64,000 bases of DNA from Chlorokybus atmophyticus (taxonomy: Eukaryota > Plantae > Mesostigma and Chlorokybus algae). Each line of letters starts with the position of its first letter. Position 1 is the first letter of the stretch. The DNA is taken from assembly GCA_009103225.1 (NCBI GenBank), contig RHPI01003041.1, positions 267,439 through 331,438 of the forward strand, read 5' to 3'. The position numbers and the translations under genes were made by a program. This document shows, piece by piece, positions 1-64,000 of the stretch. Below the pieces are notes generated by a model. The model searched no databases. It was not told where the DNA came from and saw nothing but the letters and a program-made list of their open reading frames with translations.

Positions 1-1
1 T

Positions 2-967
2 AAGCTGTGGAACGCCACACGCTTCGCCCTCATGAACCTAACGGACTTCACTCCTCACGAGGGAGTAATGCATGTGGACACGTCATCGTTGTCCTCCCCG
101 CTCGCAGTAAGGTGGGTCCTCTCGCGCCTCAACAACGCCATCAACACGACCGTGAAGGCCTTCGAGGCCTACGAGTTTGCCAACGTGACCACGAGCGTGT
201 ACGCCTTCTGGCAGTACGAGCTTTGCGATGTGTACATCGAGTTGATGAAGCCGCTGTTGACTGGGCCGGATGTGACGGCGAAACAACATGCTCAGGCCGC
301 ACTGTGGACCTGTCTGGATTGTGGCCTTCGCCTCCTTCACCCTATTATGCCTTTTGTCACGGAAGAACTCTGGCAACGGCTGCCAAGGACTGAAACCCAA
401 CGCAATGCCACGCCCTCTATTTGTGTCGCAGAGTACCCAAAGCATGTTGATGCGTGGGTTGATGAGGATGCAGAGAGGGTGATGAGTATAGTTGACAGCG
501 CTGCACGCGCCACGCGACAACTGAGAATGGCCTACAACGTGCCGCCGAAACAGCGGGTCCACGTGTCCGTCCTGTGCCGAGGTGGCGAGGACCTCGCGCG
601 CGTGGTGGAGGGCGCGGCCGGTGACGTGGCCACGCTGGCGGGGTGTGCGCGTGTGGATGTGCTCAAAGAGGGTGAGAGCGCACCTCCCGGCAGCGCTGTT
701 GGTATTGTTGATGATGCCATGAGCGTGTATCTCCACCTACGCGGCGTGGTGGACCCTGCGACCGAGCTGGACAAGCTGCGCAAGCGCGAGGAGGAGACGC
801 GTAAGAGTGCCAATGTCCTCGAGAAGAAGATGAATGCCACCGGATATGTAGACAAGGTGCCACACGCTGTCCAGGACGACAACCGAGCCAAGGCAGCCAA
901 GCTACAGGCCGAACTCGACTCCATTGCTGAGGCTGCGGAGGCATTCCATAAGCTGCTATTAGAGTGA
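2..967 (+). CDS. VARS: Valyl-tRNA synthetase, C-terminal part (anticodon-binding and coiled-coil arm); 5' end lies outside the window
   Basis: The frame from nt 2 reads KLWNATRFALMN, then WVLSRL...FWQYELCDVYIE...LLHPIMPFVTEELWQRLP...YVDKVP. These are ValRS motifs. Confidence 0.93.
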   Translation, partial: KLWNATRFALMNLTDFTPHEGVMHVDTSSLSSPLAVRWVLSRLNNAINTTVKAFEAYEFANVTTSVYAFWQYELCDVYIELMKPLLTGPDVTAKQHAQAALWTCLDCGLRLLHPIMPFVTEELWQRLPRTETQRNATPSICVAEYPKHVDAWVDEDAERVMSIVDSAARATRQLRMAYNVPPKQRVHVSVLCRGGEDLARVVEGAAGDVATLAGCARVDVLKEGESAPPGSAVGIVDDAMSVYLHLRGVVDPATELDKLRKREEETRKSANVLEKKMNATGYVDKVPHAVQDDNRAKAAKLQAELDSIAEAAEAFHKLLLE

Positions 968-1632
968 CATTTGTCGTTGTGGCTGAATGATTGATTCAAC
1001 TCAAGTTGGCAGCCTGCTGTTTTCTGGTCTGTTTGTTGCAGTGGCCATGTGCATGAAGGTGTGGTCATGCTGCGCGTGTTGGTACATGCATGCCATGTTC
1101 ATGTGATGTTGAGCGACCGAGTGCATGCAACAAAAGGCTGTTGGCTTCACTGTGTTGTGGCAACTGCAAGATACGCTGTCGCAGTTGTGTTGCACTGCTC
1201 GTGTCTACCTTTCCTTCACAATAGGAGAAGAGACTTGCATCGCACTCTGTCCATCCGACAATGTTGCGTGCTATCACTCGTCCAGGACCTCAGTAAGGGG
1301 CCGGAGCTTTCTCTAGACAGCTAGCTAACATTGTCCAATTTGGAACACAATGTGATGTTGTGACCCGCTATGCTAATCTCCTCCTCCTGCATGACACTCC
1401 AATAGCAAATGGCCACTGGCACAGACATTGCCACGCTGTAACCAGCGTACCAGTACGGTACCAGGCAATAATTACGCGCGCACTGATATCTAACACTTAT
1501 GCGACATCTTGCACCGATATTCGCGCCCAAGATCAAAAGTGTATCGGAGATCTGACTTTCTGATCTCCGATACACATAGTGTGCAGTTTGGGCTGGTTTG
1601 TTGGCATTGGCGGCATTGCTAGCATCATCCAC

Positions 1633-3265
1633 CATGGCGGCGGCGACGGCGACGGCGGCGGCGATGGCAGCGTCAGCTGGGCTCGTATCATCCTCGTCAT
1701 TCACCTCCGTTTCTAGCAGGAGGAGAGAAGCATGCACCTCACTGCATGGCTCCCGCCGCCGCCTGAAGGCGCACACCCACAAGCCCACCCACAAGGCCAA
1801 CAACATGGTGAGGGTGGCGGCGACGTCGGTGGAGAGGGACGAGACCGTGGCCGAGAGACCAGAGGAGCCTGCTGTGGTTGGTCTCGGTGAGGCTCTGTGG
1901 GACGTGTTCAAGGACGCCAGGCGGCCTGGCGGCGCCCCGGCCAACGTGGCCTGGCATGCGGGCCAGATGGGCTGTCGTGGCGTCCTGGCCTCACGCGTAG
2001 GCAAAGACGACGACGGCGATGAGTATGTCAAGTTTGTAGCAGATCAGAGCCTGGAGACAGCCTATATACAGAGGGATGAGAGCAGACCAACGGGAAGGGC
2101 GGAGGTGGAAGTGGACTCCGCCGGCCAGCCCAAGTAAGGAGCAGTATCATACTAAGTACAGAATGTCATACCAGAACCTGGAATTGGCACTGGTACTGGC
2201 ATAGCCAGCACCAGTGCCACAAACATCGTCAGCAGCATCAACACTACCGGTACCAGTATTATAATCCGTACCACTACCAGTATCATACTTTTTATCCATG
2301 CCTGTATCAGTACTACTGCCATTATTATACCTGCACTGGCACTGGCACAAGCACCAATACTGGTGTCCTGTGCCAGTGACAGTGACAGCACCAATACAGC
2401 TAAGTACCAGCATCAGCGTCAGTGCCAATGCATGCGCTTATGTCCGGGAAAAGCCAGTGCCAGTGCCAGTGCCAGTGATACCCAGCAACAGTATCAATGC
2501 ATGCATTCAAGCCCTTCAAACACCCAACACAACATGACTGAGAGTCCATTTCAGGTATAATATCGTAGAGGGTGTGGCTTACGACGCGATCGAGCTCGTG
2601 CCCGAGCTTGAGCGTTTGATGTCCAAAGAGGTCTCCGCCGTGTGTTTCGGCACATTGGCCCAAAGAAACAGCAAGTCGCGCGACACTATTCACAAGTGTC
2701 TGGAGCTTGCATCCACCTCAAGGCCAGCTTGCCTCCGCGTGTACGACGTGAACCTGAGGCAAAAGTACTTCAGCAAAGATGTTGTGTCTGGTTCGTTGAC
2801 TCGCGCCAACACGGTGAAGCTCAACTCGGACGAGGTGGTCGTCATCAACGACCTGCTTGATGTTGGAGTCGAGGCACCTGAAAGGAATCACCTCGCCTTT
2901 GCGCGAGCGCTGTTGGACAAGTTCAACTCCCTGCAACTTGTGGTTGTGACAAGGGGGAAGGATGGGTGTATGGTTGTGTCGCATAAAGATTACGCTGAAG
3001 AGAAGGCGAAACCGGTCAAGGTGGCGGATGCGGTTGGGGCGGGAGACGCCTTTACTGCGGCTTTGATCACCGCCAGGTGTGCGCATCCTGCATGGCGTGT
3101 ATGTGTGTGTTGTGTGTCACATAGACACATGTATGATACATACCCGCACGTGCATGCACGCGCACGCACATTCGTGGGTGGTACCTGTGGTGGCGTGCAC
3201 ATCGTCACACCACATTCGCACACGCGCATACACTCGAGCGTGCACACAACCTCTGATTCTCCCTA

Positions 3266-3320
<55 letters not shown>

Positions 3321-3500
3321 AGGTTGAACGGCTGGACGCTTTCCGCCACGGCCGCTTTCGCGAACGAGGTGGGCGGTCTTGTGGCCAGCAAGGACGGCGC
3401 GCAGCCGGTGTTGAGAGACGAGTTCAAGGCGCTGCAGGCCAAGTACGCCGATGGGGTGACGATGCAGAGGGAACACAACAAGCAGCAGGTGGAAGCGTGA
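1633..3500 (+). CDS. PfkB/ribokinase-family sugar kinase (fructokinase-like) with predicted plastid transit peptide; 3 exons (1633-2133, 2555-3076, 3323-3500)
   Basis: Motifs GEALWD, GGAPANVA, SRVGKDDDG, VVTRGKDG and DAVGAGDAF. GT-AG junctions restore the frame (PK|YNIVEG, TAR|LNGW). The N-terminus is Ala/Ser/Arg-rich. Confidence 0.9.
3268..3319. repeat. (CA)n microsatellite in intron 2 of the PfkB gene
   Basis: Perfect CA run visible in the sequence. Confidence 0.95.
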
Positions 3501-4235
3501 TAGAAGGGTGGTTGGGTGGGAGGGTGGTTGGGTATATGTTGGGATGTAGGTGGTGGGTTTGAGTTGGGGTGGGTGGGTAGGATGCAGTACCAACCACACC
3601 CACAGTGTGTAGTGTATTGTGTGATTAGTGTCGTTGGTGTTAACTTAACCGATTTTGTACTTGGCCTTTGGATGTCCATATTTGACTTGCTGTGTGCGTC
3701 TCTGTTGTGACACAGGATAGTAGTTATTGATGGTGTCAACACTGTGGTGTGACGTGCTGTACTTGTAGAGTTGCTGTTCTCACAACCAGTGTTCCAGCTT
3801 GGGAGCAAGAGGACTCCTACTAAAAGAGTGAATAACACCACTCTACGTGTGCATTGCCAGCCTGGTAATGCTGCATGATGTAAGTCGATGGATGCAAGTA
3901 TGAAAACTGCTGAGACACGCAAGTGTGCTCGGAAGTGTGTGTGCGCACATGCAATGAGCATGCGTACACACGCATCTGAGTGTGCGTACACGTAGGGGAA
4001 TGGGGGACTACATCAATATGTTGTAGCAATGTCTCTGTTTGCCTTGCCTCACATGTATAATGACAATGACATGGACAAAACGCAGCCATGCTTTGCCAGT
4101 GATCATGCCATTAGTTGCATTCAATTCAACAACACCCACCTGCATGAAGCAAGTGCAGTGCATAGAGGGGGAACACACTACGGATCACAACGATAAGCAA
4201 TTGGGGAATGGATTCCCAAGTCACACGACAACTTC

Positions 4236-5171
4236 TCATCGCTGTCCAAACAGCATTGCGAGGTTCATCGCGGCCTCGATCGTGGGCATGACCACTTCGT
4301 AAGGGCACGTGTCGGAGAAGCCGCCCCCCTCGCCCCCCTGCTTCTGCCTCGCCTTGCGCATGCACTGGATGAGGTCCGCGTGGCAACCGTTGTCCAGAAG
4401 GCCTGGGAGGGAGGGGTGTTGTGCATGTGCACGTGGGTGCATGTGGGTGTGGGTGAGGGTGTGCATGTGCATGCTTGTGCGCGGGTGCATGCGCGTGTGC
4501 GTGCACACGTGGTTCGATGCGTGCGTGTGCGCGTGTATAGGAGAAGGCGAAACTGGTGGAGGCGTGCGTGCGTGCGTGCGTGTGCGTATCTGTGTCTGTA
4601 CGTGTGTGTATATGTGCGCGCGTGAGCGTGCGTGTGCGTGTGCGTATCTGTGTGCGTGCGTGCGTGCGTGCGTGCATATGTAGGTCGTTGTACCTCGCTG
4701 TTCGCAGCATCGGTCGTGTTTCATGCAGCACGCGTCCAGCGCATCACAGGGCGTCTCACCCTCGCAACCCGTCCAACCCACCCCGCAGTACTTCCCATAC
4801 CGCAGCCCCACACCTTCCAGTACACACACACATCAAACACTTTGGTGTGCTGTTGGGTTACTGTTCCGTTAAGTTACTCTCTGTGATGAGCTGCGTATGC
4901 ATGCAACAGCACTGCACCACTGTTCTGCTACACACACGCGCACGCGCGCGCAACAACAGCAACAACCACTACATGTTGTGTTGGTGTGTTAAGTTACAAT
5001 GCGAGACTCCTTTGGCTCTTTCTCACCGCGGCAGTCCTTGGCCACACAGGTTCTGCTGCACTCGGGTTGATACTCCAAACCCACCTGGAAAGAAGGTGTT
5101 GACAAAGCGGCGAAGGCCAGCGCAAGTGCATAGAATAAGTCAGAGGCGGTATACAAGTAACAGGTTGACAT
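4236..5171 (-). CDS. Plant-type secretory phospholipase A2; 3 exons (5171-5027, 4813-4694, 4402-4236)
   Basis: Signal-peptide-like N-terminus, CSRTC, the LRYGKYCG Ca2+ loop, the DACCMKHDRC catalytic His-Asp motif and a C-terminal C...C. Splice sites join in frame. Confidence 0.9.
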
Positions 5172-5705
5172 AAATCGAAATGCAATGCAAATGCGTTGAT
5201 TGCAATCCCAACCTGCGCCTTCACTCCGCCCACTTGTTTTGATGCCGAGATTTTCGCGCAGCTTGCTAAGTCACAGACTCTAAGTAACAGAAGCAGCAAG
5301 AGCAACAGTGTCGAGCACAGCAGCGGTGACGCCGACAGCATCCGCATTGACACCGCCGCCGCTGCCGCCGCTTCTTTCACCTAAATGGCAATTGGGTAAA
5401 CTGTCGCAAGCATCAGGCAGCCGTTAGCCGTTCATTCTACTCACAAAGCTGACTCGCAGTAAACTGACGTGGCCGCTTGAAATAAGAGCCCAGTTAGAAA
5501 ACGCAGTTAAATCCCATGCCTAGTTGTAATCTGCCTGCTTGATATCGATATGTTGTAAGATCAGTGGCAGAATCAATGTTAAGGCACAGATGTGCTGCTT
5601 CTGACGATGACACTTTTGCACATCTTTGGTCAGCTTGTTGCTAACCGGACTGAGTTAGGGTTTTGGTTGTCATTTTTCACCTTTTGCTGCGGATTTTTCT
5701 GCACC

Positions 5706-7076
5706 ATGGCGGCGGCGGCGGCGATGGCGGCCTTGGCGCCGGCCGCATTGGTGAGTTCCGGTGCCAGGGTGGGTTCAGGGTTAGCTTCTCAGCCGGCGGA
5801 GCGCCAGCAGCGCAGGGCGGCCGCCCTGCGGGGGAGCCTCGCCGGCCAGGATGTCCCTGCGGCCGCGGCGGCGGCGGAGGTGGTGGCGGTGGTGGGGCAG
5901 AGCGACAGGCGCAAGCACAAGCGACGTGGCGGGGGATCGTCTCCCCAGGTCATGGCCGGTCTGTTCGGTGGACTGTTTGGCGGGGGAGACCCAGCTGAAG
6001 CCACTGCCAAGAAGTGAGTGAGTGTGTCACACCATGCAAGTAGTGCTTTGGTATTCCGTATAGTCAGATCTTTATGCGAGCATGGTGTAGCATCTCTGTC
6101 TTTCTCAGTATGTCTCTCTCAATAGTAGCTGTTATGGTGTGCATACAGTCACTCATGCATGCACAAGTGACGTTACTATACAACAGCCCTACACCTTCCT
6201 TGCATGTACTACTTCACAAGTGCTTACTGCACTGCGTATTTGTGTGTATGTTTTGCATGCGTGCATGTACAGGTCTATGCCTGCACATTGTCTCTTTAAT
6301 CAGACCCACTCTTTGCAGATACGCAACGCGTGTGGCAGAGATAAGCGCCCTTGAGCCTGCGGTCTCAGCTCTTTCTGACGAGACGCTAAGGTCACGCACA
6401 GGTGCCTTGAAGCAGAGGCTGGAGCAGGGGGAGACTCTTGACGACATCCTGCCCGAGGTGAGATTGACAGCTTGGGGTGTGTTGTTGCTGTGCGTGCGTG
6501 CGTGCGTATGTGTGTGCATGCGCACGCGCTCGCTTGCACACACACACACGCACATATGTGCGCCTGCATGCATGGCTTCACGTACTGTTGCATGCAAACA
6601 GCAACAGCAACAGCTGCAGGAACTGCATGTGAGTACGTGCGTGCATGCACAAACATCTGCATATGTGCCAACAGGCGTTTGCGGTGGCGAGGGAGGCATC
6701 CAAGCGCGTTCTTGGCCTGCGGCCTTTCGACGTGCAGCTGATAGGAGGAATCATTTTGCACGAGGGACGCATTGCTGAGATGCGCACCGGAGAAGGTATG
6801 CAGTCACTACCAAATTCGGCCCACTATGCGTGCAGTGCCATTCATTGGTTGTTGGGCAACATAAACATGAAAAGGTTGTTGGTTACTCCCATTTTGACAC
6901 AACATGTTGGTGTGTAGGCAAGACATTGGTGGCGGTGCTGCCCTCGTACCTGAACGCTCTGGCGGGCAATGGCGTGCACGTGGTTACTGTGAACGACTAT
7001 CTGGCGCGGCGCGATTGCGAGTGGGTCGGCCAAGTCGCCCGTTTCCTCGGCCTAAAGGTAAATGTGTGCGTGTGCG

Positions 7077-7137
<61 letters not shown>

Positions 7138-10100
7138 NNNNNNNNNNNNNNNNNNNNNNNNNNNNNNNNNNNNNNNNNNNNNNNNNNNNNNNNNNNNNNN
7201 NNNNNNNNNNNNGGGGGGGGCGCGTGTGTGTGTGTCACACTTGTTGATGGCATGAATGAGTGTGAGCCTATCCGCATGTTCATACGGACATGTGCGAGTG
7301 TGTATGCACGTGGGTGGGTGTACCATGTTCAGTCCAAGTATCCATCAATCAATTAACAACAAGTGTTCCCTCATTGTGCAGGTCGGTTTGGTTCAGAGCG
7401 GTATGGTGGACGAGCAGAGGCGTGCAGCTTACGCGTGCGACATCACGTATGTGACCAACAGCGAGCTCGGCTTCGACTATCTCCGCGACAACCTCGCACA
7501 GAACCGAGACAATCTCGTGCTGCGCAACTTCAACTACTGCATCATTGATGAGGTGTGGATATGCGCTCTATAAACACACTCAGCACATTGTAGCTTTGAG
7601 TCACATACAACTAATACATTTGTTCCTTTAACTGTTGTCCGTAGGTGGACTCTATCCTTATTGATGAGGCCAGGACGCCACTCATCATTTCTGGCTCTGC
7701 GGCCAAACCATCCGACAAGTACATCAAGGTATGGTTATTAGGCTGGATGAAGCAAAGTAATCATGCATTGTGTGCTATGTGGTTATGTTTTGAAGTACCG
7801 CAATGTTTAGTTGGGAAATTGGCAACTCACAACCATGTGGTGGGCACTATGTGGATGTGTTGTTACACCCACCATCACCACGAAGTGTCGTATGTTGTCA
7901 CAGATTTGTTACATCATCATGTTGTCATTACACCTTGTGGTATCTCCCTAGGCAGCAAAGCTTGCGAAAGCGTTCATTCGTGACGTGCATTACACGGTGG
8001 ACGAGAAGCAAAAGAGTGTTGTTTTAACAGAAGAGGGTTATGAGGCCGCTGAGGACATATTGCAAGTGTCCGATCTATACGACCCGCGTCATCAGTGGGC
8101 TTTGTTCGTGATCAACGCTCTCAAAGCGAAGGAGCTTCAGTTGAGAGACGTGAATTATATTGTTAGAAGTGGTGAGGTGATGATTGTGGACGAGTTCACG
8201 GGACGCGTGTTGCCGGGACGACGTTGGAGCGAAGGACTCCATCAGGCCGTTGAGGCTAAAGAGGGTGTGAAGATACAGGATGAGACCGTAACGCTCGCGT
8301 CGATATCGTATCAGAACTTCTTTCTGCAGTTTCCGAAACGGTCGGGCATGACTGGTACAGCTGCCACGGAGAAGGGCGAGTTCAAGGTATGTGGGTTTGT
8401 GCATATGTTGTGCATGTTGTGTATGTTGTGTCGGGTGGTGGCTGACGGGGTGAGGTTGTGTACAGGCGATATATGGGCTCGATGTGGAGGTTGTGCCAAC
8501 GCATAGGACCGTCTCGAGACAGGACTTTCCAGACGTGGTCTTCCGCACAGCAGAGGGCAAATGGGGCGCTGTGAGTGATGTGTTCATGCATGCGTGGGAG
8601 TGCGCATGTGCTTGTGCATGTGTGCGTGCATGTGGGTGCGTGCGTGCGTGCATGTGGATGTGTGCGCTTGTGGGTGCACATTAGCTGTCTTTATGCACTA
8701 GTGCACATGCGTAAGACAGCTAATGTACTTTGTTTTGGGTTCAGGTTGCGAGCGAGGTGGCACGCATGCACAAGAACGGGCGTCCTGTGCTTGTGGGCAC
8801 GACGAGTGTGGAGCAGAGCGAGCAGCTCTCCGCTCTCCTCAACAAGAAGCGCGTGCCCCACCGCATCCTCAATGCCAAACCCGAGAACGTCGAGCGCGAG
8901 GCCGAGATCGTTGCGCAGGTAGGTGGTCATAGTGTGTCAAAGTCTCTCACCCTCATCTCGCACTCTTTGCACCCAACTCGTGCGCTTTATTGCAGTCCGG
9001 AAGGAAAGGCGCAGTCACTATTGCCACCAACATGGCGGGGCGAGGCACGGATATCATTCTTGGAGGCAATGCAGAGTTCATGGCGAAGCTCAAGCTTCGA
9101 GAGCTTCTCATGCCGCGTGTCGTGCGGCCTCCTGATGACCAGGTTAGTGAATGTGAGGGTTTCTACAATGTACTCATGCTTGCATCAACGCACAAACGCG
9201 TGCGCAGTTCCAATGCATGCCCGTGTGTGTATGTGCCTAGCGCATATGCGATGAGCAGGTGCGCAGGTGTACGCGCATCAGCGTGTGCATACAATGTGTC
9301 AACTGTTCAGCAATTGTAGACTTTGCGCGTGTTTACATACGGGATTCACATGCCCACGGTGTTTGCCTTTGTACTGGCAAACACAGACACATGCAACTGT
9401 GAGCAATCATCCGCATGTGCATGTGTTGCATGCCTGGAAGTGTATGTGTTGTCGTTATAATGCTCATGTTGGATTGGCTTGCAACAGATCAACTTTGAGA
9501 ACGGTGTGACAGACGTGAAACCCCGCAAGTCGTGGGCGACGTCCCCGGACCTGTACCCGTGCGAGCTGTCGGCGAAGACGCTCGCGATGGCCAACGAGGC
9601 CGTCGACGCCGCCGTCAGCGCGTGGGGAAAGGAGAGCACGCCCGAACTCGAGGTCGAAGACCGACTCGCCGTCGCATCGGAAAAGGTAATGTGTGTGCAA
9701 GTGGACGTGGCGTGGTAGACAGACATGTGTGCATGCGCATGTGCGCGCACATGCATATGTGTGCGTGTGTGTATAAATGTGCATGCATGTATGCGCCTGT
9801 GTACGTTTACGTGCACGTGATGGGGCGTGATTGCCTCGTTATGACAACACTTGTAGAGGGCAGAACACCCTTTAGTGTGGAGTTGCAAGGAGTTACACCC
9901 CGTACGTTAGCTGAGAGTGCATGAGTGCAACACGCTTGTCCTTACAGCGTATGCGCGTGCTTTATCGCAGGGACCACTCGACGACTCCGTGCTGAAGAAG
10001 CTCCGGGACGCGCTTTCATCGATGCAGTCCGAATACGCCGAGTACGCTCGTCGCGACCGCGAGGAGGTCGTTACGTTGGGCGGTCTCCATGTGGTGGGCA

Positions 10101-11651
10101 CGGAGCGTCACGAGTCCCGTCGCATCGACAACCAGTTGCGAGGACGAAGCGGGAGACAGGGGGACCCGGGAAGCACGCGCTACTTCCTCGCGCTCACGGA
10201 CAACCTGTTCCGCATATTCGGAGGGGACCGCATACAGGCACTCATGACGGCGTTCCGGGTGGATGATTTACCTATTGAGAGTGGCATGCTCAGCAAGTCA
10301 CTCGACGAAGCACAACGCAAGGTGGAGACTTTGTTGTGTTGTGTGCTGACGAGCGCCTGAGTATGTGTGTTATTTTGGCATGTGTTCAGGTGCGCGCGCG
10401 AAAACACACATGCATGTGCGCGCGCGCATGCACACACATGTTGTCGGTGCACGCGTGGGTGTGCAGTGTGTTGCGCGCGCGCGTGTGCAGTGTGTTGTCA
10501 TGTCTGATGCTCTTTGGAGACATGTGCATAATTGTGTGTTGTTGACACAACTGTGTGCAGGTGGAGACGTACTTTTACGACATCCGCAAGCAGCTGTTCG
10601 AGTACGACGAGGTGTTGAACTCGCAGAGAGAGAAGCTTTACTACGAACGGCGGAGGGCTTTGCTCGCGGACGATCTCTCTGAACAGATGGTTGAATTCGC
10701 CGATGCCACAATGGATGACATCCTTCAAGCCAACGTGGACACGTCGTTGAAGCCCGATCAGTGGGAACTCGACGACTTGGCAACCAAACTGAAACAGTAC
10801 TGTTATCTCCTCGACGGCGTCACAGCACAATCGCTCCGGCAAGCCGCGAGAGACGACTATGAAACCCTCCGCGACCACCTTCATGAACTGGGCAGGAGTG
10901 CTTACTACACCAAGCGAGCGGAGGTGGGTACACTTGCACATGGTCTGGTTGAGATCGTGTGCGCGCGCGTGCACGTGCGCATGTGTGTGTGCCCGTGCAC
11001 GCACGCGCATGCCTGCGGGCAAGTGTGTGTTGATGTGGGAGTGTGCGTGCATTCTGCGCACGTGTGTTTTGGGGAAGTGAGGATGCGTGTGTCTGTTTGA
11101 CGATGGTATGGTGGGTGCGTATGTGGCCTTCACTTATCATATTGTCTCAGGTTGAAGCGGTTGAGAAGGGTTTGATGGACGAGGCGGAGCGGTTCTTCGT
11201 GCTTTCGCAGACGGACAAATTGTGGCAGGATCACCTTCAGAGCATCAAGTTTGTGCAGCAGGCGGTGGGGCTGAGGGGCTACGCGCAGCGTGACCCCCTG
11301 ACGGAGTACAAGCTCGAGGGTTACAACCTCTTTGCTGAGATGATGGCACAGATCCGACGCAACGTCATCTACTCGGTGTACCAGTTCCGACCCGTCGTTC
11401 GCCAGGCCACAGTCACCGATGAGGGAGACATCATCGAGTATGATGAGGCCACTTCTAGCAGCAACAATTCTAGCACGAGTTCTGCTGCGGCTGAGTCAAG
11501 TGTGGCTGATGCTAACAGCAGCAGGCCGCTTGCTGGGGCTGCATCGTCTTCTTCCTCTTCTTCTTCTTCTTCCTCTTCTTCTTCATCCACTGCTGCTGTG
11601 GCTTCAGCTGGAGGCAAGAAGGGCAATAGCAAGCGTAAGGGGAAGAAGTAG
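5706..11651 (+). CDS. SECA1: Plastid preprotein translocase SecA; many exons, one intron contains an N-gap
   Basis: Motifs [17 protein letters not shown]|KTL, DE|[53 protein letters not shown] and [11 protein letters not shown]. The N-terminus looks like a transit peptide. Confidence 0.96.
7138..7211. other. Assembly gap flanked by poly-G
   Basis: Run of N. Confidence 0.99.
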
Positions 11652-12525
11652 CTAGGTGGTGTTGTTGGCTCGTAGTGCGGTTTTGTTAATACCACCAGGC
11701 TAAAGGGCAGAGTTTCGTACAATTGAAGTGAGGTGTCTGGTTATGGCTGTGACCCATAATCTATAGCTGCAATGTGGAAGGCATATCATCGGTGTATCTG
11801 ATATGCTACTGTCTTGCCTCTAACAACTTCTCAAATAACGTTACTTCTTCATTGCGCTACTGTCTTTCAAATGTGTGTTAGGGAGCATTAGCCAAAGAGA
11901 CTTGTCAAGTGCACAGCCACCGGCTACTGTTATTGGCACGCGTGTGGTAGTACAGTATCCACCTACGTTCGGGGATATAGCTGGATACGAAGTATGCAAT
12001 GCTGTGCATATGACCGTGCCTAATGAAACATTCTGAACTGTTGTGCATTTGCTTTTGTCAATTGTAAATGCCGTAATGGTTGCAGCTTTTCAAAACGACA
12101 CATGCAGTAGACAACACATGCAATGAGACGGACGTGACGGTGCCACCACAACTGCGTAGTGTTGGTGCTGGTGTCAAATCAACATTACCTCCGTGTAGCA
12201 CTGCACACGCATTGCTATCACCAGACGTCAGCTGAATGTTCTGCACGATCAGATGTTGCATGCCGATGGTACAAGCAGGCATATGACAAGCGCATAACTT
12301 CATTACTGGTGTAGTTATGAGGTAATTTGATGAATTCGCGGGTGTAACCTCCAAAGAACACACATGCACGGCAACGCCACATAATCAACCTGATGCAGGT
12401 GGCAACAAACAAAAAGCCATTGGAGAATGGTCATGCAACCACTGTGCACAATTTACACGGTGTACGGAATCATATACTACATATCCAAGGTTTGGGCAGT
12501 TTACTGTCAGCAACAACAAGACTAT

Positions 12526-13723
12526 CTAAACATCCGCGGGCTTCTTGCCGGTGAACTTGATCTTGGCGGGGTTGGTGTTCTCACCAATGGATCGCATGTT
12601 TGCGTTGACAGGTGTCCGGCCAGCGTTGACCTTCTCGGGGTAAACGCCATCCTTAGGGTGCAAGTACTGGACCTGTAACATCAAGTAAACACATGTCAGA
12701 TAGGCACTTCCTCCAACGCCTAGTAAACACTCAGCAAGACAGCTCGATAACAAAAGCTTGACAATTGCTTGCAGTGCATGCGATGGTGACACAACACACG
12801 CCCTGCACAGCAATCATATTGATTTGTATTTAGTGGTAACGTGTAAAGGATAGCATTGCAAGCAAGGGTAACTGAGATAAGTACCTCGCCAGATGGGAAA
12901 ATGCGGTAGATCTGGTAGTTGATCTTGGACTTCTCGCGGAGCGTCCTGCCGAGGGCCAGGCACTGCTCCTTGCGCGCAAGCTTCAGCAGGTTGGGGCCCT
13001 TGCGCATGATCGCGGCGCCACCGGTGGGCATCTCGAAGATGGCCTCCTGCTTGCCCTCCCAGGTGATAGCATAGAACTCCTCAACCTGCAAATCTCAGAG
13101 TCAGCACCTTGGCAACATACCAGATAAAACGCCTGCCAACACGCTCTACCCCAAGCAGCTGTAAACCTTAAAAATCATGTGCGAATTGCAACCTGAAAGA
13201 TACAGCACACAGACAACCACGTGCGGCGGTTGCATGTGTAGACTATGTGCACTCCTTGAAAGAGATGCAACGTTCAGCAGACAACGATTACATCCAGCTG
13301 CAACCTTGAGCCCAAGAACACAAATGCGGCAAGCACAACTGTAACTGTATGATCCACAGAAGGCACAGCTGAGTAAGCAAAACAACAATGTGCGGCACGC
13401 ACACCTACAACAACATACAATAACCCAGAAACAACTAAAATCCTTACCTGAGCCTTGCGAAGAAGGCCGCCGGTGGAGCCACCGAAGATGGGGGAAGGGG
13501 TGTCAGGGTTGAGCTTAGGGGCAGTGAACTCCTTGGACGCGGCCTCAGCGGTCTCGGCGGCGCGGACCTGCAACGAAGCTCTCCGGACGGGCATGGCAAC
13601 GGTGGACGCCGCCACCTTCTGCCCAGCAAGGAAGGAGGTCCTGCCAGCCGGCCGCAGGGCGGCGGAGCTGGTAGGGGCCTGGACGGCCACCATGGAGGAA
13701 GTGCAGGCCGCCGAAGACGCCAT
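12526..13723 (-). CDS. psaD: Photosystem I subunit II (PsaD); 3 exons (13723-13448, 13085-12885, 12672-12526)
   Basis: Motifs [17 protein letters not shown]|[28 protein letters not shown] and E|[16 protein letters not shown], preceded by a transit peptide. Confidence 0.98.
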
Positions 13724-13872
13724 AGCAGCTAGACCCGAAATATTCCTCACACCCGCTCCAAGCACGCCCTGGCCAGTAACAACGACGCCGACCACAACAA
13801 CCACTACGCCGCCTATGCGCATACAACCTGTAATGCAATATTGTGTGCCCAAGTCTATCGCTTGCGCATGAG

Positions 13873-13983
13873 ATTGGCTGCGACGGAGGGGGAAGCCTTT
13901 TCGGCAAATCGCCTGCCGGCCGATTGCGATAGGCGCTGCCTCGCGATTGGCCCATGGCGTCCGCCTCACCCGTGCCTTATTGG
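13873..13983 (-). promoter_or_regulatory. Three co-oriented CCAAT boxes upstream of psaD
   Basis: ATTGG on the plus strand at 13873, 13946 and 13979, in a GC-rich block 150-260 nt upstream of the ATG. Function is inferred only. Confidence 0.35.
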
Positions 13984-15166
13984 CTCATTACTCCGCCGCG
14001 CGACTAGGGCAAAAAGGTACGCAAAAGGGCGCCGGCGTCGCGCGGCGACATGATTGCGTTGCGCGTGACGAATCGTCACGATGTGTCAGTGAGGGCACTT
14101 TCGTCCGTGAGCTTATAGGCGTACCTTTATCCAATAAAGATGTGCTAATAGCAGTGCCATGCTTCGCCATCAGTAGCAAGTTGTTCTACTACTTGCATCA
14201 ACACACTGTTGATTAACATGGCACAATCTTAATAATGAATGTAAATGCATTTACATGTAATCCGAGTAGATTCCCCACTTCGAAATGGTAGACACAATGA
14301 TTTATAATAATGAAAGCAATGTGTGATAAGTAAAAAAGTATAATAGTAATAATTTATTATATACAGGTTGGTACATCGAATTCATTTGCATAATAAAAGC
14401 TTTGGCACTTAAATGTGGTTGACCTGCCGAGTTCTCACATAAGAATTTCGAATTGTGTTCAATATTGCAGCCTTTTTAAGTACGTGCTGCTATATATGAT
14501 TATCACACACAATCTGTGTGTCACTATATTTCTTCCGTTTAGGTCCTTTCCTTTTTGTACAGTTATCCCCTCGATTTTGCCGGCGAGGGCTTTACTCACT
14601 GTACTCACTTTATCACTTATAACATTGTCACAATCACAATGGAAGACAATAGTTTACTATCAATATAATACCACAAATTCTATCAACATCAACAATTCAC
14701 CATTATAGAGCCAGCCCTATTTAACTTATGAACTGCTCTTGTTGCTGCTGTACAGTTGTTTACACATGAGCATACAACTTGCTGATTACATTGTGCATTT
14801 GTCTATGTTATATGGGAGGATCACAAGGGAATATGCGTAAAGATACAAATGAAATTGTCTTACGCATATAATATACCAATAGTCTTGCCCAGCTAATGAC
14901 AACAGAGCAGCAAAGACAACGCACACACTTGGGCTCATATTAAGGCTTGTATGAGCATTAGCGTTTTGGTGAAGCTGTTTTTATTGCATTAAATACAAGC
15001 AACAGCCATGCACTTATACACTAACTGTGCACTACTTTGTGAACGGCTTGGCAAAGTTATGCACAAGCTCAAAGAGATACAATAACATTAGACAAAAGTC
15101 TCTTCACCACTAGACACCAAGGAGGGAGCTTGGTATCACTACCCCCCCCCCCCCCCCCCCCCCCCC

Positions 15167-15327
15167 NNNNNNNNNNNNNNNNNNNNNNNNNNNNNNNNNN
15201 NNNNNNNNNNNNNNNNNNNNNNNNNNNNNNNNNNNNNNNNNNNNNNNNNNNNNNNNNNNNNNNNNNNNNNNNNNNNNNNNNNNNNNNNNNNNNNNNNNNN
15301 NNNNNNNNNNNNNNNNNNNNNNNNNNN
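15167..15327. other. Assembly gap flanked by poly-C
   Basis: Run of N. Confidence 0.99.
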
Positions 15328-17279
15328 CTCCCCCTCCTCAATACCTCTCACGTAAAATGGTGGAGAGAGGCCCTCAACAGGTAGTAGCCAGCCACTCTAC
15401 ACAAAAGTGGTCAACTAGCGGTGCACCCACCAATAGTTGCAACTGAGCTTATAAAGCTAGTAGATTCCCTTCTTTCTCTCCAGATAGACAAACATTAATG
15501 GCTCACAAAGCGCCTAACAATGTGCGCTTATTTGTCAACACATGCCATCCCTCGAGACGATTAACCCACTTTGGAATGATCACCCGCAACAGTGTCACAT
15601 CACCCTACACTTTGAAAACATTAAATATAGCCTCGGGAGTGTATGAACATCATGTATGAACATCAATGATTGTTTGCCACTCACAGCTTATTACCTGCTC
15701 ACATCAGTCACATGATGGCTTCATCACCGTGACAGCAATCCAACATCAACTGCCAGCAGCATCTTAAACCGTTTGTTAAGAGTCCAACACAATGCCAAAT
15801 ATGAGGCTTATACATGAGGGGAGACATTCATTATCTCTGTGCTAGCGCATATCAATGTTTTATGTAGTACCGCGTGCATGCCATAGAGAAATGAACATGA
15901 CCACATGAACACGATTGTCAAGCACTACACAGCTTAACAGCCGAAGTCTCCACTTGGTACGTCTTACTTATATAAGCAAGCAGTAACGCTTACTCTATAC
16001 AATTGCAGACAGTCGTACCCACCTCTGTAGAGCGCTACTTCTAACATTGATTAGCACTTTTGCTATCTTGATGCTGCATGTTGATTGTGATGAATTGTCT
16101 GCCCAGATGAGCACATAAACGCATGTGCGCGCGTGGAAGGTGGCCAAGACAGTGTTCATTTTGTGCAGCCATTGATAACATATATATATTATTGTGTAAG
16201 CAAACAATGGGTTGGGGTGAGCAATTATCAAATAAGCTGTGCCACACATGCGCAAGCATGCGGATGCATTTGAGCAATAAAACCAAGCCAACAAGCAACC
16301 AACAAAGTATATAAGTATATATATTACAGCGCTCGCTTGAGGCATGAATGCAACCAAGTGCAAGCAGCGGTAGCGGGGGCGTTGAAATGTTAACGACCAC
16401 GACGATGATGACACAGCAGCAGTCTGGCAAGGCAGGATCTTTGCTAGCAGGGATATGTGGAGGCCCATTGAAGTCATTTGTGAAGGTTGTTGCTGTGCAG
16501 GATCGAGAGCATGACAGCTGGCTGCCGAAGGACAAGTAAAGAGGAGGAAGCGCTTGGATCTTACAGCCGGCGCCGCTAGCAATAAACGAGTTGTGCTCAA
16601 TGTCTCCCTCTATGTGTGCGCTTGCCTAAGTGCGTGCATGTGTAGGTAGGATTCAAGTGTGTAGGTACAAAAGGTATATGCTGTTGTTCTGCCCAACTAC
16701 TATCTCATCATGTGTGCAGTGCATAGCTATGCAGGTCGCAAGCAACATTACTTGCAAGTCACACTCTCAACATATCAACCAACTGCCAGCGTACAACCAC
16801 CAGGCTCACACCCACTACACTCTTCACTACCACACTATCTTGCCTGCCTTATTAAACGTGCATGCACACGTGTACGGGGCTTGAGAGTAACTTATGTAGC
16901 CTATAGTGTAATGTACACACGCAGCCGGGATGCGTGTGTACAATATTAGTGGTAATGTGTATGGACACACTCATGCATGCACGCATTCCACACGCACATT
17001 TCAGCAGCTGGCAGTTTTGTTGCCAGCGCTTCATGACGTGTGCAAGTTTGTGCTGGTGCGTGCTGATGGTGTGTACAAAAGGGGTGTGCTGCCGGCATGC
17101 ATGGTGTGATGTGTATACAAGAGATGGTAAGCTAGAATGAAGGCAATGTTGGAATGCAATATGTGCGCGTTTGTGGGCCCCGTCCGGGACTGCCTGTGTT
17201 GTGGCGTATCTGTAATTGTGTGTGCGTAGCACTGTGTCTTTGCATGCATGCGTGCTCGTGCACGTGTGTGTGGGGCGGG

Positions 17280-17805
17280 NNNNNNNNNNNNNNNNNNNNN
17301 NNNNNNNNNNNNNNNNNNNNNNNNNNNNNNNNNNNNNNNNNNNNNNNNNNNNNNNNNNNNNNNNNNNNNNNNNNNNNNNNNNNNNNNNNNNNNNNNNNNN
17401 NNNNNNNNNNNNNNNNNNNNNNNNNNNNNNNNNNNNNNNNNNNNNNNNNNNNNNNNNNNNNNNNNNNNNNNNNNNNNNNNNNNNNNNNNNNNNNNNNNNN
17501 NNNNNNNNNNNNNNNNNNNNNNNNNNNNNNNNNNNNNNNNNNNNNNNNNNNNNNNNNNNNNNNNNNNNNNNNNNNNNNNNNNNNNNNNNNNNNNNNNNNN
17601 NNNNNNNNNNNNNNNNNNNNNNNNNNNNNNNNNNNNNNNNNNNNNNNNNNNNNNNNNNNNNNNNNNNNNNNNNNNNNNNNNNNNNNNNNNNNNNNNNNNN
17701 NNNNNNNNNNNNNNNNNNNNNNNNNNNNNNNNNNNNNNNNNNNNNNNNNNNNNNNNNNNNNNNNNNNNNNNNNNNNNNNNNNNNNNNNNNNNNNNNNNNN
17801 NNNNG
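17280..17805. other. Assembly gap (526 N)
   Basis: Run of N. Confidence 0.99.
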
Positions 17806-18925
17806 GCGGGCTCAAGTGCTATTGCAAGACGAGGTGCTTTGCGCAGGTGGCGAGGCCACTGCGCGTTCTGCGTGTTTGCCCGCGTCCACATTTAGGTGCA
17901 AAGGTTTTGACATTCTCTAGATCCTCCACCATATCCATGTCCGAGTATTCCCATACTTCAAGTAAAAATCATACCTCTGCAGCACGCTTTCCATTGGTCT
18001 AATGCGCTGCCAAGGCAGCTCCTTGCCAGATGTGACATTCAATGCCTTAAAGCGCTAGCCCATAAATGCACCATCATCTCTCCTACCGTATGCACAGACA
18101 CGTATGCGAGCAAATGATATTGTGCGCAGGCTCTTCCCTGACCGTTGTGGTGATCACAGGGTCTGGCAAGTAGCAGCTAACTTGCTGTGTTGCAAATGTC
18201 AAGGCAACCAAAAGGCAAAATGTGCAAGCAGAGGACGTGCAATTTCGGCCTGATCACGCTTATCCACTCGTATCTCTCGCGCTTCAATGACATCTGCTGA
18301 TGATGGTGTAAAGTCAACGCAACACTCGACGCAATGGACCGCTGTGGCTTTAAGCGCACTCTGAGCGCCATCGCAAATGAAGTACAAGCCAATAGCCTGA
18401 GACGTGTCCGCTCCAACATAGCACATTGTGTGGCTATTCTTGTACCCGCAACAAGCCAGTCTTGTGTAAGCAGCCCTGCTTACACACCGAAGCATATGCA
18501 GCAGATATACTGAGCCAGTGGCAGCTCTATGGAGCTTGCAATGGTGCCAACCTTCAGGATGTTGCTGAAACAGGCGACAGCAAAATTGCGTTGAAACGCA
18601 GTGAGCAGGCATAAGGCACAAACAACTGCGCGAATAAACTGTCATCGCCGCAGACACACACCATATTGCATTCTTTATACACTCTGGCCACATGATATAC
18701 TCTGCTTCAACCTGCATGTAGCTGGTGTATTAAGCCAGGAAAACAGCAAGCCGCAACCGTTTGCAACAACCATGCATGCACGCTGTCCGTTTGAGATACT
18801 GCAAGCGGCAGACAAGCATGTTGTGGAGCGTTCTTCAACATAGCATGCTAGCAAAGAAGACGAACGGCGCAGCACCAGCTCTTCAAGCAGAATAAGGAAG
18901 CATACATTTTCACGCTATCTCAACG

Positions 18926-19260
18926 TCATGATGTCTGCATATCGATCATTTCATCCAACATCTTGCGCTGGCGCTTGCCCTCGCTAATGAGGTGCTTGAT
19001 CGTGACAGGGTCACTCACTTCAGCGTACTTCCTGTACTCCTCTCGTACAAGCGACACCACTTCACCTAAGCACAGCACACTGAAGCCAATCACAGCCATG
19101 ACAACAACCTCCATGAGTACAAGCCCAACCACTCACCTCGCGAGTCCAGCGGCGCCCTGCGAGCTATCCTTAGCGTGCTGCGGTACAGCCGCAGCACCTG
19201 TACGCGCACGAGAAACTCCTTTAAGCCCTTGACGCCCTGACCGACGACACCCGCACCCAT
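18926..19260 (-). CDS. LYRM2: LYR-motif protein, LYRM2-like; 2 exons (19260-19137, 19065-18926)
   Basis: LKEFLVRVQVLRLYRSTLR...VREEYR...IKHLISEG resembles the LYRM2 pattern LKQF.RRQQVL.LYR...AREEF. One 71-nt GT-AG intron. Confidence 0.8.
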
Positions 19261-19452
19261 CCACAGCGCAACAACGACGCCGCCAAGAAGCTCACCTCTA
19301 AGTTTACAGCTGAGCGGAATTGTGCTTAGCTTTGCATTCAAGTTGAGCTGCTATGACGCACGCTGCGAGCATGAGGTACAACCTGCACCCGGGCATCATT
19401 AATTATATAGTCATGCTTGTGCCAAATTGTGTGCAAGCTCAGAATTGCCGCA

Positions 19453-21019
19453 ATGGTAGCGGCGGCGGTGGAAGGATGGCTGTCGTGGTTGTTGCTCCTG
19501 CCGGGGAGCTCATTCAGGTGGGAGAGGGGGAGAACGCCCGGTTCTTCCATTCAGTTCCTGTTGCTGTCGTCGTTGGCGTACCCTGCGGCGGTGCTGGCGC
19601 TGCAGAGGCTGCTGAGGTCACGCACTAGGCCCCTCCAGCTTGGGCCTCTCCCCGCCATGCACAACCTCATCCTCATGGTCTGGTCCCTTGTGATGTTCGT
19701 TGGCGCCGCCTACGCCGCCTGGAGGGACTGGACGTTTACGGAGCTTGTCTGCGTTCCAAAGGTGGGCCAAGCTCCATGTGTTGCAAAGCAAGCACACAAG
19801 CATAGATTCTTGCTGCCTCATGATGGCTTAATGATGAAAATGTATTCCTTCTTTAGTCGCATTGCATAATTCACGTCTTTCTGAGGCTATAGCAGCCTGA
19901 TCATGTGACCAAACTTGGTGTGCCTTGCCGCATGCTGCTTGCTTACGACCACACAATGCAGTTGGTCGTAGCAGTTGCATTCTGTATACAATGACAAAAG
20001 GCCGTCTAGCCAGCAATGCAAATGCGCATGGCCCACCTCTTGGTAGCTGTTTGTCTCACCTTTCGCCATGACAATGTGGTGTACACACAGTGTGAGTGTA
20101 TAGGGAAAGGTTGACTGCATGCACAGTGTACACTGAACCTTATCAGATACTGTGACTTGCAAGAATGAATCTCATATTGATCAACGCACGCAGGCACGCC
20201 TGAAGTGTAGTGACTTCACCGTAACACACAGCACGATGTTCGCTCATGTTCATGTTTATGTTCACTCATTGCTTTGAATGGCTGGCAGGGTGTGAAGCCT
20301 GAGGGCCCCCTTTTCTTCTGGGCTTACATTTACTACCTGTCCAAATTCTACGAGTGGCTCGACACGGCCGTGCTGCTGGCGAGGAAGCGGCCGCTGACGT
20401 TCCTGCACGTGTGGCACCACACTGTTGTCGTAGCGATGGCGTGGTTGTGGGTCGATGCCGCGCAGTCCCTCGCCATATTTGGCCTCCTCTTTAACACATT
20501 CGTGCACGTCATCATGTACGCCTACTACTTCCTCACCGCAATCGGAAGGTACCGCTTTCAAGGCATTCATGTCGGTGCCACACGTGCAAGTATTATGTCA
20601 AACAGTGTCATTGGGATGCGCAACAACATAGTGTACTACATGCACAATGCAAAAGCAGGCTCTAACTAGATGAAACAACGCGTGCGTGCGTGCGCTTTCA
20701 CACGTTTTCACTACTGCACTTCACACACGTTGGTTGACACAATGGGGTGGGCTCGAAATAATGTCAATGATATATTGTTCCTCCCCCTCTCAGGCCGCCT
20801 CCATGGAAGGTGTTGGTGACGAACACGCAAATTTTTCAGTTCTGCACGGGTTTTGCACTGAGTGCACCGCTGCTGTATTTGCACTTCCGGCCCGGATCGA
20901 CCGGCTGCGAGGGCATGACGGCGTGGCTCTTCAACGTGCTGTTCAATGCCACGCTGCTCACGCTCTTCATCAATTTCCACCGGAAGACGTTCAAGTCCAA
21001 ACCCAAGAAGAGTGCGTGA
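19453..21019 (+). CDS. ELO/GNS1/SUR4-family fatty-acid elongase; 3 exons (19453-19761, 20289-20548, 20794-21019)
   Basis: Motifs YYLSKFYEWLDT, FLHVWHH, NTFVHVIMYAYY and TNTQIFQF, with a Lys-rich C-terminus. Confidence 0.95.
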
Positions 21020-21366
21020 ACGCATGTGTGATCACGTGGGCATGCATGTGGGCGTGCGCGTGGGCGTGCGCGTGCGCGTGCAAGTTGTGCTGCTGGTGAG
21101 TTGTTGTTGCCGGTAAGTTAGGAACATAGGCGTTGGTGTAGCCCAGGACATTCTTTGACCAGGATATTCCTGTCCATAGGCACTGACTGAATAAGGCAAT
21201 AACAAAGCTGCTATTTATCTATTGCGTTGCACACCAGACCATTGCAGTTCCAGTAAGGTCATTTCTACATGTCACCAATATGGTAACGCTATTTGATAAC
21301 ATCAATATTTATGTAAATCTTTAAGTCTGTACTTGCCATCTTCACACAGTGTTGTCCAAATGCTCC

Positions 21367-23275
21367 CTAGTTGGCTCGAACCTCATACAGATAGTTTCGC
21401 AGTATCCCGTTCTCAGCTTCACCCTGATTGCGATTACGCACAAACTCCTGCAAGCAATCCGGTTGTGGTCACAACACCCAACAAGAAACACGCCACCCCA
21501 CACAACCTCACATAACCCCACACTCACCTGTGACCGTGCAGCCGCCGCGACAGCATGGCATTCCCTCAGTCTTTGCGCGTACGCTTCCCTCTCCATCTCC
21601 CTGTTGTTGTCCCACAACTTGTACTCGACGGGTGCGATCCCGCCGGAATACCTGTACTCCATCACGCCGCGCTCGGAGCTGACGCCGCGGCCCGGGTTGG
21701 AACGCCGCCTCTCAGCCCTGTCCTCGCCACGGTGGCCACGAGCATCGCCCAGCTGAGACATCACCCTTGCACCTGAGACACAGGTGTTGTGGTCATGTTG
21801 TGTTTGTCTTGCGGAGAGAGTGCACGCGGGAAGGGGTGTGTTTGTGACAGTGTTTGTGGGTTACCCGTGTTGACGCCGTGGATGGGCTCGGCCGTGGCAG
21901 GTTTGATCCGGTACTGTGGCAACACGTAGTCCGGTGACTCCCACTCCGCCAGCTGGCACGTCATCAACAACAACCATCAGCATGTGCGTGTGTGCAAATG
22001 TGGGGGCGCACCCATGTATTTGTGTCACACACGAGGTGCTCACCGGTCCGTGTTCAACATGCGGTGGCCGCAGGTCAGAATACTGCCGTTTGTCCCACTT
22101 CTTCCCTCCCAGAGCGCCATCCCCTTCCGTCCCCTCCACCCCAGCGTATCCCTTCTGGCCGTACGGGTCCCTCTGGTCTATCCCCTTCACCTCGCGCTCG
22201 GGAAACAGCTTCTTCCTCTCGGCACTCCTCCGCTCCTGCACGAGTAAGCAAGCTCAGTATCATTTAACACAGGTGATAGACACGCACGCACGCACGCGCA
22301 CATGCACACGCATGCACACACTTATTGATACATACACCTACGCGTACACACACGCGCGCGCACGCCCACGCGCACGCACACCCAGACAACTCACTTCATG
22401 TGATGGCGGCGTCACCGGCATCCTTCTTCTTGGCGACAGCGTCCCCTGCCACTGCAGTATCCCCGCCGCGTCCTTGGGTGGGGCCGACTGCGGCCTCACG
22501 AGCCTCCTCGCAGACGGCTCGTGCGTTGGGGCGGGAACCTTCCTCAGCATCGGCCGATACTGAGAGAATGTGAAAGTGACTCACTCACTGTCTCACTTGT
22601 CACAACATCAACATAGTGTATGCTCATTCATACCACGGGTTCTTCGCCGTGCACGATAGGATCCCTCCTTGCCCTCTCCTCCCTCTTTTTGCCGCCGGGT
22701 GAGACAATTGTGGCTTGATCACCCTCCAATATTGGATCCCTGCATGTTGGGGAAGAGAACACACGTGTGAGGAGTTGATGCTAGCTGTGTTGAGTATACT
22801 GGTTTGCGAGATCTACGTGAGAGCGTGTTGTGATGTGGTGTGCAGTGTTTCCACCTGTTTGAGGGAAGAATGATCTTCTTTGTGCCGGGTACAAAGGGAG
22901 GCTGGCCGAGCACAATGGGATCTCCAATCACCTGGCAGGGACAAACAACTTGACGTTGGTAAAATCACACACTTTACGCCCGTGCGTGCACATGCAGATG
23001 TACACTCTTTTGCATACACACCCGCATGCACAAAGCATGCATGCGCGCGCTTGCACACGCACGCACTGACGCACGCCCCCCCCTCCCCCCCCGCCCCCCC
23101 TACCCACACACACACTCTACCTCAGCATAGTGTTTCTTCTCTCCGGGCGACATCGGCTGCTCCCGTCCCTTGATAATGGGATCCCCGTGCCAGAGTTCGA
23201 ACCGTCGCCGCACGCTGACGGGCCCGCCCTCGTATAGCGTTTTCCTGGATGCTGGCGCTGATGCTGGCCTCGCGT
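21367..23275 (-). CDS. Uncharacterised multi-exon protein with repeated DPIxxG...PGxKK units; 5' end not resolved
   Basis: GC-rich exons join in frame across GT-AG introns (e.g. YAE|VIGDPI, PSNR|DPILEG, RSQ|EFVRNRN...RAN*). I do not recognise the family. Confidence 0.65.
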
Positions 23276-24559
23276 ACACTACACGCACATGACACAACAA
23301 CAAAACAGAACACAACAACTCAGTAAAGAGACTGGTATAAACAAAGACTGTTAACTCTGTGTTGCAACACTGCCACGACTGGCGTGCCTGGGTTGGCGCG
23401 TCGCACGGCGGTGATGTCTTCTGTCTGTGTTGTTGTTGTTGCTGTTGTTGTTGTTGTGGGTTGTGGTGGTTGTGGTGTCATTTGTGTTGTTGTTGTTGGA
23501 ACTTTGTGCATCCTATCAACGCAAGTTTGTGAGTGAAACTGCCTTTGTGGCTTTCTTGTCACTCATGCACGCACTTACTGTGGTGGTTTGGTAGAGGGTG
23601 TGAGAAGTCTTGTTGTTGTGGCTTCTCTGTTGTTCCTGTGTGTTGTATTGTTGCTCTTCTCAGCGTCTATCACGCTCTTCCAGTCCATTCTGAGAAAAGG
23701 AACATGAAAAAGTTGACATCAAGTTGACATCAGTGCCAGTTGTCTAGCGTTACTGGTATTGCAACGCAGCGACATGCGCACATGTAGACACCTTTTTAAA
23801 GAATGACACCTTTGGCACACAACCCACTATGCGCTCCTCAGCAATGACACAACAACACACATCCGTACAAGTGATGTACACATGTGCACAGGCGTGGTCA
23901 CCATGTCCCCACCTTACGCTAGCATCCACTTCTCCCGCAAAATTTCAGTATACAAATCTCACAAGTCAACACTCACCTTGGCGAAGCCTCACCCACACCC
24001 ACACCCACGCCCACGCCCACACCCACACGCCGCCTCAGCCTTGTGCCTTGAGTTTTTCTCTGTGTCTCTTTGCTCCTTTTTGCAAGTCACGTGAGTGTTG
24101 CGTTGACTGTGGCGACATGTCGTAACATACGCCGTCCGTGTGTTTCATGTGCATCCGACGGCAACGATGCGTTCGTCTAGTGATTGGATATCGAAGGATA
24201 AAAGCCACAGGCATCAGCAAAAAGTTCCGTCATGCCCGTTAACCGTGGTCAAGAGTTAGTGTTGGAGTTTAGCAAAGAGCGTGTATGTCGGATGTCGGCA
24301 ATGCTAGTGCAAAAGCTGCCTATTTTTGCAGCTAGTGACCTGACATCTTTGCCATGGTGATCAAAAACAGTGGTTGAAACGTGACAGCAGTTATCTTCAG
24401 GCATTTTCAAGTGCAAAACCCTAACCAAGCGAAGTGCCAGCTGGCAGGGTTGCGGCGGCAGTGGTGGCAGCGGCGGAGGCGGAGGCGGCGGAGGCGGTAT
24501 TGGTGGTGGACCTGGGGTTGGACGGCTAGGCACTGTTGTCGTGCAGGATGCCCGCTGCC

Positions 24560-27500
24560 ATGTCGGCGCCGGCGGTTGCCGCTGCGGTGGCGCCGCCGAG
24601 AGGCGCGCAGGCGTTGCGGCAGAGGCAGCGGCAGAGGCGGCGGCCTGCTCTTGCTTCTTCACAGGTGTATTGCTGGACGTATGCTTTATAGAGTGCAACA
24701 TGTTGGCATGCTCAACATCAATAGCATCATCAGCATCATCAGCATCATCATCACCATTGTTCCTGCTTGTCTGCAGGGTGTTGTGTGCGCTCAGGCGCCA
24801 GTTGCTGAAGAAAAGGCCACACCATCGTCGGCAGCAGTGGTGAGCTTGTGCATGCTCTCTTAAGCAACCAACCTCTCTTCATGTTACTGCTCAGAGGTAA
24901 TCATCCTCACAGTGTCTGTCTGCATGCATTATTCACACACACTGCATTGGCTGGTTAAGCAAGAGAGCATTGCACAAGCATGCAAAGTGGTGGCATCAAA
25001 CCCGTGCATACTAAACAGTTTTCGCACCTTGTCATGATAGTATCTTACTCCTCATCTGTATTGCTATTGTGTCTGTGAATAAGTATGCTAATGTAAGATG
25101 AGTATATTTCACCCACGTCAACGTTAACATTGCAATCCCAACTAACCTACAGTTCAGCTTGCTACTTGCCCATTGGTGTGTGACATAATGCCCGACATGT
25201 GTTGCAGTGTTTATGTGCCATTGCGGTGTTGTCGTGTTAGTTGATTAAGGCATGAGCACAGTTATGTATGACAATAGTGTGTACTCTACTACAACCTTGT
25301 CGTGACCAACAGTTCAAAATACGCATGTTTACCACAGCAGGTTCCAGGCCTGGTTGCAGTGAGATACTGTGATGACGTGGGCACGACGCGGCGCCGCAAT
25401 ACAAGGACGGTCTGGATCGGCGACGTGGGCGTCGGAAGCGAGCATCCTATCAGGCTGCAGACTATGACCACGACGGACACGAAAGACGTTGCCGCTACTG
25501 TTGATCAGGTATGTGAGTATGTACTATTTCGTTTGTGCACGTACGTGTACGTGCGTTGGGTGCATGCGCATGTGTGCACGTGCGCTTGTGTGCATGTATA
25601 TATGTGCGTGTATGTGCAAGTACATATGAGCGTGTGCTTGTGCGTTTTTGCATGTGTGCACGCAATTGCACCTTCGCATAAGTGTGCTCGTGGGCAAAGC
25701 GAGTTACACTTTGCCTCATGACAGTGCGTGCCTGACTTTGTTGTTGTCTGCAGGTCATGCGAATTGCTGATGCTGGTGCGGAGATCTGCCGCATCACAGT
25801 GCAGGGAAAAAAAGAGGCGCTCGCTTGCTTCGACATCAAGAACACATTAGTCAACAAAGGGTCCGTTCACTACAAGCAGTCATACTTTTCCCCAACTTGC
25901 ACCTATCCAACCACAGTCACTTGACATGATAAGCCAACATTTCATCCGCAGGTACAATATCCCCCTGGTGGCAGACATACACTTTGCACCATCAGTAGCG
26001 CTGATGGTGGCCGAGTGCTTTGACAAGATTCGCGTCAATCCCGGCAACTATGCGGACCCGAGAGCCAAGTTTGACATCAAGACCTTCACGGAGGAGTCGT
26101 ACCAGCGTGAGCTGGACCACATTCGTGACGTGAGTATACAAGTGTTTGTTGTGACGTGTTGGTGGTGGTATTACATTTGCATGTAACAATGCATCACAGA
26201 AAACGTCAGCACACAGTGAGGATGTGATTGAGAGATTACGTGTGTGTTTGAGTACACCACACAAATGTTCGTGTGGTTGTAATCATACATGCAGGTAACC
26301 AACAGGATAGGATGTAATGATTGAGAGTGAGTATGTGTGCAAATGTGTTCGTGTGTGCAGGTTTTTGGTCAGTTGGTGGAGAAGTGCAAAAAGTATAACC
26401 GCGCGATCAGGATAGGGACCAACCACGGCAGTCTGAGCGACCGCATCATGTCGTACTACGGCGACTCTCCTCGCGGGATGGTGGAGTCCGCGCTCGAGTT
26501 TGCCCGCGTTGCGCGCGAACTCGACTTCCACAACTTCCTGTTCTCGATGAAGGCCTCCAACCCCGTCGTCATGGTGCAGGTGCGTATGGTGGCTTTGTTA
26601 AGTATGTGTGTTGTACGTGATTCTTTGTGTGCTGATGGTAGTTTGTGTGAAGGCGTACCGTGCGTTATCAGCTGAGATGTACAAGTTGGGCTGGGACTAT
26701 CCACTACACTTGGGCGTGACAGAGGCCGGTGAGGGTGAGGACGGCCGCATGAAGTCCGCTATTGGTATCGGCGCGTTGCTGCAGGTAACCATAGCGCACT
26801 GCATTAGATCTAAAGTTTTCCTCATCATGGTTGTGGATGCATGTGCATGTGCGTGTGCGTGCGCACGCTGCAACGCAGAGGCTGGGTGTGTGCCTGCGTG
26901 CGCGTGCGCCTGGGTGTACGTGTGCACATACACGCATGTGAATGTGTGTGCGGCGTGCATGTGCTTTTGCCTTGACATGCATGCTTATTATACTCTCGTA
27001 GGATGGTTTGGGTGATACCATTCGCGTGAGTCTGACCGAAGCCCCCGAGGCCGAGATCGACCCTTGCCGTCGTCTGGCGGGTCTCGGCACGCGTCTCGCG
27101 CAGGAGGGCGCCGGTGGCAACACGCCCCGCTTCGCGGAGACCTTCCGAACGCCCCTCGAGTTCAACCGACGCAGTGGGGATCTGCCCGTGCAGAGGGAAA
27201 GCGACGGCAAGTTTGACTACCGCGGCGTGCTGCACAGAGACGGTGGGTGTGGGGTGGATGCAATGGTTGACATGTTGTGGGTGTACGTGGCCATGCCAGT
27301 GTTTGTGTGTGCGTCTGCGCACATGCATGGAAATTGTTCGTGGTTCTTGTATGCGTTGACATGCGTGTGGGTGTCTGTCTCTGTGTATTCAGACAAGCAA
27401 CACGCGCAACTGCATGCATGTTTATTCAATACATGGAGCAGTTGACACGCACGCAGATGCGCCTGTTCATGTGTGCGTACATGCATGTGTACGCTCACAC

Positions 27501-29534
27501 ACAAGAGAACACATTTGGTTACGCGTGCGTGTTCACACAAACTTGTATACACATAGTTCACTTACTGCGATGTTTCGCTGTAGGTTCGGTTATCATGCCC
27601 GTCAGCCTCGCGCAGCTTGCAGCCCCCGAGCGATTCTACCGCGACCTCGGTTGCAAGACCGCCGTCGGCATGCCGTTCAAGGACATCGGCACAGTCGACA
27701 GCATATTGATGCGGGAGCTTCCCGCCATTGACGACGCTGAAGCAGTAAGCACGTACACTTGTGATTGTTGTGTGTTTGTGCGTCCGCATGTCCGCGCGCG
27801 CGTGTATGAGTGATAGTCTGCATGTGTGTAGTGGTTGAGACCCGCAAACTGATAATGTTGGCTTGTGCAGAGGAAAACCATCTCAAGGTTGCAGACGATG
27901 CCGTCCGGCATGGGCGTGCTGGCGCCTTTAAACGAGTTGTTGGCGAAGCCTTTCCCCGGCGCCATTGCTGTTGTTACGCTGGAGCAAGCGCGCAGCAAGT
28001 CGCACCAGCAGCTCCCAGCTGGCACGCGCATCGCGGTCACACTGCAGGTGCGGACTCTTCATATTTACACATTCACGTTCAGTATGTCAACACTTTTCTT
28101 CTCACATGCTTGGTATGGCAAGATTACTGTGACTCGCACGTGTATGTTTCATTGCTGGGTTGTATACACACGCGCATGTGCGTCTGCATTTGCTGTGGCA
28201 GTTACGCGCATGTACATGCGTGGGTGCCTGTGTGCGTGTGCGTGCATACAGGCACCCACGCATGCACACAATCATGCAATTGTTTCTGGTCGAGGTTGTA
28301 TGGTTGGTGTGCATGTTTGTCTTAACGCTTGTTGTTCTACAGGGAGATGAGGATGAGGAATTGTTCTCTGAGCTTGATGCTGTGGATCCCATTCTGATCC
28401 TGGTGGAGACCGGTCCGGGCATCAGCCGCGTGCATGCCAGCCGGCGGATATTCCAGATCCTTGGCACCCGTGGCGTCACCGCCCCCGTGCTCCACCACAT
28501 GAACTTTGCTGCTGGCACCATTGGCGATGAGCTTGTCATCACAGCGGTATGCCACAACAACAACTTGTGCGTGCGTGTGAAGGCGCGTGCGTGTGCATGC
28601 TAGTCTGCGCGTGTGCATACGTGCACGCGTATGCCTGTGCGGTTATGCGCGAATGTGAGTGGGCATGAATGTGTGTGCATAGGTGTGCAGTCTTGTTATG
28701 CTCACATCCAAGCATGCATACAAAGCATCATTGTTTGTTGTAGGGTTCTGAGGCGGGAGCGTTGCTGGTCGACGGTCTCGGGGACGGTGTCCTGCTGGAG
28801 GCTGAGGGCTCTTCATTGGAGTACCTCAGGAATACTGCCTTTGGCATGTTGCAAGGATGCAGGATGAGGAACACGAAGACGGAGTTTGTGTCATGCCCCT
28901 CTTGCGGACGCACGCTCTTCGACCTGCAGGTAACAACTTTTATACATTTAGCACAACACCTCACCCGCTCGATGAGTGGTTTTATTCTTGACTTAGAGTG
29001 CATGCGGTTAGCAATACGAGTGGTCAGTGGGTTTGTCAGCTCAAGCTGACTGAGCTGCTTCTGCTGTTGTTGTTGGGTTCATAACTCCACTCATGTCCTC
29101 AGCTCCATTATTGTCATGTCGTGCTTACCTCAGCTCCATTGTTGTCATGTTATGCTTACCCGATGTCAATGACAACAGGAAGTGACTGCCTCCATTCGAG
29201 ATAAGACCGGTCATCTTCCCGGCGTGGCCATTGCCATCATGGGCTGCATTGTCAATGGCCCCGGTGAGATGGCGGATGCTGACTTTGGTTATGTTGGCGG
29301 CAACCCCGGCAAGATCGACCTTTACGTCGGCAAATCGGTGAGTTGAAATAAGTGGTTGTGGAGGTTGAGTGCTTGTTAATGTCCATAGTGTGTAAAGTTT
29401 TCACGAGTTGCGATCTGTTGCAGGTGGTCAAGCGTGGTATTGACATGGACAAGGCTACTGATGCGTTGATTGATCTCATCAAGGAACACGGCCGATGGGT
29501 TGAGCCCGAAATTGAGGAGCCTATTGCGGCATAG
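24560..29534 (+). CDS. HDS: (E)-4-hydroxy-3-methylbut-2-enyl diphosphate synthase (IspG/HDS), long plant type; many exons
   Basis: Motifs [75 protein letters not shown] and [11 protein letters not shown], plus a transit peptide and the central insertion domain. Confidence 0.97.
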
Positions 29535-31189
29535 AGATATTAGTAGTTGCTTGCTGACATCACGTATATTGTAATTTTGCTCATTATAGAACAATGCCTT
29601 TGATGCAATTGTTTGATGTTGCATGGTGTGTACAAAAGACGCATGCTGCATCACGTGCATGCAAAGCAAACTCCAACTCAGTACACTGCATGCATGGATT
29701 TACATATAACACCACCGGGCTACATGTTAGCCTATCTACTCACTAAGCACGACACTAACTACCACTACCCCATTAGACATCATGCAGTGCATGCATGGCA
29801 ATGTACAGTCTTTACCTGCACATGCGTGCAGGTAAAGACTGTGTTACCCTTAATACTGTCACTGGGAATGACGTCAAGCGTTGCAGCACTTGTCATGCTG
29901 ATTGAGTGCATAAAGCACAGCACAGTGCATGTTGCCGTCGCTGCAAGTGACCAAAAAGTTGACGTTAATACTATTTGCCATTCGTGAGCCCAATGAGGAG
30001 AGTTCTCGCATGAACTAGAGGTGGACTGCGCACAGCCACGTCCCAATAGAGTTCAGTGTCCACAGTGTTGAGACTATGTGTCACGCTGTGATATTTGTGG
30101 TGAGGCCTTGCCTAGCACGATGCGCCGAGTTGAAGTCCCTGGCGCTTGTCATTCGTACCAACCGTTACAGGCAGTCCACTCTCACTCTATTGTGAAGTGA
30201 CATCCTTGGCAGAAGTTTGTTAATGTGAAGCATTACATGCTGGGAGGTTGTAACAGCCTATCACGCAAGGGGTGAGGTTGTTGCCGTGCCAGCCGCACCA
30301 TTACATGATTAGGTTGGGTGCAATCCTTGCATTGTGGTATGTAACACGCCTCTGCGCCTTTGGATTGCTGGCGTCTGTTGCGTGTTGGAACTAGAGCTAG
30401 CCTCTTATTTGGTTGGAGAGGGGGGAGCATCCTATATTGTTGAAGGCAGTAACCCCAACTTGGATGCAAAGCTCAGCTATTGGAGTCACCAACACATTTT
30501 TTACCAATAGTTTTGCAACGTTGATGTTGCGCTGCAAATGACTGGATGTAGTAGGTTGTCCTGCTGGCTGTCCACACTTTAATAGCGTACGCTTGTAGGT
30601 ACGATAATGCTGACACTGCACAGGGCTAGGAAGCTATACATCCAGTTATTGTGTTGCTATGCGCCTAAAGACACTTCCATCTTGTCTCTATGCTTGTAGG
30701 ATGCCCATTTGTATTCATTACCGCAAACCCTCAATTGGTAGCGAAAACTAGCAACCTGCAGTACCCTTCATGTGTTTGCTGCACATGGTGCAGCCTGCAA
30801 GGCTAGTGGCAAAGTATTAATTACGATTGTCGGACCAGCTTGTTACCACATGCAAGTAGAGGACGAGTACGAGGCCGGGTGTTGTGTAATGCTGATCACA
30901 TCGAGAGTAATTGACATACGGTACTACCTTATTGGCAACAGTGGTTGAACATCTCGCATGTTTGGATTTGTGGTGTTCTGCGCATGTTAACATGTTGTAT
31001 GGTGCAGCTTAGATCAATGCATGATACAAGCAATAGTAAAGCACATTACATGGGTAGACACCAACATAAGATGATACACATGTGTGCACGAGTCGTGCTC
31101 CAATTTATGTACGTGCAGAGGGACAACACTTGGTGCATCATATAATGCTGAAGACAATGCAAATAACATAGCTTTTAATGGATTGCATC

Positions 31190-31191
<2 letters not shown>

Positions 31192-31254
<63 letters not shown>
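31192..31254. repeat. (CT)n microsatellite
   Basis: Perfect CT run. Confidence 0.95.
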
Positions 31255-31260
<6 letters not shown>

Positions 31261-31533
31261 CTTGTATTAACATGCAGAGATGTACATAGCTGAAAAGCGT
31301 TGTTTATAAAATTCCCCTCATTCAATGGATTATAATCTCATGCGAAAACGTTTTGTACGTTGACACGCGAGATATGTTGCATTGCAACACCAATTGATAC
31401 AAAGCGCGTGCACATGGTACTGGTGCATTTTGTGCTTGACTAATATGTGCCTTTAAGCATATACATAATACATTAATTCCCTTGTAGCGAATTGTGCCAT
31501 GGTTGGCATATGCTTGCATTTATGCAAGCCATC

Positions 31534-31776
31534 TGTCGGGTCGAGGGGAGTCGAGGGTCACTCTGTCTCGGACAGCTGCATGGACAGCCATACTGTGCTG
31601 GACACGCTGCTGCGCCACCTGGGTGACGCGTAGCAAGAACAGAAAGATGACCTCCACCCTCATGGTGACAAGTGCTTCGTGCAGCTGAGGTGCTGCTGCT
31701 GGGTAGTACGGGCAGATGGAGTCGGTGTTTTCCCTAAGAACATGCTGTGCCGTAGCATACAGAGTCAACAAGCCAC
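31534..31776. repeat. Repeat B, terminal copy (B2)
   Basis: Matches 32369-32611 at offset 835, with 3 substitutions in 243 bp by manual alignment. Confidence 0.95.
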
Positions 31777-32366
31777 TACTATGGGTAGTGCTGTTTACAC
31801 AGTTCTTTGCGTGAGTGGGAGAGAAATTACACTGTTACGTGAGGTGAATGAGCAAGCAACACGTGGATGCTATGCCCTGACTGATGCCAACAAGCACACC
31901 GCGACCAAGTACACAAAGCTCACAGCAAGAACAAGCACAGTGCACAAGAACATGCACAGGCTCTCACACGGTGAGGGGATTCTTGGGAACCAGGACGGTG
32001 TGTTCGTAGTTCAAGTCGCTTCACAAGCTCTTAGCTTTCTCACTTACAGTGTCACCAGCTGATCCGGTGAACACTGTGCCTACTTATACAAGTCAACTCA
32101 TGACTGTCCAGAACATAAGCTAACGGTCATATCGAGGCTATTTCCACAGGAAATGCCCACTCAATATAGAACCGGACTTATAACTGAACTCACAACTGAA
32201 CAGCTACGCGCGGTGCCTATGCAGGCTATGGTCACGAGCTACTCTAGGGACATGACCTAGCTACTGGTCAGAGGCGCGCGCGGGTTGCCATGCTGGTAAG
32301 CCGGGCGAGGGTCTCGCTGTAGGCATGCCCGATGACGACTGGCATGCTTGGGCGATAGGCATGACA
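31763..32366. repeat. Repeat A, internal copy (A2)
   Basis: Matches 42043-42646 at offset 10280, with 4 substitutions in 604 bp by manual alignment. Confidence 0.95.
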
Positions 32367-32368
32367 GC

Positions 32369-32611
32369 TGTCGGGTCGAGGGGAGTCGAGGGTCACGCTG
32401 TCTCGGACAGCTGCATGGACAGCCATACTGTGCTGGACATGCTGCTGCGCCACCTGGGTGACGCGTAGCAAGAACAGAAAGATGACCTCCACCCTCATGG
32501 TGACAAGTGCTTCGTGCAGCTGGGGTGCTGCTGCTGGGTAGTACGGGCAGATGGAGTCGGTGTTTTCCCTAAGAACATGCTGTGCCGTAGCATACAGAGT
32601 CAACAAGCCAC
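32369..32611. repeat. Repeat B, internal copy (B1)
   Basis: Direct repeat of 31534-31776, separated from A2 by the dinucleotide GC. Confidence 0.95.
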
Positions 32612-32618
32612 CCCCCCT
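32611..32618 (-). other. Candidate polypurine tract (AGGGGGGG on the minus strand)
   Basis: G7 run between the integrase stop (32656) and the start of repeat B1. Confidence 0.55.
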
Positions 32619-32655
32619 GGGCTCTGGGGAAGGTTCGAGCTCCAGAGCTCAGTTA

Positions 32656-34059
32656 CTAGCGCAAGTGAGGAGGGCCGTTGGTACGGCAGTCGTCGCACCA
32701 ATATTCTTCCATAGGTATCGTGTCCAAAGGTGGCTCCAGGCAGTAGTTATGCAGGCCTTTGTTGCAGCCATCACAGAGCATCATGAGTGCGTCGTCGCCG
32801 GCGCTGCCGCAGTGTTCACAGCGTGTGCTGCGCGCAAGACGAGGGTGCTGGATACGCCCGAAGCCGGCTACGTAAGGGAGGTGACATGGCGCACAGTTCA
32901 CCATGTTGTCCTTCAACCTTTCTCCGTTTTGACCAAGGAGGTCCAGCACCACTGTGGGGTACACTTTGAGTACCTTGTAGACGGTGCGGCCTACGGAGGT
33001 GTCAAGCGTGTCTTTAGTGGCTGCCATGCGATAGGCAAAGTCTCCCGCTTGGAACCGCTGTTGGCGCTCCTTGTAAAAGCCGCTGCGTACGCGCTTGTAG
33101 CGCAGCGTGTCGCGATGCTGCGCGATGCGCAAATTGTTGAAGGCCATGGGGACGGTGCGCTCGAAAAGTGCGGCGCGCGTGGTGATGTCGTGGTGCATCC
33201 AGTCAGGGTCGTCGAGGTTGTTCACGACGCGATCCACCTCCTGTTGTGCACGGAAGGGGAGCAATGGTGGTCGCCCAAACAGCAGGTAGTACGGGCTGTA
33301 CTCCCGCAGAGCCGCCTGTTTTGACAACCGATATCCAAGGGCCACCCATGGGAGGTGTTCATCCCAAGTATCCTTCTTGTACTCCAACACGTATTTGCGG
33401 AGTGCCTTCTTGATGGTCTGTACCGTCCGCTCGGCGAGGCCGTCGGCTTGAGGGTGATCACGCGAGGTACGGCGGTGGTCGATGTAACATTTGTCCAAGA
33501 GGGTGTCGAATTCCCCTCTGAACTCAGTACCTTGGTCGGTGATGACTTCGGCGCAGCTGCCAAAGCGGCTGAGAACGTGAGAGAGGAAGGCTTGAGACAC
33601 CCCCTTGCTGCTCTTGTCGGGTAATGGCACCAGCTCCACCCATTTGGAGAAGTGCTCAATCATGACCAGGATGTAACGGTTGCCACGTGCTGAGGGTGCC
33701 AAGTCCCCCAAGATGTCGAGTCCCCATCGGTAAAAGAGACCGGAGATGGGGAGTGGGTGCAAGGTGGCGCTACGCGTGTTGAGGCTGGCACGCACCATGT
33801 CACACTGCTGGCAGTGGCTGACGAACCTTTGCACCTGTTTTGTTAATCCATACCACCAATATTGTGCTCTCACTAGACTGACTGTGCGCTTGACACCAAA
33901 GTGTCCAAGCTCAGTGTGGAGGGAAGTGATGATGTCCTCGCGCGTGACTGGTGTCGGCACTTCCTTGTCTTCGTCGTGGAAGCGGCGATACAGCTTGTCA
34001 CCTGCCCATCGATAGTGACGGGTGCGTTGGTTGACCCGGTCCTTCTCTCGAGCGCTCAT
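32656..34059 (-). pseudogene. Integrase (H2C2 zinc finger + rve DDE core) with C-terminal PHD finger (32686-32820)
   Basis: HTELGH...CQQC; RWGLDILG, ITDQGTEF, DGLAERTV; CEHC...LCDGCNKGLHNYCLEPPLDTIP...WCDDC. In frame with the RT ORF across one TAA. Confidence 0.93.
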
Positions 34060-34080
34060 GCCAGAGGGGAGATGGCCACG

Positions 34081-36519
34081 TTAAAGAAAGGAGAGTGATG
34101 GCTTGTCGTGCCATATGTCCTGCCTGGTGTCAGTGGACGCCAGCTCTGTGTCATCGACGTCAATGTCGGCTGCGTGGGCGTCTCCCAAGGGTGTGATTGC
34201 CGCAGGGTCGGTAGACTCAAGGGCAGGAATCTCCTCTACCACTGCTGAGGTTGTGGTGTTGGTCTTGCGCCCTGAGCGCAACGCGGCAGCAGCAAACATG
34301 GCTGCCATGGTGGGAGCTATTGCTGCAGGGATGAGCTCATGCCGCGCTCCAGTTGCGTCGTTGGTGCTGAGGTGAGGGTTGCGACTGAGGCCATCGGCGT
34401 CTTGGTTGGTGAGGCCAGCGCGGTGGTCAATCTCGAAGTCGTATTCCTGCAACAGCAGGGCCCATCGAGCAAGTTTCCCTGTCAGATGTTGGTTGGTCAT
34501 CAGCCACTTGAGGGGCTGATGACCAACCAACATTTGATGATCGGTGATCAGTTGGAACTGTCGACCAAAGAGGAAAGGTCGGAAGAAGGAGATGGCCCAC
34601 ACTGCAGCGAGGCACTCCCCTTCGTAGCTGCTGTAGTTGGCCTCGGCGCTGTTGTTGCTTCGGCTGGCGTATGACACCACCCGCTCCTTCTTGTTCTCAT
34701 CGTGCTGCACCAGCACCGCTCCCATCCCCAGCTTGCTCCAGTCGGTGTGAAGGATGAAAGGCTTGGCGTAGTCCGGACGTTGAAGGATGGGAGCGCTGGT
34801 GAGTCTGCTCTTCAGCTCCTCGAAGGCCTGCTGTTGCGGCTCCTTCCACGCGAACTCCACCTCCTTCTTCAGTAGCTCGTTGAGGGGCCTTGCGATCTTC
34901 GCGAAGTCCTTCACGAATCGGCGATAATAGTTGGCAAGTCCCAAGAAAGCGCGCAGGCGTGTGAGGTCTGTCGGGGCAGGGATAGCTGCCAGAGCCTCTA
35001 CTTTTGCCTGCTGCACATACACACCATGGGGCACAATCATGTGCCCTAAGTACGGCACCTTGTGGGTGAAGAAGGTACACTTGTCGGGGTGTACGGTCAT
35101 CCCCACTCCCTTGAGTCGTTCCAGCACCGCTTCGATGTGCTGAAGATGCTCCTCGTTGCTGCGGCTGAAGATGAGGATGTCATCGATGTAGCACCGCGCG
35201 CAGTCCAACCCCTTCAAGGCTTTGTCCATGACGCGTTGAAACTTGGCGGGGGCATTCTTCAGCCCGAACGGCATTACCTTCCATTGGTACAACTGTCGGT
35301 TGCCCCAGAAGGAGGTCTTGTGCTTGTCCTCGTCCTTGATGGCGATCTGGTTGTACCCCTGACGCATGTCCAGGATGCTGAAGACTGTGCAGTCTCCCAC
35401 ATCATCAAAAATACCCTCTGCTGTGGGCATGGGGTACCGGTCTTGCTTGGTCTTGTTGTTGAGGGGACGATAGTCGCCACACATGCGTCGCTCTGTCCAG
35501 TTGCCTGCTGAATCCTTCTTCAGGGGCATGACGGTTGCTGTTGCGAAGTCCGACGTGGACTCTTCGATAAGGCCTGCATCCAGCAGCGCCTTACATTTCT
35601 GTTCCACCAAGTCTTCTTCCAACTTGGAGAGCCTGTATTGTCGCCGGAACACCGGCTCAGTGTCCACTAGCTCGATGTCCATCTGGTACACCGAACATGT
35701 ACCCAATTCCTTCACATTGAAGCTGAATTGGCTCCTCCATTTATTGAGGAGAGCCTCCAGCTTCTCTCGAGTGTCTTCCGTGGCCAACGGGCCAATGGCA
35801 TGGTCCCAGGAGGTCGCATTGGCAACCACAGGAATGTCCTCCACTGTTACTGCCGCTTGCTCCTCCATGTGAACCACCTCGAGAGCTGTGTGAGCTGCCT
35901 TGGTGTTGACGCGATCAGCCCACCCCCCAGCCAAGTGTTCGAGATCCTCGAAGGACACGTGGCGGTCCTGCGACGCGAAGCTCAGCTCCAGCAGCCATAC
36001 CATGCTGTTCTGGTCCATGGCGCGACCAAGCAGCTGGCATTGCTGATTGTTCGTCAGCGATGAACCTGTGATGCTGTTGGGGAAGAAGCCCATGGCGCGT
36101 TCACGTTCGCGTGCGTTGGGTTCTTCCAACGTGTTGGTGGTTGCATCAAATACCATCCCGTCACCACCGTTCCGAAATGCGTAGGAGCCCGGGTAGGATA
36201 CCAATGTGGGGAGTGCGCGACGGGGCTGACCAGGCTGATTGCACTGGTAGAAGTGGTTGTGGTCATGATGCAGGACAGGTTGTGCTGTGCGGCCGGGGTC
36301 AAGGATGTCGTCGACCAGCAGATTGCGCGGCCGAGCGCTGCGCGTGTATTCGGCGGTCATGAGCTCTTCCACGGTGGTCAAGTTTGTCCATTTGGCACGT
36401 ACACGATGTGCGCGCGAGCCATGTCGTGCCGCGTTCACCTTGAGTGGGTGCCCCAGAATGGAGCAAACTTGTCGGTAGCTGGAGGCCACGTGCGGACGCT
36501 TGTCGTCCTCTGAATGCAC
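34081..36519 (-). pseudogene. C-terminal half of the MTase, then gypsy reverse transcriptase and RNase H
   Basis: RMCGDYRPLN, MPFGLKNAP, YIDDILIFS, YLGH, LRAFLGLANYYRRFV, FILHTDWS and NYSSYEGECLA. Confidence 0.95.
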
Positions 36520-36930
36520 ATTTTCGATGACGTACCCCAGGGGTCTGGAGATCTAGTGGTGTTGAAGGAGGTGGATGATCCTCATCAGCTCCCAGAACAA
36601 CCTGGAGCGAGGGTTTTCGAGGCCTTGTCCCTTGCCTGCCTTGGAGTGCCCTTGGCATTCCCATCCAGCTATTAACAGGTCGACGTTGCCGAGGGACAGT
36701 AGGTGATCTTCAGTGATCAGCCGGACGTCCTGTGGCAATGCTTTGAGGCTGCCTTGCAACGCCGAGAGGGGTAGTTGACGTGGATACCTGGTGTGCAGTT
36801 GGCGTAAGTGGTGCTTGAGGACCGTTTGCGCGTGTGGGTCTGGGTCGCAGTAATAGTATTTGGTAACCTTCACGCCCGTGTTGAGGACCGCAGCAAGACC
36901 ACTGCCAATGCCTCCAAACAGCTCCAACAC
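36000..36930 (-). pseudogene. Cytosine-5 DNA methyltransferase domain inside Pol
   Basis: Motif I VLELFGGIG, IV IAGWECQGHS, VI VIENV, VIII AHRVRAKWTNL and X LLGRAM. One in-frame TAG at 36553-36555. Boundaries are approximate. Confidence 0.88.
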
Positions 36931-37818
36931 TGTGATGCCCTGTTGTCTGCGAAAGGTGTGGAATTCCACCACTCCGGTGGCCACCATATGGTGGTCCTGC
37001 ACCTTGACGTGGCTTCGGTAGTTGGGGAAGCGCGTGGTGATTAGTGGGTGGCTGAGCAAGATGTGTGCGTCCACCTGTGCGCGCCAGCGCCGTTCAGCTG
37101 GGTCTTGTAATGCTACTTCCACGGTGGCATCCTCCTGCTCCTCGTTGTACGGGATGGGAGAGGGGTCGCCGGTTTGACACGGGGTTGTGGCACCAGCAGC
37201 GACTTGCGTCCGAGCACCGTCGTATATGGCCATTACAGCCTTCCGGGTGCGGGCGTGTCTGCGTGTGGCCATGGCAGCCATTTTGCGTTGGGCGCGCGTG
37301 CGCGAGACCAACTCGAGAGGCAGGAAACCCTGTACCTCTCCGTCATCCTCATCCCAATGTGGCCGAAACCACGCTCGTTCTGTCCAGTAGTCGAGGCCCA
37401 TGCCCACAGGGAAGTTGAAGTCCTGCCCAAGCAGAAAGTCGAAGGAGCCGGCATTGGTGACCACGCATTGCTGGACGATCTCGGTCGTGTGGGTTGGGTC
37501 TAGCCCTGTCAACCGAATGCAAAAGGCCTCCCTGGTGACTCTCATTACCTTATCCCGGCTACCTGTGGCAGTGTCCAACACGTACGGGCAAGGCACCAAG
37601 TCGGAACTGGTTATGCTTAGGGACCGCGCGAGGAAGCGCCCGATGATGACAGGCTGTGCTCCGGTGTCCAACATTACCCGCTTGGGCGCCAGACCGTTGA
37701 TGGTAACGTGCTTGCCTTGGTTGGCCACCATGGCAGCGTTGGCGTCGATACGCAACCTCTTCATACGAGGTGTCTGTTCCTCTGACTCAGTTGTCTCAGC
37801 TGGAGATGCTGAGCGCAT
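36553..37818 (-). pseudogene. Aspartic protease plus N-terminal half of the MTase
   Basis: RVMLDTGAQPVIIG and FDFLLGQDF. Same frame as the RT and IN ORFs. Confidence 0.88.
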
Positions 37819-40800
37819 GGCAGCCAGCGCTCCTTTGCCTGCTGGATCCGGAGAACCCCCTCCTTGCCCTCTCCCTCTGCCGAACCGACCTTGTCGAGGT
37901 GGTTGGTAGACACGGGGGGGGCCTCGGTGCTGGAGGTTCCGGCGCCGGTTGTGGTGGCGGCGCAGGTGGATGACGCCTCTGCGAAGCTGGAATCATGCCC
38001 GCAGGCGTACCCAGTGGCTGTGGAGGGAACCCCGGCGGACCCGGTGTTTGTGGGCCTGCCTCGCGTTCAGCTTGCTCCGCGGCGTACGTCCATCGCACAG
38101 CATGAGCCGCTTCTCTGACCAATGTCCCTTCCCACGTGGCCGTGGGCTCGGTGTCCGTGTCGGTCCAATGATGATATTGAGGCATGGGCTGCAGGTATAC
38201 GGCGCGTAGTAGCTGTCGCCGCATGTCGTGAGTAATGGTGGGGACTCGTAGGATCCCTGCCATGTAGGCATCCCACCTTCCTGGTACCACTCCCACATCG
38301 AGCACAATCATGGCGCGAGCACGTAGGGTGCGCTGGAGGTCAGTCTGCTGTGCGTGTAGCTCATGAGCAATGGCGATGCGCCGCCGTTGCCATGCGGCTT
38401 CCACCCCTGGCAGCCGAAGCATTGCCTCTTGCACTCCCTCCAGCGTGTCCGGGGCTGTGGTGGCAGCCTCGTCGTATGCTTGTCGCAGCAAACGAACGAA
38501 TGCCCCCAACCATGATGCTCGGTTGCCAAAGGCAAACAGGGGGACAGCCGGGTGATTGGCAACGAGCCATGTCACGAGACGAGCTCGAGCGGCGCTGCCC
38601 TCTTGCATCCCCATCATCTGTCTTAATGTGTTGCCCTCAGGCCTGTGCAACATGACTGCTTGCCGGATGAGTGCGGTACGGAGTTGTTGCTCCCCCACCA
38701 TACCAGCTCCTCCTCGTTGTGTGGTGTCCCCTTGCGGGGTGAGGTACCCTCGCCCTGCATCGCGTTGATCCTCAGGCATGTCTTCGACCAAAGGAGGCAG
38801 CAGCGGGGCGATTACTCCCCTCAATTGTTGCGCCAACGCCCTCGCTTGGTCTGCAACAGTTGCGTGTCCCGACTGCTCGATGGCGATCGCCGTGGAGTGT
38901 GCTGTGGTCGGCGCCGTGGAGGCGCTGGCAACATGTGCTGGCGTTACGGTGGGTACGATAACGGCGTGTGCTGCTTCGTACGCTTGTCGGCGCGCGTCCA
39001 CTTGGGCAGCTTAGTCCATGCGATACCGATGGGCTTGTTCGAGTGCAGAGAAACGCTCTTGACGATTGCCTGGAGTGAGCCCCCGGAGAGCGGGATCAGC
39101 GCCCAGCGCGATGTCAGACATCGTGACCACGAGGTCTTGCAGTTTGTGTCGCTGGAGGCCGAGTGGGTCCAGTGGTGAAGGCTCGAAGTCGATCTGTTGA
39201 GCGGGCATGGGCTGTCGCGATTGACTGGGTGCGCCCTGCGACCGTGCGTGTAATGCCAGGAATAACTGGATGGCCAGTTCCAACACCGCAGGTCGGCGAT
39301 AGGTGACCCCGAACAGACGATCCCTCATCTCTGGTGCAGTACCGGCGAGGATTTCATCCTCCAGCTGCTGTTGTGTGGGTTCCGGCAGCGTGTGGTATTC
39401 TGGCGGTGGTAGGGGCAAGATGCGATCATCGCGTGCCACGCGCGTGGTGCGTTGCCCCCCTGGTCCGTACGCAATAGTGGTGGGCTCCACGTTGCGTAGA
39501 ATCGACGCCCAGGCGCGTTCTGCTTGAGGCCCGCGTGGCACTTGCTGTGTGACGTCCAATGCTGGTGGCGGTGCCGTCCGGCCCTCAGGAAGTGGTGCGG
39601 TGGGTATGGCAGCACTACTGGAGGCGATGGTGGTGGCACCTGCCGCAGTTGTCGTCACTGAGGTGGCGGCTGTGAGGGTGGCAGCAGTTGCGGTTAATGT
39701 GGTCGCTCCGATGGAGGCAGGAGTGGTGGATTCACCACTTACGAACCCAACGACCATGGTTGCTGCGGCGTGGGTGCTCTCCATCACCGGGAACAGCGTG
39801 GTGCCAAGAATGCTGACACCTGCTGTCGTGGTCGGTGTGGACGCCGACGGTGTCGTCGACGGCGTCGTCCCAGCGGTGGTTGTGGCTGCCGAGGCAGCAT
39901 CACTTGTGGCGTCCGACGATGCCGCTGTTGACGACGCGCCAGCTTCCCTTCGCGCCCGTCTGGATGGTTGTACGCGTGACGGCGTGGGAGTGTCCCTATC
40001 CCATTTCGGTGCCATCAATGCCCACCTAGCAGCATAGCAGGCTTGATAGTCCTGCTCCTTGTTTTCCTCCAGCTGTGCCACGCGCGCCATCAGGGCTGCC
40101 ACTTGGTCGATAGCTGGTGGATTGGTTGGTGCCTTTACAGCAGCAGCTCCAGCGCGAGGACGTCCCTCAAGTCCTTTGTGCTGTGGAGGGCGGTTTTTCC
40201 CTCTATAGCCAGCTTCTTCCTTGCGGCCGCCAGCGTTGTTGTTGTTGTTGGGGTTGTGGCCACCAGCGTTGTTGCCGTTGTTGCGACCACCAGCGTTGTT
40301 GCTGTTGTTGTGGCCGCCAGCGTGGTTGCTGTTGTTGTAGCCCCCGTTGTTGTTGTGGTTGTTGTGGCCGCGGTAGCCAACAGCGTTGTTGCTGTTGTTG
40401 TAGCCAATAGGGGGCCGCAGCTCAGGGAACTTGAGCCAGCATACTGTCTCCAAGTGTCCCGTCTTGTGGCAGTGGTCGCACACAAGGTTGCCGTAATCTT
40501 CGGTGCACTCCTTTTGGTAGTGGCCATGTCGACCACACCGGTGGCACAGCACTGGAGCCACAAGGGCAGCATGAGCTGACCGTTTATCCTTGTGGTGGAT
40601 GCCTTGCGGCTCTCGGCTGCGGTCCCGCCGAAGAGGCTCTGCACTTGTGCCTGCCATAGGCCGTGAGGCACTGCGGTTGGTGTCCAGCACCGCTTTCTCA
40701 TACACTGCGCGCTTATGGATGGCTTGTGCAGTCTCGAAAGCTTCCTTGAGGGTGTAGCCAAGGGGCCTGCTGTAGTTCAGAGTCAGGCGTGTCGACTCGC

Positions 40801-41830
40801 TCAGAGCAGCATCCAACTCATTGACGTATATCACTGCAGCAGCCTCCTCACTGACAATCCTGTAGTCAGTGTCCTTCAGCAGACCTTCCAGTCTGGAGTA
40901 CAAGCGGAGGGGATCCTCATTGGGCTTGCGTCGGAAGCGTCTCAGCTCCTCAACCTTGCTGGTGGTCTGAGGAGGGAAGGTGCGGCGCAGGGCAGCGTAC
41001 AGGTCCTTGAGTGGCGAATCAGAGATGGCAGCACCTACGGAGATGGCTGGTGCGCGCAGTGCTACTGACCCGAGGGTGAAGGTACTGCCTCCCGCACGAG
41101 AGCCAGGTGTTGCCGGAGGTAGAGGAGTACCCCACTCTGCGGCTGCCGCTTGCTGTGCAGCTCTTTGTTCCTCAATGATGACGGCAGAACGGTCAAGGAT
41201 GCGGACTCGACGTGTGGCCTCCTTGGACTCAACTTCTGCAGGGGTCAAGTTGACAAGTACCAACTCCGGTTCCTCCTCCTCTGCCTGCTTGAGAGCTGCA
41301 GCTATGGACAAGCCTGTTACTGCAACTGAAGTGGCAGGTGGAACGACACCTGTTGGACGGTGCAGCGATGCAGATGCTATGGTGCTGGCAAGCTCGCCAT
41401 AGCCGTCTACTCGATGCAGTTCAGCAACGGACTTCCAGACATCGTGTGCTTCATAATCAAGATACTGAGCAGCAATGTGGAAAGAGATCTCATCTGACCA
41501 GTCTTTGTTCTTCAGTGCTTGCTGCCGCATCTTGGAGTGGAACTTGATGATGAACTCATCCAGCGAGGTGGTGCCGGCACGTCCGGAGAAGCGCAGGGAT
41601 GTGGTTGAACTGGAAGACTCCATCTCGTTGTCGTCGCTGTCCGATGATAGTGGAGAAGCTTGATGACGAGGAGTAGAGTGGAGCGGGGTGAAGCCGGAGA
41701 TGGAGCGCGAGCCTCTGCTGCTGCGGTCGATGCTCCCGTCACTGGTCCGCTCGTAGGTGAGGTTGGTGGTTGGGCTCCAACTGCTGAGGTCACCCTCGTC
41801 TATTGGGGAGAACGGGGTGGGCCTGCTCAT
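37796..41830 (-). pseudogene. Gag-like ORF with two zinc knuckles, Asn/Gly and Thr-rich tracts and an unknown C-terminal domain; one in-frame TAA at 39011-39013
   Basis: CHRCGRHGHYQKEC and CDHCHKTGHLETVC. ORFs 39011-41830 and 37796-39001 share a frame. Confidence 0.85.
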
Positions 41831-42030
41831 ACAGCTGGTGCGATGGTGAAAGTGGAATGAAGGGTAGAGTGTTTGTGTTCTACAATGGGATCTCCAGTGC
41901 TGCTATCACCCAACACACTAGCGCTTGTGCGCGCTATGCGATGACGGTGACAACACTGCACTGTGATGTGTACAACTACAGATTGCGATGCTGATGTACA
42001 GCTTGCAACTACACTTACTTGAGCAAAGAG

Positions 42031-42045
42031 GGTGACACTGTAAGT
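42031..42045 (-). other. Candidate self-priming primer-binding site
   Basis: Exact 15-nt reverse complement of 42322-42336. No TGG tRNA-type PBS follows the repeat. Confidence 0.7.
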
Positions 42046-42646
42046 CAACAAGCCACTACTATGGGTAGTGCTGTTTACACAGTTCTTTGCGTGAGTGGGA
42101 GAGAAATTACACTGTTAAGTGAGGTGAATGAGCAAGCAACACGTGGATGCTATGCCCTGACTGATGCCAACAAGCACACCGCGACCAAGTACACAAAGCT
42201 CACAGCAAGAACAAGCACAGTGCACAAGAACATGCACAGGCTCTCACACGGTGAGGGGATTCTTGGGAACCAGGACGGTGTGTTCGTAGTTCAAGTCGCT
42301 TCACAAGCTCTTAGCTTTCTCACTTACAGTGTCACCAGCTGATCCGGTGAACACTGTGCCTACTTATACAAGTCAACTCATGACTGTCCAGAACATAAGC
42401 TAACGGTCATATCGAGGCTATTTCTACAGGAAATGCCCACTCGATATAAAACCGGACTTATAACTGAACTCACAACTGAACAGCTACGCGCGGTGCCTAT
42501 GCAGGCTATGGTCACGAGCTACTCTAGGGACATGACCTAGCTACTGGTCAGAGGCGCGCGCGGGTTGCCATGCTGGTAAGCCGGGCGAGGGTCTCGCTGT
42601 AGGCATGCCCGATGACGACTGGCATGCTTGGGCGATAGGCATGACA
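42039..42646. repeat. Repeat A, terminal 5' copy (A1); LTR-like, TGT...ACA, 608 bp
   Basis: Direct repeat of 31763-32366. Contains TATAAG on the minus strand at 42368-42363. Confidence 0.95.
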
Positions 42647-43087
42647 CATCACGTAATGCCATATATTCAATATGTACGTCATGTGTCCACACATATCCTG
42701 GCTTATATGTCATGGAAGCACATATAAACACTGTTTTTTTGCGCATTGTAAGTTTCAAGCGTCATGCATAATGCAAGTGCTGAGGTAAGTTATTAGCAAT
42801 TACCATTACAATGTACAAGTAACATGTTATAGCAACACGTCATTGCAATGTCCTCTTGCTATGCACAAGTTTCAGATGGGCGCCTCCACCACTTGCTGTT
42901 ATTCTCACCAGCGCATGATGCATATCTCATGCGCAGATAGCAACTCAACCCCATAAATATGTTGTTTGTGTAAGTCAATTTGCTTTGCTGTTGTGCTGCG
43001 TTGCTTGCTATGCACGTTGCTTGCTGACTTTTATTGCTATACCCAATGTCTTGCTGATCCAAATTGGGCCATTTGGCATGTATGCTA

Positions 43088-43597
43088 CAGTCTACCCCCT
43101 TTAAGAGCATACCCTTTAATCTCTGCTATCTTATGCTCTTGGCGGGGTAATTCTCTTGACGTCCAAGAGCATAACATGCTCTTGGACTTCAAGAGTTTAT
43201 GCTCTGAACACCCAAGAGCATAACGTTTATGCTTTTGGGTGTTCAGAGCATAAACATGCTTTAAGCGCGGTTTCATCATGCCCATCACGCCCATCACGTC
43301 ACCCTCGTCGCGTCGTCACGTTAATTACGCTGATTGCGCGTCATACCTTGCCTATCACGCCCTAATCGTCACGTTCATTACGCCATTATGCCACACCCGT
43401 CACGTTTCTTCCCTCGATGTTAGGAATATGCACACTCAGATTTGCAAGAATGTCATGAAAAAAGAATACTCTCTTCGCGGTTAATCATAATCTCTTGAGC
43501 ATCAACTTGCCTGTAAAACCATTGGTAATCTGACATTCTATACTGTTAGCGGGGTTATTCTCTTGGAGCGAAGTCTCTTAGCGGGGGTAGACTTTAG
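43088..43597. mobile_element. 510-bp non-autonomous Tc1/mariner/pogo-type element (MITE)
   Basis: TA|CAGTCTACCCCCTTTAAGAG ... CTCTTAGCGGGGGTAGACTT|TA gives ~20-bp imperfect terminal inverted repeats with TA on both sides. No ORF. Confidence 0.7.
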
Positions 43598-44284
43598 TCA
43601 TTACAACATGCCGTGCAAGCCACAACATGTCGTTGAAGCGTTTGGCATCATTTGGACTTATCGAAGTCATACATAATGACTCAGACGCACCTCAACACGT
43701 GTCAGAACTTGGGAGCACCAAAGCGTCCCACGTGACGAAATGTTGCCGCAAATCTCAACCGTCAACGCCGCATCGTCACCGTCAACGTGGCTCGACCCCG
43801 ATCCGCTGTGCGCGACGCGCGCAAAACTGGCCCGATCCATGGTTTCCGAACTGGTTCAAGCTGGACCGCCTCTGCACTTAGAGTGAAGGTGAAACCCTCG
43901 CCGGCGAGGCAGCGGTCAACTAGCGCCCATTCACCGTGCTATTGGCCGAGGATAGTGGGAGTTTCGCTGGTTGCATTCGGCTTCAAGGAGAATGAGGGTC
44001 CGAATTTGACCGGTAAGCCATAGCTTGGCTCTGCTTAGAGCTTGCTCTGTCAGCGGCGGTGTGGGAGGTGTGGTTGTCCGGGTTGGCGCGGTGGTGTTAT
44101 TCTGCGGCTTGCAGGCTGCGGATTGGGAGAGGAGTGTGCGCGTGTGGTGGGAGTGCTACTGCTGACGCCGGTGAAAGCGCTGAGGCCGCGTGCCCGGCCG
44201 CCCACCCCGCCTTGCCTGACTGATTTGACCGTGCCTACGGTCCAAAGGACCTGCCCGGCAGCTTGACCAGCTAGGCTTTCAGCA

Positions 44285-45510
<1,226 letters not shown>

Positions 45511-45859
45511 GTGCGCGCGCGCTCAGCCTATGGCAAATGCTGAAGTGTCATGTATCTTGCTGGCCCTGCTACAGCCGATCCCCATTTGTAATCAGTAGCA
45601 GCCTGCCTTCCCCCGCATAGGCACTTCCTCCCTCAGCTGGAGCTACTGTTACCAGTGTTCTGGTTTCCTAGTTGGCTACTTGGTTTTGCCAGGCCCACGT
45701 TGCTGTAGTGCTGTGTACATAGTCTTAGTAGTTGTACATCCTTTCAACCTGTCCCTTTTCTCTATGGTACTGATGGTTTATGTTGTTGTGTGCTGTTCAG
45801 TCAGCGCCGCCATGTGGCAAGCGCATGTCTTGGGTTTTGTATCTATTGTGGTAGCACAA

Positions 45860-46570
45860 GTGGATCGCTCAGTTATCTTCTGTGTCTAAGCATGTGTGCG
45901 GATGAACACCGATTGCATTCAATTCTTGTAATATATATGGTTGAATGGCAATTAGAATTAACAATCTCCCATGCTGCACATACACAGCGGGCAATGCTGT
46001 GCATGTACAAACCATGCGAAGCGGATCACCCATGCATGATGATGGTCTCAGCAATCAGAGTGTGTTGGCGAATAACGTCGCATATCTTGATTGTGGTGGT
46101 GTTGTCAATCTTTCAATACAAACCACTAGTGCGTCGTGACTAACCATCCTCATTTCAGTCAGCACGGCCACGCAAGCAAGGGCATGTGAGCAGTATAGCT
46201 TTTTAAGTCAAGTTGTCATACAGCCCTGCGCATATCCTGTATAAGTGGATCGCTCAGTTATCGATGGTGTCTACGCATGTGTGCGGATGAACACTCATTG
46301 CCTTCGTGTGACAATTGGGGTTAGTGGCAGCATGACTTTCCAATCTCCTGCCATGCAGCACATACACAAGCGTGCAATGCCTGTACATGCATGACTGATT
46401 GTTGCACAGTGTTGGCACAACGCTTTGCACAAGTGAGCATGAATGCGGGTTGACTTATACTCTATGCATGTACAAGCATTAATGCAATTCGCGCCAAAAT
46501 TCCTGGTGGTGTTCTCTACCTTCATACGCAAACTTCTATAGCTGCGTTATGACTAACTTGTCCACCCTCA
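45860..46570. repeat. Degenerate ~380-bp tandem duplication
   Basis: AGTGGATCGCTCAGTTATC...GCATGTGTGCGGATGAACAC occurs at about 45860 and 46244, followed by further colinear matches. Confidence 0.7.
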
Positions 46571-48365
46571 CCAACTACAGCGCCTTATCAACAGCAACAA
46601 CCATCGATCAATGCGCTGTAGATGACAATGACATGGACAAGGCAAACATAGACACCATCATGACCAAACCCGAGCATTCAACAATTGGGAAGGCTTATGC
46701 ACAAGGCAACGGTATAGTCTAGAGTGTAAAACGGTGCAGGCTCTATATACAAATGTACATGAGTGCATACAGCGCGTACCTCGCTCACTATCAAACAGTC
46801 ACTAACACATATACCCCAGCTCCACACCCACGCCCACACCCACCACTCCGCTCACCACACCACACCGCACCACACCACCAACCCAGCACACCCACAAGAA
46901 GTCCGCCTGAACAAACATCTGCCCTGTGTACATGAGTTGGAGGCAGGTGGCTCTCATACTTGATGCTCTTCTTCAAGGAAGCTTGGCACTCTCAATTATC
47001 ATGAGTTCCAGGACTACAATTACAGAGACAACAGCCTGTATGTTTACCAAGGTGGTAATCAACTCGCGGCCTTGTCGCAGCTCTTCACACCACTCGGCAA
47101 GCGAACCGCACACAGTCGTCCTGAAATCTGCAATGCCTATGTGCAGTTCACGGGTATGTGCATCGATGGAATCCCACCTTTCGCTAAAGTCACGGGCGAA
47201 AGTCTCCGCCCGCGCCTGCAGAATAGACAATTAGACGCTTGAACTTGCAAGCAAAGGTTGAGTGATCATTAGCTTTATGTCAACAACAAAATACTTGTGG
47301 TCAAGCTTGTCAACTCTTGATGCACGTACCTTCGTCTCCAAGTCGAGTCGCTTCTCATACTCGGCATACCGTGCCATCTCCTCTTGCCACTGCGCATAAT
47401 ATGCCCACAATATCATTGCCCATGCAGGCATACTGCGTGCGCATGGATAGACGACTTCTGTGTAGGCAACGCAGCAAACCTCATACTTAGAAATACCTGT
47501 CTTTCAAGCCGCATGCGCCGTTCGGCGGCACCACACCTTGCCAGCTTGTCCGGCTGGGAGGCGGATGCAGAGACCGTGCGCTGATTGCATGGGCGGCGGG
47601 AGGAAACGCTACCGCCACCTGTGGAAGACGAACGATGCAGGCCCACCACAACGTCACTGCCTACATGCGCTGTGAACGCCATCCTACGACGCCGCCACAG
47701 TCAAAGCGACCAGCAGGCTTCCCTCGCCCCCCCACTCAGGCCGCTGCCGCCGCCGCGCAAGCCAACAATTTGCTGTAGCCGGAGAGAGTGGCGACCGCAG
47801 ATAACAACGCCGGCGCACAAGGCCACTGCCCAAGGCGGCAACCGCTTCACAACCCTGCCAACCAGGCAGCAAACGCCAGCACAATGCGACGCAAACCCAC
47901 AACGCAACCGAGAAACACGCCGACAAGCCGTGCCCTCAAAGTGCGCGGCATACGGCGCACCCGCAACCGAAGACGGCTCCCCTGCAGCTCATCCTCGAAG
48001 CCGTCTGATTGGGCGGACAAGAAGAGCTCTTAAGTGTGAAGGTTGTTTACAAGAGTCGCCACACCTACACACACATCCATACGTGCACGCGCATGTGCAA
48101 GGAAGTTTGCCTGCCATGCAAAGCACGGAACGTCTGCCAACGTCCAGAAGCACTTCAACCAATGCGCTTGCCCGTGCGACAGCTTCCTTCAGACACAGCC
48201 TCCAGCCTCCTTCAGCGAGCAACATACACAAGACATACACAACATGTCAGCAGTGTCACAACTCAACTCGCCATCAAGTACCAAGCACCGAGACTAGTTG
48301 ATTACATATAGATAAACTCTCACCTTCAGCATGGCAGGCAGCACTTGTAGCAAGCTGGCTAACTC

Positions 48366-49661
48366 TCATGACTCTGAGTTGGTCTCCTTCACATCTGGTT
48401 CAGCACTGCTGCCTGTCGTTGATGGGTTGGAATCTTGCAGTGCGGTTTGATACACCACTGCATGAGACTCGTTTATTGTAAGCAGCTTGCTTTCGGGTTG
48501 ATGCGTGCAATGGTTTTTCATTGATGACATACTGAGCGCAAGCCTCGATGAAGCCATCTTCCACGCGGTCGTATAATATAATGCAAGGAGGTGCCTCACA
48601 TCCGTTGCTGCGTACTCTTTCTGCGCGTCGGTGAGTGGGCGCTTGTCCCACATGGAGTGGTCTATCGCTGCCTTGTGTGGGTTGATGGGGAGACTGTGCT
48701 TGTTCAACAGACTGCTGTGACGCTCTTGCTGTGCACTTGCGCTTACTGTGGGCATACGGGGCATCAACGACCACAGCACATGCCCATCACATGCAACCAC
48801 AACTTGCATAACCCAACATTACACAACACAACATGTAGAGGGCTGGGTAGTTGGAATGCTGAATGAACAGATGCGTACCTCATTGGTTAGCTGGTGAAGG
48901 ACTTGAGTGTTGACGACATTGCGCATGATGATGCCGAACTGCTGGTGCAACGCTGCAACGTGTGGCCTTGCATCATGAAACACCTGCGGTGAGTCACAGC
49001 GAGGCATTGTGCATGCACGCTGCAGAGCTGGTATGGTTGTGCACTTTGCGCATGTGTGGGCTCTCCAACAACCAGCGAACAACGTCCGCACTGGCCCCCA
49101 ACAGACTGTGCAGCGATCAGATCAAAGAGGTAGATTGCACTGGAGTCCACATTGGAGGCAACCTGTGCACGACAAGATGCAGCCAGCACTCTCACAGTGG
49201 CCACTACAGCCAAGCGCCTACTGATTGTGTGTTCGTGTGTAGAATGTCTGTGTGCACGCGCGTGCGTGTGCATGCGTGCGTGCATGCGCACATGTGTGCC
49301 TGTACGCACGCGCGTATTTTGCTGCTACGCGAGAGAGTCTTGATGTGTCAGAATGCGTTTGTCTTTGTCGACATGGGTGTGGCTGTGTGTGTTCGTGTGC
49401 GTGCATGCATGATCACTGTAGAAGCTTGCCCGTGCTTGTGCGTGTATGCAGGCGTGTGTGTACGTGCATGCGACTGTCACCAACGGTAGCACGCACCTGT
49501 AGCAGACACGCCCGACTGGCTGTTGAGTCTGTGCCTTTGCAATCAACCGCAACCTCAGAAGACTTGTCAAGCCATATGCAGGCAGAGTCACATTCGTAAC
49601 CATCTGTGTCTATCAGCACCATACGCGGCTCAGATGGTAATGGCAGTGATGATGGCTCCAA
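48366..49661 (-). pseudogene. EXD1/Egalitarian-like DEDD 3'-5' exonuclease, degenerate
   Basis: VAVDCKG...CLLQ|V, IYLFDL, LLESPHMRK|VFHDAR, LHQQFGI.MRNVVNTQ and WDKRPLT...YAATDVRHLLALY. There is a frameshift in a G run near 49095 and the catalytic acidic residues are changed. Confidence 0.72.
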
Positions 49662-51089
49662 TATCTTGGGGCAAGCTTGCTGCTTGTTTGTGTCTCGTTG
49701 TTAATCTCAGCGTGCTTAGCATACAACTGAATCAACTTTCTTGCTGAGTAGCTAGAAATGCGTTGTGACTCTCTGCACTTGTACACCCTCACACACGACG
49801 AACAGTAACAGCAGCAACAATAACCAGCACCATGAGGCAAGCTGATATGAGTAGCATTGACAGGCTTGAAGATGGCAAACCCTGCTAACATGAAAACCGA
49901 CTTTTTGAATATACAACTTTGAAAGGCTTATATACACAGAAGCTACGCATCACGACACATGTCCATATAGCCACGAACAAACACCTACCCACTACGTACA
50001 CCAGTACCACATGATTCAACCACTTGCTGATGCTGTTGTTCAACACCCATGGGGTTTGAAGTACATTTTGGCCCATAATACAATGAGTTGAAGGGTGACA
50101 ATTGCATAAACGACACGCACTCTGTTTAACTTGGCTTCGAAAACCGCGTCGTTTCGCCGATCTTTTTCACTCTGAGCGGCCATGTCAAGGCGCAGCTTGA
50201 GTTAAGTCGACCACTCAACCACGGGTAGGGTTGAGAGGCTCTGCGCAGTCTGCACAGGCAACAATTGCTGAAACGGTTGCACATGCATGCGTAGGTGAGA
50301 TAATGAGTAATCAGCTCCACGCAGTACCATGGCATATGTTGTTGTGCACATCTTGACAACACGTACCCCGTACTCAGCCTCAAGTTGCTCAGCCTCCCTT
50401 TCCAGCTCTTGCCTCTGCGCAAGCAGCAAGCCACAAGCTCATACTCTAATGCTTGTTGAACCTGATTTTTCCTCACTGAGATCATAGACCATGCATGCAC
50501 TTAATGCATTGAGTGCATGCATGGTCTGGATGAGCGTGGAACGTGTTGCTTACGTGGATAAAGCTCCATGTAAGCAACAAGCAGTCAAGCTCGGGCTCGT
50601 CTTACCTTTGCATCAAGCTGCATGCGCCGTTGAGGGTAGTCGTCTGGCTGGGAAGCACAAACAGAGACTGTGCGCTGACGGCGCTGCTGCTTGCAAGGGC
50701 GGCGGGAGAAAACGCTACCGCCTGTACGAGGCGTAAGTTCAACGCCCGCCACAACGGCACCGCCCAACAAGCGCTGTGAACGCCATGCTGTAGCCGCTAC
50801 AGTTAAAGGCTTCCCTCACCCGGCTTGCCACCGCCGCCGCCGGCGCTCTCGTCAATGCACAGGACAAGCACACGTGGTCAAGCACAAGGGCAGTTTTTTG
50901 TTTGTGTTTGTGTTTATCCCCAAGGTGATCCCGTGTTGTAAGTGTAAGTGAGTCAGGTGAGCTAGCTTCGCTCACACGCACACTGTGTGAGCGAAGGTGA
51001 TCATGCGACAACAGGGTGTGCCCTGCCCCCCCTTTGCTACTGCGGCTGAGCCCTGCAACAGGCGGCGGCCGATGCAGCAGGGGTCAAGC

Positions 51090-51092
<3 letters not shown>

Positions 51093-51149
<57 letters not shown>

Positions 51150-51150
51150 N

Positions 51151-51206
<56 letters not shown>
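51093..51206. repeat. (GA)n microsatellite with one N
   Basis: Perfect GA run. Confidence 0.95.
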
Positions 51207-51209
<3 letters not shown>

Positions 51210-54200
51210 TCCTCATATGGTACAGCACATCAACTATGATGAAAGCAGCAGTACAATTGTACTTCCGCCTAAATGGTGGCGCAGCCGTTATCGACATTGT
51301 TCTCGGAGTCGATGAAGTGCGGCCATGCTTGTGGCATAATCCTCCGTGGTCTACCGCAACAAAAAGGTGGTCCTTCAGCCCCCTCCGCTTGCTTACGCAT
51401 CTAAAAAGGAGAGAGATGAGGGAGACGCCATGCATGTTTACAGTCATGCACGTATGCGTTGCCTGTGCGTGTGTATGTGCGCTGACACATGTCTAATGGC
51501 GGATGCATGCACTGACGCACTAGCGAGCATGCGTGTGAGTGCAATTCATGTGTGCTCACATGTCCGCCTCATTGAGTCAATAGCAAATCATGCAACACTT
51601 TGCTGAAGAGAAGACCCTGGGTGTCTTTGATAGGTGCCGGGGGGCGGGGGGCGGGGGGGGGGGAGGCTTAGAGGTATGCTACTCCTTTAAGCCTCACCCT
51701 CCTGCCTCTCACACAGATAGTATCCATGCGAGAGGCAGGAGGGTGAGAGCTGTACGTGTGTATGTGTCACGCTTTGTGCGAGTCAGCAAGAGAGGGGAGT
51801 GTGGGTGCCTGTAGGCGTTGATGGTGATAGAGTATACGAGCACGCAGTTTTAGTTACATGTGCGCAACATGAGAACGCCTGCATAGATCAGCACAAGAAA
51901 TTCTCATGCCAGCGGTATTCGACACTCCAGCACATGCACAAGTGTAGCACGCTCCTCGCGCACATGCATGTGCACGCGTATGTGCACACCACGTGCACTT
52001 CTGCATTCTTGCAGTACATGCCACAATCTGCACCCCCGTTGCTTGTGTTGGCGTGACTGTGCAAGCGCATGCTCACCTCGACACCGTGTCCAGGTGAGCA
52101 TTGGTGACCAACGACAGCGACAAGGACGAGAAGGAGGAGTATACAGGTTAGGAAGAGGTTGACGCCTCCACCTTTGACGTCAATACAGGCCTGCTGAGTG
52201 CATGTCTCACCTCCTGCTACTTCTCCTTGCCATTGTTGTCCGCGTCCTCTGCGTCAGCAGCGCCGCAGAGGACCAGGAGGAGGAGAAGAAGGAGGCGCAC
52301 GTCCATGCCTACATGCTGAGCTGAGGTATCCCCACCGCCACCCCCACCCCGCCACCGCCGCCAATAGACACAATGCTACAACAAGACAACTTGAAGACCG
52401 CTCTCTGTCTGGGGTCGCTGTTGCTACTGAACAGCCTGTACACATGGGCGGCAGGGGAGGGCTGTGGTGTGGGTGACGAGGGCAGGGATGTCAACGACGA
52501 TGAGGAGGAAGACCTGAACATCCAGCCTTGGGAGGCCCTGACGTCGCCGATACCCTGCTGGACGATGGGCCCTCCGCTTACAATCAAAGTGTGCAAGTGC
52601 GCCTAGCGTGCAGGCACATACACAACTCACATGCGCTGGCACGTGTTGAAGCCAGCAGAGAAGGAGGCAAGTCGCTGCTGCTCGGCGATGACAGCTCCAA
52701 CGCCAGCGATGTTATTGCTACCAAGTTGGTAGCAATAGTATCGTTGACCACCAACAACCACATTGACAACCATGGCAACACCAGTGACAATGACAGTCTC
52801 AACATCCAGCTTGTAAAGTAATGTCGCTGCTACCCCGGTACCATGCAGCTTCGGAGGTGAGGACAGGCACAGTGAATGAACGCAAAGTGCATACGTAGGC
52901 CCTACGTGCCGGGTGTTGCAATGTAAACATGCGCACGGTTATGTATTTGTGGGTTGGCTGTTTTTTAAACAGCTCTTGCGTGCATGTGTGCATATGTACG
53001 CGTGTGCGCCGCAGAGAGATTGGTCATGATCCAGTCAGCGGCCATGTATGAGGTTGTCATGGCATGCAATTATACACAAGATGCAACGGGGATGTGTATG
53101 TTTCAGCTGTTGCTTGTATTATTAGCGAGGACAACAGCGTTTCTCTCATACTGCATTGCCATACCCGTGGTATGGCATATGCAAGCAGATGCGCTTAACT
53201 GCACTGCGCTGTGGCACAAGCTAGAGCAAAGGGGCCTGAAGTATACACCTACATTTTGTTGGAAAAAAACACCGTTCCGTAAGTAACAATCAAGGAGACT
53301 TCAAAGCCGCGAGGCCCCTTGAGATTGCACCGATAGCAAGCCCGTTGTACATTGGGCTTGATAACCATGAGCTCTCTTTTCGCTCCTCACGCACCTCGAT
53401 CTTGCGTATGTATGTCTCCACAGTATCCTCTTTGGTGCGGAGATCCGCCAATATTCTTTCAACACGACTGAACTCACCACTCAATGTACGAGCGAAGGAC
53501 GCCTGCTCGGTTTGCATGTGCACGGTTGCAAACTGCGTGCTGACGCATATGCCACGCGCATTGTATGTACATAATTGAATGATGCTCAAACTCAAGCCTC
53601 AAAGCTTAATTCTGTATAGGCAGCAACTAATGCTTCGCTATACAAATCTTTCTCTCAAGTTCAACTCGGCGCTCAAACCAGTCAAGCAACCTTGCCTCCT
53701 GTTCAATGTGCAGCTGCATAAGTAGTAAAACCCATCACACCAATACAGATGTGCATGCACACGGACTCTATTGAACGCTCCATGTCAACATCAAAGCTCG
53801 TCACTCGCCGTACATACCTTCTTCTCCAATTCAAGCTGCCGCTCAAGCCAGACAGCTTGCATTGCCTTCTGTTCGACTTGCCTCTGCGCAAACCCCATCA
53901 TACCAAGGTCCCGTGCATGCTGCTGGACAAGCATCGTTTGAACCATAGTAAACCTCATGCTCGCTCTACCATCTTTTCCGGCTGCATGGGCCATTCAGAG
54001 CAATCCAAGGGATCCAGCTGTGGGGAGGTGGGCGACAAACCCTCTTCCTGGCCAGAGGCAGATGATGTGACTGTGCGCTTCTGATGCCACTGCTTGCACG
54101 GGCGGCAGGAGGGAACGCTGACGCTGACGCCTGCAGCAGGAGACAACTTGACGCCTGCCAGAATGCCACCACCTAACAACTGTGCGCACGCCATCCTGTG

Positions 54201-57200
54201 GCGCCCACTGGAGCTACACCCCCCAACGCAAGCAGGCTTCCCTGCCCCCCTCGCCGCTGCCAGCCACACCCAACTCCTCCGCCTCCGCCAACGCCGCCTC
54301 CACCGCAGGGGGTGCAATTACCGCTGGGGTGCAGACAATGCAGGCAAGTACAGGCAGGCAGGGCGATGGTGAAACCCAAACCAGCATCGCGTCGCAGGCT
54401 ACGGCCTGCAACTGCACAATGTAGCATACCTGTACCGTACAGGTAACCGATTGGTGGGGCCAACAACTGGTCTGCACGTTTGTTCTTTCGAGTTTGGTTG
54501 CTTGCTTTGCTCCTGTTGGCGTGTCAGCTGCCGCACTGAAGCAGCGTCGGCGTCGTCAGCAGCGGTTATGGCGTAGTTGTTGGCGTCGTTGAGTTAGAGG
54601 CGTTGTTTACAGCGTTCCTGAGCTGGGCCGGAAGGTGGTGGGCGACAACAGCTTCTTCGGCGGCGGCGGCAACCGCTCACCCTCGGCCAAACACCGATAG
54701 GCAAGCTGAGCGGTAGGCTAGCGCTGCTGCTGCCTGCTGGTGTCACTTTGCTCTCCTCTCCTCCTAGGCCATAGCTTGTCTGCTTGAGGGTTGCATGCAC
54801 TAAGTTGAAGTCAGTATGCTTCGTCAATCTCAAGACTGTGGTTGCATTTCTCTCATCAGGCCCAGTACATATGCTTTCGCTCGATGCCAGCTGTGCTTTC
54901 GCCAGTAACACACTGTTTCTTGTGCATGTAAACATGTTCTTGTAACACAACCCCAACACAGCACGTCACAACTCACCCTACAACTTGACAGGTCCAATTC
55001 TATCCACCAGCATTTGCGTGAGGACTGCGTGTGCTTATCCATATCTTGTGTGCAGCCCGCTGGAGGCGCCAGCGTTGGACAGCAAGAAAGGGCTTTCTCG
55101 CTGTCCAACGACCCCGTGACAGAAGCTATGAGGTACAGAAATAATGCAACCATACAAGCACATATGTGCGCATGCACGCAATTGCACACGAACTGGTGCA
55201 AGCTTGTGCAGTTCACTGCACACTGTGTGTATTGCAAGTAAGCATCGACTGTTGGCTTCAGTTGCAATGTGATGTGGCAGGTGGAGCAAGTCGCAGTCTC
55301 AGGCAAAGTGCAACGAGCGGCAGCAGCATATATGGCGATGATAGCGGGTTCTCAGTAACCAGTTATTCAACAGTTCCCATGGCAACGTCCAGAACTTTGA
55401 CAATGTCATCACCGACCGCCCAATCACCCGTGTCAACCATGCACGCTGCTTGCTTGGTTGCTTTTCAATGTGGTTGTGGTCGACGTTGCTGCTGTTGCTG
55501 TTGTGTCTATTGTACTCGTTGTTGCTCATTGACCATGTTGTATTGTGCGCAACATTTGAGTGGCACGAGTTTGATTGGTTGTGGTGAATTTACGGTGCGA
55601 GACATTGCCAAGGACGCCCTTCGGTACCAGAGCCACGCCGCGCCCCATCGTTCATGCCAAGGTTTGGTATTGTCAACTCATACATTGTTAAACTAAGTAT
55701 TTCATTAGTTTAACAATGAAATACTTATTTTCTCCATTCATTCTTTATGGCGTTCATTCATGCATGCAACCAGCAGTTGTTGAGTCCATCGTGCATGCAT
55801 CCCTCTAAGTTCGTTCAACTCGTCATCTACTCGTCATTTACTGATATGTGCCATCAATCTATTTCTTCATTGATAGTACATTCATGCATGCATTCCTCCC
55901 ATCAACTTCTTGGTTCAGTTAGTCATACAGCTGTGCATGCAAGCCTTCGGTTAAATGTTGAGCGTGTCACTGGTGGTGTGTTCAGCTGTGCATGCAAACA
56001 TCTCATAACCCATCCATCCATGCATCCATTCCAGCATCCATTGGTCCATGCATCCACGCGCTCAGGCTCATGTGCATGCAATCATCCCAACAACTCCTTA
56101 ACTTTGTAGGCAATCACTTGCTACCTAGATAGACTATGTTGTGCTCGGACGTGTGAGACAGGCAGCGACTTTGCAAGGGGCGGGAGCGGACCTGTGGCTG
56201 AGCCGGCACTACTAGTAGTCAGGCACTTGTCCAATGCAATGAGACCCAGACTTTACTTTTCAAGCAGTGAACAACTGTGCAGGTGCCGACGCAGCACCTG
56301 GCACTCGTATGAATAGTAAGGGTATCCAGCTTCGACGCGCAGCATTCCGCGTCAAGGTGGACAGCTTGGAGACAGATCTACGCACAGTCGCCAAAGGCTT
56401 GTGGTCTTCGTTGCGCACGCATGTGCGCGAAGAATTTCCAAGGGCCTCTTGTTTCTGGATATAGAGATCTAGAGATGTCTCCACATCATCCATTTGGGCA
56501 CAAATCGTTGGCAGTTTTGTGGCAAAGCGGTTGATACCCTCACTGATCATACGCGTGAGAGTGGTGAGGTGCCTCGCTTGCATCTGCACGATTGTGCATT
56601 CAAGAGTAAAGTGTCGGTCTTATCTGAACGAAATTATTCTTAATATGGCCTCAACAGCATGGTTGAATATAAATAGTTTTGATGAGCGCGTTATGGTACG
56701 TACCTCCATCTTCGCTTGCAAGTGTTGTTAAGATTGCTTTAGTTGTCGTTAATAGCTGCTAGCATTTACAGAGGCAGTGAACCCTGTCACATCAATTCGC
56801 ATGCATCCATCCCTTCAATGCTTGCAATTGTGCGTGCGTCATATGCAGTGCAATTGCATAACATTGGCTTGCCATGCCCGTATGCCATCTACTTCTCTTG
56901 ACCACCTCGGAAATGACAATGTTCTGTGCAGTGTGGGGTTCGGGTGTTGAGTGCAGTGTGAATACTTTATGTTAGCTTTAGCTTTTTTCTTGTGTTGCAT
57001 GCACCTTGCCATGATATGAGTCGGTCTAGCAATGTACACATGCATGCATAATATACATGTACAAGCTCAACAATAACAAACCTTATGGTGGCCGTATACA
57101 AAATGAAATCAGGCGTGTATTGAACAAGCAAGCAATGTGGACGGATCCGCATGTGGCGGGGAGGCGGATGTCGCCGGGTTGGCTTATTACATGGAGGGTG

Positions 57201-59189
57201 GCGGATACAGACGCACGCACTGGTTAATTGTTAAACGACCACCAACCATGGCCATCGCTTATGAAACGGGCGCCACCATGGGTGACGCGGCTATAGCCAA
57301 TGCACTCGCCCCCGCCACCACCAAAAATTTCCATGTCATTTACATAAGAGCTCCAACCCTTGCAAGCAACCTTTCCGCGCTCCCGCCCGGCGCAAATGTT
57401 ACACGGTGACTGACTAAGGACTGAGGGACTGACGGGTGCCTGAGCCTGCCTGAGCCTGCCTGCCGCTGCATGAAATGTTACTTTTGGACTGTTGGGTTTG
57501 CCGTTGGCTTATGTGGACTGACGCAGACGGCCGCGGTCCGAAAGTGGTTGTCAGTGGCACTGACCGGCCGAGATACGTCAACCAGTTTCCCTTTTATCGA
57601 TGTGCACAGACGGCCGTTAGCCGGTTGTCACGGACAGCTGACAGCGATAGCCGGCAGTTTCCTTGCCGTTACACTGCTGCTGATATGTGACCCTTATCGT
57701 TTGACAAAAGTTTGCAATCCTTGCCGTAAGCCAACACCAACATGCCATACAGCTTGTACAAACCTTGGATGGATTGTTTGGTCTTGCAAATAGTAAGCCT
57801 ACAATATATACAACGTACCGGCAGTGGTAAGAGTATGTCCACTTGCAACTGAGCAGCCGACTTGCGCATGAAACTACCTACAACATTGAGTCTAGCTGTC
57901 GCACTCATGCACAGCATGTCAAGTCGTGGTGCCTGCCTCAAAACTCCTCCTCAACCCCCATCTCATGTTCCTCCTCCGACAAGTCTTCTGCTGCCTTCAA
58001 CATCGGAGTCATTGTCATCTGCCTTGCTTGCTGACAATACAGCGGCTGCTTCGGCCTTCAGCTTGAATGTCAGCACCTTGCCATGCACGCGCATGCGCTT
58101 GATGGTCGCTTTGAGAGTGACCACCTGCATTTGGTAATGCTGTAAGAGTGGCGTGCTACCAGAGGACTAGCCCCTATACACATGCTTACCTTGTCTTCCG
58201 CTTTGTTGCACTCCGCCAAGCGAACAGTCACGGGCAGCTACGCTGCTCTTGGTTCACTCTGACCAACATGGCAATCTGCAAGCATATTGCCCAATTGCCG
58301 CTGGAAACATTAAACTAAATCATGGATTACCCGTTCGTTGTACTCCGCAGCTTCTCTTTTGCGACTTGTGAGCTCTCGCAAGTAGAAAGAGGCTGTGCAT
58401 TTGCGAGATTGGTCATGCTGTTCATGTGCATGACATTGGAGACTGTGTATGAGGGTGTGCATGTGGTATTGACAGTGTATGTCATGTGCAAGATACTTGA
58501 GGCTGTGCATGTGCAAGATAAAAGAACCCTAGCATGTGGCATTGATAGTGCATCGTAACCCACCTTGGTTATGCCAGTCTTGTTTGGTCCCTTCAATCAT
58601 GTCGCCGTGGTCGCAGCTGCTCGTGGGTCGGATATTGTTAGAGGCAGTATTGTGGTGTGCCTTTGCCCACCCGGAGGGGGAGCCCTGTAAGATATCGCCC
58701 AAGTCACTGTTGTCATTGACTGTGCCCTTGGTAGGCATGGTGGGGTTTAACACCAAGGACACCCCACCGGCACCTTGCCCGCCCTGTGCGATGGGCTTCA
58801 TCTCGGACCTCGTAAACAACGCCCACTACGCCCCTGGCAGCGCCGCCGATGATCCATCAAACGCCACATATCCTCGGCATCACCGCCCTGTAAGGGCATA
58901 GCTTGCCGGAGCCATCAATGGTGTTTTCATGCGCAGGGACTGGCATTGCCAGCACTTGTTAACGGTACGAACTGCCATTGCCACTGTACAAAGGTACCAT
59001 TTCAATAATAATCTTGGCAAAGGCATCTTCGTACCATTGAAACGGTTCAATCTGGATATTGGTGCAAACTCACCCCACCCTGGACGTGCAATGGCTCGCT
59101 CGTACTATAATAATGGTACGACGGAGCCGTTACGCCTCTGAATGGCTGCCTAGTTTGTCGCCTCTGGCATGCAAGGGTAGCGGCGGCGG

Positions 59190-62100
59190 CGGTTGTGCGT
59201 GTTGCTGAATATGATGATGCAGGTAATATCGGCGACACCTTTGTCGACGTCAGTAGTGAGCTATGGGAGTCCTTTGTCCGTATTGCCACATGCGCTTCGC
59301 CACACGCAGCTCGGTCTACATGCACATTGTTAGCAGCAGGGTGTGCAAGCAACTCAAGCTGTATATCGGCTAGCGTCCTTTACAGCACGATGCGGGTTAT
59401 ATTGAACCAGGGAGTTCGATCCAAGATGCGCACATGCTTGATGCTGAAGGACCCCTCCAGAAGACACACGCACAGCAGCACCAGGAGGAGGAAGTAAACG
59501 AGGGCTTTCGATGTGTGCGTGTGCTGAGAAACTTGCGGCACGCCATTATTGAAATGGAGGCGTCCCTTTGCACGCGTCAAAATCTAGGTAATATGGCTCG
59601 GAGCATGCTCTTGCAATGGCATTCGTGCAGCGCAACAACGGCCAAGGCCTGTCGGCCTCGGACATGGGGCGGATCATCAAGTGCATCCAAAATGCACAAT
59701 TCCTGACGGAAGAGCTCGAGTGGGAGACCGGTGTGCATGCGGCCAGCTACCTTCGGACCACAAATGCTTTCTCTCAATTTCAGGTGTGCTCACGGTGTGC
59801 GGTGCATGTGCTTCAACCATCAGAGCCATGTCACATATGCACATGCGAGTGTGCTGCCGAATCAGAACTACGTGACGGGTGACCTGCGCAAGCTGGAGAC
59901 CCTGAGGATTAGAACATCAGCGTCACATATTTGCCGGCCAAGGTCTGTGAAATGCAGTACTTAATCTGAGGCCAGCATGGCTGTTAATGCTCTTGGTCGG
60001 AGTAAGTATGGCTCGCGCGGTTGTACGGCAATCCACATGCCGCTAATGGCTTTAATCTCCAATATAGTGGTGACGAGCACAGCTTTGGCCATTCTTCCAC
60101 GGGCAACTGATGGAAGGATGTTGAGGTGGATTTGAGGAGGTGGGGGAAGCGTGCTACTTGGCGCCTGCTATTCTGTACAATGACAAGACCATGCTGGACA
60201 GCGCAGGCAAGCGCTCTGGATACCATCTGATGGCATCGCTTGCCAACTACAGTTGGGACATGTATGCTAGCAACATGGGGGTTGTTATGATAGCGCTTCT
60301 GCCGGTGGTTCCAGCAGTGGTCGGGCATCCACGTGGGCGCAGGCAAGGAATCGGTGCCAATTCAAGAACGTGAGATTTTTCATGACGCTTTGACTGTAGT
60401 GTTAGGGGATGTGAACCGGGCGAGCTGGGAAGGTCTGCAGCTCATCGACCCGAATGGCATCGAGCGTTGTGTGTTTCCCGCGCTTGCTAACTACATCAGC
60501 GACTTGCATGTAGTGGGCATGCATGGTTGTCACCAGATGCAGCCTGCCGACAAACAGTGCATGGAGGATGTTGTAAGTGGAGCATTTCAGTCTGTCGTGT
60601 TGCAGGAGACTGCCACACTCGCACGCACTGTGTCGGGCAGTTACACACGACATCCTTGCAATGTTTGTCTCGTCATTAAATCAGATTTGTTTGAGATAGA
60701 TGAGGACGCGAACTTGAGAACCAAGGCTTTCAACACACCAGCAATACAACAGCTGCGGGCGGACCTGCATAGCGGTGTTGAAAACGCACGCCAGACAGCC
60801 AAGGCTTTCAAAGAGCAGCACTCCATGCATGTCGAGGAGGTAATGGTCAAATTACCGGCATTTGTGAAGGTGAATGGCTTTCCGTGTAACCAAGCAATGT
60901 GTGTTAGCAACAAAATGCACCGTGGGGTTGGCGATAGTCGCGGGTGCCGGGAGCTGACTGCTACTCTTGCCTTGCCCATGACGCAATGCATGTGTTGGGA
61001 GGCATCATTACCCACCTGCTTACTGCTGTGTACGACGCTACGAAAGAACAGATGCATCCATCCACGAGACAGATTCTGCAGGCCATGCACGTCTTTGGTG
61101 TTGCTTTTGTGTTGAACACAAAAGCCAACGACACGTGCTCACAAGCAAATGTGCACAGGCTGAATGCATGCAAGGCGACTCTACGGGTTTTGCAATTTAA
61201 GGCACCCACAAGCATGGTAGATTTCTTCCTGTCCGACCACTCCTTTCAGGTGGTGGAGAAAGTGGCGGTGCTGCAGCTGCCGGTCCTTGCATACGCTTTG
61301 CTGCTCGACAGTGAGGGCAACGATCTCTTCACCATTGCTGCTGCATCAATTGCCCAGTGGAACAAGAAGTTGCTCAAGGCGCATGAAACACACAAGAAAG
61401 ACCCTGATCACAGCCGACAACAAGCTGGCTGCCTTCACATCTGCAGTGTTGCATCCGCTACTGTTGTCATGTTCTGCACGAAAGTTGGGTTGGAAGATCG
61501 AGAAGATGCATCAGCTCACTCATTTTGGGTCGGCAATTGTCAGCAGTGGACACCCAAACTGATTCAGCGCCAACCGCATGGAGCCGACACACGCCAAAAA
61601 TATCAAAAGATGGGCGCGTGGTGGCAACAACCGGGACTACCAGGCGCGTATCCTAAAGGCGTGGAGCTGTGCGGATATGTGGGAGAGGATGGCATGGTTG
61701 TGGATCCCGAGATGCGCTCGGTTATGGCGCAGGCACGGCAGCAGTGCTGAAATGTAAAGGAGAAGACGGACAAGTTGCTACGGTTGGATGTGCTGACAAT
61801 GAGGGAGTCCAGCCCATACTGGAGCGGTCCTGCGCAAAGCCGCCAAGTCGCCCTGAAAACTCCATTTGCCGACAAGCTGCCTGCCACTCCAAATAGCTGG
61901 TTGAGGAGGGAACAACTGGAGTTGGCCGACGGGTGGCGTGCTGTTCGCGTGGTAAACGGAGGCGCAGCGGTGTACATGACAACATGAGTCAGCATGGCGC
62001 GCGCAACTGGGATGTTCCGTGGGCGGCCTTGGTTCTTTACACGTTAGTTGGAAGGTGATGGAGACGGTGTGAACGTGACGTAGTGGGCTCGGGCACTCCT

Positions 62101-62340
62101 TTTTTTGTGCGTGGTGGTGTGGGGTGGTAGCGGCGAGCGCATGTGGAAGAAGGTCGTGTTTGTTCGCTGGTACACAAAGCTGGATGTGAGAAGCAACACA
62201 AAGTGCATCGCTCTAGAATGGGAAAAGCGTCGAGGGGGTCCACATCTCGATGTCGGGACTCTGGAGCAAGTAAAAGACATTGTCCAACCGCTCTTCATAT
62301 TGGACAACACCGTGTACAAGACGGCAAGTATTGGGTGAAC
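59190..62340 (+). pseudogene. Decayed Plavaka-like (EnSpm/CACTA-related) DNA transposase
   Basis: Fragments in the expected order: PAILYNDKTMLDSAGKRSGYHLMASLAN...IALLP; REIFHDAL...GLQLIDPNGIERCVFPALANYISD; HPCNVCLV; RATGMFRGRPWF; VFVRWYT. Many stops and frameshifts. Confidence 0.62.
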
Positions 62341-62619
62341 ACTCACTGCACTGCCATGTGACACATGTACTTGTCTCACTACTCTGAGTTTGGAGTATAT
62401 TAGTCAGTTAGGCATTGCTAATCGTATGCTAAGACTTTTGCATGTGGACGTGTACAATACCGGGCAGCTGTCACTGCACAACTGTCACCACAATCAAATG
62501 TTGAATGCAACATTCAACATTCAGTCAGCTATGCGGCATTGAGCCTTTATATAGTGCACCACACTCAAGCCTCATAGTTCCATGACACAAGAGGGTAGTC
62601 ACAACGCATATCCATTGTT

Positions 62620-63731
62620 TCAAACATGAGACGCCCTATGCACTCCACCATTGCGGGAGGAACTGCATTTGCTATGGTAATGGCTGAGGTCATCCATGGC
62701 ACTCCAAGAGCTGTTTACCATGCAGCAATGCCGCCCCTGGTGCTTTGAAGGCCAGACTGAATACATTTGCTGTGGCGCGTTTGATGTCACAATTGTCTCC
62801 CTCACGCTAGCGGACAGGTGCGGTTATAGCAGTCCAACCGCCTTGCCCGCGTGCAAGCAGCGTGCTGGTGGGGTAGCTACCACTTATTGTGTATCAAACA
62901 GACGGTGTCAGAAGGTTGATAGGCCAAACATTGTGCCACAAAGGGACAGGTTGGGTCTGAACGAGGAAGCTGCTCCTGGCACATTCTCAATTACAAACTT
63001 GACCTGGCTTGCAAGCAGCAGACATCGGAGAAGCGGTATCATATCCCGGTGTCTCCAGATTTGCCATGTGCCGCCCGTTGAGGTGCCGGTATAGTACCTA
63101 AATAGGCCTGACATGGTAGACTGGCTCATATGAGCTCGTACTCGCTCAGTTCACTTGCACTCATAGTGCATACATCGCGGTGTATGAAAGGCAGCGGGTA
63201 CTCAGAGGGACTTATGTCCATCCTGGTCACGTCACAGCCTGCGTGGTGTAGACCGACACAAGCACCTGCACCGCCGCAGAATAGATCTGCGTGTGCGTTT
63301 AAGCTTGTTGTCAAATGGCGTGTATGTGGTCACGGCTGGTCGTGGTACTGGCCAGGGACTAACAATGATGCCGTCCGGGCATACTTTGCGACTGACATTC
63401 TCCCCTCCGGCGCACAGAACATGACGTGCCTCGTCAATTGATGTGTACGCGAATACCTTGTGCCCTTTACAGTTGATGGTTTGTGGATAATCACCGTCAT
63501 CGAATACTATATGGTGCTGCCTTGCAAAGTCATTTTCCGTTTCACCATGCACATATGATGCGTCCTTAATCTCGCACGCCAAGAAGCGATACTGACCTGA
63601 CGCTTGAATAGTTCCACAACGCCCGCATGCCATTCCCCATCCAGCGGCCAATGCACCATGACACTCACACCGATCAGCTGCTCGCATCCCAACTTCACTG
63701 CATTCCGCAGCCGATGCAGTGCGCTGTCCAA
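62620..63731 (-). pseudogene. Tudor domain fused to a bacterial/phage-type cytosine-5 DNA methyltransferase, decayed
   Basis: Tudor: LIGVSVMVHWPLDGEWHAGVV...|HHIVFDDGD, with an 80-nt intron at 63596-63517. MTase: ADLFCGGAG, I*ASLPCQ, FVIENVPGA, LCGTMFGL..*HRLFD and LGVPWMT...ANAVPPAMVECIGR. Confidence 0.8.
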
Positions 63732-64000
63732 CGGTCAATAGTTTGCCTACTCTACAGCGGCCAAGGGGTGGAACTGCTCATGCCCACAATGTGGAAGACT
63801 GCTCTGAATGCGACAACAGCTTCAACATGCATTGAATATGCATACACCCCTTATAACATGCAGTGATACGTCGCTGTCCACTCTGCCGAATTACCTCCAC
63901 AGCATTCGCCACCTGTCCATTAACCACATGTCCCGGTGTTGTTCATGTGAAGAAGCGCATGGGTTCCTCTCGCCACTCGAAGCATGAGCGCAAGCACGAC

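Follow-up and report, generated by a model that had tools for sequence, protein, structure and literature searches.

How can a retrotransposon with the enzymes of a Gypsy element, including a DDE integrase, come to lie in its host genome with split direct repeats in place of two long terminal repeats (LTRs)? The question is raised by an element of Chlorokybus atmophyticus located within a stretch of 64,000 nt (GCA_009103225.1, contig RHPI01003041.1, positions 267,439-331,438, forward strand), referred to here as the window.

Layout and coding content of the element

In the sense direction, which is that of the minus strand, the element (31530..42650; Table 1) reads A1-ORFs-B1-GC-A2-B2. It starts with TGTCATG, finishes with CCCGACA and is flanked by a CATC duplication whose fifth base does not match; TG...CA ends with a target-site duplication of 4-6 bp are usual for Ty3/Gypsy elements. 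Between B1 and A2 lies the palindrome GACA-GC-TGTC (GACAGCTGTC), termed att in the following, with a single occurrence in the 64-kb window. The initial annotation had proposed this layout together with the TGTC...GACA ends, the duplication and the junction, all of which were confirmed by sequence comparison, and the divergence of the B pair was reproduced. For A1, which had been placed at 42646-42039, the repeat and its 4 mismatches in 604 positions stand, while the inner boundary had to be corrected to 42043. A 14-nt repeat is present at the end of A1, at the start of B1 and at the A2/B2 join, where A2 and B2 overlap through it. Neither the window copy nor its relatives have a full, colinear LTR at each end; the 5' end consists of A only and the 3' end of B-A-B. 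The element is a Gypsy element by its enzymes, not by its terminal structure.

Table 1. Positions of element features in the window
Feature	Position	Strand	Basis
Target-site duplication CATC, left copy	31530..31533	.	Sequence comparison
B2, terminal copy of the 5' part of U3; ends ...CCCGACA = integrated 3' end	31534..31776	-	3/243 mismatches vs B1
A2/B2 join via 14-nt direct repeat; putative U5-to-U3 cDNA end-join	31763..31776	-	Also in run X1
A2, internal copy of the promoter-R-U5 part	31763..32366	-	4/604 mismatches vs A1
att palindrome GACA-GC-TGTC, middle of the RT-defined LTR	32363..32372	.	Unique in window
B1, begins immediately 3' of the polypurine tract	32369..32611	-	Repeat comparison
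Polypurine tract ending in G7	32611..32625	-	G-run tract before B in relatives too
Integrase (H2C2, rve; D122-D182-E217) and C-terminal PHD finger	32659..34080	-	Pfam
DNMT C-terminal part, reverse transcriptase, RNase H; in-frame TAA 34081-34083	34084..36552	-	Pfam
Aspartic protease and N-terminal part of C5 cytosine methyltransferase; in-frame TAG 36553-36555	36556..37992	-	Pfam
404-aa frame, gag continuation past a TAA; without Pfam match	37799..39010	-	ORF list, Pfam
Gag-like ORF with CCHC knuckle (weak match)	39014..41902	-	Pfam, E 0.0023
Self-priming primer-binding site, immediately 3' of A1; pairing extends to 42045	42031..42042	-	
A1, begins TGTCATG = integrated 5' end; contains TATA and predicted start	42043..42646	-	Repeat comparison
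Predicted RNA 5' end/self-primer, 15 nt complementary to the primer-binding site	42322..42336	-	
Target-site duplication CATC, right copy	42647..42650	.	Sequence comparison

A Pfam scan of six ORFs gave matches to Asp protease, C5 DNA methylase, RVT_1, RNase H, H2C2 and rve integrase, and PHD. The domains are arranged in the order PR-DNMT-RT-RH-IN-PHD, with the methyltransferase between protease and reverse transcriptase (RT), and the zf-CCHC match of the gag-like ORF lies below the curated cut-off. The integrase possesses the HHCC motif and an intact D-D35-E triad. Among solved structures, the nearest RT is that of Ty3 (E 7e-75), far above the retroviral RTs, and the element is a Ty3/Gypsy retrotransposon. 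In the ORFs scanned, no chromodomain was matched behind the integrase, its position in chromoviruses such as Tcn1 and Chlamyvir; a PHD finger is found there instead. As initially annotated, the only recombination enzyme is the rve integrase: Pfam revealed no tyrosine recombinase in the six element ORFs and five further ORFs of the window, nor in the 23 ORFs scanned altogether. Three in-frame stops interrupt the coding frames, and the window copy is probably non-autonomous at present. Relatives such as L036 and L028 have an uninterrupted pol frame. An alternative genetic code was considered for these stops and dropped, since TAG terminates a host frame resembling secA. PsaD indicates a host among the eukaryotes of the green lineage, without specifying its class. 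An 18-nt insertion near 34517, within the DNMT-RT-RNase H frame, is missing from the contigs of runs X1-X3.

Priming and the RT-defined LTR

The predicted self-primer is located 32 nt behind a TATAAG motif (42368-42363). Neither the self-priming primer-binding site (PBS) nor the in-frame stops had been part of the initial annotation. Pairing between self-primer and PBS is kept with different letters in L051, L059, L066, L011, L002, L018, L023, L036, L156 and L158; an exact scan did not recover the pair in L003, L033b, L047, L069 and L077, and nothing convincing was found in L028. As the PBS adjoins A1 and the polypurine tract (PPT) adjoins B1, in the window as well as in relatives, the earlier proposal that the RT-defined LTR corresponds to B-GC-A is supported.

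The palindrome and the integrated ends in related elements

Relatives with 33-60% integrase identity have unrelated LTRs in which the palindrome, located 60-250 nt behind the PPT, is the only common sequence; among the LTR regions of nine families compared, it is the sole nucleotide match. It is present at all 18 bryophyte-type BAB ends, at some of them decayed through point changes, and follows the PPT in 13 of the 15 testable non-bryophyte locus groups; L021 and L054 show no att. This count excludes nine non-bryophyte loci whose sequence beyond pol is too short for att to be scored (L001, L005, L008, L024, L027, L030, L159, L160 and L162), and L163 is a weak unrelated match. At L019, the site is a compensatory variant, GGCA-GC-TGCC. 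The catalytic triad of the integrase is conserved across the clade. A protein search identified no relatives in viral contigs, and 75 exact matches to a 14-nt att pattern in such contigs were taken as chance.

That copies would end at the palindrome and be flanked by 4-bp duplications, as had been predicted, agrees with the ends observed. All 34 tabulated independent bryophyte-type 3' ends finish with ...CA (18 as B-A-B and 16 as B), all nine tabulated 5' ends start with TGTCATG, and four of five full copies have a 4-bp duplication matching at three or more of four bases (P 1.3e-4); no such duplication was found at L003. Outside the tabulated 3' ends are L006 and L060, which end inside repeats, and the irregular L062, in which B-att-A is followed by unrelated DNA, and L076, which is broken within A2. 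The B-only ends could partly be due to assembly collapse in short-read contigs. Of the forms that had been foreseen, A...BAB and A...B both exist, but ABA...B was seen at none of the nine 5' ends (P 0.002 if its frequency equalled that of BAB, P 0.04 at 30%). A conventional symmetric 5' LTR, i.e. B-GC-A at both ends of other family members, which the initial annotation had set against its own reading, was similarly found at 0/9.

The same layout and palindrome occur in dozens of independent insertions, in at least three lineages and in Klebsormidium. As judged from these comparisons, the element belongs to a widespread Gypsy clade of the green plant lineage whose inserted copies have both ends at a conserved mid-LTR palindrome. 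The view that an ordinary Gypsy element has here undergone a single rearrangement, been inserted in tandem or been misassembled is refuted, as a general account, by this recurrence across lineages, and we attach hardly any probability to it. Misassembly of the locus is unlikely, since there are SNPs between the copies, unrelated genomes have the same layout, and the A2/B2 joint is also found in run X1. Split repeats combined with an internal junction characterise tyrosine recombinase elements, and our scan for this enzyme covered ORFs of the element and the window. A DIRS/PAT partner might, in principle, integrate circles at the palindrome in trans, with the DDE integrase as a passenger. However, the TG...CA ends, the 4-bp duplications of unrelated targets, the clade-wide conservation of the catalytic triad and the lack of a tyrosine recombinase in any element ORF scanned render this highly improbable.

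The A2/B2 join

The A2/B2 join deviates from the modal sequence in 10 of 16 copies, the att spacer in none of 16 (Fisher p 2.5e-4), and the indels at the join appear as would be expected of an end-joining scar. L157, which represents a third lineage, has a B-att-A-B layout with a shortened join. The join is situated within TTCAA/TATA repeats that are able to slip, and the join-inheritance tree is star-like. Contigs of runs X1 and X2 indicate that the element family is multi-copy; among the 12 listed of 58 entries no loose ends at att were found, and there was no empty allele in these contigs. At the left junction, the X1 contig extends 27 bases into the element, below the 31-base bridging rule.

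The join might also be inherited. In a templated route of the PAT/TOC type with a DDE exit, the RNA would extend into B2, the internal B1-A2 copy would serve as the template for the missing ends, and the integrase would open the new junction. Such a route accounts at once for the occurrence of A...BAB only and never of ABA...B, and the layout is identical to that described for PAT elements (PMC4157794). The precise joint of the window's family, recurring in run X1, and the one join variant common to the sister copies L009 and L073 point in the same direction. Against it stand the covarying PBS at the A1 end and the invariant PPT/B1 boundary, which mark B-att-A as an ordinary product of reverse transcription, the clustering of indels at the join, and L059, whose join has lost bases that the A1 end and the B1 start both retain. 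We consider the templated route rather unlikely.

A proposed route of replication and integration

The integrated ends lie in the middle of the RT-defined LTR, and we regard it as probable that the DDE integrase cuts att internally while the blunt cDNA ends are joined, which would result in A-ORFs-B-A-B. The covarying TATA, primer and PBS suggest that the RNA begins in A1 and primes itself in a Tf1-type fashion. Ordinary LTR reverse transcription, as indicated by the PBS and PPT positions, would then yield a linear B-att-A-ORFs-B-att-A. The scars are consistent with the U5 end then being linked to the beginning of U3, either through end-joining or through a template jump of the RT, a step that the 14-nt terminal repeat would aid in the window's family. 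This might occur before integration, as a 2-LTR circle, or just after it, as repair, so that a covalent circle would be one of several routes to the U5-to-U3 join. If the integrase cleaves each strand of GACA-GC-TGTC behind CA, in a staggered fashion, the products would have CA-3' ends and 2-nt 5' overhangs, similar to processed retroviral ends, and insertion would create the 4-bp duplication. The absence of ABA...B makes an added assumption necessary, namely that the left att is preferred, being completed first after second-strand transfer; the outcome would be the replication-competent A...BAB form. Opening of a symmetric 2-LTR circle, as initially suggested, does not fit unaided, and random opening is disfavoured by the 0/9 ABA 5' ends compared to 18/34 BAB 3' ends. 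The A...B copies might arise if the two att sites are both cut, if a 1-LTR circle is the precursor or if B1 and B2 recombine at a later time, and would be sterile because they have no 3' R. Whether this represents an ancient Gypsy clade throughout the green lineage, in which the integrase site has moved to a templated mid-LTR palindrome and an obligately end-joined (circular) cDNA is opened there, we see as evenly balanced.

Productive use of LTR circles by integrase is a long-standing retroviral question. LTR circles are usually viewed as by-products (PMC7197481, PMC5314604), and retroviral integrases are described as able to cleave palindromic LTR-LTR junctions (PMC1905944, PMC1180852). If the integrase cuts at att, end-joined, circle-like copies would be the productive form and not a dead end. 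The whole clade is seemingly organised around an internal integrase site, the 10-bp palindrome being kept and the remaining LTR turned over, which offers a precise substrate and, with the scarred U5-U3 join and the invariant att, testable marks. The clade also shows that split repeats can evolve in company with a DDE enzyme. LTR finders that rely on a pair of terminal LTRs are likely to miss or mis-delimit it. If true, the model would describe a retrotransposon that integrates by way of an IS-like circle junction and has converged on the PAT/DIRS layout with no tyrosine recombinase involved.

Comparison with known systems

The initial statement that such a route is not known to be described for Gypsy elements applies, apparently, to the mechanism, for which our literature search found no publication, but not to the permuted layout. 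For KnitGypsy-Dnmt3 of Klebsormidium nitens, the legend to Fig. 4c gives DIRS-like repeats (A-coding-B-A-B) with Gypsy domains, and both elements combine a Gypsy pol and a cytosine methyltransferase with this repeat layout (PMC5890265). Proteins of K. nitens rank among the best integrase matches and presumably represent KnitGypsy-Dnmt3, the comparison with K. nitens proteins covering integrase similarity. The att palindrome, target-site duplication and priming mode, mapped here across many families, do not form part of the KnitGypsy-Dnmt3 description in the sections relevant here, nor does a replication model (PMC5890265).

PAT, TOC, Kangaroo and Ngaro elements have split direct repeats and encode a tyrosine recombinase (PMC4157794). 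They share with the window element the order A1-ORFs-B1-A2-B2 and the internal end-to-end junction, whereas the latter has an rve DDE integrase, a protease, PBS and PPT, TG...CA ends and 4-bp duplications. Tf1, Sushi and Tcn1 resemble it in the self-priming PBS, the PR-RT-RH-IN order and a chromatin-reader domain behind the integrase; here, however, a PHD finger replaces the chromodomain, and the integrated ends differ from those of the RT-defined LTR (PMC6317226). In foamy virus and HIV-1, a DDE integrase cuts an abutted-end palindrome internally, as our sequence data suggest for the window element, but there the U5-U3 join itself forms the palindrome, and a colinear provirus is restored (PMC1180852, PMC1905944). 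In the window element, by contrast, the palindrome is a templated site within the LTR and distinct from the U5-U3 join; the resulting copy is permuted. In the bacterial DNA transposons IS3, IS21 and IS30, a DDE enzyme opens two abutted ends with a 2-3 bp spacer between them, the circle junction being made by the transposase and not copied by RT. A similar DDE opening of abutted ends is proposed for the window element, at a junction that would be copied by RT.

Architecture and coding content

The split repeats of the retrotransposon in the window form a layout that is real and clade-wide, the clade being Gypsy by its enzymes and not by its terminal structure. Recomputation returned the A1-ORFs-B1-GC-A2-B2 anatomy of the initial annotation, the outer termini TGTCATG and CCCGACA, the CATC on both flanks and the unique internal palindrome (att; GACAGCTGTC, solely at 32363-32372); the A1 end at 42646 was kept, while the other was corrected from 42039 to 42043. 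A1 and A2 differ at 4 of 604 positions, B1 and B2 at 3 of 243, and one 14-nt sequence occupies three places, the A1 end, the B1 start and the A2/B2 overlap.

Positions of the split repeats in the window element, and higher-GC relatives bearing att
Feature	Position or loci	Strand	Remark
A1	42646-42043	minus	repeat comparison
Internal region	between A1 and B1	minus	
B1	32611-32369	minus	followed by GC spacer
A2	32366-31763	minus	repeat comparison
B2	31776-31534	minus	repeat comparison
Higher-GC att-bearing loci	L002, L018, L019, L020, L023, L028, L032, L035-37, L041, L074, L156-157, L158, L161		

Pfam matches give the domain order aspartic protease, C5 DNA methylase, RT, RNase H, H2C2/rve integrase and PHD finger, with a weak match for a gag CCHC knuckle. 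The integrase triad is D122-D182-E217 with D35E spacing, and the closest solved structure to the RT is that of Ty3. The integrase is of the rve type, as initially annotated. Scans of 11 ORFs of the window and 12 ORFs of five relatives revealed no tyrosine recombinase, which argues against such an enzyme acting in trans, a highly unlikely explanation. In-frame stops at 39011, 36553 and 34081, together with an 18-nt RNase H insertion missing from the contigs of sequencing runs X1-X3, mean that the window copy is probably no longer autonomous; a 27-bp inverted repeat (34482-34537) coincides with the insertion. The C5-methyltransferase separates protease from RT in the window (36556-37992) and in locus L002 (976-5082), while weak matches put it after RNase H and before integrase in L036 (4281-10598) and L028 (797-6814); L018 and L020 gave no Pfam match. 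The methyltransferase may thus have been gained, lost or moved repeatedly within one clade.

Several neighboring features were also observed. Immediately to the right of the element (43085-43597), inverted repeats enclose a stretch that contains several tight hairpins and is possibly a small non-autonomous DNA transposon. Loose ends in runs X1/X2 at 31740-31776 reveal a diverged subfamily whose branch points coincide with the A/B and PPT/B positions. An intron-split nuclear psaD indicates a green-lineage eukaryote as host.

Conservation of ends and att among relatives

Of 8000 candidates scored in an integrase search, 278 proteins reached E<=1e-30; almost all are of the rve+PHD type, and the named ones come from Klebsormidium, Calypogeia, Haematococcus and a 'Chrzof' record. 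An alignment of 46 of these proteins provided the best 80 of 479 metagenome loci and 8 genome-contig loci. Many are bryophyte-type, with low GC and 76-81% identity to Calypogeia proteins (five tested); identity among the integrases of the window element and of the compared higher-GC families is mostly 38-60%. Seven contigs carrying this clade (L156-L162) are filed under five bacterial genome assemblies and are likely eukaryotic contigs mis-binned into MAGs.

Merging loci that share a flank left 34 independent 3' ends, 18 reading PPT-B-att-A-B and 16 PPT-B, all terminating in CACGACA, CATGACA or CACAACA. These are the A...BAB and B-only forms predicted at the outset; the predicted mirror form, ABA...B, did not appear, as all nine independent 5' ends read flank-TGTCATG-A-PBS and none had B upstream of A. 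Irregular loci L062 and L076 were set apart, as were L006 and L060, which are cut by contig ends. In L062 (4373-5305) B-att-A runs as far as the U5 end, beyond which lie unrelated DNA and a second element in inverted orientation, the sole possible case of an end away from att; L076 is broken within A2. Four of five two-ended copies (TACA/TACA, GGTT/TGTT, ATTA/ACTA, GCAT/ACAT; L003 a miss) have a 4-bp target-site duplication agreeing at at least three of four bases (P 1.3e-4), and other lengths fit less well. The A and B pairs of the two full A...BAB copies diverged alike (9.6/7.4% and 10.7/10.5%). L157 brings the lineages with a B-att-A-B end to three, and a one-off rearrangement or misassembly deserves next to no credence.

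The palindrome lies 60-250 nt behind a G-run in 13 of the 15 groups of higher-GC loci reaching far enough, with one mismatch in L018 and a compensatory GGCA-GC-TGCC in L019; L021 and L054 do not show it. It is the sole nucleotide match common to nine LTR regions compared. Contigs L018, L035, L036 and L156 have terminal overlaps of 123-169 nt, so that the assembly closes them into circles across the att junction; collapse of multi-copy B-att-A is expected to do this, and the overlaps do not count as evidence that such circles exist.

Position of the LTR and a probable replication route

A G-run PPT immediately precedes B1, and a 12-15 nt tract abutting A1 is complementary to a stretch inside A that starts 32 nt behind TATAAG. 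The PPT and PBS positions thus define the LTR as B-GC-A and place the palindrome at its centre, as had been proposed. MFE and centroid folds of the predicted 312-nt 5' RNA contain the 15-bp primer/PBS pairing (z -2.5). Pairs whose letters differ between loci occur in L051, L059, L066, L011, L002, L018, L023, L036, L156 and L158; an exact scan missed them in L003, L033b, L047, L069 and L077, and L028 offered nothing convincing. Self-priming is known in Tf1/Sushi/Tcn1 elements (PMC6317226), to which the window element would be similar in this respect.

Across 16 independent members of a single bryophyte-type family, the sequences as read by eye suggest that the A2/B2 join is a scar. The join is modal in six and deviant in ten (four -2, two -1, +T, +C, about -7, about -215), which may include inherited as well as fresh variants; by contrast, 16/16 have an att spacer of 2 nt (Fisher p 2.5e-4). 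These copies also share an unchanging G|ATAC boundary at the PPT, and the A1/PBS boundary does not vary in 9/9 (eight by pattern, L069 by eye). The join sits in short repeats prone to slippage; end-joined two-LTR junctions bear changes of this kind (PMC7197481).

We consider it probable that ordinary self-primed LTR reverse transcription would be followed by end-joining of U5 to U3, with the DDE integrase cutting each strand of the internal palindrome after its CA. Random opening of a symmetric circle with two identical att sites, as initially envisaged, predicts ABA...B as frequently as A...BAB, which is at odds with the 5' ends (P 0.002 at 50%, 0.04 at 30%). The asymmetry would follow from a preference for the left att or, as PAT-type models have it, from inheritance of B2; a PAT-type templated route with exit by the DDE integrase would thereby account for the missing form, and we regard it as a rather unlikely alternative. 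In the end-joining route, a left-att preference might arise if second-strand transfer leads to completion of the left att before the right one, or if the plus strand that finishes last jumps to B. A covalent circle is not required, because a left-att cut in linear cDNA together with U5/U3 break repair gives the same product. The proposed mechanism is sharply testable.

Comparison with known systems

Cleavage at att would leave 2-nt overhangs, similar to processed retroviral ends. Circle junctions resembling the att arrangement are formed by IS3, IS21 and IS30. Junction palindromes are reported to be cut internally by the integrases of foamy virus (PMC1180852) and HIV-1 (PMC1905944). A literature search that took in few subscription journals, Repbase reports or theses returned no account of an internal att, its conservation or a replication model. 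The accessible text of a 2026 preprint names Gypsy-DNMT3 without giving the layout. The layout itself has been noted once in print: the legend to Fig. 4c of De Mendoza et al. 2018 (PMC5890265) describes KnitGypsy-Dnmt3 as combining DIRS-type repeats with Gypsy domains, a combination that the window element shares.
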